From Curvularia clavata (Eukaryota): 64,000 nt of DNA. Below are positions 1-64,000 of the stretch, piece after piece. The notes beneath the pieces were generated by a model, which was given only the letters and a program-made list of their open reading frames with translations, was not told the DNA's origin and made no database searches. Each line of letters opens with the position of its first letter. The stretch's first letter is position 1. Position numbers and translations under genes: made by a program. Location of the stretch: contig CP089274.1 in assembly GCA_023920165.1 (NCBI GenBank), positions 4,216,001 through 4,280,000 on the forward strand, read 5' to 3'.

Positions 1-1098
1 GTCGAAATCGAAATCAAGGTTGGCATTTTGTTCTTCTGAGATGTCCAAATGTAGCTGGGCATTATCGAGGCTGGTGTCATTGTCGGGCGTGGTATCATGC
101 GGAGTTGCGGTTTGCGTGCGAGGCTGCGGTGGATAAATACAAGAGACGTGCCGTCGGATGCATCGTATACAATCTGGTTGCTCCAAGCCACATTTACGTT
201 TAGATTTGGCGCACTCAGCGCACGACTTTTGTCGGCCCTGAGAATTGACCGTTCTCGTCCGATCTACTGGCATGATGCAGGGCTTGGCGTGGGTGTTCGG
301 ACGAGGCGTGTTACTAGGCGATGTACCAGTGCTGACATTGATGGCGCCTGCCATCGTTACTCAGCATGGGATGCCTTAAACCGAACTCCGCCACGACATT
401 AACAATTGCAATTTCCATACATATCTCCGTGTTCGTATGCATCATGAACCACTCGAATGCTCCACTATGAGCCCCATTTACATCAACGACGACCAGAAAC
501 GCTCGTTAACAGCCAATGTGGGGCTGCACATCTGCGGAATTCCGCTCACTCGCTTGGAGTGAACTTCTATCATGGTCCTGTTCATTGAACATGTTCTGGC
601 GCCATGTTGTTATATCTCTAATATATTTGAATAAATTGGTGCACCCACTGAATTATACCTTGATAATATCTGCATTACCCTGCCCACAGCTTAAAGTTCC
701 TTCTAATAACGGATTCCAATGCCTATGAACGATACAATCCCCACAATTGTCGAGATTGCTGATTTCCAAACAACCAAATTCGTAGTGGCGTTCTAAATGG
801 ATCAGGTTTGTCACGCCGCTCAATGGCTTTGTTTACAAGCGACTGTCAACCCCAATAATAGAAAATGGTAGAGTATTTTGTAATGTTTGGTAATTTCCAT
901 TGAGTAAAAGCTCTCGCATGGCTGTCCATTGAAGGACTCAGCAGCACTTGGTGCTGATGTACCTATTCATACATCTTCTCCACCTGGTCTCCCTCGTCGT
1001 TGCATTCTGTAAGCACTCTTTCCCGAACTTGGTATGTGTATAGTAATCTTCTCCACAGATTCGCGCATCTGACATTCTTGAAAGATTCAGAAGCCTGA

Positions 1099-2171
1099 CT
1101 AGAGGAGGGATGTCTCATCTTCAGGCCTTTGTCTACGAGCCTGCATCCAACTCTTGACATAGTACACCGCAAAGGCGACTATCACAGCAGAATGGAAAAT
1201 CACCGTTTCTGCGGCCTTGTCCAATGATTGCGAAACGGTCCTGGACGATCCTGTCTGCCTGCGTACCAAGCGACGCTCGTTCGGGGTGTTCCACCATGTC
1301 CACAACTTCTTAGCGGCTGCTGTAGCAACGGTAGCCAGGGCCCAAGTGCCACCAAAGATGATGGGAGCTCCGAAGCCACCCATCATTGCACTAGTACAGG
1401 TAGCGAATAGGGACCCGGCTACCACATTGCCGATTCCGGCCTGGATAGCGGCTGCTGCACTACCTATAACAAGTCAGAACTTCGGACTGAACCTCGGGTA
1501 TTGAGTGAATGAGACGTACCCGCTGCAACGCCACCTGGACCAAATCCAATAGCCAATAGAGTTATGGCAGCACATGCTGTAGCAACGAGCGGCACGACAA
1601 TGAGAGCGGTCTCCCATGGATGCTCCTGGGCCCAATCTTTCAAAGCCTTTGCGGCACCGATGACGCCTTTCTCCTTCAGTTGGTTGACAGCTGAGTTCAC
1701 TGAGTCTCGGGCCTGCAAGGCAGTCGCCTTGACCTTGCTTGCAGCCACTTTGGCCCCTTCTATAACCAGGCCAGATACATCACGACTGAAATTCTGGAGG
1801 CTTATGGCAATGCCATTATCTTTGTTCGGGTCCCTGCTATCGTTACTAACCCTGTCTCCGGGCTCTGAATTATTATGGGCTTCGTGAGCTTCAGCAACGT
1901 TGTCAACTTCGTGGTCGGTGCCATTCTCTGCATTCTCTGCATTCTCTGCATTCTCTGCATTCTCTGCATTCTCTGCATTCTCTGGCACCTGAGGTTCTGC
2001 AAGATCACCATCGGAGCCATTTCCGGTATTACCACTCGCTTCAGGTCGATCATGATTTTTGTAAGTAGCCTCTGGGATTTCAGCTTCTGCATCCTGGCTT
2101 GGCAGTCTCGTGGAATTACGAAAGATTTGGTTCCAGGCTGCCAAAAGCTTGTTGATATCCATTTTGCCCAA
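1099..2171 (-). CDS. ISG12/IFI6 (Ifi-6-16 family)-like membrane protein with acidic, repeat-containing N-terminus; 2 exons, intron 1464-1519
   Basis: A 56-nt GT..CTGAC..TAG intron joins ORFs 1464..2171 and 1099..1425. The spliced product reads TM-GFGPGGVAAGSAAAAIQAGIGNVVAGSLFATCTSAMMGG, matching the 6-16/ISG12 motif (GF..G(I/V)AAGS.AA...G.V.AGS.FA...S) as I know it. Confidence 0.75.
1922..1984. repeat. Perfect 9-bp tandem repeat (cattctctg)x7 encoding (ENA)n in the ISG12-like gene
   Basis: Seven consecutive identical units read directly from the sequence. Confidence 0.97.
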
Positions 2172-2993
2172 GTGAATCTGTGTTTGGGTTCTTGTGCAGT
2201 TGAGGAAGTGGCAGTTGAGAAGGAGGAGAAAGAGCAGTTAGTCAGTGGGAACGGTGTCACTGCATCCTAGATCGAACGGTAAAGGTAGGCTTGGCATTCA
2301 CTGTTCACCACCTCACCAAAGCCAAACGCATAGGTTACTTGTCTCATTCCTCACAGCAATGGCGTTACATTCTCATGAGGTGAAAACGTGCAGTTTGCTT
2401 TGCCAGCAGACTTTGATTCACCGAATCAGATATGTGTTCCAGCGCAATGCTGATCATTTCTTCTCACTCAAGCTGTATCGACAATTGTTTGTTCCTACGC
2501 ATATGTAGCACAGTGTGCTTAGGCGCTTCCCGGGGTGTCTCAAAGCCCAGCTGCATGGACTGAGTCAATTACGTATGTGCGGTTGTTCAGAGTAGAGACG
2601 AGAGCAAATTGCGTGAGACTTCATCCAGAGCGCACGCGAGTAGGCGTCGCCGTGATGCCTTAAAAGCATAAGAGCGGTGTCATTGTAATGGGGATTGGGC
2701 CATGTGGGGTGGCAGGCAAATGATAGCGCGTCGCGTGGCGTCTTGGCTGCCGCTTACCCCACTTTCGCGTGCTTGCTATCCGCGTCAACACCCTGTTTTC
2801 GTCTCAGCCTGGTTAAGTCTGCCTTGGACCCAGCAACGGTAAAGAACGGGTTCTCTTCTGATATTCGTACATATTCATATTTGAGCAGAACCCTACCAAC
2901 GGCTGAAGTCTCAACAGCAATCTTCTTTCAGTGTAAGACTCGTCTCATCGACGCAGTTTTGCCAGTCCGACAGCCTCACGAGCCATTCAAACC

Positions 2994-5900
2994 ATGTCTT
3001 CCTCATCTCGCGGTGGAAGTGACCGAGGCCGCGGTGGTGGTCGTGGAGGTGGGAGAGGCGAGTTTGGAGGTCGAGGTCGTGGTGATTTTGGAGGTCGGGG
3101 TGGCGGCGCTCCACGTGGAGACAGAGGTGGGTTCAGAGGTGATCGGGGTGGATTTCGGGGTGATCGGGGTGGGTTTCGAGGTGATAGAGGCGGAGGCCGT
3201 GGCAGAGGTGGCTCGCAAATAGTCGAAATCTTCTCGTAAGGCAGAGCTATCTTCCGGCTGAAACTGTCTTTTCGTTAATCCAGACTACAGGAATCCTCAA
3301 CCTCAAGATCAAAGGGTTTTGCAACTTGAAAACACTCTGCATCCTACTGCGAAAAAGACGCTTGATCTCAGCAAGTTGAAGTTATCCGAAGACTATCCAA
3401 CGCGCCCAGGATACGGTACCCGAGGTGCCAGGATTGAGCTTACCGCCAACTATGTCGAGCTGCTTCCGTCATCCAACATGGTCTTGTATCGTTACGACAT
3501 TGACGTCTCTCCTGAAGCTGCTGGCAGGAAGCGGCATCGTATTGTTCAACTTTTGCTCGAAACTTCGGAGATGTCAGCCTACAAAGGTCAGATTGCAACC
3601 GACTTTCGCTCCACAATCGTCTCAAAGGTGAAATTCACGCATGATGACGATATCATTCAAATTCAATACCGTTCTGAAGGCGAAGATGAGCCAGCTGCGG
3701 GTGCTACGGTCTTCAAAGCCAGAGTCCAATACACAAATACTCTAAGCGTTGGCGAATTGGTCAACTGGATGAACTCTACCAATCTTTCTCAATCTTTTGA
3801 ACATAAGTCGGAACTGTCTCAGGCACTCAACATCTTTTTGAACCACTTTGCTAAATCGGCAAACAATCTGGCTACCATTGGATCATCCAAAAGCTTTTCC
3901 CTCCATCAGAATGCAGCCAGAGGTGATCTGGGAGCAGGCTTAGAAGTCATCCGTGGATTCTTTTCAAGTGTACGGATAGCTACGGGCCGTATCCTGGTCA
4001 ACATCAACGTGAGTCACGGGGCTTTTTATCATAACGGTCCGTTGCCGGGACTGATGGAAGGCTATGGTACGCGCAACACAAGCGCTCTCGAAAAGTTCCT
4101 CAAATTGATTCGCGTCCGGACTACGCACTTGAAAGAGAAGCGCAACAAGGCGAACGAGGTGATTCCCCGTATCAAGACCATCTTCGGGCTTGCCAGAAAG
4201 GACGATGGTCATGGCATGGAGCACCGTCCTCGCATCAAACACCATGGGGCTGGCGCCAAAGACGTCGAATTTTGGCTCGATGGTCAACAGAGCTCGCCGG
4301 CCAAGGGTAAGGGTAAAGCTCCACCACAAGGACCATCGACCTCTGGATCCGGGCGGTACATCAGTGTATTTGATTTTTTTCGCACAAGTAAGCGTAGCAT
4401 GCCTCTCGACTTTATTGGCGATTAACCTGATCTAACCGCTCCATAGCATACAACCGTACTCTGCAATATCCTCACCTTCCTGTGGTGAATTGCGGCAACC
4501 GAGAAAACCCGGTTTACCTCCCACCAGAAGTCTGCGTTGTCGAACCCGGACAATCATCCAAGGCGAAGCTCGACGCTTTGCAGACTCAGGTGATGATACG
4601 ATATGCGGTTAGAAAGCCATGGGAGAACGCGAGCTCCATTGTCAAGGAAGGCATCTCTACTGTTGGCCTGGATGCAAACACCAACGTCCTTTTGCGCTCA
4701 TTCGGCCTGAGCATTACACCCGGATTGGTCAAAGTTCCTGGCCGCATTCTCGATAACCCCCAGGTGGCTTATAAAGATGAGGCAAATCCATCAAAAATCG
4801 TTTACCCTAGGCACAACCCCGGTAATTGGAACATGAGAAAGATTCAGTTCAATCAGGGTGCCAGACTGAAAATGTGGAAAGCCGTGCTGATCGGGCTCCA
4901 AGGGAGGCGGGATCCTTTCAATCGAGACGAATTGTTTGCCCTTTTGCAAGAATTTCATCAAGGCCTGTGTAAGATTGGTATGATGGCGGATAAACCAGCT
5001 GATCCAGAAAGGTTGCAACTGCAGCACACTGATGATCCGGCTCTGGGCACTTATCTCAAGCGACATGCGGGAAGAGTACAGCTCCTGTTCATCATACTTC
5101 CTGAGGCCAACATTCCCTTGTATAAGCGGATCAAGACCCTCGCTGACAGAGACTTTGGTATACACAACGTTTGCGCTGTTGGGACCAAGCTAGCCAAGGA
5201 GAGAGGACGCGACCAGTACATCGCCAACGTTGCGCTGAAATTCAATCTCAAGCTTGGTGGAACTAACCAGGTGATAGAGCACAAGAGTCTTGGCATCATT
5301 GGGCAAGACAAGACGATGGTAGTTGGCATTGATGTCACCCACCCAGCTCCTGGTTCAGCGAGCAATGCGCCTTCCATTTCGGCAATGGTAGCTTCTGTCG
5401 ATAAGCATCTTGCACAATGGCCTGCAACCCTTCGTATCCAACGAGGAAGACAGGAAAACGTTGACGACCTTGCCAGCATGCTCAAATCCCGCCTGAATCT
5501 CTGGAAAACTAAGGCCGGTCACCCATCCTTCCCAGAGAATATCCTCATATACCGTGATGGAGTCTCAGAAGGACAATATGACATGGTGCTCTCCCAAGAG
5601 CTGGCTCAGATGCGAAGGGCTTGCGAACAGGTTTATCCGGCGACCGATACTAAGAAGGGCCTTCCGCGGTTCACAGTGATAGTTTGCGGCAAGCGCCATA
5701 AGACGCGATTTTACCCAACAAGAAGGGAGGATGCTGACGACTCTGGCAATACCAAACCTGGCACGGTCGTGGATCGTGGTGTGACAGAAGCACGCAATTG
5801 GGACTTCTTCCTCCAGGCTCACGGAGCACTCCAAGGTACAGCGAGACCGTGTCACTATTACGTTGTGCACGACGAGATCTTCCGCCAGGCCTACGCCAAG

Positions 5901-6197
5901 CAGCTCCCACCTAATTTCCAAAACGTTGCGGATATTGTTGAAGACCTCACACACAATATGTGCTATCTATACGGTCGCGCGACCAAAGCTGTCAGCCTTT
6001 GCCCACCAGCGTATTACGCCGACCTTGCATGTGACCGTGCGCGATGCTACCTGGCTCATCTCTATGACACTCCCGCGCCGAGTGCAGCACCCTCTGTAAC
6101 CGGTACGTCAGCAGCTGGAGGTAGCAGTGCTGCAGCGCCAGAGCCCGGCTCAGTCGAAATCCATCCAAACATCAGAGATTCCATGTTCTACATTTAA
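2994..6197 (+). CDS. qde-2: Argonaute (QDE-2-like): RGG N-terminus, N/L1/PAZ/MID/PIWI; 3 exons, introns 3236-3290 and 4388-4446
   Basis: Motifs RPGYGT..ANY, RGFFSSVR..TGRILVNINV, YLPPEVC, GIDVTHP, IYRDGVSEGQ, KRHKTRF, GTARPCHY and PPAYYADLAC. Both introns have GTAAG donors, YAG acceptors and restore the frame. Confidence 0.96.
3117..3195 (+). repeat. Imperfect 21-bp coding repeat, (GDRGGFR)x3, in the Argonaute RGG/GAR region
   Basis: Translation RGDRGGFRGDRGGFRGDRGGFRGDRGG. Confidence 0.9.
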
Positions 6198-6782
6198 GGA
6201 TTGGATCCCAACTAGGAGCACGTTTTGAGTAAAGAGAATCGGGATATTGGAAAATTGATATATATATATATACATATATGGAACAAGATTGTGAAAGGCG
6301 TGGGATTCTGTCTGGCGTTTGGGACGTACCAATTGCTGTATTGAAATATATAAAACCAATATAAAATCTATAGTAACGAATACACTCGCTTGGGTTATCG
6401 TAAACACGGCTTTCATGGGCATGCTATGTATCAGATATGCAGTCGAACATAGCCCAACGTATTTCATAGTTGGCTTTTGGAGAGAAATTTGTTCGCTCGA
6501 ATCAAAACGTTAAGATATGCGCTTACAAAGCCCAACATGGCTATCAGGACGGCACAACTACGAATCATGTCCCACTGACATCAAGGGGCTCTGGACTAGA
6601 TACTGAGCTTCCTCATCTCAACTAGCGCGTACCTAAAAACCGTTGCTGCCTGCAACATCTCATCTCATGACTCATGCAGACCCACTGCCTTAGTATGCCT
6701 GATGTGACAGAAGAATATATCAACATTCCATCGCAATCAGATTGACAACAAAGTAACGATAACAGCTGCACAAGAGACCAAA

Positions 6783-7424
6783 ATGTTAGACTTCAACTTC
6801 CATATCACGACACCGCGCCTCTACCTCTCCTATTGCAACCCCTCATCTGACGCTCACGTCGACTTCACTCTGGAACTCCTCCACGGTCCCGCCTCCCTCC
6901 GCGTGCATCCCGAGGTAAAAAAGGACTTTGCAGACCGCGATGCAGTGCAGCGCCGTCTCCAGACTAGCATAGAAAGTTTCGAGAAAACGGGGTATGGCCG
7001 CTATCTCGTATCGCTCCGTCCGGATAGCGAGGCCGAAGAAGACTCAGAAAAGCCCTTTTCAGAGCGAAAACTCGAGCACATTGGAGTCGTGAGTATGCAA
7101 CTCGTTCGTATCGAAGGAACCAAGGCGCCTGCGATTCCTGATGTCGGGTTTAATATTCTGGAGAGATACCATGGGAAAGGATATGCGACGGAGGCTGCAC
7201 AGGGCTTGATGAAGTTTTATGAGCAAGAGAAGGGTGTACGTGTTTTTGCGGGGTTCACGAGCGATCAGAATGAGAGTGCGAAGAAGTTGTTTCGCAGGTT
7301 GGGGTTTCAGAATCACGGGGTAAGGAAGGTGAGCGGGATTATGTGGAATGGTGAGGATATTAATGCGGATTGCTGGACGTGGGGGTTCGAGGAAGGACGG
7401 AAACTGGAGGAGTTTGGTATATGA
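6783..7424 (+). CDS. GNAT (RimJ/RimL-like) N-acetyltransferase
   Basis: Intronless ATG ORF with TPRLYLS N-terminus, PDVGFNILERYHGKGYATEAA acetyl-CoA motif and N.SAKKLFRRLGF. Confidence 0.9.
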   Translation: MLDFNFHITTPRLYLSYCNPSSDAHVDFTLELLHGPASLRVHPEVKKDFADRDAVQRRLQTSIESFEKTGYGRYLVSLRPDSEAEEDSEKPFSERKLEHIGVVSMQLVRIEGTKAPAIPDVGFNILERYHGKGYATEAAQGLMKFYEQEKGVRVFAGFTSDQNESAKKLFRRLGFQNHGVRKVSGIMWNGEDINADCWTWGFEEGRKLEEFGI

Positions 7425-7964
7425 TGATAAGTTATAATAGTGATTGCAGAAGGGGAGTGGGATGTGGTAATGCATTGCTGATATGCTCTTTTTGTTGCTG
7501 TTTGGCCAAACACCTCGGCATAATCTGCATTTCCCTACAAGAATGTGCTTCGCTGAGCGGCGCGATAAGGTATTCATATGATTCAGAGGTCGAAGTACCA
7601 GAATGGGCAAGGACATTTCGTGGGTATTTGAAGAACCGCCAAGAAAACCTAGACACTTTTGCTTATTTACAGATGAGGTGGGGTAACCCAATGGAGTAAT
7701 GAAAGAACCGCAAGCTGCAAGGCCCCCCGGCCCGTGCGAGACTTACTCTATAGGCACCTAGTAGCATCATGCCGCAAAGAAAGAAATATACGGAGTCACA
7801 GAGTACAGTCATCGCATTTTCTTGCAAGTTATAATCCTTCAGGGTCCTCGCTGTTGAAAGTGAGAGTATAAACAACTGAAACCAATTGATTGTATCTTTA
7901 GGAAACTAAAGGCTGGGTTTCTCGCACTGTAACTTTTCGGATATCTGCATCATACCCTCTAGCC

Positions 7965-9471
7965 ATGACTATCAAGAAGCCTCCTCATCCTCCCTTCGGG
8001 CGCTCCATGCGCTCACAGCAATTCCAATTCGCACCAACATACATACCTCTCAACCACGGCTCCTTTGGTACCCACCCAACACCCGTGCGCGAAGCCCACT
8101 ACGCTCTTCAAACCACCGCCATCGAACGTCCCGACAAGTTCGTCTCATTCACTACCTATCCGCTTCTTGCTAAGTCTCGTTCTCAAATTGCACCTCTTCT
8201 TGGAGTGCATCAGGATGAAGTTGTTTTCGTTCCCAACGCAACGACAGGCGTCAACACCGTGCTGAGAAACATCAAGTTCGAGCCAGATGATGTAGTGGTA
8301 TCTTTTTCGACCGTGTATCCGGCGTGCGAGAAGACTGTAGCCAGTATTGGGGATTTTCTGCCGGTGAAGCTTGAAAAAGTGGACTTGGTGTATCCGATCG
8401 AGGACGAGGCGATTCTAGAGGCATTCAAAGAGAAAGTAAAGAGCTTGAGGGGCGACGGGAAGCGGGTCAAGCTGGCCATGTTCGATACGGTGTCTTCTTT
8501 TCCTGGAGCGAGGCTTCCGTGGGAGCAGCTGGTGGAGATTTGCAAGGAGATGGAGATTTTGAGCTTGATTGATGGAGCGCATGGGATTGGTGAGTGACTC
8601 ATTCCTTGTAGAACAGGGAAGATCTCAGAAAATTGCTGGTATCTGACATTGTTAAAGGCATGCTTGATTTGACCCACCTTGGAAAGGTCAGTCCTGATTT
8701 CTTCGTCAGCAATTGCCACAAGTAAGTCCCTACGACTATGTCGAACGACTTGCTCTATGAGCGGAAATCGATACTAACCATCTCAGATGGCTATATACAC
8801 CTCGTGCCTGCGCCGTTTTCCATGTACCCTTCCGAAACCAACATCTGATCCGTACCTCACTCCCCACATCCCACGGGTACCAATTTCCCCACAGACCCGA
8901 AAACACTTTAGGTCGGAGCGCCTTCATCTTTCTGTTCGACTACGTCGCAACGATGGACTATACGCCTTATCTTTGCATCCCGGCCGCGCTTGAGTTCCGC
9001 ACTCAGGTCTGTGGAGGTGAGGCCAAGATACGTGAGTATTGCTATGACATCGCCCGCAAAGGAGGAGAGGTTGTGGCGGAAATCTTAGGCACGAGCATCT
9101 TGACTACCAAGAGTGAGACGATGAGGCAGTGTGCGTTTGCCAATGTTGAGCTCCCAATAGTTTTCAAGAAGAAAGAGGAGGTAGACAGCAGCAAAGGAGA
9201 ATTGGACATAGATGATGCGGTCAAAGTTGCAGCTTGGATCAAGAGGACGGCAGCAATGGAGAAAGATACGTATTTTCAGACTGCGCTCCATGCTGGAAAG
9301 TTGTGGGTTAGGCTTAGTGGGCAGATTTATCTGGAGGAAGACGATTTCAAGTGGGCCGCACCGAGGTTGTTGGAGTTGTGCGAGAGGGCAAAGAAAGGAG
9401 AGGCAAGTACATTCGAAGCACCAAAGCTAACGCACGGTGATGAGCAAACTGCTGCTGTCATAGAAGGATAA
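7965..9471 (+). CDS. egt2: Class V PLP-dependent enzyme, hercynylcysteine sulfoxide lyase (Egt2)-like; introns 8590-8657 and 8722-8786
   Basis: LNHGSFGT, FVPNATTGVNTVLRN, IDGAHGIG, spliced PDFFVSNCHKWLYTPR (PLP lysine) and WVRLSGQIYLE. Confidence 0.85.
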
Positions 9472-10021
9472 GGGACAGGTGGTGCATGACAAGGTGAGCA
9501 TGCTGCTAGAAAATCTTTATGAGAAAACAGGACATTTCCATCTTCGTCAGCTTTACTATGGATCGAGAGCGCTCATGGGACGATTGTTCATATCAATTTA
9601 TATTTCATGACAGCTTTTGATAAGGATAGAGCACCGTAAATAGATAAAGGGCGATCTGAGCCCTATTATTAATGAAGAGCCTTCATGGAAGTAAACCATA
9701 TTACAATACATATGTGGCGTTCCGTGATTGATGGGTTCCGAGTCTTTTTCATAACAAAATCCACCTTTGTTCACGCCCATCCCTTCTAAATCCTCGCATA
9801 TCTGCCAACCCCTCGAATCCTCACCTTCCCATCCTTACAATAACCCCCAGCGAAACTTATCCCCTCTACTTCTTCCCTTCCCTTACCTCCTTGCGTACTC
9901 TGAGAAAAAAAACTCCATCCAACCACCCTTACCCACCTCCACCATCCTTTCTGCCTACCATACCCACAAAAATCACCCACCCGCGCATACCCTGCGGACG
10001 CAAAAAAAAAGAATTCACCGT

Positions 10022-10110
10022 TGGACGCTGTGGGAATTGAACCCACGACCTTTCACAAATACACACTTTAGATATGCGAAGCGAAAATCATACCCCTAGA
10101 CCAAGCGCCC
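10022..10110 (-). tRNA. tRNA-Ala(CGC) with ~17-nt intron
   Basis: Minus strand GGGCGCTTGGTCTAGGGGTATGATTTTCGCTT-CGC-A[intron]TGTGAAAGGTCGTGGGTTCAATTCCCACAGCGTCCA. It has the G3:U70 Ala determinant, a TTCGC/GTGAA anticodon stem, a T-loop and a downstream oligo-T Pol III terminator (~10002-10010). Confidence 0.95.
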
Positions 10111-10691
10111 TGGTTTTGCGAATTTCTTTGGCAAATTTTTGAAAAACACATAATATCATGCACTTCAAAAATGCTACGCGCGCAGAATCGAAGCCATAAA
10201 GGTCCTAGGTAGCGATTTTTCTTGGTCCTTGAAGGGAGATATTTGAGTGGGGTGGGGAAAAAGTCGAAAATAGCGGGGTAAAGGTCAAGGTGGGTAGGTA
10301 CTAGATCAGAGGGAAACGGAGAAGTGTCACGGATAAGAGTGGGCATGTGAGATAGAATCATAACTACGTCATGAATTAATCAACATCGCAAACAAGAATG
10401 CTTTGGCACTTAAGAAGCTTGAACTCATATTCTAGATTGTTAATAATTTTTTTAGAAAACGATATTTCATATCAAGTACCTGCAGAAATGGAACGTTCAA
10501 GCAATTCACCACCGTCTCGACACCACAAACCGGTCATAACTATATTTAGCAGTCGTTTCAAATGCTCATATTACTATTCATTCATTTCTCATAAGTCTCT
10601 AGACCGTCCATGCATGAAACTGATCCTCAGTGCTTCTGATGCACTGCAAAGTTGCTCAATCCCCCATCTTGCTCACACACCCAAGCTACAT

Positions 10692-10904
10692 CTAGACTTT
10701 CTTGCTGGTAACCTCCTCACTGTGCTCCTTGAGGGGGTGCGAAGGGTTGGAGCTCAGGCTGTCCTTGGCATTGTCGCTGGCCTTCTCGGCACCCTCCTTG
10801 GGTCCGGCGCCCTGCTGGTTGACGTTGTCGGAGATCTGGCCGGTTTGAGCACCGGATTGGCGAGATGGGTCGGGAGACTGGCGGCCGGCGTTGGGAGCGG
10901 ACAT
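10692..10904 (-). CDS. Small (70 aa) hydrophilic hypothetical protein
   Basis: ATG in good context (caagATG) and strongly biased codons. MSAPNAGRQSPDP..QSG and LSSNP.HPL resemble a small conserved ascomycete protein family as I recall it. Confidence 0.7.
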   Translation of the reverse strand: MSAPNAGRQSPDPSRQSGAQTGQISDNVNQQGAGPKEGAEKASDNAKDSLSSNPSHPLKEHSEEVTSKKV

Positions 10905-12076
10905 CTTGAGTGGTGTTTTGGGTTTGTTCGAAGGGAGAGCTGTGAGGCGTTAGTGTGTGGTTGTGTATATGGTGAGAGAACGAGGTGAAGTGCAAGAGGG
11001 TGAGATGGGTAAGTCGCAAGAGATTCCAATACCACTCCCGTACACGAGCAGGGCTGCAACTAGTCTGGAGCTGTGGCTTTCAATGTGATTTGAGCCATCT
11101 CTGTCTCGTGTACGAAAAGTACAGGGTTGAAGTTGCGACGGGAGCTGTGTACACCGCGGATAGAAAGTGTGCAACAAGAGGGAAGAACATACGTTTCTTG
11201 TGGGAATTGTAGCTCTAGGCCCTATTAGCTTATTGATTGCGCGATTTTGATTGCAGAAAATACTCACTTCGATTGTAAAGTCCAAGGATGGTTGCAAAGG
11301 TTAGTAGAATGGTTCTCAGACAGAGCGCGTCTGGTGCCTTTTCATCTGCGCAGCTGCCCCACTGCACCTGACGTCACTTTGAGATCGGGCAACATCGACG
11401 TCAACTTCATCAAAGCGGTGCGCATGGTGCATTATTGCGGGTCGGTGGTTGGTGCTTAGCAAGCGCTTAAGGTGCTTGCTAACGAGCTGCTGCCGTCTTA
11501 CGCAGCTCCTTCATGCTTCTTATCATGCAACACACTCGACTTGACCACTTTCCTCATTGTGTCGCCAAGTAACCAGTCCACATGCAGTATTCGAGGTATT
11601 GGGATGAAATTGCACTGTTGGGTCTATTGCATAAGCCAACAAACGTAGAATTTGGTAGTCACAATACCTGATATGATAGCTAATGTCAATCCAAGCGTGC
11701 CGGGACGCACGGTGTAACGGGACAGTTTTCACTTCGGAGCCTCGCTAGTTTTTATTTGCATAGTTATCGACCTGCAGTCACCATATTAGTCTTCTATAGC
11801 TGGTTTTCTTTGAGGGTATTATCCTCTAGTACAAATTTTCGCGATATTACTCTTACTATCGATTGTTTCGTCAACGCTGTTAATCGACCTTTCCTCAATA
11901 CCCTCTGTCTGTTCGCAATGTAGACAGTCTCTGCATAGCTCGGGGGGTCTATTAGAAAGTAGAATTCTCGAAGAATATATCTCTAAAATCAAAAGACTAT
12001 TCTAATCTATAAGTTTACGGTCCGGTAGCTTCACCAATAAAAACAACAATCGCTAGTCTTCTGCTCCGTGGTTCTC

Positions 12077-12515
12077 ATGGATAAGGCTAGTCAAGTGTTT
12101 GCGGAGGGTCTCCCACCTGCCGTACCCACTTCTCATCGTGCTCTTACAAACTATCGCGAGGTTCCTCGCTCTACTCTCCATACCTGTGCCTAACGCTACC
12201 TCTCGATAGAAGAGAAGGCTTTAAATCAACAGTATCTCAGCCCCTAGGAAGAGGACGCGCTAGTCAAGTTCCTCCTATAGATTTCTGATCTAGGGCAGCC
12301 CGTACGGATTAAGTTTATACCCCTCCTCGTCTTCTACGTTACCCGCAAGCGATCTGAGCGAGCCCGACTACTAAAGCTACTAAATAAAAACTAGGCGCGC
12401 GCCTTCAAGAAACGCCATCTAGACATGCAAGTGCGAAGGATTACAGCACTAGACTAAAACTACCACGAGAAGAACCTGTATTGGAAGATGTCCTACTGGT
12501 CTGAGGTAGTAGGTG
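12077..12515 (+). pseudogene. RIP-mutated N-terminal part (HTH/CENP-B region) of a Fot1/pogo transposase
   Basis: Reads MDKASQVFAEG..VPRSTLH..SIEEKALNQQYLSP*EEDALVKFLL*ISDLGQPVRIKFIP..KN*ARAFKKRH..ALD*N. Stops fall mostly at expected Trp/Gln codons. No DDE domain follows. Confidence 0.85.
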
Positions 12516-12714
12516 TTATGGGCGGAGAGGCCTAACTAATGAGTATGCATTCGTCTATTGTATAGAAGAAGAAAGATATAGAAGAAAAAGAAATACCCAG
12601 TACGAGCATCTCTTTTACGCTTCGTGTCTTCTAGTCCTCCCGCTCTAGTTGTATAGGAGACTAGCTAGTGTACTTATCTAGTCACGTAGCGAAGGCACGT
12701 GACTCTCTCGAGTA

Positions 12715-13101
12715 GTGAACACAGGCGTCTGGGGTGCCCAATATGGCCAAGAAGCGACGGCGTGGAAGTCACTAAAAGAAAATGCCAATATACAAGGTAC
12801 AGATAGCTGTGAAGATAAGAAACCGCTATTCTTAGCGGCGAAGAATGGGCAAAGGAAGTTGGTAAAGCTACTGGTTGACAATGGCGCCGACGTTAACGCG
12901 CAAAGTGGACCGTACGGCAACGCACTGCCGGCAGCTTCAGAGGGAGGCCACGAGCAGGTGGTCAAGATGCTGCTTGACGCCGGCGCCGACGTTAACGCCC
13001 AGGGCGGATTCTACGGTAATGCACTGTCGGCAGCTTCAGGGATTGGCCACGAGCAGGTTGCCAAGATACTGCTCGACGCAGGTGCTCATTCACAGTCCTA
13101 G
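12715..13101 (+). pseudogene. Ankyrin-repeat gene fragment (NLR/NACHT-ANK C-terminal type) inside the transposon
   Basis: GADVNAQ.G.YGNAL.AAS..GHEQV.K.LLDAGA twice, as 99-bp DNA repeats at 12883 and 12982. No ATG start and no upstream NACHT domain. Confidence 0.75.
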
Positions 13102-14016
13102 TTAATAGCTTTACTAAGGTACGCAGTGCGCATCTTGAGTTATCTGTCTCGGGACATGGTGTGTCTCGTCGCTTAGGGACGCACATTAGATGGGCTAGGA
13201 GGAACGGGCTGCGCCAGAATACTGGCTGTATCCATGGTGGCGAACGTGTTCGCGATGAAGAGTCGATTGACGACCTCGACGAAACAATTTATAGCCAAGC
13301 CAACACTCTATTAATTGCTGTTCGAGATGAGTTGATTTAATGAATAGTAATTGGTCAATCTTTAAGTTTTGTCTGTATCTCTTTGGATTTAATAGGAAGC
13401 ATGTCTGGACGTCCGGAGCGTAAACCTGTCTCGCGATACAGTATGCCTCTGCACTTAGGGACGCACCTTAAATACGTTGACTTGCACCCTTTGAGAGGTT
13501 GCTAGCACGCGCTACAGCTATCTTTAGTACCTAAGCGCCATAGGCATAGCGCCGAATTTGTTACGATAGTATATGGCGATATCTAAGTACGCTACTATGT
13601 AATACTACTGTATGTTAAGTGCTGCTAACAGCGCACGTCCTCTAGGACAGGTTTTGACAATCTTGCTATCTACGCGGAGAAACTGCTGGAAGGTGCCTAT
13701 ATTACTCTAAGTTAATCTTGCGTAGTAGTAGTCTTAATCTTTACGTTTTTAGCTTTCTCTGTAGCTTACCGAGTTTTCCGCAAATATATACTGTCGAAAG
13801 TAGACAAACATATGTTAGAGAAAAGTCTAGAGATAACGTTAATAGGGCGAGCAACAGCACGGTCGATAATACATTGTTTAGCGTCGGAGACTGACGTGCT
13901 AAGAGAGTAAGACCTGTAGAATAGATATACGTTATTATTATTGTATTTAAGAACGCTTAGGGTCCGGAAGAAAAGGGTCCCGTTACACCATGCGTAACGG
14001 CACGCTTGAATCGACG

Positions 14017-15677
14017 TTATGTGCTCCGTTTTCCCATTTCCACATCCACATCACCCCCTTCTCCGTCATCGTCCCACTCGGCTCCCTTCAGACGTTTACC
14101 TAGCCAGATCCCCAAAGCTGTAGCGGCACTTGCAGTCAGGAACCAGCCTTCAAACCATCTCTCAGTAAACCCCGGTTCTAATGGTGCGCCCAGTGCATCA
14201 CCTATCTTGCTCTTCATCTCAGGCGGTAGATTGCTGCGGAGTAACAACGCCGAGCTGATGACATAAGTTGCTGCAATCTGAGATATGATGAGGGCAAAGT
14301 TGGTCTTTGTGTGATGCAACAGACCAGGTACAACTTTTGCAAAGAGGAAGAATGTTTGGAAGACGCTGTTGAAAGAAAGAAGAAGCATAACACCAGATAG
14401 CAGAAAAGAGATGGTACGACTCCATGCCACTCGATCAATGGTCGGATCCCAATGCTTCGCTAGGAGCGCAAGGACATTGTTGATAGGATCGCTGCTTGAG
14501 AAGCTTGCATTGGGAGAAGAGAGACGACGAAGAGTAGTAATGGACGTGGCGACAATGCGATACGCACAGTAGATTGCAAAGATGTAGGAGAACATGCTCA
14601 GCAGTCGTCCATACGCAGTGTGTGCACGTAGCTGTGACTGTCGCCGATTCTGGAGGATAGTCATGGAGTTCTGGAGGGAATGGCGCATCGTTTCCAAGCC
14701 TTGAATCTCCAGCTGCAAGGTGGTTCGTTCTTGGACATCTGGATTCCCGCGAATTGATCCCACCACCCGACCCATGAAGCCTTGCTGTGGGTTCTCGGAT
14801 AGTTTACGTTCCAGTGCACGGAGCCGGCTTTCTTTGGTTAGGAGCATGTCATTCGTCGCCTGAATGCCAGCTTGTTTGCGTGCAATATCTGATTCTGTGA
14901 CCTGTGGTTGTTAATCTTCCTGGAATTGACCTGGTCGAGTGGGCAAATACTAACAGGCCGATACTTGACACCAAATGTTTGCCAAAGCGCAGATATGGCG
15001 GCAAAGCCAGCTAGAGAAGCCATCAAGCTGATACCAATGATGCCTATTCTCTCGAGACAACCCTCGCTAAAGGTATGATGGTGCTCAGAAGCTTCATGCA
15101 GGTATGAGCCTAGCAGCCCGCGTCCCAGATACCAGAAGCCAGCCAGCCATACTGCGAGTCCAAAAAGCTCCAATGCCCAAGCTGCCCTGCGGCGCGCCGA
15201 ATGTTCTCCGCTAAAGGTCAAACCAGTGCCTGATATGATGGAGTGTATCTCGAAAGCTGGTGTCGCGATGACAAGGAGGAAGAGCAGCGACGGTAGTGTG
15301 ATCTTGAGGGCTAGAGTCCGGGTGGCGCGATGGATGGTATTCGAGATTTCGCAAAGGATCAGTTCTACGAGCACAGCTGAGAGGGCAAAATTGGCGGAGA
15401 AGATGATGCTCGCGAGCGAATTTGTCGTGGGGCGCACGCTCTTGAACAGAGACGCTCTGTCACGCTGCGCAACGCCGGCAAGATGTGGGCTCTCATAGTG
15501 GGACTTGCGATGGGCATTGCCCGACAGGATAGGGAAAAGTTTATGCGATACAACCGAGGCCACGACAAGAAAAGTAAGTATGAAGGGTGAGGCGGATATG
15601 GCGACACTCATGGGGCTCCGTTGGAGGGCGTAATCCGGCACGCACTCATCGCAATCGTCTACCGGGGGCGGGATCAT
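14017..15677 (-). CDS. GPR89: Golgi pH regulator / GPR89 (GPHR, ABA-GPCR domain) homolog; intron 14902-14954
   Basis: Multi-TM protein with LILCEI, RIGIIGISLMASLAGFAAIS, FAIYCAYR, DPINNVL, ISFLLSG and ATYVISSALLLRSNLP. The intron joins two ORFs in frame. Confidence 0.9.
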
Positions 15678-16080
15678 CGCAGCGGCGTAGGTGGAGGGTC
15701 GAGGAGGGGAGGGAGTCTGTGGAGGAGGGCGTGTACGCGTGTGTTACTGCCAGTTTGTTCTGGTTACGGGCGAGGCACGGACATCCATGGAGGAAGAGAG
15801 GTAACGTGCATATGTTTACACTGACAAGGCGTTTACGAGTTCCGGAGTGCACAGCGGAGGGACAGTCCGAGGCGCGGCAAGGCGAGAGGCGCCAGGAACG
15901 CGGACGGCCGTTGTGGCGCTTGCAGCCACACGAAACGTCATCACGACGATCCGACAGGGATGCGGGTGCTGCGTCCCCCACACGCCAATGCGCTAGAGTA
16001 TCAGAGGGCATTGCAGGTACTCTTGGAAATCAAAGGACGGCCGTGGTGACCGCAAACAATGATGGGTATTGCTGGTACAA

Positions 16081-17779
16081 CTATGTTTCTTCGGTCCCCT
16101 TCTCCACTCGTGCTGCATCCTCAGGCTTCTCCGGCCCCTCTGGCTGCGCTCGTTTAATCACACTGTCCACATACGACTTGGAGGTCTCTTGCGTCTCCGG
16201 GTCCCCGATGCTCACAACTTGAACCCCTTCATCTACCGCCGTTGTTCCTGTGTGGACTGAAGCTTCATCTACAGCAGTTGTTCCCGTGTGCGTGGAAGCT
16301 TCGTCTGCAGCAGTCGTTCCCATTTGAACTGAACCTGCATCTGCCGCAGTTGCTTCCGTCTGAATAGCAGCATCGCCCTGCTCGTCTTCGTCCTCGCTGC
16401 TGGATTGGCTGCTGAGCTCTGGGCTGTCGAGGTTCTGCAGATGTGGACTCTTCATCATAGGACCAGGGCTCCTTGGATCATCTCCAAGTAGCCCATCACT
16501 GTTGCCTGTCTCCAACTCCTCGTCACTGCTATCCTGCACATGTTCAACCTGTGCCAACGGGTGTGTTGTTTCCGCCACAAGCTTAGGCATGCCTCGGGCA
16601 GCTCCAATAGTCGCTGCCTCCTCCTCGTTCGGAAAGAAGGTATTGCGGGGGCTGTCGTATTCTGGGAGCCTTTCACTCTTTGCAAGAAGCTCTCGGTAAC
16701 CTTGCCGATCTGGGTCGTTTGTGCGCTTGTTCTTCGCCTTGTCGCGCTTAGATGTGGGACGCACAACGATGACGGGGACCGGCGAATGTTGCAGACAATA
16801 CTTGGACACACTCCCCGGAAGCAGTCCTTGAAAACCCCCCAAACTCTTTCCTCTTGTTCCAACTACTAGAATCGCAGGTTCGTAGAGATTGATCTGTGCC
16901 ACAGTGAGCCATAACCTACCCTACGCACTGAGATACTTACCATGTCATCGATGACTTTGTTGACCTTTCCTATGGAGAACTCCAGTATCAAATTGATCGC
17001 CTTGTTGTCGTGGTTGCGGCTTTGTATGTCTGCCATGGCATTCTCAGCCTCAACACGGTAACGGCCCGACTCCACACTGCGGTCTCCAGCAATTGCGTCT
17101 TCTTTCTCGACTACGCGCAGACATACAATCTCGTCGCCATCGTCGACTAGCTCGTTGATGAGCCACTGAAGCGCATACACAGAGTACTCGTTCTCGTCGA
17201 AACCGCACAGGAATGTTCGTGAGCGCTTCGTGTACTCGTAATCTTTGTGCTTCGCAATTAGTGTGAAGGAGCTCTCCTCTATGAAGTCGGCCGGCTTATC
17301 GAATGTGTCGAACGATACTCGGTTCTGGAAGACTCTAAATTCACTCGTCAGCTTGGGAATCTGGCAAGTCAGACGTGAAAGATTTAGTAGGCCTGAGCTC
17401 TGATTCGCAAAGAAAGCCGACGCCTTCTACATCCATGGCTGTGGCTGTTTCTTCTCGTTTTTCAGAGGTTGACAGTGACGCGAACAGAGTTCCAAAACTT
17501 GCACAAAATCTTGTTCATGCGAAATATCTCAAGGTATGGTACTTACGGTGGAGGCGGCGGCGACGATAGCCGGCGTCGCTCTCGAGGTCGCGGTGTACCT
17601 CTGGGTAAAGATGAATTCCTATGCGCGAGAAACTGTATCGTCGACGGTCGCCGTAATCCCTCGAGCGCAGGCTTCGCGCCGTTGGGAGCCTGCAGCGGGC
17701 TACTTGGCCAAGGGCCTGACGAGTTTCCAGGTGCTGGGGAGGCATGGCGGCCGTCGGTGGTCTTTGGGGAAGCGCTCAT
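16081..17779 (-). CDS. Universal stress protein (Usp) domain protein; introns 17335-17546 and 16894-16940
   Basis: Spliced product reads SPPPPPVFQNRVSFDTF..RSRTFLCGFDENEYSVYALQWLINELVDDGDEIVCLRV..LVVGTRGKSLGGFQGLLPGSVSKYCLQHSPVPVIVVRP. Confidence 0.88.
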
Positions 17780-18369
17780 GGTGGATTTAGAGAGACAAGC
17801 AGCAGAAAGCCTCCAAGTAGAGTGGAAGACTTTGGCCAAGCTCTACCGAAGGTCGCCCGGGGGCAGAGATCCCCACTGGCAATGCGCGCGTGCACTGGCA
17901 GGCAGATCTGCTGTGCGTCGGACGAGTGTTCTTGGCGCGGGGGAGTAGGTAGAGAGCTGCTCGCGGGGTAGTCGGGGATTAACGATCTTGTGGATTGGTC
18001 CTAGAGACGCTTCTGCACGCTTCGCATAGAGAGAGGTCGGTTAGCATGTAGAAGAGAGAGTAGTCGGCGTTCACGTGCGGCCTGCTCTGGCCCATTGACG
18101 GCGCGTGGTGATGTGTCGAGCCTTCCGCCACGACTTTCGGACCCTGGCTTATTATTGGAGAGATCCACTCCTCGGGCGCGTTTGGCGCATGTGAAGTCTA
18201 TGATATAACATGAACCACTGAAAAACACTTTTGGTGTCTTGACCCTCTAATCCATTATCAAAAACAACACGCAATCCACAGTCAAAGGCCACAGGCATTG
18301 CAGGCATAAATGTCATTACACTTTTCAAGTCCAAGTCTACATGTCTATCGATAATCGTGTGGGGAAGTC

Positions 18370-19809
18370 TTAGGCCAAGGCGCGGAGTTCGCCCTGAGAG
18401 AGCTTTGAAGCACCAACGAGACGCTGGGCCTCTTCCTGGAAGATCTCCTTGATCTTGGCAGCATCCTTGACGTTGTTCAGCTTGCCAGTCAATGTCGCCA
18501 ACTCCTCGTGGTCCAGCTTGGTAATGATGAGATCGACATCGGCCAGCGCAGCATCAACCTGAGATGCAGGCGCCTCGCCGTCAGCGTGGAAGTAGTTGGC
18601 GTCCTTAGCAGCGCCACGAACAACACGCTTGTTCTTCTTTGCCGCGTTCTTCGCAGCCTCCTTGGCCTTCTTCGAGTCGGCTTTGGCAGCCTTCTCAGCG
18701 GCTTCCTTCTCAGCTGCAGCCTTGGCCTCCTCAGCCTTCCTCTTCTCGGCCTCTTCAGCCTCACGCTTCTGAGCAGCCTCCTTTTCAAGTCGGCGCTTGT
18801 TCTTCTGAGCGTGCTCGGCCTGACGGAACTTCTTGATACGCTCGTCGAGAGCAAGACAGTCGTCGACCAAGCGCCTCAGACGAGCAGTATCCTCAGTCTT
18901 CTTCTTGCGACGAGCAGCTTGGTTCTTGCGCTCGACGTGACGCTTCTGGTCGCGGTTCTCGTTGTCGTCTGGCACATCCTCGTCGAGGTATTCGAACGAC
19001 CTCCAGCTGTCGAAGTTGTACCAGAAGTTGTAGAAGTGCTCAACCTCCTCCTTGGTGCTGTTCTCGTTGCCGAGCTTGGGTACCGGGTGCTGGTTGGAGA
19101 AGCGTCCCTCAGCCTCAAAGACCTTGCCCCAGAGTTTGTAGAAGTTGCCCTTTTGCGTCTCTTTCTTGGATGGTGGCTCAACCTCAGCAGCCTCATCAAC
19201 AGAGTCGAATTGCCTCCTCTTGACAGGGTCAGAAAGAACCTCGTGGGCCTTCTGGATGCACTTGAAGAACTGGTCGTCCTCGGTTCCGCCCTTGGCCGCC
19301 TTCTTATCGGGGTGGTGCTTAAGAACCTTCCTGCGGTGGGCGCGCTTGATCTGGTCGTCGGTTGCGCGCCATCGGTAGCGGGTTATGCCGAGCACGGCGT
19401 AGTGGTCTTGAGACTACATGGAATATTAGTCAAATGTATCCCGAGCGGCCATTGCTCTTCTCACCTTCCAGTCCTTGGCCTCACGCTGCAGCATCAGCGG
19501 GTCCTCGGGCTCGTCAATGTCATCGGGATCCTCCTCCTCGACGCTCTTGACGTTTGCCTGAGCCTGGATGCGGTCATCCTCGGAGAAAGTGCGCTTGTGA
19601 CGCTTCTTCACTTGGGAGTTAGTTGACAATTACTTGAGAGTCTGCTGCATTCAACATACTCTGCGGGCGTGGGCCAAAAAGTGTGGGCCAACAGGCTCAA
19701 TGTTGCGGTCGTTGGCCTCGCTCAGCTGGCCGATGGGCTTGAAGTCCTTCTCGGCAGCCCAACCCTCGGGCAGGACCGGGAGAGGAAGAGAAATCTCCAC
19801 GTTCGACAT
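18370..19809 (-). CDS. ZUO1: Zuotin (ribosome-associated J-domain chaperone); introns 19606-19659 and 19414-19464
   Basis: IEPVGPHFLAHARR, QDHYAVLG, HHPDK J-domain motif, FYNFWYNFDSWRSFEYLDEDVPDD and a charged linker. Confidence 0.97.
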
Positions 19810-20078
19810 TGCACAGGATGATTGCCGTTGTGATGGTCGTGGTGGTGGGGGAATCCAGGCTGCGGAAAGAAAAAGTTGGGATTCCGCATTCATGTGGCGC
19901 TAGTTTGCCGAACGCTGATCCTAGCGCATCGCCTGCATCCGATCCCAGCCCCAATCGACCCCAGAACGTGTCCGAATAGTGTCCATCTTCCTATGCTTCG
20001 GCGTCCAGCATTCAGTTCACAGGTTTCTTGGTTACCTTTTCTTTGATGTGTTACTATCTTTAGTAACACGATTTCATC

Positions 20079-23000
20079 ATGTTTCAGGTACTCGCACCTT
20101 CCCAGAACTCTTTCATCGTAGGGCTGACGGGAGACACAGCGCATTCGAGGGGCCATAGACGCGAGGATTGCAGAGGAACAGGCTCGACAGAAAGCCATTC
20201 AGCAGAACACACCTTCGCGATCCAACTCTACCACAGCACGGCGCTCCAATTCCCGTAACTTATCGCCCTCGAAACGGACCGCGAGATCCAGAGATGGCGA
20301 TAGCAGCAAGGCTGCGCCCGCTGGAAAGGGCCCTGATCCCTCCGAATTCGATCCCGATTTTGTCATAGGTGAGGACGATGACCAGCCTAGCCGGGCTGCC
20401 ACACCGCGGCCGAAAGAGAAGGCGCCAGCAGCTGATGCCGTCGGGGAGAATGGCGACGACAAGAAGGAGGAACCACAGGCCGTTCAAGGAGAAGGCGAGG
20501 CCGAAGCACCGGAGAAGGCAGAACAACCACCAGAAATCCCACCTGAAATCAAGTTGCGGCTTCGCAGACTGGACAAGTTGGAGCCTAAGTATACAGGTCA
20601 GTGGTACTCCGATCTGCCCCTTGGAATCCTAGTCCAGTCGCATATCGTGGCATAGAGACGCGGTAGCAGACTGCAAAGGGCGTATATACCCTTCAAGTCC
20701 ACCATGCCGTATCTCGCTTTCCAATCGCTTCACCCGCTTGTGCCTTTGAAGTTGGACCAATAGAGCACCCCAACTAACGTTGGATACAGAGTTACTTCGG
20801 TCGTACCGCATTGCGCATGCCAGAGTTGGCGCAATCGAAGCGTTCGAGAGCTCGCTGCGCGAATACACACCCTTGACTTCGATAAGTGATGCTAGCGCAT
20901 TTGTTGAATATCTGGGCCAACTCAATATCAAGAGCGACATGCTTATGGAAGAACTCAAGCGCGTGTCCAAGGAACGCGATGAGCTTAACAAGAAGCTCGA
21001 GGATGCTGAGAAACGCGCAAAGGAGGCCTCTGAGGAGGCAGAGGCACTGAGAACAAAATCGCAAACCAGTAGCGACGCTCAACAGGACGACACTACGCAA
21101 ACTGAGTCAACCACGCCTTCCTCACCCTCGAAAGCATCTAAGCAAACAGAGACGACTGAAGATACCGAAGACTTCTTCTCTTACGACAGCGAACTGCCTC
21201 GCGTGCAATCGCAATTGCAAGAGACTGAGGCGAAGGTCGAGAAGCTTGAAGAGGAGAACAAGTCGCTCAAAGACGAGCTTTCTACTGCACAGGAATCGGC
21301 TCAGTCATTTATGCAGAATCTGGAGACGACCACAAACGATCTGAATACGTTCAAGGATACCCACCAACGTCTGCAACGCGAGGCAGATGAGCGTGAAAAG
21401 GAGCTCAACAGCACCATTGAGGAGCTCAAATCAAAGGTTTCAAGCGCAGAGGAAGAACTTGGCAAGCACAAAAAATCACATGAAGAGAGCGAGAAGACCA
21501 TTGAGGAGCTCAAGAAGAAACTGGATTCTGCGACCAAGGAACTGGAAGAATTGCATGCTGAGAAGGGCGAGAAGATTGTAGAAGATGATCAGATCCAGGC
21601 TCTGGAACGGCGTATCGAGGAGTTGGACAAGGAACTTTCTGATTTGCGCGACAAGCATACGAAGAGTGAGAAGAAGAACGAGACCATGAGCAGCCTGCTT
21701 GACAAGGTTCGCGAGCAGCTCAAAACAGCCGAATCTAAGCGCGATAGTGCTTTGGCTGAGTTGGAGCAAGCCAAGAAAGATCTTGACAAGAAGAATTCCA
21801 CGAACACTGAGGCCAAACCAGCACCTATCAAGGTGGACCCGGCACCGCCATCTCCGTCAGTGCCACTTAGTGCGTCGGCGAAGAAGAGGAATCGCAACAA
21901 GAACAAGAAGAAGGGTGGAAAGGGGTCGGAAGCGACTGGAGCGGTAACGCCCGAGGCGACTCCAAGCGAAGCTGGTGACACAGATGGATTGCTCAGTCCC
22001 CGGGATGCAGAATTTTCGCCATCTCAACTAGAAGATGCGTTGAAGAACGTGACCCAGCTGAAATCTGAGCTGGAGGAAAAGACTGTGGAGATTGAGCGAC
22101 TGCAAAGTGAAGTTTCCGAGAAGGCGTCTTCGATAGAGCTCCTCAAGAAGAAGGCCAAAGATCAGGAAGATATGCAGGAAGAGATCGACACACTTCGACA
22201 GGATCTTTTGGACTACGGACTGGAGCATACAGAAGCCAAAGACAAGGTTAAGGAGCTGCAGGCGGAGAAGACGGCCTTGCAGGAGAACCTGAGCAAGCTC
22301 GAAAGCGAGATTGCGGAGCTCAAGACGGGCAAGGCAGCGCACGAGTCATCACAGAAGGAGAGAGAAGCACTTACTGCAGAGTTTGCGGAGCTCAAGTCCA
22401 AAGCTGAATCACTGCAGACAGACCTGTCGGTCGCAGAGAAGCTTGCCGCATCGCGCTTCAAAGATCTTACAGAGATGCGCGAGGTACTTCAGAAGGCACA
22501 GCCTGAGCTGACATCTCTGCGCAAAGAAGTTGCTGAGCTCCGGACCACCAAGGATGAACTAGCAACAAAGACAAGCGAAGTCCGGAAACTAGAAGGACGC
22601 GAGAAGGATCTTCGGTCAGAGATCAGCGAATACAAGTCTCAGCTATCGAGCAAAGAGAACGACATCAAGGCACTCAATGACAAGATTAAGCAAGAAACTA
22701 GCCAGAGACTTGCGCTGGAGGAAACGAACAAGAAGATCCAGCGAGATCTCAAAAACTCGGAAACGGAGCGCAAGGACGTAATTGAAGCACGAGAGAAACT
22801 GACAAAGGATCTGGCTAAAGCACAAGACGAGCTCAAAGCATCACGCAACAAGGTGCGCGACCTTGAGGAAGAGGTGGCCAAGATGACGCGCGAGGTATCC
22901 AGTCTACGGGACGATCTGCAGCTGAAGTCTGCTCAGTACGCGAGTGCGCAGGATCTGATGAACAGCATGCAAGACCAGACGCAAGAAATCAGCACGCAGA

Positions 23001-23887
23001 TGAAGGAAGTGCGGGCCAAGAGCGAGAGCCTGGAAGAAGAGCTGGCCGATGCGCATCGATTGCTGAGCGAGCGCGGGCGCGAGGCTGAGACGATGAGAAG
23101 ACTGCTGAACGACGCACAGGGACGGGCCGACACGCGGGTACGGGAGATGCAGGAGCGGCTTGACATTGCGATTGAAGAGCGCGAGCGGGCTGAGGAGCAG
23201 GCGAGTACCTTTAGCCGGCGGCGAGCTCGAGAGCTGGAGGAGCTGAAGCAGAAGGTGCGTGATGCGGAGCGTGCGCAGGCGCGCGCTGTAGAAGACAAGG
23301 AAGACCTTGTAGCATCTGAGAAGGAGCTCCGCAAGAAGATGGAAGAGCTCGAGAAGCGGGTAGCGCAAGCAACTGAAGAGGCTTCAGAGGCCAAGGCGGC
23401 TATGGGCCAGCTTCGAGATGCGCTGGACGAGAGCGAGAAGCAGGCGCACGAGCTGGAAAAGGAGAAGGGGGAGCTGCGACGGGCGTTTGACGAGATGCAG
23501 GGCCGGCTGGAGAAGCTGCAGAAGTCGAGCAAGGTACGTGATGGTGGCATGTCAGGTGATGGTAGTGTAGGATGCACTAACACGTTGCAGACCATGTCTG
23601 ACGAATTGCGGGCGGTCAAGGCACGCGTGTCCGACTCGCACGCCCAGTCATCACGATCCTCGATTGAGTCTTCACGGTCGCGGCTGGCATCACCGACGCC
23701 CAACAAGGGGGCTGGGGGTGCGGTTGCCGAGGCCATCGACTACGTGTACCTGAAGAACGTGCTGCTGCAGTTCCTGGAGCAGCGCGACAAGAAGTACCAG
23801 CAGCAACTAATTCCAGTGCTGGGGATGCTGCTGCACTTTGACAAACAGGACGAGCAGAAGTGGATGGCGGCGGTGTCGGCAAAGTAG
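20079..23887 (+). CDS. IMH1: GRIP-domain coiled-coil golgin (Imh1-like); introns 20088-20139, 20597-20789, 23534-23590
   Basis: Spliced N-terminus MFQRIRGAIDARIAEEQARQK, a long coiled coil, and C-terminal GRIP motif YVYLKNVLLQFLE...LIPVLGMLLHF. Confidence 0.9.
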
Positions 23888-24951
23888 GGGTGACGTTGAG
23901 GCTCTCTGCGGTCTGACGTGCCGTTGAGTGATTTGCGCATGGGGTGCAGCTGAGGTGCCACGATACTGCAACGGCGAATCCAGGGCTTGAGACGCGGGAC
24001 CGGAGAATATGTTTGTATTTTATTTTTGTTGAACCTGGTTTCCTTTTGCGTTGCATAGCGAGGGCTTTGGGATCTTGTTCCCCTGGGACACACACACAGA
24101 TGTATTATTATTGTATGGCAGTGGAGACAGGGGTGTATGAGCTCGTCTGTCCTAGATACAACAAGCAGAGTTGATTATGAGGCGCCATGGGTTTTCGAGT
24201 CTTGCAGCTTGTGCGTCGGGATTCGAGTGGTTTGGTGGTGTTGATAGCAGCTGGGTGCATGCCAAGGACAGACACAGCTGGCGGCTAGCATCCAAGGCAG
24301 ATGTCCAATGCAGGACAATGCACCTGAGCGATGGCGCAGCCGCTCCAGATCGTGGCCATGTGAAATACAGGCTAGGGGTGGCTGGCGGTGCTAATAGTGG
24401 TGGTGCTGGCGCTGGTTGTTGTGCTGTGCTGGTCCTGTCTGGAGGAGCCGCCGACTGATGTCATAACTTGTCTCGCCTGCTTCTTTACCACTCGCCTCCG
24501 GGGCTGCCAACACCCGTCCTCCTCCCTCCTCGAGCCCAATCGCCTTATAGATCAGCCTGAAAAGTGTCCGACGCGGCTCACACCCGAAAAAGCGCGCATC
24601 CGCATCCACAGTTGCAGCAAGCGAACAGCCGTCGACCTGTCTTGTCTGCCCCCCCATCGCCGCCACGCTACCCAAGACCCCCCACCATCGCACCGCCAAT
24701 CAGCTGCCCGTCCAGCGCCAGGCGGGCTAAGCCCAGTGTCCAGTCGAGCAATTGAAGAAATCGCAAGCAGAGCAGCCAGCCTCGACATCTCCCTCTCTCC
24801 TCGACACAGTCGTCTGCCCAGCCGCGAGCCCATGAGCGCTGCCCAACGCGTCTGGAACGCCTAGCCGCAACGTCGCATCCCCATAGCAACCCCCTCCCCT
24901 CATATCTCAGCAGTCCGTGTCCGCGCAGCGCGTGGCGGGGGAAAAGCCACC

Positions 24952-27175
<2,224 letters not shown>

Positions 27176-28528
27176 ACCCCGGCCGTGCGCACTTTACGAG
27201 AGGTTGAATGAGGGGTTGCAAAGGCCCGAAGACGCTGATAGGCTAATGAGCAATGACGACGATGTTTCGCGGCTTTTTGGTCCATTAGCACGTGGTCGAG
27301 TCCCGCGAGCCACGGAAGGTCGACATAGTGGCAGGCTGGAATCCAACCTCGCTCATTTCGCAAAACCCCATGGAATTGGCTTTCTTTGCATGCAAAACTG
27401 TTTGGCGTTTTGTCCGACATGCTTTCCATCGGCGGTATTGGTACCTAGCGGCGGCTCACTTTTTTTTGTTTTTCCCGCAACATCATACACACGAGTTGTG
27501 TGTTTCGAAAGCATGCAGCTTGAGCGTAGTGTTTTGGACGATTGTGGCGAAACAGAAGGCGAAAGGGAGATAGGGAGAGAAGAGCTCTGTTGACTCTTGG
27601 TTCATTCTTTTCTTTTTTTTTCCTCTATTCCTCACTTGTGCAGATAGAGCATCTTATGATTCATGAAGCGCGCAAAAAGGATTCATTCATGTTTATGCTT
27701 CATTGGCCCCCCCTTCTTTCCCCCCCCCCCCCCCATGTTCATCGTGTTCGCTCGGTACATATACATAGAGATATACGAAAGGAATGCAAGCTCACGGTTG
27801 TTAGTTTGTTAAGGTTGCGGCAAGGGCGTCTTGTCGGTGCTAAACATAGTCCACCTGATAAAGCGTCAGCCACACTCGGTACGGACACACAGAGACGCTA
27901 GTGGCGCCTGCGTCGTCACGAGCCAACGCGGCCCTGGGCCACCACGGGCCAGGTAGCATTAGCATCGTCCCTTTCGTGTTCAAACAGCACAGAATCGGTT
28001 ACTGCATCAAGTATGCATCTTGTGCCCGCCACACGAGGCCATCTATCTTTGTACCGTGTACTTGTACCGTCCAAATGGGGGGGTCCGGCCAGGGCGACGC
28101 TTACCCTGCCTCGGATAGCTAGCTCAGCTCAGCTTTGCATATGCTCTTTTCGAGCCCAGACTAGCCCGGGCCTGGCCGAGCAAGGCGGTATACGAATGTG
28201 AATAGCTTGTGGGTTGCGTTGCTCGTCATCCAGCCCTCCCTTATTCTACTAGCCGTATTGTTTTTTTCGCCGGCCCCGAGTCGTGAGGTTTTGTACTAGT
28301 ACATCTGAGGGTGGGGGAGGGGGGAAGGGGTGGCTGGAGCATGGTTTGTATATATACCACATCATGCCCGGCGGCTGGTCTCGGATCACTACACTACGTA
28401 TTAATATCTCTCCGACTTGGGTTGACATTGCACGAATAACACCACTAGCTTTTCTTCTCTACCTGATTTGATTTGTTTCTTGTGTTTGGTTTTTCGTTTG
28501 CGAGTTGTATACCCCATCTCCAGTCATA

Positions 28529-29728
28529 ATGCTGCTTTCGACATCACTCCTCGTTGTATCTGCCTTGACACACAGTGTGCTCGGCCAGACACATACAGAT
28601 TGCAATCCCACCAAGAAGTGTAAGTCTCTCTTTTCTGTTCAGCCACTCAACGGTCCTCGTCTCCTTTTTTTTTCTTCAGACAAGATAAACTGACACTCCC
28701 TAGCATGTCCCGCCGATACAGCTCTCAGCACATCCTACTACAGCCATAACTTCAAAGATGGCGCCGACGACGACAACTGGAAGATGACGGCCTCAGGGGT
28801 CCACTATACACAGAACGGCGCCGAATTCACCATTTCCAAACAAGGCGACCACCCCACTATCCAATCCAACTGGTACATCTTCTTCGGCTCCGTATCCTTT
28901 CTCATGCGCATCGCGCCGGGCACTGGCATCGTGTCCTCCGCGATTCTTCAATCCGACGACCTGGACGAAATCGACTGGGAGTGGCTGGGCGGCCAAGCCG
29001 CCGAAGTGCAAACCAACTACTTCTCCAAAGGCAACACTGCGACCTACAACCGCATGGCTAAAGCCGGTATTCCCAGCGGAAACGCCGAAACCACTCTCCA
29101 CAACTACACCATCAACTGGACAAAGGACAGCATGCAGTGGATCATCGACAGCAACGTCGTCCGCGAAGTCACATACTCCGATGTTAACAGCGCATACGGA
29201 TACCCGCAGACGCCGATGAACGTTCGCATTGGTATCTGGGCGGGCGGCGACCCGAATAACTCCGCCGGCACGATTGAGTGGGCGGGCGGCGAGACAGACT
29301 ATACCAAGGGTCCGTACACGATGGTGATTGAGAAGGTAGAAGTGGTGAACTATGCACCTGCCAAGCAGTACTCTTACGGCGATATGAGCGGCAGCTATGA
29401 GAGTATTGTTGTAGATGGAAAGGGGGATTCGGGTGACAACAAGAGCAGTTCGGTCAAGCCGTCGAGCTCGGCGAGTGCCACAAAGTCTGCGAGTGCCACA
29501 AAGTCCATGACTACGTCTGTGTCGGTTTCCGCGTCGCCATCTGCGACTTCGTCTGCGGAGCCTACGTCCAGTGTGTCGGTGGAGGCGGATAAGGAGGGCG
29601 AGACGACAAAGGTGCAGGGAAATGTGGCAGCGGCCACGACAAGTGCGCTGCCGCAGTCCAACGGGGCTGGGGCGAAGAGTGTGCAGTGGGTGGCTGCCGT
29701 GCTGATGGCTGCGGTTGTTGCGCTGTAG
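28529..29728 (+). CDS. CRH1: GH16 Crh-family cell-wall transglycosylase, probably GPI-anchored; intron 28620-28703
   Basis: Signal peptide, QTHTDCNP..CP, DLDEIDWEW catalytic motif, PQTPM..GIWAGGD, Ser/Thr-rich stalk and hydrophobic C-terminal tail. Confidence 0.93.
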
Positions 29729-30493
29729 TAGGGTACTGAAGATGCTCTACAGTGTTTTTTGTTTTTGCTGAACTTGTACATATTGTAATAGATACCACAG
29801 CTTGCGTTTTTGTTTTGTAGATAGAAATACCAATTAGAATAATACCTTCACAGCAGTGCTCATTCATTCATCAATATGGATCTTGTCAGAACCTAGGAGG
29901 TGATTGGTACAGTAGATATGATCTCATTGATCGAAAAGATTCAGCGTTTGATTTACATGCCGTCGACCTAATCAGCGGCTGTTAGAGAAAAAGTAAATGA
30001 GAAATATGACATAGGAAGGAAATAAAAAGGAAAACGTATTGTGTACATGACCACGACATATGTGAACAACTCAGCATATCCAGACTTGACGTACCTACGT
30101 GTCCAGCCCGACAGTTCCGCGCGCAAACTAGTCAGCTGGCTTGATTCTTTTTTAAGTGAAACATGAAGATCGGAGTCGTGGTCAGATTCATGAACAGTGG
30201 CAAAGATCAAGGCAGATAAGGTATCTCAGTACATGCACTATAGTATCGCACGCGTCAGGCGTGAATGCTTTTCTAGACCTGTGTGTTACATCGACTGTCA
30301 TACAGAACGGACATGCTGCGATCCCGACACACGCGCGTTACAGCCAGCATCTGCTGTACCACGTCCCACTTGCCCACACCAAATCCACATCAGAGAAAAA
30401 GGGAAGATCTTTTTTGTAACTTTCGCATCGGCGTTATTTAGCCCGCCATTACCAAAAAAAACAAAAGTATTATACACTATCATCGCATTCCTC

Positions 30494-32158
30494 TTATTTC
30501 GCCTTCTGCCCCGCCCTCCTCTTCTTACCCCCCTCGTAATCCACAATCCCGCGCTTGCGATGATTCTGCGCGGTTTTCCACCGCACATACAGCATGACTG
30601 CGTCTTTGAGGCCGATGAAAAGACACCCGCCGACGATGCTGCGACCCCACCGCGTTTGCAGGAAACCTGTTGGTTTGCCTACGCCTCCTACCCTGCCGCC
30701 GTGTTTGACCCAGCCACCCAGCCACGATACGGCTGGTGCGCTGGAGGGCGGGTTGACCCAAGACGAAGGGAGAGTGTGCCGTAGGAGCTCGCCTATAGCG
30801 GCGGCTATGGTAGGGAAGATGAGGGCGCCGAGGATAGTGTCTGCAAGGGACGTGGTGGAGAAGGTGACTCCGCGTTCGCGCCGCACACGTCGGGGTTGCT
30901 GTGGTGCTGGCTGCTGAATAGGGACATTTGGCGCTGGTGCTGGGTTCGCGTGGAGATTAACCGCAGCTGGTGCTTCGTCGTCAGTCTCCCATTCGCCTTC
31001 TTGTTCCGCTGCATCGGCTTCTTCTACTGGACGCGCCTCGTTGTTTCCGTCACCGCCGTCATTCCAGTCGGCGAAAATGTCAAAGTCTAGCTCAATCTCG
31101 ACTTCCTCCACTGCGCCTACGTCAGCCTCGTGGTCGTGTGCGTGGTTGCCATCCTCGTGGTTTTGCAAATCGGCGTCACTGTTTTCACCAGCTCGCGGCT
31201 GTATCTCCCTGAGCCACTGTTGTTCCCGTGGCAGCCACACACGCTCGTAGTATGCATTGTAGAAGCCCCGGATATATGGTAGTGCCGCAAAGGAGAACGC
31301 AGCGCTTGGAGGCCACTGCAGCTGGAGCATCTCGTCCCCTGGTTGGCCTGAGCTGACGAAAAAGATGAGCGGAAGAAAAGGCAGGAAAGAATCGGCAAAC
31401 GTCGTTCTACTTGCGACCAATACGGTAGGTATCAGTGGTAGTCCGAGGTCCAGTCTCCAATGGTGTCTCAGGTGGTCGAGCCATTGCATGATGACCGAAT
31501 TGACTCCTCGATTTGGTGTCTCGTACAGTGGACCGAGAATCTGAAGTGCGTCCTCTGTACCGAAGATTTGGTATATGGTCGCTGTGCCCGATAGTGTCAA
31601 AGTCGAGTATAGCGCTGTTCCTGTGAAAAGAGCGAATCCAGGAAGCTGAAGGCTGCTGACTACACGCTCGATGCGCCTTACCGCATTCACAACATAGCTC
31701 TTTGGCCGTTGAACTTTGATCTCGCTCTTGCATTGTGGACATAATATCTTGCCCACCGATGTACCCGCGCGCCGCCGTGCACTTGGCGCCTCCATATCCG
31801 CAATCCAATCTAACAGACACTTCTCGTGCGCTACTAATGAGCAAGCGCAAGGGTTGCGCCACTCTGATGTTGTCTCATCATCCTCTGTCTCGTCATTGAA
31901 ACAGATCCAGCACTTGCGTGGCTCGTCGTCCTCGTCTTGTTGCGGCGCCGTGTATTGGGTGGGCGTGTCGTGTTGTTCTTGGGGTGCGGAAGCGGCTGAT
32001 TGTGACGGCGCTTTGTTGAGCAGAAGCGTTTGCGAGTCTACGGATTGACCGGAGAGGCTGTTAGTCCGATCAGTTCGGTCCTGTTGCGAAAGGGACGATT
32101 CAGCCGGCGGCGAAGGTCGATGTTGCGACGCGGGGCGCTGCGGCGGAAGAGACGCCAT
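30494..32158 (-). CDS. RING-CH (RINGv) membrane E3 ubiquitin ligase, MARCH5-like
   Basis: CWICF..W.NPCACSLVAHEKCLLDWI..CPQC, TM segments, ILGALIFPTIA and GRSIVGGCLFIGLKDAVMLYVRW. Confidence 0.9.
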   Translation of the reverse strand: MASLPPQRPASQHRPSPPAESSLSQQDRTDRTNSLSGQSVDSQTLLLNKAPSQSAASAPQEQHDTPTQYTAPQQDEDDEPRKCWICFNDETEDDETTSEWRNPCACSLVAHEKCLLDWIADMEAPSARRRAGTSVGKILCPQCKSEIKVQRPKSYVVNAVRRIERVVSSLQLPGFALFTGTALYSTLTLSGTATIYQIFGTEDALQILGPLYETPNRGVNSVIMQWLDHLRHHWRLDLGLPLIPTVLVASRTTFADSFLPFLPLIFFVSSGQPGDEMLQLQWPPSAAFSFAALPYIRGFYNAYYERVWLPREQQWLREIQPRAGENSDADLQNHEDGNHAHDHEADVGAVEEVEIELDFDIFADWNDGGDGNNEARPVEEADAAEQEGEWETDDEAPAAVNLHANPAPAPNVPIQQPAPQQPRRVRRERGVTFSTTSLADTILGALIFPTIAAAIGELLRHTLPSSWVNPPSSAPAVSWLGGWVKHGGRVGGVGKPTGFLQTRWGRSIVGGCLFIGLKDAVMLYVRWKTAQNHRKRGIVDYEGGKKRRAGQKAK

Positions 32159-32864
32159 GTCGCGGGAGTCAGTGGAGACGAGATGGATGGCCGATGTTGT
32201 GCTGTGATGTCGGTCGAAGTAAGACGCGGAAAGGGAACGTCAAGATAGACTCCTCGGCACGAATAAGCGTCAGGCACTTTGTGAGTAATAGTGTGGATCG
32301 ATGCAGTGGACCGATGGTGTAGTTTAGCTCGGTGTTTGTTCACTAGACCTCCCGAGCGGCAAGACGTCACCAACCACCCCTGTCAGTCTCTAGCGCCGCC
32401 AAGGCAGAGCACGTGTGCTGAACATCACCATCGATTGTGGACCTTGTAAGGTGGAAAACTCGGAATCGTAATGCAATTGATTATGAACTCGAACATATAC
32501 CTAATGGCTGCGTGGAACCACCTAAGATGAACAACATGGGTCATCTCTTCAGCCAGAACCAGGTTGCTCAACAACCAGTCGGCAAGTCGAATGTATTCTC
32601 TGTCGCGCATCTGAGCGGCATTCTACGCAGTTTTAATTGAGGTTAAATGTTCAATCTGCTGTTGTGAGTGAACTAACTGTGCTGCAAGCTTCAACACCTA
32701 TTTCACGAGCAAACCATTCACAATCTCAAAGCCACTCGATGCTATACACCCGCATCTTTTCCTTTTCTCTTCGCCTAGGACCAAGGTACCTCTCCATCCA
32801 TCGTCGCACATAAATCTTGGAAAGCGCAAGGTTAAAAGCGACAGCCAAGCCCAGTTTTGAACCA

Positions 32865-33650
32865 CTACCTCAGGTCCGGCGGTGTATGCTTGGCATAGCC
32901 TTGGGTGTATCCCCAGTAATAAGGCTTCCGTTGAAAAGCGACATAGTCTTGGGCTTGATACCAGTACATGGACTGAGATTGCTGTTGTGTGTGGGCGATG
33001 TGTAGAGGTAGCCTGGCGAGTTGTTCGTTGACGAGGTCGCGGTGCATGACTGTGTTTGGGGAGAATTGAACACTTGGTACTTGTCTTGCAGATGGCTGAT
33101 GCGTATCTTGGTGTTGGTTATAAGGACACTGGATTATCGAAGATGGACGAGAGACATCTTCAGAGTTGGTTTCCCTAGGGAATTTTGGGACCGGTGATGG
33201 ATACTGAGTCGGATCTTGGGGTTCTGGTAGAGTTTCAACGCCGCCGTTGCGCCAGTGATATGTGATGCTGTCGACATCGGGAAGTTGTTTGCCGTTGCCA
33301 TGCTCGTCGACTTCATCTTCGTCGCTCTTCTCATCGTTTTCTCCTGTGGCCAGCCCTTTGTGTGCCGCACCTTTTCCTACTTTTTTTCCAATCCGCTCCC
33401 AGCTTCTAGATGGGACAAACCGAGTCCCGGAATCACAAATTGGAGGATAGTAGGTGACAGGCTTGACATCAGGGTCAATCTCGATCCCATCCTGTTGCAA
33501 ACAATGACTGCAATCCCCACATGCGCTCTCAAGCAAGAATCGGTGATGCGATTCGAAAAGTCCATCGCATCCTTCATGTGCGCAATGGTAGTGGAGCGCG
33601 TAGTGTTGATGCTGGTTTTCTGGATGCGACTCAAAGAAAGCAATGCACAT
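32865..33650 (-). CDS. Hypothetical protein with Cys/His-rich N-terminus and disordered C-terminus
   Basis: 261-aa ATG ORF with MC..H.H..HC...C..HH....CGDCSHC. No family recognised. Confidence 0.55.
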   Translation of the reverse strand: MCIAFFESHPENQHQHYALHYHCAHEGCDGLFESHHRFLLESACGDCSHCLQQDGIEIDPDVKPVTYYPPICDSGTRFVPSRSWERIGKKVGKGAAHKGLATGENDEKSDEDEVDEHGNGKQLPDVDSITYHWRNGGVETLPEPQDPTQYPSPVPKFPRETNSEDVSRPSSIIQCPYNQHQDTHQPSARQVPSVQFSPNTVMHRDLVNEQLARLPLHIAHTQQQSQSMYWYQAQDYVAFQRKPYYWGYTQGYAKHTPPDLR

Positions 33651-36435
33651 CCCTGCAACTTCGAAGTTTGTTTTCGCAATTATGACGATAGCGCTTTTGA
33701 GGATTTAGCAACGAAACGAATTTCTTCAACGCCAAGTTAAAGTGTCGATGCGGATGGAGAGATGGGTTGAAGCGCTTTACATTGAGAGTGTCATGAATAA
33801 GAACATATCCAATACCGCGGTATTGCATTTATCTTGATAGAAACGTGTTCTAGAAACTACTCAGAGTGAAAGTGAATAACCAAACCCTGGTCATGGAGCT
33901 GACGGATGCAAGAGTGAAAAGGGCTTTGTCTATCTCTCTCCCCTCCAGCAGGGCGTCAACCGGCATCAAGGATTGCGCATCATCTACGTTCCTGCGGCAA
34001 GAAACAATGGTGATTGCTGGGTCCAGTTGTGTTGAAAGAAATGCGAACTAAGAGCGTTGTAGAAACATGACCGAAGTACAAGAGCGATAACTATGCAGAT
34101 GCAGCTCTGACTTCCTTTTCGTGCATAGGATACTGTAACAAGAACCTTTATACTCAAGAGATTATATTCTCATCTTTTGTATCTTCGAACGCAGACATAT
34201 GGTAACCGCTGGATCTTCGTGGGTTGTTATGACCGAGGACTTTCCAGAGCCTTACGTGGGATTCGATCCGCGAGAGTCGCGCCAGAATACAATCGATGCC
34301 TCGACTGTGTTCAGATTCTTTCCGATGCAAACACAGCGCTTGATTATTGTATATATCATCTGGAAGACGTTGAGCCGTGCAAAGACCCCGTTCTCAATGA
34401 CGGAATCGGAGCCACTACCAACTTTGCTAAACCCCTGAAGTTACGTTCCTTGTCTATATTTATTTGCAGAACTTTGGAGAGTTTCCAAAATGAATGAGAC
34501 AATCTTTCCTACGATGTATCAGGTAGCACCGGATGGCAATTAGAATGACCCAATCAACTTGCTCTATACTATCTGCCTTGAGTGATTCCATGGTGCTGAC
34601 TGCATCTATTTGGATGGCAGAATCAAGCTTGACTGGTTTTCATATCGTTCTCTCACCCTTGAGAAGTATTTACTGTGATAATATTTTGGAGGAAGGGGCC
34701 GGCTAACGGCCATGGCAATGTGTTTGGGTGGGCTACAATGGTCTCAAGAAACCCATGGCCAGCACCCAAGGGTCTCGACAAGCAAAACAAACCAAACCAT
34801 CTCCCTGCGCGTAGCCCAAGAATCAGTCAATGATAGGGGAGTATGGCTCAGCATGTTGTGTCTAAGTAGCAGCTTGGGGCTTTGGCTCTCAATAACACAA
34901 CCACAACTGGGAAAGCCGTTATCGGGCGAACCGAGGGCAACGCCAGATGCTACCGCGCCGCGAGCGGACCACTGTAAAGTATGCTCAGCTGCCTCTTAGG
35001 GCGTCGACTTGTCAGCATAGTCTATCCATCGCAACCGCTCATGCTCCCCAGTCAATCTCCAGCTAGGTACCGCTTTCGTCTTTGCCACCTTGACAAGCAC
35101 TCTAAGCCAAAGGACAGCAGAGGGACTGTTACGTTGTTCCTGTTCACGACATCCGAGTACCGGACAGCCGGCTAGAAATTTTGAGCAGCATTGTGCCTAC
35201 CCAGGCAAGACTACGATGCTACATTCAGGCTAACGCTTTACAGCAGCACCTGCATCGTATCCTCGCTAAGGATACGACTGTCGGCTCTCCCCTGTTCTCT
35301 TGGCCCCCAGCAACGGAAAACGGACCGGGCCCTGGCCCGTACTGAGAGGCGTCGCTAGCCAGATGCGAACCAATCCCGTTCTCGCCTCCGCATTCAGGGA
35401 CACATGTACAGAACATGGCGCCACCCGCAACGCTCGAGCATCACTGCTCAGATCAGCTCATGTGTATGCCCAGACATCAACATTAACCCGCACTGCATAG
35501 GCTATTCTCACTAACTACTACACTAATGCGCACGAAGCCGTCCTTGGTGTTGGCGTAGTCGGCCTGAACGCTGCTGAGAATCCCAGGAACAGACAGCTAG
35601 ATAGCACATAGCTACCTCGCATCAGGCTATCAACATAGTGTCGTGTGCGCACATTGGGTTGGAGCAGATTGACTCTCTGAGCGTCAATGTCAGCTACGGC
35701 TGCGACTTGCAGACACTGCACCTGATGAAGCTGGATGACAACGATGAAGCTAGGTAATGGCGATGCACCACTTACGCCTGACAATACCCGCTACGGATAG
35801 ACGGAACAACGCTTCCCTGCGCAACACAAGTCATGGCCAGATTCAACATGATACACTATACCCAATTTTTCAACTATTAGCAATGAAAAGAAAGAAAACA
35901 ATAAGGTGAACTCTGGGCCACCGGTTGTAGGTACGCTGCTTACAGCGCTAAACCCCAATAGGTTATTTGTACGCAGTCAATGCTGCAATCCTACATCGGG
36001 TATATGAGATCCACATCTTGGAACGAGAGAAGTGATCTTCGATTCGTCACTCGGGGACTAACGCACTGGCCTGATTTACTTCTTCCTCAGGCGTCCCAAA
36101 TCCTGAGTATGTCAATGTTCACACTCTCCCTTTAGAGAAGGAAACTGCGAGAACTTCCCGCGGAGAGACAGCGCAGAATGTTGCTGCAAGAGCATATACC
36201 GGAAGGTCTCTCAGGTGACTGAATGAAGAGAGAAGCCTGGCTTGATGTATAAAAGGCAGGCAGTTATCCCTATACCTGAGAAATATCCAGACAGTATCAG
36301 CCTACGGATAACAGTCATTCGGTCGCACACACAAACCAAAACCTTGAAAGAGATCTCCTCAAACAAGTTCAAGCAAGTCCTTCAACCATATTTATATGCA
36401 TCCGTCTTCATATTCTAATACAACTTTAGTCAACA

Positions 36436-36837
36436 ATGAAGTTCCTCACCTTCGTCCCCTTCCTCCTTGCCCTTGGAGCTACGGCACGCGACGCTCCCGT
36501 TGAGGGAGAGGCTGTGATGGATCTTTCCAATGATCGCCCAAGCCATGCCGACGTTGAACGCTCTGATGTTCAGCTCGTGGGTAGTAGCACTGCCAACCCA
36601 CGTAGCCTGCGCAGCGGAAATCTCATCAAGCGTGAGTGTCAGGCAGGAGGCAGCTTTGGCTGCTCTAAGAAGGGTTGGTGCTGGAAGGAATGTGGCAGTG
36701 GTAACTGGTGCTGGACTGCTCACCAGGGAGGCAGTGGCCAGTGGATTTCTTGTGGCAAGGCTTCTGACTGCAACCGGGGCCAGGCTTGCAGCATTGGGGG
36801 CTGCAAGGAGTGCGGATGCAGTGGATGCACTAAATAG
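36436..36837 (+). CDS. Small secreted Cys/Trp-rich prepro-protein (IDI-1-like / antimicrobial-like)
   Basis: Signal peptide, pro-region ending in KR, and a 67-aa mature part with 12 Cys (GCSKKGWCWKECG..WCWTA..G.W..C..DC). TATAAAA near 36248. Confidence 0.85.
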   Translation: MKFLTFVPFLLALGATARDAPVEGEAVMDLSNDRPSHADVERSDVQLVGSSTANPRSLRSGNLIKRECQAGGSFGCSKKGWCWKECGSGNWCWTAHQGGSGQWISCGKASDCNRGQACSIGGCKECGCSGCTK

Positions 36838-37183
36838 GCTGAGGTAGCATGTAGGAGTGCGTTTAGGGGGCGTGTATGCTACTTATAGCATACATGCCTT
36901 TAAGCAGCTCAGACGTAGTAAAGACGCGCAGCAATCAAGAAACCTAGTTTTTGCTGCAGTATAACTCGGAAGTCGCTTCAGTGAGGAGATATTGTAAAAA
37001 AGTCCATCAACCTCTTAAGAAGAAATAGGTCATGATAGCGTTTTAGTATGTTTGCTATACTTACCCCAAGTCGCTAGCTTTTAGAGTAGATATTCTTGTA
37101 CTACTCTTTTGTCTTCTTTGCCCCTTTCATGTCCTTGAGTGCTGTTGTATTAGTGACAAGAACAGAGACCAGAAAGCTGTTTC

Positions 37184-39273
37184 CTATCCGTACATAGCGT
37201 CTGGGAATTTTCCCACGACATCATTCCACAGACCTACCTCTAAAACGGTATCGTCCTTCCAACGTACTCCATACCTCATCATCACACCTTTGTGTTCCAG
37301 GTATCTCGAAATTTCATCACCTGTTTGTGTACTCATTCCTTCCACACCTTCCATAGTTGTTTTCAGCAATCTGGCGATAGAGAAACTGCTTGCATAATCC
37401 CGTATGAAAACTTTCCTGCAGTAGAAAAGAACAACTCCAATAGCCAAGATTTGTCCCGCGAAAAGGCACACTAGGACTGCAATTGTTTTGTTCAGCTCGA
37501 CCTTCAAACGGACATCCACGAATCGACGCTCAGACGCTCCTGGGATCCGGGTCACCTTTGGTATTTGAATGTCAGCACCTAGGATGGCTAGAAGAGGAAG
37601 GCGTGCCGTAAGGTGCGCAGCATGCAGATTGGCCTCAGGTGGAATACCGTGTTTTGGATTGAAAATATCGTCTCCGTCCTTTTTGATCGCATTGTTGAGA
37701 TAGTTTGCGAAATGTTCGTTCTTGTTCATGCCAGAGTAGGTTCTCATTGTGTAGTCCCTCACGTCATCCGACCACACGCGATCAAAAGAACCAATTCGGT
37801 GCAGGATATTTGAAACGTTGAATGTTTTACTGTGGGGTGATTCGAGTAGCCCAAATCCCGGTATGCTGTTGTTATGGTTAGTACACGTATAGCACTCGAA
37901 CAATACCGCGTTACGGTTGCCTTGGTCTTCAACGTCCAGATAGGATTCAGCATAAAGATCTGAGTTATCTATTGTGAGAACTTGAGGAATGCACAATACA
38001 TGTTAGTACTTACATGTTGTCTCGCATGCTGATTCCTCATATAGTTTTTCATAATTCAGCGGAGCCGTCCATATGATATCGTCTTGAGGATACTGGTAGA
38101 CTCTAGAGATTATGTTCCGAACATTCATCAATGTGTCATTGTTATCTTCACAATATTAGTTAAGCTTGTTCAGTGACTCCATAGTATAGCCCGGTGGAAG
38201 TTTGTGCTTACATGGATCTCCGACCATCTGCTCATGTTCAGATGACGACACGAATCTTCCAATACATATGGATGAACTATGGAGCGCCTCAGTTTTGGAT
38301 GAGCTGACTTCATCACCGTGGTACTCTTTCAAGTAGTATGAGTAAGCTGCGTTATCTCCGCCAACCACGCGGTTCAAGCCATGTCCATTTATGTTTGTTA
38401 CATTATAGGTCGATAGGTTCTTAGAATCGAAATCGCCATCTGGTACGTTTGAAAGGCCTATGGTTGCGTAACAATTCATGCGTCCTGTCTTGGTCATTAA
38501 TCATGCACAACCAATGACATAACTAGCTACTACTATTGGACTTACGGAGGTTTTGATCAAGAAAATCATACCTAGATGAATAGTTCGAGGAGCTACTACT
38601 GGCGAGCATCGAATCATCGAACCAGTCATTTGTGTCCCAATTGGTGACTCGCGTGGGGTATTCTATCCCCAGCTGCTCGTTCAAATCAAATGTTAATCCG
38701 AACACCGCGACGCTTAGCCGACCAATGATATTGACGAGCAAATAACCCATGACGACTGCTGTGGCAATGCACCACTTTCGTTTGTGGATGGTATGTGTCC
38801 AGATGAGCCGAAAGGCTCCAGTTGGATTCGGCATACCTAAAATCAAATCGACCTAGTTGAAATCATTAGCATGACGAGGCGCTTGTATCGTAAGATCTTC
38901 ATACATCAGTTGGCGTATGAAGCTTGTGTGCTAGCAGAGGCCAACGAAGCATGCTGCCTAATAGGCCCAAAAGCGAACCTGTGCTCAGGCTCACCAGCGA
39001 TGAGAACAATATGGCCAATGCATTGAACCAGCGTTTCTCCCAACGACTGAGGACGCCCTTTAGCGAGAAACTGTAAAGAATGACCGTGATGACAATGCTA
39101 AATATGAGTGTAGCCGTCAAGCGCCAACAAATTTCGGTCCAAAAGAATCGGCCGTGATGCCTTGGACGCTTCATGGGTTGAATGGGAGGCTCGTTCAAAT
39201 CAGCCGAAGCTCTTGGGGGAGGGACTGACATAGAGTGATTAATCGGTTTATATCTTCTAAAACGGTTGACCAT
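37184..39273 (-). CDS. Multi-exon fungal membrane protein of unknown function
   Basis: Co-linear ORFs 38899-39273, 38523-38846, 38156-38497 and 37184-37996 separated by intron-like gaps (e.g. ~38853-38904). N-terminal TM helices and one C-terminal TM. Internal exon boundaries not all resolved. Confidence 0.7.
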
Positions 39274-41274
39274 GGTGAAAGTTTTGTAAAGAAACTCTAG
39301 CTTATATTGATCTTCTGGGAAGACTCAATAGGAAAGTTGGCAGGCCTTAATAACGTGTTGAAAACCTAATGATCATTATATAATGTTCAGGACTTGAATA
39401 TATCAACTAGGCCAGGGCCTGGGTATCTCTTTATCTCAGACTTGTGAACAAGCAAGCCGGCCCCCCAGCTGATCAAGCCGAGCTAGTCGCGCCAAGCCAA
39501 ATTCAGCCAAACTGGCGTATTTTTACTGTTCTATCAAGCCATTCCAAGCTATACGCTCAGCCTGGCTCAGCCTGCTTATCGACATCTTTGCTTTTTCTGT
39601 TGTCGATTTCACAACCTTTTAGCCTTGCAGCAGTTCAGCCATGTACTACAATATAGAGGTAGCTGCTAGGCTTCTAAAAGTAGTTCCAAACCCCCACATC
39701 ATACTCTACTTATATAGTAGGTCGCTACCGAGCTCTCCCACTGGAGGAGGCTTTTTTTCAGCACATAAACCTGCCCTAGCTGCTGCAGGACAAGAGTTAC
39801 CGCAACAGAACAAAAGAATCAGCTGGGGCTGAGTGCCCAAATCCAGCTGATCTGGCCCTTCTTCATCAATGTTGTGATTTCAAGCCGAGATTTTGTTTTT
39901 GGCGAGTTGACGATACACTACATGGTAGTCCATGTGACGAGACACGACTTGCTTTACCAATTGGTTACACCAATGGCCTGGACTGTTTGTAAAATTATTT
40001 GCCTGGAATACATGAGAATCTGAGTTATGAAGCGTGGAACTGTCTTACTATACTGTGCATCGCGGCATGCTTGGGCTAGCATTGATTCCCAAATCCGAGT
40101 TCCTCTTCGTCATCTACTTAACCATAAACCAATAAGCCCTCAACGTAGAGATATGCTCTTATCTGCAGTGATTTTGCAGCTCTGATTGTAAGATTTTGTA
40201 CCACGGATACGTCTCGATGCTCCAGTTTCCGGTGTCGTACACTGCTTCATGAACCTCGCGCATCTCCGATGCCATCGAAACATAACAGCCGACAGTCTGA
40301 GCGGCTTGTTCGTACCCCCGTTGCTCTGTATCTGGCATTGCTTGGTACACAAATAGATCCACTGCTCATGAAGTCTCAGCGCAACGAAGCTGTGTACACT
40401 TCGAAAGGTGATACGAAGGCAAAAGCATCACGCAACGCCATCAAGGAAACAAGAGTATTTAAATCGGCGATTCGATAGCGCGAGCACACGTGAATGTTGC
40501 GTCTGCCACAATTGCGAACGTCAAAGCTGGATTCAACTAGCCTGATGTGGCATCTTGCGCTTGCGCAGACCATTTCTGTTGAACACTGAGATCACGTAAT
40601 CACTAGCACAGTGTGTTCAGGCTGTCTTTGTCCCCTGGTTCAACCTACTGATTCCTTTTTTCTTCTTTCTCTTCCATCCCCTTCAAATGCTTCCAGAACG
40701 TGGCGATCTAAGGATGCCAGAAACTAATTTTCTCCATGCTCAGAATGTGATAGTTGAGATACAAGATCATATCATGATTGTGATATAATGGATGGACATA
40801 CGGGGTCTTGGCCACTTCGAGATGATCGGTGCTGTGGCATGGGCAGGCCTACCTGGTTATATCTAGTGTCTGGGCTGATATCTTGTATTTAACGCAGCCG
40901 ATAGCTGCATTTTGTACTGCTGGATCCCCTGGCTGATTTAGATTGCGTGTTCTGCTGTGACAACCGAGACATATTCTCTTGGTATAGACTGTCATCTTTG
41001 CCAACCATATCCAATAAATAGCTGCTGTGAATCAGGTAGCACCTGATACTTCATATTTACTGAGAAGACTCCACCTAGTCCTCCCTCTTGGTGTCCATCG
41101 AATGCAAGCAGGTCTAGAGCAGAATGCCTTGTCGGCAACAGCCCTACGGACTGACACGACATTACGTCCCTATGTAACAAAACTTGTACGTCATGGCCAC
41201 TTTTAACCTGATACATTATTACTAGCTTCTAACTATTTTGACTCGAAAGAGAGAAAAGAATTGGTATTTCGTAC

Positions 41275-42271
41275 TTAGTTAGTCCAAGTTGTAGGGGAAC
41301 TGAAAGTAATGGTAGCATCCTCTAGCTTAGTCACTACGTTGATACGCGGAAGACCTGGCCAGAAATTAGGAAAGTACTCATCACCCACTGCATTCGTGGT
41401 GTGGTCCTCTTGCACGTCACCACCCCCTTGGCCTATGTCAGCGATCTCGATTGTAGCGCGGTCTGATTTCTGGTTTGGCATTGTGGCCGCCCAATGACTT
41501 GTCCCCGGAAGCTCGTCATAGGTGCTATTGCCAAAAGGCAAGGGCGGCTGGGCTAGTAGCGTATCAACACCCAAAAGATTGTACAAATCAGTGCTGAATG
41601 GTAAGCCGACTGGTAAGGTTGGCTTGAAGGTGGCCTGAAACCAGGGCTTTTCTGCCGGTTTGGACTCGAACGGATCGCCTGTGGTATCATGCGGGTAGAT
41701 TTTGACCGATGTTTCACCATGCTTTCCTTCGACCCAGTCAAACCTGGCTAGGTGCTTGGGAATATTCCAATCTATCAAAGCATTAGTGGGGAGTGCAGTT
41801 GAGTAAGATACCAGTCCATTATCAGGTAACTGAATTTGACTCTAGAATAAACTTACTGGTCCTCCCGTTCCAACACGTATACTTTTGACTGACGTAGATT
41901 CTACTAACTCTGACATTTTTTCGCTCTTCTACATCTCCACTAGGGTTGGTGTAGTTGTATTTGAAGAAGCCCGGAACGATCAGAAGCTCATCATACGGAC
42001 CAACAGGACTCTCCGTGTATCGGATGATCTGTATCTGGCCAAGTATGCCAACGTACTCGCCCTCTACGGCGGAAGCATACTGCCGTTCGAGCGGTGCGAA
42101 AGCCTTAGTTGGTAGGTCGGTTGAAGTGGGAATGAAGGTGACAGAATAGACAGTTCCCTTCAATGTCCATGGCGCAGGCGCAAGCTCTATTGGGCGTGTC
42201 GAGTTGTTGTCCCACTGCGCTGCGGACAGGACAGCAAGCTTCAAGAGCAAACACGCAATACCCAACCTCAT
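41275..42271 (-). CDS. Secreted acetoacetate-decarboxylase-like (ADC superfamily) protein; intron 41772-41856
   Basis: Signal peptide MRLGIACLLLKLAVLSAA, PAPWTLKG, RYTESPVGPYDEL and spliced IYVSQ...NGRTNWNIPKHLARF, the ADC-family 'GR..W..PK' lysine motif. Confidence 0.8.
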
Positions 42272-43026
42272 GGTCAAAGTTAATATGGGAAGGGCAGATG
42301 AATCGACAGTAAACAACTAGCAGAATCGACCATTGGGCGGGGTAAGCTGAATTATGAATTCGGTGAGTATTCTCAAAGGCGTTTACCCGAAGCAATCTAC
42401 CAGAGGAAGCGCTGTCAATTTCTGTTCTTTGGCTAACCATCTATGATACACCCCTTTACTTTTTCCTCGTGACTTATGGTATGGACTCGTGTAATTGGCT
42501 TAATCTACATGTGCTCCCGACGATCGCTATTTAATAATGTGGGGTAGGCAAGCCCGCTAAAGCCCCATCGGAAGTCTTTCACCCCAGAACGGAATCTATA
42601 CGGGCTTACGTGCGTATCTTTTCCCTTGGCCAAGACAAGACAACAAAAGATTCCTACGTAGGTAGTCTCTTTAACCTCGGGACAAGCCCCAACTCGTAAA
42701 AATAGGGCTTATCGTTCTCCGAGCTTCTGCAATTCAGATTGCATTTCGAGTCGTGATCGCAGCTCTGGTAAAGCACTACACCTACTTCAGTAATCCTAGA
42801 GTGAATCGCAATCAGGAACAGAAGAGACGGAAGAGACGGAAGAGGGAAAGGAGTGGGTGGATGGACAAGGGGGTAGTCTGGATTTAGACGCCATTAGCAC
42901 CTTTAGCGTAAACTTAGACTTACGAAAGACCCATGAACTCCAGTCTGAAGTCTCCATTATCTTTTTTCTATACACCTGTTTGGAGCAGACTCATGTGGGG
43001 GGCTCTATCTTGCTTTGTTCCCAAAC

Positions 43027-44925
43027 ATGCATTATTCCAAGTTGATTCTTCTTCCCTCAGTCCTCGCAATACCGCTACTAGATCCGATAATAGACCCGAT
43101 CATTGATAGTATCTGGACCCAAAGCGGACTTGTAAAAACACTTCTAGGGGGTCTTGCAGGTACGCTCGGTGCTGAACAGTCTTATGACTATGTGGTAGTT
43201 GGCGGTGGTACAGGCGGTAACACAATCGCATACCGTCTAGCTCAAGCTGGCTTCACTGTCGCAGTCGTCGAGGCTGGAGGGTCATATGAGATTGGCAAGC
43301 CTATCGTCGGTCCCGCGCCCTTCGGTGACATTATCGGTGTTGGTTCAAATCCAGTAGACAGCATCCCAACTGTCGACTATGGCTTGAGAACAATCCCACA
43401 AGCTGGCGCTGGAAATCGCAGGATGCATTACGCGCAAGGAAAGTGTCTTGGCGGCTCATCAGGTCTGAATTTCATGATCCATCACCGTCCAAACCGAGGG
43501 GCTCTGGATGCATGGGCACAGGCTGTTGGCGATGAAAGCTACTCGTTCGACCGATTCCTCCCGTATTTCAAGAAAAGCATTACTTTCACCCCGCCGAACC
43601 AAAAGACGCGACTGGCCAACGCAACAACAACCTACGCGGAGGATGATTTCACCTCATCGCCAGACTCGCCAATTCAGGTGACATATCCTAACTGGACACC
43701 TGTCTGGTCGACATGGGCGGCCAAAGGACTAGAGACACTCGGCATGAAATTGACAGATAAGTTCAACCAAGGTGTCCTCAACGGGTACCATTATGCGCAG
43801 ACGACGATGAACCCGCGCGCCCAGGTACGGTCCAGCTCTGCCGAATTCATATATGCGGCAAGAGACGCGAACATGGGTGATAAGCTCTCCGTGTATCTTG
43901 GGTCGCGAGTTAACAAGGTGCTATTCGATGACAACAAAACGGCCACTGGCGTTGAAGTCGCCGGAGCAGGGCTACTGAAGTATACCATTTCTGCCAAGAA
44001 GGAGGTTATACTTTCGGCCGGTGCCATACACACGCCGCAGCTACTTATGTTGTCTGGTATCGGCCCTGCGAAACATCTTACCGAACATGGTATCGACGTA
44101 ATCGCTGACCGCCCTGGTGTCGGCCAGAACTTGACCGATCATGCTCTTTTTGGACCCGCCTACGAAATGGCATTTGATACTCTGAATAGGATAACTGGAG
44201 ACCCCATCGCACTTGCGGCAGCTATAGCTGAATACGCGCTGAAGCAAACTGGGCCATTGACGACAAATGTGGCAGAGTTCCTAGCATGGGAGCGAATGCC
44301 CAAGAGCGCCAATCTGAGCCAGTCAACATGGGATGAGCTACTTAGCTTTCCGGAAGACTGGCCCCATATTGAGTATTTTCCAGCAGCAGGCTATATTGGG
44401 GCTTTCGATATCCCATGGCTGGACCAGCCAAAAGACGGAAAGATGTACGCATCTATCATTGCCGCATTGGCCGCCCCGCTGTCTCGAGGCAATATTTCAC
44501 TTGCCAGTGCCTCTCCTGCGAACAGTCCGTTGGTTAACCCAAACTGGCTCACCCACCCAGCCGACGTCGAAGTTGCGGTCGCGATGTACAAGCGCATGCG
44601 CGAAATCTTCAACACGGACGTGATCCGAAGCGTCCGTGCGAGTGATACCGAGTATTGGCCTGGCTTGGACGTGGACACGGACGAGAAGATTTTGCGCAAT
44701 ATTCAGACGAGCGTGATGGCAGTTATGCATGCATCATGTACTGCGCGGATGGGACGTATTGACGACCCTACTGCTGTGACAGATAATCAGGCGAAGGTAA
44801 TTGGAGTCCAGGGTCTTAGGGTCGTAGATGCTAGCTCGCTCGCGTTGCTACCCCCAGGGCACCCTCAAGCGTTGATCTACGCCCTAGCAGAGAAGATCGC
44901 GGATGAGATCATTCAAGGACGATGA
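43027..44925 (+). CDS. Secreted GMC oxidoreductase (AA3_2-type)
   Basis: Signal peptide, YDYVVVGGGTGG, GKCLGGSSGLN, EVILSAGAIHTPQLLMLSGIG, and C-terminal His/His pair (HASCTARMG, GHPQ). Intronless. Confidence 0.95.
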   Translation: MHYSKLILLPSVLAIPLLDPIIDPIIDSIWTQSGLVKTLLGGLAGTLGAEQSYDYVVVGGGTGGNTIAYRLAQAGFTVAVVEAGGSYEIGKPIVGPAPFGDIIGVGSNPVDSIPTVDYGLRTIPQAGAGNRRMHYAQGKCLGGSSGLNFMIHHRPNRGALDAWAQAVGDESYSFDRFLPYFKKSITFTPPNQKTRLANATTTYAEDDFTSSPDSPIQVTYPNWTPVWSTWAAKGLETLGMKLTDKFNQGVLNGYHYAQTTMNPRAQVRSSSAEFIYAARDANMGDKLSVYLGSRVNKVLFDDNKTATGVEVAGAGLLKYTISAKKEVILSAGAIHTPQLLMLSGIGPAKHLTEHGIDVIADRPGVGQNLTDHALFGPAYEMAFDTLNRITGDPIALAAAIAEYALKQTGPLTTNVAEFLAWERMPKSANLSQSTWDELLSFPEDWPHIEYFPAAGYIGAFDIPWLDQPKDGKMYASIIAALAAPLSRGNISLASASPANSPLVNPNWLTHPADVEVAVAMYKRMREIFNTDVIRSVRASDTEYWPGLDVDTDEKILRNIQTSVMAVMHASCTARMGRIDDPTAVTDNQAKVIGVQGLRVVDASSLALLPPGHPQALIYALAEKIADEIIQGR

Positions 44926-45046
44926 TACGTCTTCCATGGAGTTCAGAACAGAAATCGAGTAATAGAGACTCATAATGGAAGAAGCATAAATTACCTAACC
45001 CTACCCTTGTACATACTCCTGCAGGCGGTGCCTGGAAACTAATACA

Positions 45047-46678
45047 CTAATATAGTCCAAGGGTTTGTCCTACTACACTTCGGAAAATCCCCTTTGGATC
45101 AAATTCCTCCCTTACACTCTTGAATCGCCTAAGATGTCCTGAATCGATCTTCTTGTTTACCATCGTTAGATTGAAGACCTCTCTTGTGTTCTTAGTCCAG
45201 TGTGGTCGACATGGAAATCGTTCAATCAGACTCTTCGCCAGCCTGTCATAAAAGCCCTCGTTGAACCTCTTGCCATCACCCCAGCTGGGTTTGAAGGTTG
45301 GAAAGTCGAACATCATGGCACCTTTTGTCCAATCCGCGCCGTCTTCGGTGCCGGTAGTGACTTGTCCAAGTAGGTCATTGTATGGCTTGCCGAACTTGAT
45401 GTTGATACCAGAACGATACGTAGATGTCATTACGATTCCTTTCTTGAGCTCGTCGTCAAATGCTCCTCGCACATGCTTAAGCACGTCATTCGCAATTGTA
45501 ACTGGGAACGCAAGCTCAAGTGTCAAACCTCGGAGTCCAAGGTCCCATTCTGTTCCATAACCAGGGTAAAGTCCGCCGATCAAGACGTCATAGTTCCAGC
45601 CGTATACCGGCCAGGTCAATATTGCTTTATCTGTTCTCTTGTCGCGAAAGTTCGGTGGTGACCACAGTGCAAAGAACAGTGTCTCAGCCGCCATATTAGA
45701 CGTAGGTAGGATCTTGCCTTTGGAGTGTAAGTAAACACGCATCATGAATTTAGCCCGACACTCACCAGAGTTCAGAAGACCAGCTGCAATGTCAGCCTCA
45801 GCCTTTGTGACACTAAAGGTTGATTGAAATCCTTCTTGATCAGACATGCCAGCGGGAATCGGATCGTAATAGCGGTGGTGAAACTTGCGCAAATAGGGCC
45901 ACCACCAAAAATTTGCAGTTGCGTACGGCGCAATCAGTCCATAGATGTCCCCGTTAAGCACTTTATCCTCAGAAAGACTAGTGATTGGGTCAGACACGTA
46001 TGTAAATGCTCAAAGGAGTACTTACATGTCTTGTTTCGCATAGACCTTGAAATCAGGATAGATCTTGAACTTTACTTTGGCGATGACTCCAAGAAGACCC
46101 AGAGATGTAGATGCAGCAAGCCATTCATCGCTTTCGGACTTCTTGATAATACGAAGCTCACCATTTCCGTCAATGATGTGAAGCTCCAACGCACCTGCGG
46201 TCACCATACTCTCCTCACGAAGGCTGCTCCGATGCGCACCCATCGCGATACTCCCTGCCAATGTTATGTTCCAGTTCACTAGTGTATATCCCATGCTCGC
46301 GTTGTTCAGATGGAGATACTCAGCAAGCTGGAAAAAGGTGACGCCTGCCTCTATCATAACAGAACCATCTTGTGCCCCAGCTGGAAGGTCAAATTCACTG
46401 ATGCGGTTGAGCCGTTCAGTCCGGACGATTACAGTCGAAGAGTTATCGGAACACATGGTATCGTACCACATGTGGCCTTTACCTGACGCTCTGACGGGTG
46501 TGCCATTGCTTGCAGCTGTACGAACAATATCAATAGTCTCCTCTATGGTGGTGGGATCGTAGACTTTGGCGACATCGCGACACGCAGGGAAACCTGGACC
46601 ATCGAAGGTGTTGAATGGATCGGCAAAGACAACAGATGACAATATCGAGGCGAGGAGTGCAAACCGAAATTGAGGCAT
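45047..46678 (-). CDS. Secreted FAD-linked aldonolactone oxidase-like protein (ALO/GULO/gluconolactone oxidase family); intron 45978-46025
   Basis: Signal peptide MPQFRFALLASILSSVVFA, VRASGKGHMW (covalent-FAD His position), EAGVT, GAHRSS, SLGLLGVI, and C-terminal RPHWTK and FDPKGIF. Confidence 0.88.
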
Positions 46679-48447
46679 GATTCTGTACAAGAGAAGCCCC
46701 CCGTAACTTTCTTTGCTTTATTGGGCTCAAGTGGCTGTAAGACAATTGGAAAAGTTCGACTTGAAAGCGATATATTTGTAGTATTCATTGCACTTTGAAC
46801 CTTGTTTCCTCGTTCATGTGATATTCCAAGGAACCCGTTCATGCCGATGGGAGCTTCCTCTTTCACAATGACGAACCTGGATAGAAGACGGCTGATCAAT
46901 ATCAAATGTGATTTATGCATTTTGTGAAGGGAATGCAACTAAAATAGGCATCCGAACCGAGAACTTTCCGGGGAAATACATGTTTTCGAATACCAAGCAC
47001 TCTTTAATGCGGGGTAGGAGTATTGGTACTCTTGGCACGGAGCTTGGCTTGGAAAATCCAATATTCCGTCCTACCACGTGCAGCCAGAAACTCAAGCTTC
47101 GAAGAAATCCAAGTAGATGAGGATTTGACATGGCTCATTCGAATTACTGGAACAGAAACTCGCCATAACAGCTTCCGTATGCAACTCTACAATCTCATAG
47201 TTGGAGGGTAACTAATTACTGTGGGGTGTTGCATCCGACATTGCGCCGAGTCTACAAGCTTCCACTCTAACTCTACCAGAAAATCGGTGTGCGCCATGTT
47301 CAATGAAGCCGCAAAGGCTCCGAACAGATTTCAGATCCCTAGCTCCGCTCTCTGCAGAGGATTGGTTTTTCTCTTTTGCATCTTCGCCTCCCAGAACGCT
47401 CATTGGAGCATCCATCTCTATGATTGCTTATTTGAGGTGGACTGTCTCCCGCAGTTTCAGTTTTTTTTATTTCCGGTTTTGTGCTGATTGTCTGCGGTAG
47501 TAGCAAAAAGACTGGTCAATGACTGGTGAAGTTTTCCAGCCACCGAAACCTGATCCTGCGGCAAAACTGGCGTTAAACAAACTCCTCTGCAGTTCCAAAG
47601 CCTATAATGGGCCACCATCGTAGAGTGCCCACATCATCTTTTCATTCCATCCAGTATCCTTCTAGAAGCTTTTAAACTTTTCCTCAAGATCTTGTCGCCC
47701 GACTGACTTTGGGCCCGCCATATGGCAGATATCGAAGTCTTGCCGCCGAAGCCATTGCAGGAAAGTCCTGGCTGAGCTTGTTAAGTTCATCCAAAGGCTT
47801 GTATTGTGGCACGATAGGAATCGGTCTCAGGAACTCAAGGGGACGACCCGCAATCAGATAGTCGAATAACAATCGCTAGGTATTGAAATGGGTGAAGAAG
47901 GCCCCTTACCACGCAGAAAAGAAATCCCACTATATACTTTCAATCTAGTCACGCGCTATTACACCAAAATTGATAAAATGTATCTTTTACGGTGACATTG
48001 TCATGGTCTTGGTAACGTCATTTTTTTGTGTTACAAGGAATCAGGGCCCCGGTCCACCCCCTACGCTACGCCCCACATCTTCAACTTTGCGGCTTCCTTT
48101 TTATGCAAAGCCTTTTAGTACAGTTTAAACCGACACGTACTGAACAAACCACACTGGGAAAAGCAAGCTATGAGATAAATAGCAGGTCAGAAATTTTCTA
48201 TCACCTCCAAGGATGTGATGATCCTAATATCTTAAGATTATATTGTAGGTCTGAATCGAAGAAACCAGTACAGTTAGGGACTTTACTATCGTTAGAATAT
48301 CCCATAAGATCTCGAATAGCCCTTCTGGACTACGCAACGACTAGGTGATCTACAGATCCCGTCACCAAAACCCTGTTACAAAATTTTGCATTGCCCTATC
48401 CAACACTCTACCCACAGTACCCTATCCAAAACATACCGCCTAACACG

Positions 48448-48883
48448 CTATCCACAGTATGCCGTCCAGCTAAAATATTTACTGTTGTCGAAACATTGAT
48501 TCCAGTTTGCCAGAGAGTCCGCAGTCGTTGGGTTCGTTTTACAGGCTCTGTTTTCAAAAAGCAAAACTACAGAACTCTTGTTAGCTCATCCATGTGTCAC
48601 GCTTTAGAAACAAATCAAGGCACATACCTCTGCACCCCTTCTTTACCCAGAAGACTTGCATACTGTTTCCGCGCAGCGCCTTGCAATCGCCAACGGGTTT
48701 GTTGTCAGGGACAGCGACGCTGTCATCCACCTTTGAGACGCCACATTGCTTGTCGTCCCAGGTGCCGATAATAGCCGCGGTGTTGTCGCGAGGGACGATG
48801 CCAACAGCATCGGTTGGTGCAGATAGAGAGGCGTTTGGTAGAGTTGCTGCGATGGCGATCATTGACAGGATGTTGAACTGCAT
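48448..48883 (-). CDS. Small secreted cysteine-rich protein (124 aa, 6 Cys), effector candidate; intron 48567-48627
   Basis: Signal peptide. A GTATGT..GCTAAC..TAG intron adds a second exon VLLFENRACKTNPTTADSLANWNQCFDNSKYFSWTAYCG* that the ORF track does not show. Confidence 0.8.
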
Positions 48884-49491
48884 GGTGCCGAAAATTGCGA
48901 AAGCGTGTCAAATGTATGGATGAAGAATTTTTTGAGAATGCTTGTGAGAATGCCAGTGGAAATGTATCTTGGTGCTGTCGACAAGGAAGTATTTATACAG
49001 ATGATATTGGAACTGCAGATTATAACAGAATTCCTGGAGCATGAGACAAGACCTAGAAATAGCACTACGGTGAGAACGAAGTGGATCTAGCTGAGGCTGA
49101 GTGATGTAACGTACGCACACAAAGATGGTCTAGTCTTATTCCTAGTTCAGTAAAGTAGACTAAATTCTGTAAATCGAATGATCGCAATACATACGATATT
49201 TTCCTTTCTAGTCCTAGGGCTGCTTGGCATCAGCTGAGCCTCATGCTTCGTAGAATGTTTCCAGCTGACCACAGGTCTCTTGCCAAATATATTGATGAGG
49301 TTGTATCACGAGCAAACTGACTGGAGTATTAGCGACTCAATGTTGGAGCGAGAATTAATGTACAACGCAGCATTTCAATGCACAAAATGTCCATTGTTGC
49401 GTTATATTCAAGTTCTTGGCACTACCTCTGTGTTCTTCTTGAAGAAAGAGCTTTTCGGGCCCACTTGCACCAACAGCAGACATATAATTAT

Positions 49492-50502
49492 TTAATCTAG
49501 ATCGATATAATATGTTGACTTCTGTACTCCTTCAAGAGTATATATCATGTCTGGGCTGGGGTGCTTGATGTGCCTCCCCATGGCCGATTCAAGTCCCAAA
49601 CGAGTCCGCATGCCGGGATCTCCCCATCGAGTGTTTTGACGCTCCTTTAGAGTAAGATTTATTCCCCTACTGTTTCCGCAATCTTTGCTGTCGCAGTCGC
49701 ATCCCCTTTCCGACTTTTGGCATTTCATGTCCCGGGGGTCAGCAGTAACGTACGCCTGCTTCGTATCTAACCGTTTGACAAGATCGACGAGGAGATGCTG
49801 CAAGACTCGCAAAGCGCATTCACTCCAATCCACATGACGCATTCGTCCCTCAATGTTCATGTCGATTGTTTCACAGAAGTATCCCATCGGTTCCTTGAAA
49901 TCCTTGTCCCAGTCCTTGCGGAACTGATCGAACCCTTTGATCTTGAAACCAAAGCCTCCATCCAGAGCGTTATTCGCTTCGTCCTTGTCGCTGACCATTC
50001 TCTCGCCTATCAAGATACGAGCTGCAGGCCATACGCCGATATTTTGCGAAGCCCTATCTCGCGTCCGGCGCCGGTCCAGCTCCTCGTCAATCACATACAT
50101 CAGTGTGCGCAACTCTTTCAATTCGGGTTCCGTAGAGAAGGACAAGTAGGCAGTCTTAGTGCGTATGATATGAACAGCAACTAGGTACCGCGCAAGCAGG
50201 AAGCATGTAAAGATCTTCAAATCCTCAAGACCTTCACGTTTCTCGAGATGCTGCCGACTAATAGGGTACTCAACTAATTCGAACAGTCGCTGCTGTAAAT
50301 CATATGCAGCAACGACGAGTAGTTGCCCATATTTCTCCGTCAAGGTATACACAGTCTCTGCGCGTGCGATTTGGTTCTTGAGCGTTTCGAGTTCATTGTT
50401 CGATTTTCTTTGACTGTACCAGCTTAGGAGAGCAGTGAGGAAAGAACCAATCAGACTAATAATGGCCACGATGATAGCAGCAATAAGTTCTGTATTGGCC
50501 AT
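49492..50502 (-). CDS. Hypothetical protein with N-terminal TM anchor, intronless
   Basis: 336-aa ATG ORF with KY..LLVVAAYDLQQRL, IGERM and LRVLQHLLVDLVKRLD motifs. Confidence 0.8.
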   Translation of the reverse strand: MANTELIAAIIVAIISLIGSFLTALLSWYSQRKSNNELETLKNQIARAETVYTLTEKYGQLLVVAAYDLQQRLFELVEYPISRQHLEKREGLEDLKIFTCFLLARYLVAVHIIRTKTAYLSFSTEPELKELRTLMYVIDEELDRRRTRDRASQNIGVWPAARILIGERMVSDKDEANNALDGGFGFKIKGFDQFRKDWDKDFKEPMGYFCETIDMNIEGRMRHVDWSECALRVLQHLLVDLVKRLDTKQAYVTADPRDMKCQKSERGCDCDSKDCGNSRGINLTLKERQNTRWGDPGMRTRLGLESAMGRHIKHPSPDMIYTLEGVQKSTYYIDLD

Positions 50503-51384
50503 TGGAAACGAATTTAATTGTACAGTGTTACTTGAGTTAGGGTCAAAGAATAGCGGGACTTTTGATAAATGAATTAGAGTCTGGGGGAAACGACTACCTT
50601 TATAGTTCCAATGAAGTAACTAATGAGAGCCAAAAGCAGTTTAGCTCGACACACGGATGCATCAAGACGATGATCTCGCTAGTTCTCGATCTTGTGGCGC
50701 ATCTTGAGCGAGAAGCTGAACCAGATCATGGAATAACCAGGATTTTTCAATGCAGGTGTGCAGATCTCCCACAAAGGGAAGCGATTATGTAACTACTCCA
50801 GTATCATGCGTAGCCAAGATAGGAATCATAGTTCGCTGCCTCACGCGAGCTCACGTAGTGAAAGCCTACACGTGGCCTAGCATCGCCTTAGTCCCTTGCA
50901 GCCTGAAATTTAGCGTGAGAAGCAACGCAGCTAGGCTTTTCTTGTCCAGATCCAGACTCTCCCTTTTTGCATCGATGGGAACCCGTCCTCGAGCCACGAA
51001 TGCAACTTACAATCCCGCAGACTCAACCTCAGTCCCGACTAATGCGTTGGCAAAATTCTATCGTTGAAACAAATGTGTTTTTGGGTTAATATCTCTACCA
51101 TACAGCTGTCGCGATACGTTACCATATACGAGATGTAAAGATGCTGGCTATATGACTCGACATAGCCAAAATGAGAGTCAACAGGCTTGAGTAAGGTCTG
51201 CCGCAATGTGGTTAAGATGATGGCGCTGTTACATAGAATTCTTCAACCTTAGTTGTCCTTTATTCTATTAAAACATCGCATCATCGCGAATCGTTGCCGT
51301 GAAGCATTGCCACGTTAATCTGTGACGACATCTATCAAACAAAACCACGAGGGCCAAAACCTTCACGAGATCACAATATCGATC

Positions 51385-52305
51385 TCATGACCTCTTCTCT
51401 CGTCTCTCTGCAAGCGTATAGAATATACTGCCATCATAGATGCCCCGAATATCCTCCTTCATCATTCTGCCGTCCTCGGGCCAGAGCATGATATATGTGG
51501 CAATCCCTACTCATGTCAGCAAGACAGTCTGCAAAGAATAGTCCTGATATCGACCTACATTCAAAGAATGCACCACCCCAGCCAATCGGATCAGCAATGC
51601 ACCGTTGCCCCTTAAGCACGTTACTGACATCCCATATCGTCAGATAATCCCTTCCGTCCGCATATTTGGCAAAGATGTCTTCAAATTTCTGCGGCAAAAA
51701 GCGTCCTTCGGTATCGTATGTCCCGGTGTCGCTACCATGCTTGTCTTTGTGTACATTCTTAAGAAAAAGGCCTGCGATGATGATTTTTGGAGTGAGTATG
51801 AGTCTCACGCAAAGTGTAAACTGGAGTTCTTACGAAAGAATGGGTCGGGCAACCATCCGGAACACGTCGGGTAGGAGAAATTGCTGTGAATAACGAAAAC
51901 CGCGATGATGGATAGAATGATGCCAAAACCAAGCCGGTGGAAGCCGACAAACGTATCCTGTGGCCAAAGAATGCCATCGTGGTCGCGGTCAAAGAAGTCG
52001 CAATGTTGTTGGAGAACGGTCTGATGAGAGTGCTGCTCTTTCCAACCTTTGGTGCCTTGGGGGGATTCTGCCGATGGGGCGAGATTCGCGCGGGCAGTGC
52101 CTGGTCGTATTAGTGATATAGCTGCGGATTATTCTATCTGCGAACATGTACCTGCGTGTTGAAGCCCCGAGCCTTTCGGGTTGATGAATGGTTTTCGTTG
52201 TTCGGTGATAGGTACATCGTGAATGGAACGCACAACCCCATCATTTCCGTCTGTGAGACGCTCGGAATGCCTCATGATTTCAGACATGCTTCTAGTGTCA
52301 GACAT
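51385..52305 (-). CDS. Caleosin / peroxygenase; introns 52101-52151, 51772-51833, 51507-51558
   Basis: GTARANLAPS, TVLQQHCDFFDRDHDGILWP (EF-hand), proline knot, HKDKHGSDTG, FEW.ATY and IRGIYDGSIF. Confidence 0.93.
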
Positions 52306-52486
52306 GTTTTTACTCGTCGAAAGATTGCGAACATCAAAATTGAGAAATTGAGAAGATATGAGACGACTCGCAAATATAGCCATGCCATTCTGCGCTCATG
52401 GTACCGTCATTTGCTTTTAACATGACGTCATGCCATGTGAAAACAGTCGCATCCCAGTCTCGCAAGTTTGAAACCATGCGTAACTA

Positions 52487-53960
52487 CGGAGGTGCATCTC
52501 AAAAGTTTTGTCTGCCAAGAAAAATCCCACCGAAGTCTGGCCGCCTAAGCTAAGATCTACCTCTCCCTTCTATATACTCATTACCACCTTCTAGGTCAAT
52601 TATCTTTGGAATGTGTACAAGAATACGCTCAATCCAAGCTTAGATCTTAGCTTGTGGGAGATCTCTCCAGCAATTTAGCCAGATTCTAGTTGCCTCAGCT
52701 CTTGACTGTGGGGCTCCTTTCTTAGTAGTCTCTCTTTTCATGTAGAACTAGCATGGCTCAATACAGTTACAGTCTGGAGAGTTGCTAGGCCAAAGTAGTC
52801 TCTCGACGCTTGACAGACTATAGACAACATTCTGATACTGGTGGGCGTGTCCAGGTGCCTTATCCTCCATAACTACGGTCTGAGGCCTGTCTTAGAGGCA
52901 CTCTTTAGCGAAAGGAATCAGCTTTGGAATTAGAACGTAGTTCTGATATCTCTACCAGTCTATACCACCTCCAGACGAACGTACTAGCTTGCCTGTCGCC
53001 TCTATCCATCTCCATTGAGGTTTTCTGCCAGGCTTGTTACGTAGCCCTGTCCTTCTCATAGACGTGGACAGCTCCCACTCCTCTCGCTGGAGAGGCTTAA
53101 GCTCAGCGTTAAGCTGCTTAATCTTCTGAGCAGCGTCTTTTTTCTCCACGTTTGTCTCTGGCTGATAGACATGGCATGGACCCTTTTTGTTATACGAGAA
53201 ACAGCCCTAGAACATGAACTCCGAGTATCCCTTCCACCTCTCACGGATACAGCTTTTAACTACTCTCTCATCTACTTTTCTCCAGATTCTATAGCCACCA
53301 CGCCGGTGGTTAAGTACGACAGACGTCTCGTCTGTCCAGATGACATTCTTCCAGTCTTCTAATGTCCAGTCCTTGTGGTCAAGCGCCTACTTAAGACGAG
53401 CACTCCTCATCTCCTGTGTCAGTCCAGGCTTCCTCGTCGGCTTGGTCTTTCTGTATCTGGCTTCTCTTAGTACTCTCCACACTGTAGTGCGTGATATATT
53501 GACTCCTTGAAGACTAAGAGCACCAGCAACGTCAGCGCAGCTCTTCTCCCGTCCGTATCTATCACGTCGTACTTGTTGGATTATCTGCTCCTTCGCCTCT
53601 TCTGTCTGCTTCAAAGGTCGGCCAGAGCGGGGGGCGTCTTGAACGTGGTGTGGGAGGATCTTAAGAGGAAGAGCGTTTGGCTCAAAGCCTGCAGCGATAG
53701 CTCTACTATAGATACGATCGACTGTACGAGGTTGGACACCAGTTAGGCCAGAGACTTGTGACGTAGTCTTGCCAATAGAAGGAGACTTCAATGCGACAAT
53801 CAAAGTCCGAGTATATACATCAGTATGAGGAGCCATTGTAAGAAAATATCTACGTAGGCATCAGTAACTTAGCTCAGCTCAAAGGTGGGAGCTGCGCCAA
53901 GAAGAGTTGCGCCGAATCGCCGAGCTTAGCGTGAGACAAAACTTTTGAGATGCACCTCCG
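52487..53960 (-). mobile_element. Full-length Tc1/mariner (DD34E) DNA transposon, 1474 bp, RIP-inactivated
   Basis: Perfect 27-bp TIRs (cggaggtgcatctcaaaagttttgtct at 52487-52513; reverse complement at 53934-53960) with TA on both sides. Confidence 0.96.
52550..53836 (-). pseudogene. Tc1-type transposase pseudogene (429 codons, in-frame stops, no net frameshift)
   Basis: PRSGRP, WTDETSVVL and MEDKAPGH-(34)-NSPDCNCIE. Stops near 53387, 52952, 52749 and 52640 are TAG/TAA, consistent with TGG/CAA changed by CpA>TpA mutation. Confidence 0.93.
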
Positions 53961-53985
53961 TATATTGTCACACTACATTCTCTAC

Positions 53986-56038
53986 TTATCGTATCCTTCT
54001 GTTTAAACTTATGACCTCCTCTAGCGTCCCAAATCCCGTTAGCACAGTGTTATGTCTATCGCTGTTCTCGCTATCGCCTCTCTCACACTCCTGCTCTTGC
54101 TCCTGCTGAATTTCCCCGACAATGAGGGTAAGTTCTTTCAGCTCTTCTGAAAAGCGGTTCTCGCCGTCTTTATGAAAGTACCAACCACGCTTAGCTGCAT
54201 CATAAAGTGTTCTACTAGCTCTTGTTGCGCAAATAGTATCGAGGAAGTCGTCATGTGCCGCGCCACCGTTCTCGTTCAGCGCGAGCACGCCCAGTAAAGT
54301 GATGACTCCAGTGATTACTAGTCCAAGCCCATAAGGAATGAAAATGTTCAACTTCTCGTTAAATGTGTACTTGTTGACATATGGCCTTTCGATGATGAGG
54401 GATTCGTTGGTTTTCCAGCGATCGGGAGCGAGAGAGACGAGAGATAATGTTACATCACGGAAGAGTTCTGCAAGACCTTCAGATGTGATGTCGAATTGGA
54501 CCAAGGTATCATTTCCAACAAACTTTGCGTTGACGAAGCGGCTTTGCAATATAAGTGTCCCATTGTAAGCCATGAAGTTATCTGTGGCTACTGCATGTTA
54601 GAAATATGGCGAATGAGGTAAATTGGGAGATGAAGACTCAACTAATACTTGCTGCTCCTTTCAGGGCTGTGAGGATTGCATCTCGAAGTGCACTTCCTTG
54701 AGCAAACTCGTACTCAGATGGCAGGTCTCTGAGTGGCGGGAAATCTGGGGTAGGATTAAAATGCCTGTAGAAACTAGACTGGAATCCAGATGATAATGAA
54801 TTGCCTGGTTTTCGGCCGATATGGCGTATTATTCGTGTGCTGTTTTCAAAGGTCACGTTGACAGAGTACTCCGCAAATGAAGTTGAACAGTTTAAGAATT
54901 TAGGTTCATCGCTCTTTGTCATGTTACCATCTGATCGCCTGAATTGCACTGAAGGGTACCAGCCGATGTGAAAGATGTCTTTGCCAAGTTCGGGTTCACT
55001 GGCTTCGTAAATGAGTCCTTCGTCGACAGGTTTCGAGAGCAGTTGCGTTTCTGTCGCCCGTAGTTCGGCGCAATTAATCATGGTCCCTTTGAGATCTAGG
55101 TTGTAGGTGCAGTTTGGCGATTTGTAAGGTGAGGTAGACTCGAGGCATTGATTCGACCATGGTAAAGCACCACTACCCATTAAAGTTTGTTGGGCAATCC
55201 GGGAAAGGTTTGGTTTGGGATACCTAGGAATGTAAGTCTACTATTTGGCGTCATCACCTACGAAACTAGGTTTTACCTACATGTAACCAAGGTCAGAATT
55301 CATGTAGAACAGTCCGTTACTTCTGATACTCTCTAGTGAGCCGTCTCCATAGTCTAGAATTTTGAATGCGCTCACATTGGCGACTTGATCAGGTGGTCGA
55401 GGCAACAGGCCAGGAGCTAGGTTGAGAGCCGAAGGGGGGAAAGTTGCTGCAATAGGCAGCATCACGCAAACCAGGCCAATGGTTGCTTCTACTGGTGCTT
55501 TTTGAAAGACACTGAAGTGAAACAGATTGCTGAGATTATGTGGGAGAGTATAAACGCGATTTATAGTGGTAGCTTTCATTGGGGACCTTCGAAAAAGGCG
55601 CCAGACACGTTGACTGTATGCAATGCTAACGCAGCTCAAACATGAAAGCTCGAACGCTATAGCTAGCATATTCGAAATGAAGGTCTGTGTCGATTGAGAC
55701 AGCGTCTCATCAACTGCCTTTGTATCGAGCCAGTAGTAGAAGCCAACATGGATGCCTGATATGACTAATGCTGTCCGAGAGAGTAGTCAGATACAGGGTA
55801 TTGGAGACTAAGGAGCGAAATAGTGTAGACGATGCGCAATATTCCAGTACCTACCAATTGTGTAGAAAGAAAGCATTGAAGCCACTGTAGTCCCGCCAGC
55901 AAACCATCGCAGGAGTCGGTATGTGTGAGGCTGACTGTCTGCCACAGGAGATTCATGTGAGCTATATGTCTTAGGACGGAATCGGAGCTGAGGTAAGAAA
56001 CCCAGTGGAATAGACCGTTTATCCATAGTCGCGGGCAT
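53986..56038 (-). CDS. Multi-exon fungal membrane protein of unknown function; introns 55771-55854, ~55224-55280, ~54592-54648
   Basis: Four co-linear exons. N-terminal TMs with H..FY..L, AYSQRVW and P.A..FPP.AL; C-terminal PYGLGL..G..AL..NG. The third donor is uncertain. Confidence 0.72.
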
Positions 56039-58706
56039 GTTTTGTGACAAAATCGTTACTCTAGATATAGAGAGAGGTTGTTGCCTTTTATCATTCTGAT
56101 GCTACTGCTAAGGCCAAGAATTGCTCCAATATGCTAACCGACTCTCGGACATGCCAAGCGAGGTCTCGATTCACAGGTGGAAAATGCCGTCTGATTAGCC
56201 ATTCCAAGCTGATCTAGGCACTGGAAGATAACAAGTGGCCTAGTTGCTGGCTTTGACCGCGCCTCAAGATCCGGGCTCTGCCATGTACGCAGCCATAGAT
56301 CTCGGTCGTGGATATGAGTTACCTGTGATCGCGGGGATCCGGCGAGGTACGTAGTATAAGTTCAGCCCCAGCTGAACCACTTCTTCCGAGTACATTATTG
56401 GCTGAATCAAAGCATTGGTGCATCCACTTTGGCTTAGGGACAACACCTTGAAGACTACGACATGCGGCAGCGTCCCGATCCGTACGACCCAAAGCACTAT
56501 CCTCGCGGTCCATGAACTGCCACGGTTTATGTCAAGTACTGTGTCGTGCAAGGCGCTGCGCGTGTAGCACTAGGCTACTCAGTATTAATTTAACTATACT
56601 CCAATTCCTACTCATGCATTTCAAAGGCTGAGACTACTGATTTATCCATTGAACATTGAAGTTCAAGCCGTGATAAGATAGAAAGAGACCAAATATCTAG
56701 AAACTTCAGTCACTCTTGGCAAAGCCTCAAGGGCAGCCACATCGGCTAATAGACATCATGGACTTCAGCTGAAACTTCCAAGACTCTTCAGCTGAGTATT
56801 CGTATCATCCCAAGGGCATTGGAGGGTGTAGCTTCAAGGTAACTACCAAGCCACAAATTTCAGCGTGCAGTGTTTGAACAGCCAGACTTCTGCATGGAAA
56901 CTTTGCCAATGTCCCATGTGCCGACCAGCAGTATCACTTGGTGTACACGTCGAATTCGGAACAGGAGTTAATGATGCGCTGCATATAACTCCTAACCCTG
57001 CACTTAGCAGCATTCATGCTTTACGCGAAATTCACAGTCGCACACTGCCTGTAGTTGTATGAGCAGGACAACGTCCACTGCCTGTAGCTCAATCGTGCCG
57101 CTTTTATGTACATCATCTGTGCCATGATCGCCATTCACAATGAGCCGAAGCTCTTCGGAGACCTCGAACGATATCAGCTGTGCGATAGCGGATTCCATTT
57201 TCTCATAGCACTCATTTCCTTCTGGCATATACAAAATTCTTCTTATCACCATGCGTCTAGCGCATCTTTATCTCTACACAGCTCACAAAATGCACCGATA
57301 ACACTGACAGCAAAGAGAACAACAAATTTCACATTCACATATAAACCGTAAGCAAACACGCAAACAACAAAATAAATTGCTCATAGATCGCAAGAAAACT
57401 CCCTAAAAACAAGAAATGTGACAACCAACGCCAAATACTACGCCACACCAACTCAACTTCATCAACAGTTTTAACAAAGACGTCCCCGTCGCCTTTCGCA
57501 GCCATCCCGAAACACACATTCACCTTCCTCGCCGCCGCAACCCCCAACTTTCTTTCGTGTTCTCTGCATGATTCCTCGCCATCTCCGCACCCGCCGCCGC
57601 AAACTCATCGAGCAAGAAATGCAATACACTCTACTTCCTACCGTTGCCATACCGAAATCCCTCGTCCCTGTGTTCTTCCAGGCCAGTTGCCGAATCATGC
57701 CTTACATAGCTTTCATCACAAACATCATCGTTACCACCCTTCTGCTGCACCGAAGGCGGCGCCCCGTTTTTAAGAAAGACATACAACGCCGAACTATCTT
57801 CTTCAGCTTGCCAATCTGAGATGCTGATTTCTGGTGCGGGCCCCGAGACTGGTTGGCGGGGCGTTTTTGGCCGCGGACAAGGAGGTAGTACTGGCGGTGA
57901 TGGTGGATAAGAGGCTCGTGGGCAAGGGTTCGAGGATGTGGTGGATGGGCGTGGTGAGGCTGGTGGGTTATAGTGGAAGGAAGTGCCACGGACGGGTAAG
58001 CCATCTTGCCGCCGCCATTCCTCGACAAGGAAGTTAATTGCCGATGCACGAGATTTGGGGGAAGTCGAGGAAGTCGAGGATGATGAGGATGGTGGAGACA
58101 TCTGGCCTTGGAGGACTTGTTGTACTCTCGACTCTCTTGTTGTGCTGACAATCTTCTTCAGGCGCTTGGAGGATGTTGTATGCGCTGCTACCGTCGTGTC
58201 CTGACGTGCGGTGTTGCAACAAGTTAGAACTTGAATTTGGGTATCTAGATTCGATGCCTCGGGCAATTGTTTACTGGGAAAAGCGGCTGCAGTGGTAATT
58301 TGAACTTTTTATCTTGTTCCTAGACTTCGCTGTGAGTGCACTAGGCACTCGAAAAGTGAAACTTTGTGAAGAATACATGGTTGGATGACCATGACAGAAT
58401 CAGGAGCAGTGGTGAATTGATGTTCTTGCATTGGAACTTTCACACGGGAACTCCTATATTGGAACCCGATTGAATTAAGAGTTCTTATGGTAAAGCACAA
58501 CACTATACCACACATATTTTCTGTTGTTCAAACTGTCACCATCATGTCGCTTACAGAAAAATGATATCTTGCTTTTGACTGGCCAAACCTCTGCCAAGAA
58601 AAATACCCAAGGACATATCACAATTCCAGAGATGCTGAAAGAACGCCGGTTGACCCACAAATATTGACAACGAATAAGGACGAACACAAAACATTAGCGA
58701 TTCAGC

Positions 58707-60899
58707 TCAACGACCGGACCTGGCCTTTGTTTGAGCTCTGCGTTCCTTGGCCGTTTCTATCACATAGTTAGCTTTTGTTGCAGCATTGACAACTGGAATT
58801 AACTTACTCTCATCATAGACCAGGAACTCATGGAGTGCGCTGCCGGCGGGAACCATAGGCAGAACAGGAACCTTCTGGTCTGTCACAATCTCCAGGAGGG
58901 CCGGGCCTTCGGTTGCGAGCAGCCACTTAAGCGAATCTTCGAGGTCTTCAATCTTGACGCAGCGCTTGGCTTGTACACCCATGGCATCGCCCAGCTTGAC
59001 GAAGTCGGCGTTACGCTGGTGCGTGTGGGAGAAGCGATCAGTGTAGAAGAGGGTTTGCCATTGAGTGACCATACCCTGCTCTTCGTTGTTAAGGATGATG
59101 ACCTTGACACCAATGTTGAACTCGGCTGCGGTCGACAGCTCCGTTAGGGTCATGCTGAAGGACGAATCGCCGTCAATGTCAATGACGGTGCAGTCTGGTC
59201 GTGCCACCTTGGCACCGATGGCCGCTGGTAGACCGTAACCCATCGTACCAAGACCACCCGAGGTGATCATGGTGCGTGGGTACCGCCAACGGAAGTGCTG
59301 AGCGCACCACATCTGATGTTGACCAACTCCAGTAGTGAGAATCGTCTCTTCTTTGCGGTCGGCTGTGAGGTCCGAAAGCTTCTCCATGATGGTCTGGGGC
59401 TTGATCAAACCATTCTCACCCTCCTTCTCATAAGCCCAAGGGAAACGCTTTTTCCATTCGGCAATCTGGCCCAGCCACTCGGGACGGTCCTCGACCTTGT
59501 TTACGAGGGGCAGGAGCTGCTTCAAGTTGGTACCAAGGTCGCCTTCCACAGCCTCGGTCGCTTGTACAACCTTGTTGATGTTCTTTGGCATAATCTCAAA
59601 GTGAATGATTCCTCCGCGACCTTCAGCTGCAGCAGCCTTGGCAGCGGGAGCAAACTTGGAGATGGCACCTGTGATACGGTCGTCGAAGCGGGCGCCAAGA
59701 GCGAGGATAAGGTCGGCTTCCTGCATGGCCATGTTGGCGTAAGCCGAGCCGTGCATGCCCAACATATGCAGGGACTTGGGGTCGAGCTCATCAAAACCTC
59801 CGAGACCCTGCAGGGTGGTAGTCACAGGAATGTTGACCTTGTCAGCTAGTTCCTTGAGAAGGCGAGGACCGTCCTCCGTTTGCAAGATACCCTGACCGGC
59901 ATAGATGACGGGCTTCTTCGCCATGTTGATAAGGTCGGCAGATCGCTTGATAGAGTGGTCCAATTGCTGCTTGCTCAGTTCCCTGGCGGCAATGGTTGCG
60001 GCGCTAACGGTTGTGGGGAGAGAGCTGCTCATGGGAATAGCCCTTTGGAGAACACTGGCGGTGACATCTTTGGGCAGGTCGACAAGAACGGGTCCTGGGC
60101 GGCCGCTGGTAGCAATCTCGAAAGCCTCGTTGATTCTCCGGGGCAGTTCGGCGACGTTCTTGACGAGGACATTCCACTTTGTGCATGGTCTTGTGATGCC
60201 GACCATGTCAGCCTCTTGGAAAGCATCCGAGCCAATTGCGCTGGTAACGACCTGACCACAGAAGACAACCAGAGGAGTTCCATCCATGAGCGCATCCTGC
60301 ATGGGTGTGACGACATTGGTGGCGCCGGGGCCCGAGGTAACGAGGACAACACCAGGCTTACCGCTGGCACGGGCGTAACCCTCGGCCATGTGGCCGGCAC
60401 CTTGTTCATGTCGCGGAAGGATGAAGTCGAAGTGTTTTGACTGGTAGATGGCATCGAATACGGGGAGAATAGCGCCGCCGGGGTAACCGACTAGGGAAAG
60501 TTAGTATATTTGCGGAGTGCGTCAAGAAAAAAAGATGAAGAAGGAAAACGGCATACAGATGTGCTTGACGCCCTGGCGGAGCATCATCTCATGGAAAATC
60601 TGTCCACCAGTCATGCCCACGAACGAATGGTCCATTGCGGGCGACCGGTACTGCTTCAATGGCTGGACACTGTCATAGTCATCGCGATTGAAGGCGGGCG
60701 ACGGTCTTGAGCGCGATTGCGACTGTGTGGCCGCCGCAGCGGTACTCTGTGAGCGCTTCGCATCTTCCTGGGGAACCTTGCTTGTGACAGCCTGAGCAGA
60801 CCTGCGGAAAGGCGAGACGCCTGCTTTCTGTGGGGTGGAGGAGAAGCAACGGGAGCCTTTGAGAGCATTGATGGCTCGCGTGCGTGACTGGAGCATCAT
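58707..60899 (-). CDS. ILV2: Acetolactate synthase catalytic subunit, mitochondrial; introns 60491-60556 and 58757-58807
   Basis: Mitochondrial-type presequence, FGYPGGAILP, RHEQGAGHMAEGY, TSGPGATN, TSGGLGTMG and the GDSSF..NN TPP motif. Confidence 0.98.
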
Positions 60900-61025
60900 T
60901 GTGAAGGCGGGCGTGCACGCGGGGGCACTGTATAAGCACAGCAGACGCAGGGCAAGGAAAGAGGGCGACTGCGGGACGGAAAAAGCACGGCGGCTGGAGA
61001 GAATTAAGTAGGAGGCGAGGGCTTT

Positions 61026-61032
61026 TGAGTCA
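61026..61032. promoter_or_regulatory. Gcn4/CpcA-type site (TGACTCA) ~127 bp upstream of the ILV2 start
   Basis: Exact TGAGTCA in the ILV2/TPR divergent intergenic region. ILV2 is a known general-control target in yeast. Confidence 0.55.
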
Positions 61033-61268
61033 ATCCGCGTGTTCGCCGCTCACGACAACCGACGGCCTGCTCGTGGCGCATATGAAAAGTCAGTGGGGTC
61101 CAAGGTTGGCATAGCTGGCGCTGTGATTGGCCCGTCCCCGCAATCGCACCGTACGCTGCCGAACATCGGAGCAGGGAGGGCGCGGTTGCTGTGCTGACAT
61201 CGCCAACTCTCCTCTCCACCACAAACGCGGCCCGACCACCCATTCTCTTGCTCGCTCCACTCCGTGAT

Positions 61269-62676
61269 ATGCAGGCCCCCGCACGACGAGGTCATGGTCG
61301 TGCGGCGTCTGGCCATGAGCGCCGTGCTGGCATCGTCCGCCGCTCGACAAAAGGCCCGCTCGACGTCGACGACACAGTCATAGACGAGTATGCCCGCCCT
61401 CTCTCACCGGCGAACGACCACTAGGTAGCCAAGAGACAGAAAGGTGCTTACACGGCCATGTAGCCCCCTCGCCGAGACTTCTTCTCTTCCCGCTGCCACT
61501 GTCACGCCCACAGCCAGCCTGCCCTCACGCCTCCGCTCGCCAACCCACGCCGACTCTTCCCCGCATCCTCCGCAAGAGGCGCCTGCGGGCCGTCCCAGTG
61601 CCATTGACGACATGCCCTCCAAGGACTTTTCCTTCATGCAAGATCCCCAGGCCTACCATGTCCTCCCCGTCACCGGTGTTCCCCCTCCTTTCCTCAATGC
61701 GTTTCATGCTCCGCCCGTCTCGTCGCCCATAGACACCCTCCTGTACTCGGGCCACTACCGCCTTGCTGCCATTGCTGCTGCTCGTAACCTGGTCTCTGCT
61801 GCTCCGGGCGACTATGATACCCTCTTCCATCTCGTCCACGTACGTCTGGCTTGTCTCTGTCTTCTTAATGAGCATGCGCTTGCTGCCCAAGAGTCAAAGG
61901 TCCTGGGCGATCTGGGCAGCGCCTTCTATCGACACCCCCTTACAAACGTCCATTTGGTTCCCTGGGAACTGCGCTTGCTCGTCGTTCGATTAGCCGCCCT
62001 GGGCTATGGCGAGTGGCGCAAGGGCATCATGGGCTACTACGAGCTTGCGCGCGAATGCAGAGAGAACATCATCAGAGGGCCCGAAGCCGATAAGAAGCTT
62101 TGGAGATCGCGGTTGCGCGACTGCGGTGTCCGTGTTGCAAATGTCTTGGTCGAGATGGGCGATCTCGAGGGCGCAGCACGGCACTTGACGACGCTTGCAG
62201 GTGACGATAGCCAAACAAGGGAAATTGCCCTCATGGAGACTCTGGTGTGGCTGCGCATGGGTCATGTGCAGGCTGCCCGGCTCTGTCTGGCCCGCGCCTC
62301 AGAAGCGTCGCCAGATGAGCTTGTAGATGGCACGCTCAATGCTCTGATTCAGCTCGCAAACTCCGACTATCAAGCTGCTGTGACGTCTTTGCAATCTCTC
62401 CATGAAGAATTCCCAGACGATGCCATGGTAGCCCAAAACCTAGCCGTGTGTCTGCTGTACACTGGCCACATATCCGACGCCAAGACCATCCTGAGCGATC
62501 TGGTTGACACCAGTCCGCCCTTCCATTCCCTGGTCTTGAATCTGAGTACCGTCTTTGAGCTTTGTACAGAGAAAAACCGGGAAAAGAAACTGGCTCTGGC
62601 TGAAAAGCTGGCCAGTAGAAAAGAAGGTGCAGGCGGAGTGGGCTGGGAACTCTCCAATGCCGAGTTTAAGTTGTAG
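61269..62676 (+). CDS. TPR protein, TRAPPC12-like; intron 61388-61463
   Basis: Spliced RRSTKGPLD..DDPLAE, then VPWELRLL and NLAVCLLYTG..FELCTE TPR-type motifs. Confidence 0.78.
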
Positions 62677-62750
62677 TAATTTAGCCAGCGAATTGGATAC
62701 CCTCAATGTAAAATATTCAGATCGAATTCGTCTTGCAATCAATTGTTGTA

Positions 62751-63950
62751 TTAATCTCCCGACGATCTTCGCAAATCCAGAATGTCCGACAACGGGACGT
62801 TGCCCTTGCCACCCCACCCTGCCGCTCCTGGAGCCACCTTGGGTCGAACGTGGACATACCAAGACCATGCCCGTTTGTCCAAGTCCTCTTTACTCAGTAT
62901 TTTTGCCCATGATTGGTATAGAAGTTCCAATGCTCCCAGTAATAAACCCAGATTTCGTTCTTTTTCTGCTGCAATACTAGCCGCGCTTCTTCTCACCTTC
63001 GGTTTTGTTGGTGTGTCGTCTTCTTTCTTGATATTATCTGCTGGTGGCTTCTCAAATGCGCGCATCAGGTACGCCCTCGCGCTCTGTGCATTGTAGATTG
63101 GCAGGTTGTCTTGTCCGCTTTTGGGCGGTCTTAATGCACCTGGTTGGTTCGCCTTCTTCAACGCCTCGAGATCAACCCCCCAGAGTGCTGGCTCCTTCCG
63201 TTTCTCATCAACTGCCGTATCGGGCGAAGACTTGATAGTGCTTTGAGTCGCATCGCTTTCATCCTCCCATTCGTACCCCCATCGCTTCATAACCCGTATC
63301 TCGCGCGTCATGACACGAACAAGTGGCTGTCCCTCACCCCAACCTTCGTCTTCCGCAGACTGCCCTTTTGCTAGCCCGATATACGCTGCCTTTGTCTTAC
63401 TGTTCATAGAAGTCACTGCTTGCGCCAGACTTAGTCTACTCGATATTGGTTGCTCGGGCATCGTGTACTTGATGAGTGTTGTGGCGAAAGCAAGCACTAG
63501 AGGCGCGCGATTGGTGTAAAGCACCGTTGCCTTCAACACATCTTCATTCATTTCGGGATCTGGCAGCGCAAGCGATGCCTCAAGTGCGGCGCCAGTGAGG
63601 GGCTGGCCATACGTCGGTTTCGTCCTCTTCGCTGGTGGCGCTGACGTCGCTGCATCTCCTTGGTCCGCCGACCGCTTTTTGGACACACGTTTTGCCGCAT
63701 TGAGGCATTGTCGCGCTGCTTTTTCGTCGTCAAAAATTCCCTTGAGCGTTTCAAAATCGGCTTTTGATAGGTCCAGAGCGCTGCGCCGTGTTAGGGGCGT
63801 GGGCAAACGCGGTGTTACGGTATCACGTGCTTACGTGTTGAGCTGCGCCGCCTGCAGAGTGGGGATCTTACTCATGGCTTGCGCGAGGGGGACTTTGGCC
63901 TCTTGTGATAAGAAGCGAAGCAGTGCAGTGACATCGCTGGCAGAAGACAT
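62751..63950 (-). CDS. Conserved fungal hypothetical protein; intron 63781-63834
   Basis: Exon 1 MSSASDVTALLRFLSQEAKVPL spliced to an ORF with TNRAPLVLAF, SRLSLAQAV and AWSWYVHVRP..GWGGKG. Confidence 0.8.
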
Positions 63951-64000
63951 GTTGCACGAATTGGTTGACAATCTGTTTCGTTTGTCGTGGCCGAGCGAGG

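Follow-up and report, generated by a model that had tools for sequence, protein, structure and literature searches.

A head-to-head Argonaute and Ifi-6-16 (ISG12)-like gene pair in Curvularia clavata that looks like a local rearrangement

The ISG12/IFI6/IFI27 proteins of animals comprise about 100-130 residues, and ISG12/IFI6 are interferon-induced membrane proteins. Fungi have, to our knowledge, no interferon system and yet keep ISG12/IFI6-like proteins. One Neurospora member is induced by dsRNA and virus alongside RNAi genes: in excerpts of Honda et al. 2020 (PMC7648066), the dsRNA/virus response set included qde-2, dcl-2, rrp-3 and the 6-16 family gene NCU04490 (after Choudhary et al. 2007, cited there), and NCU04490 was named as one of those dsRNA-inducible genes from Choudhary et al. 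whose expression rose upon infection. The first-pass annotation of the locus described here had mentioned a Neurospora dsRNA programme with both qde-2 and 6-16 genes, in agreement with those excerpts. Since members of both families were co-induced by dsRNA and virus in Neurospora, as far as the excerpts go, a functional link between them is plausible. In open-access text, no publication was found to describe an Argonaute/6-16 gene pair, and no linkage to RNAi genes was found in the titles and abstract openings of the open-access literature on fungal Ifi-6-16 proteins.

In Curvularia clavata, members of both families were located next to each other on opposite strands, in a stretch of 64,000 nucleotides of contig CP089274.1 (referred to as the window). 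The plus-strand gene (ATG at 2994, stop codon ending at 6197) contained three exons and encoded 1029 residues. Pfam analysis revealed the full Argonaute architecture, with ArgoN (8.1e-18) and ArgoL1 (7.5e-18) in exon 2, PAZ, ArgoL2, a weak Mid match (16.5 bits, under its cut-off) and Piwi (E 6.5e-73). The best solved relative was the MID-PIWI chain of N. crassa QDE-2 (PDB 2yhb; E 4.4e-103, 349 bits over 374 residues), and the alignment ran from chain residue 78 to the chain end. The residues D, E, D and D, a tetrad of the DEDH/DEDD type, lined up in the alignment with D597, E637, D669 and H807 of human Ago2, which we take to be its catalytic positions. The first 85 residues contained 18 RG dipeptides and 41% Gly, and Tandem Repeats Finder located repeats at 3136-3185 within exon 1. 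Exon 2 was 80% identical to a cluster containing a Bipolaris sorokiniana protein, and the FastTree tree placed the Argonaute as the sister of B. sorokiniana within Pleosporaceae, with 80% identity to Bipolaris and 78% to Exserohilum as the closest genera. Some sources label its relatives QDE-2. The gene, which the first-pass annotation had called an Argonaute, is by its sequence of the QDE-2 type and is a candidate orthologue of qde-2, as opposed to the paralogue sms-2. It would encode a functional, slicer-competent Argonaute of the Pleosporaceae lineage.

The minus-strand gene contained two exons, and its spliced coding sequence of 1008 nt encoded a protein of 335 residues. The start codon was the ATG at 2162-2160. 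The first-pass annotation had placed the two start codons at 2171 on the minus strand and at 2994 on the plus strand; the latter was correct, whereas the codon at 2171-2169 is an in-frame TTG (Leu). The spacer is therefore 831 bp long and not 822 bp, as had been claimed. The intron of this gene was skipped exactly (56 nt, minus-strand GT..AG ends) in an RNA contig from one of four runs (X5), and run X10 contained a low-depth unspliced contig over the same positions. The two Argonaute introns were skipped in RNA contigs from three of the four runs (X5, X10, and X14). Both genes are real and transcribed, and all three introns are spliced. The depth of the Logan contigs (466, 39.6, and 312 for the Argonaute, about 2-18 for the 6-16-like gene) cannot rank the genes or measure expression or induction, and the spliced transcripts denote presence only. 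Small shares of the stretch were also contained in the metatranscriptome runs X17-X19, which was not read as an indication of habitat. The features of the locus are listed in Table 1.

Table 1. Coordinates of the features at the Argonaute/6-16-like locus (positions in the window)
Feature	Position	Strand	Description
Zn(2)-Cys(6) transcription-factor gene, 5' part	1-354	-	extends beyond the window; Pfam Zn_clus E 7.9e-07
6-16-like gene exon 2	1099-1463	-	second half of the Gly/Ala-rich hairpin, C-terminal hydrophobic helix; stop codon 1099-1101
6-16-like gene intron	1464-1519	-	56 nt, GTACGT...CTGAC...TATAG; interrupts the Ifi-6-16 domain
6-16-like gene exon 1	1520-2162	-	acidic disordered N-terminus, (ENA)6 repeat, long helices, HPWET motif (residue 181), first transmembrane helix
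Tandem repeat	1922-1984	.	perfect 9-bp unit, 7.0 copies, encodes the ENA repeat; 100% matches (Tandem Repeats Finder)
Divergent spacer	2163-2993	.	831 bp between the ATGs of the 6-16-like gene and the Argonaute
Argonaute exon 1	2994-3235	+	Arg/Gly-rich N-terminus
Argonaute intron 1	3236-3290	+	55 nt, GT..AG; spliced in RNA contigs
Argonaute exon 2	3291-4387	+	N domain, linker 1, PAZ start
Argonaute intron 2	4388-4446	+	59 nt, GT..AG, CTAAC branch site; spliced in RNA contigs
Argonaute exon 3	4447-6197	+	remaining PAZ, linker 2, MID, PIWI with D-E-D-D tetrad, stop

The first-pass annotation had suggested that the pair may be a physically linked antiviral module and had itself named a lack of conserved adjacency as grounds for giving that reading up. 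Adjacency was absent in every relative examined (Pyrenophora, Alternaria, and metagenomic loci). A tblastn search with the window Argonaute found no Argonaute near relatives of the 6-16-like gene at any of 61 metagenomic loci, 10 of which (among the 18 closest) were informative, with 1.5 kb or more of upstream sequence, and represented 7 distinct sequences. The scan for loci used a 4-sequence alignment, the 12-sequence alignment having no sufficiently conserved stretch. In tblastx comparisons with the 18 loci L001-L018, 14 had matches to window positions 1-276 on the downstream side of the 6-16-like gene. Because the downstream Zn2Cys6 gene was common to the window and these 14 loci, the latter were positional orthologues, and the region upstream of the 6-16-like gene in them showed no match to 2.2-64 kb of the window. 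Gene order was also compared within single assemblies, for 15 pairs of the two orthologues drawn from 7 taxa (Pyrenophora tritici-repentis, P. teres f. teres, P. teres f. maculata, Alternaria arborescens, A. tenuissima, A. hordeiaustralica, and A. panax). Accession or locus-tag numbers served as a proxy in place of coordinates; within each pair they were 20-147 apart (20-47 in most pairs, 147 in one) and never 1 apart. The comparison covered these taxa, and the pairing may be common to a sub-lineage with the closest genera, Bipolaris and Exserohilum; an unannotated second 6-16 gene may also lie next to the Argonaute of Pyrenophora or Alternaria. The two orthologues were found on one contig in the Pyrenophora and Alternaria assemblies, several pairs having contigs of identical size, and on different contigs in A. 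metachromatica. No further RNAi or defence genes were found in the window, where the other genes were housekeeping or metabolic.

Two independent, functional, and transcribed genes standing side by side are the best explanation of the locus, with a probability of roughly 0.65. Both genes appear to lie on one chromosome, many genes apart, in related genera, and the head-to-head state most likely arose by a lineage-specific intrachromosomal rearrangement. Since the orthologues in these genera were on one contig and mostly 20-47 numbers apart, their chance juxtaposition by such a rearrangement would not be improbable, although this chance is not expressible as a single number. By analogy with Neurospora, trans-acting factors may mediate a response of each gene to dsRNA or virus. 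The pairing has the look of a local rearrangement rather than of a conserved antiviral module, and the present results, which are drawn from sequence comparison, gave no sign that adjacency was selected or needed. A fixed pairing with the Argonaute would have indicated a conserved two-arm antiviral unit, against which the present evidence argues.

The divergent orientation and the short common spacer were those of a bidirectional pair, and the two ATGs are near enough to each other for common regulatory DNA. RNA contigs covered 2163-2410 and 2798-2993 of the spacer, and the uncovered part (2411-2797) was not taken as untranscribed. A bidirectional antiviral unit that is functional and of recent origin, with one dsRNA/virus-responsive promoter driving both genes and the juxtaposition kept by selection, would accord with this arrangement, with the transcription of both genes, with RNA contigs that extend to 2410 on one side and begin at 2798 on the other, and with the presence of qde-2 and a 6-16 gene in the dsRNA/virus-induced set of Neurospora (excerpts of PMC7648066). 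Such a unit is unlikely, however, given the absence of adjacency at the informative loci and the number gaps in the assembly pairs. The spacer, compared with the 800-bp upstream regions of nine orthologous loci, gave no usable common motif (only two 9-mers recurred in 4 or more of the 10 sequences), and if Pyrenophora and Alternaria co-induce both genes, adjacency is not required. Rather improbable is the proposal that an inversion in the Bipolaris-related lineage placed a dsRNA/virus-inducible ISG12-like gene, together with its Zn2Cys6 neighbour, beside an antiviral Argonaute and thereby created a new bidirectional promoter co-firing both. If true, the locus would be a young antiviral pair, caught while forming, in which one effector acts in RNA silencing and the other at membranes. 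Because the genes are adjacent here and apart in Pyrenophora and Alternaria, the locus offers a natural comparison for testing whether co-regulation changes with adjacency.

What is conserved next to the 6-16-like gene is the Zn2Cys6 gene downstream. A Zn_clus ORF on the same strand as the 6-16-like gene was found in 6 of the 7 loci scanned, as in the window. These observations, the retention of the tandem pair in 14 of the 18 loci even though the 6-16 protein was only about 48% identical there, and the lack of conservation on the upstream side would fit a functional partnership in which the Zn2Cys6 gene is a regulator of the ISG12-like gene or is co-regulated with it, the Argonaute being a bystander. 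This partnership is distinctly improbable: few breakpoints fall in a gap of 0.5-0.9 kb, which is enough to keep close neighbours together, no more than about 118 codons of the factor lie in the window, and the regulatory link is drawn from gene order.

The reading of two independent genes side by side includes the assignment of the minus-strand protein to the ISG12/IFI6 (6-16) family, which the first-pass annotation had proposed and which the profile searches bore out. A search with exon 2 in a library of 1.84 billion representatives revealed 93 matches, 71 of which carried PF06140 (E<=0.01) and 42 of which attained its gathering score of 29.1 bits. The profile of these 42 members, which were chosen via exon 2 only so that exon 1 played no part, matched the spliced protein with 170 bits over residues 138-287, unbroken over the splice junction, and matched exon 1 alone with 63 bits and exon 2 alone with 93 bits; among 1000 composition-preserving shuffles, the highest score was 14.7 bits. 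When a profile was built from 17 members of the fungal subfamily, its top PDB match was human IFI27L1 (2loq; 22.3 bits, E 8e-4, the next match being at E 0.13), and it spanned the entire hairpin. The search with exon 1, in which scoring was limited to the best 7999 candidates by shared words, gave a single match, and crowding by the ENA repeat is our guess at the cause. Pfam gave no match for either unspliced half and no family for a Logan relative, even at E<=10, and the three nearest full-length relatives scored 18.8, 22.2, and 21.6 bits against PF06140. The spliced protein is probably under the gathering cut-off as well. PF06140 was precomputed for the Alternaria orthologues. By transitive homology, the protein truly belongs to the Ifi-6-16/ISG12 superfamily, as a divergent member. 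That it is no homologue but a Gly/Ala-rich membrane protein similar by composition alone is highly improbable and was largely refuted, since the unmatched halves, the relatives below the cut-off, and the modest IFI27L1 link, which would suit it, are set against an uninterrupted series of significant matches leading to PF06140 proteins above the threshold, the distance of the profile score from the shuffles, the score of exon 1, which was unused in picking the members, and the Alternaria assignments. The suggestion that the intron had hidden the ISG12-like motif was also borne out by the unmatched halves and the unbroken alignment of the spliced protein; because the defining domain is split in this way, ORF-based and prokaryote-style annotation miss it.

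Hydrophobic windows were located at residues 182-265 of the protein, and Gly, Ala, and Ser made up 52% of residues 205-262. A Gly/Ala-rich membrane hairpin was predicted, and its motif aligned column by column with the family. The AlphaFold2 model of a Bipolaris relative, built on a 17-sequence alignment, was all-helical in the hairpin region with low confidence (mean pLDDT 56.9, pTM 0.27) and was too poor for a fold search. The protein may have a role in membrane remodelling or cell death. The outcome is a validated gene model of a fast-evolving fungal ISG12-like protein.

Compared with the Neurospora response set, the window contained the same two families, a QDE-2-type Argonaute and a fungal 6-16 membrane protein, both of which are dsRNA/virus-induced in Neurospora; the genes in the window are head to head, whereas no physical linkage was described in the excerpts of PMC7648066. 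NCU04490 and the 6-16-like gene are compared here as members of one family. The qde-2 gene is presumably NCU04730 and not adjacent to NCU04490. The window Argonaute shared with N. crassa QDE-2, whose meiotic paralogue is SMS-2, the YYAD at the fourth catalytic position and the C-terminal end (...MFYI/MYYI). With the animal ISG12/IFI6/IFI27 proteins, the 6-16-like protein shared the Gly/Ala-rich two-helix membrane hairpin with the pattern GF..G.AAGS.AA...G.VAAGSL.A..QS. Unlike these small single-domain proteins, it had 335 residues and a predicted acidic disordered head of about 135 residues with the ENA repeat, followed by long helices, HPWET, the putative transmembrane hairpin, and an extra C-terminal hydrophobic helix; many of the fungal matches to exon 2 also had 250-340 residues. 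The same architecture was found over the full length of the Pleosporales "6-16 multi-domain" proteins (hypothetical proteins of Bipolaris oryzae, B. victoriae, and B. zeicola, the Pyrenophora "Ifi-6-16 multi-domain protein", and Alternaria proteins), which were 37-52% identical to the window protein, and the exon boundary after GFGPGG was common to the window gene, a Logan relative, and metagenomic loci.

RNA contigs from public sequencing runs supported the gene models of both the Argonaute gene and the small 6-16-like gene, because the contigs skipped the predicted introns. One search returned 19 public runs containing the stretch, four of which were examined. Both Argonaute introns were exactly absent from the contigs of runs X5, X10, and X14, which came from two studies, and in X5 a contig lacked 56 nt where the intron of the small gene had been predicted, the ends being GT..AG on the minus strand. 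An unspliced, low-depth contig of 160 nt that spanned this intron (1381-1540) was present in X10, either as unspliced pre-mRNA or as a trace of library DNA. The first-pass annotation had described two divergent genes, which was upheld, with a minus-strand ATG at 2171 and a spacer of 822 bp, which needed correction: positions 2171-2169 spell TTG, with the actual ATG 9 nt later, which makes the spacer 831 bp. Contig coverage extended over 1955-2410 and resumed at 2798, leaving at most 2411-2797 uncovered, and no relative expression was deduced, since gaps between contigs prove nothing and contig depth gives no ranking of genes.

Features of the Argonaute/6-16-like locus and of the rest of the window
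Feature	Position	Strand	Details
Zn(2)-Cys(6) transcription-factor gene	1-354	-	just downstream of the 6-16-like gene, same strand
6-16-like gene	ATG 2162, stop 1101-1099	-	two exons, 335 aa
Intron of the 6-16-like gene	1519-1464	-	56 nt; fungal-type signals GTACGT, CTGAC, TATAG
Tandem repeat	1922-1984		inside exon 1; perfect 9-bp x 7; encodes the ENA repeat
Divergent spacer	2163-2993		831 bp between ATGs
Argonaute gene	2994-6197	+	1029 aa; introns 3236-3290 and 4388-4446, both short GT..AG
Tc1/mariner-type transposase HTH ORF fragment	53390-53860	-	HTH_Tnp_Tc3_2, E 1.6e-15; probably a decayed transposon

The plus-strand gene was confirmed as an Argonaute by a full set of Pfam domains and by its best solved match. 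ArgoN and ArgoL1 were found in exon 2, PAZ, ArgoL2, a weak Mid, and a strong Piwi (E 6.5e-73) in exon 3, and exon 1 encoded an Arg/Gly-rich head, its first 85 residues containing 18 RG dipeptides. The closest solved chain was the MID-PIWI of N. crassa QDE-2 (2yhb, 349 bits); human Ago2 scored 269 bits. In the alignment, D, E, D, and D stood at human Ago2 positions 597, 637, 669, and 807, which we take to be those of the tetrad, and YYAD was present as in QDE-2. Slicing is expected because of these residues, and the protein is, as judged from its sequence, most likely a standard QDE-2-type slicer. A total of 225 long relatives were found at E≤1e-10; Pleosporales topped the best 120 of these 225, with the cluster containing Bipolaris sorokiniana at 80%, Exserohilum at 78%, and Stemphylium, Alternaria, and Pyrenophora at approximately 71-73% identity. 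FastTree analysis of 53 rows placed the window's Argonaute as sister to that of B. sorokiniana, within Pleosporaceae. The same tree contained a well-supported sister subclade in which Pleosporales (Melanomma, Lophiotrema, Lindgomyces) were mixed, on very short branches, with Argonautes of Histoplasma, Ophidiomyces, Talaromyces, Metarhizium, Cordyceps, and several Fusarium species (proteins P0114, P0116, P0118-P0121, P0123-P0137, and P0154). These were 64-69% identical to the N-terminal half of the window's Argonaute, compared with approximately 50% for other Dothideomycetes, and in this quick tree the pattern resembles a transfer between fungal classes. PF11917 (DUF3435), a recombinase-type domain found in mobile elements, was also part of the gene model from Ophidiomyces.

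The assignment of the minus-strand gene to the ISG12/IFI6 family also stood. Neither unspliced half of the gene matched PF06140 (Ifi-6-16) or any other Pfam entry, even at E≤10, the intron cutting the domain in two. When 1.84 billion representatives were searched in full with HMMER, exon 2 (124 aa) gave 93 matches at E≤1e-3; PF06140 was detected in 71 of them at E≤0.01, 42 of the 93 reached its gathering score of 29.1 bits, and the 22 without it were mostly short ORF fragments. A profile of the 42 members scored 170 bits on the spliced protein over residues 138-287, unbroken through the splice junction, compared with 14.7 bits for the best of 1000 shuffles, and exon 1 alone, which was not used in choosing the 42, scored 63 bits. 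When the profile of the 17-member fungal subfamily was searched against all PDB sequences, the top match was human IFI27L1 (2loq, E 8e-4), aligned along the entire hairpin, and the second-best match reached only E 0.13. Judged by these profiles, homology to Ifi-6-16/ISG12 is solid. Because the three nearest full-length relatives scored 18.8-22.2 bits on PF06140, against the required 29.1, the clade is regarded as a divergent branch of Ifi-6-16, and the protein of the window would probably not reach the Pfam cut-off either. Many metagenome and Logan gene calls of 84-139 aa began at the exon-2 MMGG/MGG of this family (P0005, P0006, P0009, P0025, P0037, P0045, and P0065), one of them under the name “uncharacterized membrane protein YqhA”; they stem from prokaryote-style ORF calling applied to exons of fungi.

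The two genes had been proposed to form a module under one bidirectional virus-inducible promoter, but gene order elsewhere spoke against a conserved module. A scan of metagenome contigs with the subfamily alignment yielded 61 loci, none of which matched the window's Argonaute (tblastn, E≤1e-5). Eighteen loci (L001-L018) contained both exons of a close relative, with the intron mostly at the same place, and 10 of them (7 distinct sequences) had at least 1.5 kb upstream, long enough for an Argonaute at the window's spacing to show up. The Zn(2)-Cys(6) neighbour was kept with the small gene in 14 of the 18 (tblastx), and these 14 loci are taken as positional orthologues because a homologue of window 1-276 lay downstream. 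The upstream side was unconserved and matched no part of the window from 2.2 to 64 kb; synteny is therefore lost right where the small gene gives way to the Argonaute. An ORF of approximately 440 aa with Zn_clus was found in six of the seven loci scanned for ORFs (L001, L005, L006, L013, L014, and L015), and the factor may regulate the 6-16-like gene or be co-regulated with it. In annotated genomes, cluster look-ups gave the difference in accession or locus-tag number between both orthologues of one assembly, used as a proxy, as such numbers usually track gene order. The gaps were 31, 32, 34, 40, and 46 in Pyrenophora tritici-repentis, 20, 20, 22, and 147 in P. teres f. teres, 23 in P. teres f. 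maculata, 40 and 41 in Alternaria arborescens, 46 in A. tenuissima, 47 in A. hordeiaustralica, and 42 in A. panax; none of the assembly pairs compared showed a gap of 1, that is, adjacency. In several pairs both proteins were on contigs of identical length, and in A. metachromatica the orthologues were on different contigs. The picture suggests that the two genes remain on one chromosome at changing distances, a pattern that the intrachromosomal rearrangement frequent in Dothideomycetes would give.

Wherever examined, in the 61 loci and the Pyrenophora and Alternaria assemblies, head-to-head adjacency thus appeared not to be conserved, and we consider the position an accident of rearrangement with a probability of about 0.65. 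The adjacency may be shared by a sub-lineage with the closest genera, Bipolaris and Exserohilum. Orthologues in the group of Bipolaris, Curvularia, and Exserohilum include COCSADRAFT_124842 and SETTUDRAFT_173223 for the Argonaute and COCVIDRAFT_16477, COCCADRAFT_22594, and COCMIDRAFT_24708 for the 6-16-like gene. A young, genuinely shared virus-responsive promoter for the two genes is an alternative, and we regard it as unlikely. Base composition was even along the window, and no additional RNAi or defence gene was found among its other genes, which encoded a GNAT acetyltransferase, an aminotransferase, a Golgi pH regulator, zuotin, a GRIP-domain protein, a kinase, a GH16 enzyme, oxidoreductases, and acetolactate synthase.

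No published report of an Argonaute/6-16 gene pair was found in open-access full text; the protein families of the locus are already known, and the module reading is unsupported by conservation. The head of the small protein comprised approximately 135 residues, of which 21% were acidic, carried an (ENA)6 repeat, and was followed by long helices, an HPWET motif at residue 181, a Gly/Ala/Ser-rich hairpin, and an additional hydrophobic helix near the C-terminus. RNA contigs broke at the ENA repeat, whose length probably varies, since the version in the Logan relative P0003 was shorter. Modelled with AlphaFold, the Bipolaris relative came out all-helical, at a confidence (pLDDT 56.9) too low for a fold search. 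The small protein would be a membrane-inserted hairpin with a long cytosolic head, acidic and partly repetitive. In animals, ISG12/IFI6 proteins work at the membranes of the ER or of mitochondria. In Neurospora, both dsRNA and virus induce NCU04490, a member of the 6-16 family (Honda et al. 2020, PMC7648066). By analogy with both, the small protein would most likely be a stress- or virus-responsive membrane effector. Its build differs from that of the small animal ISG12/IFI6 proteins in the head, the long helices, the HPWET motif, and the extra C-terminal helix.
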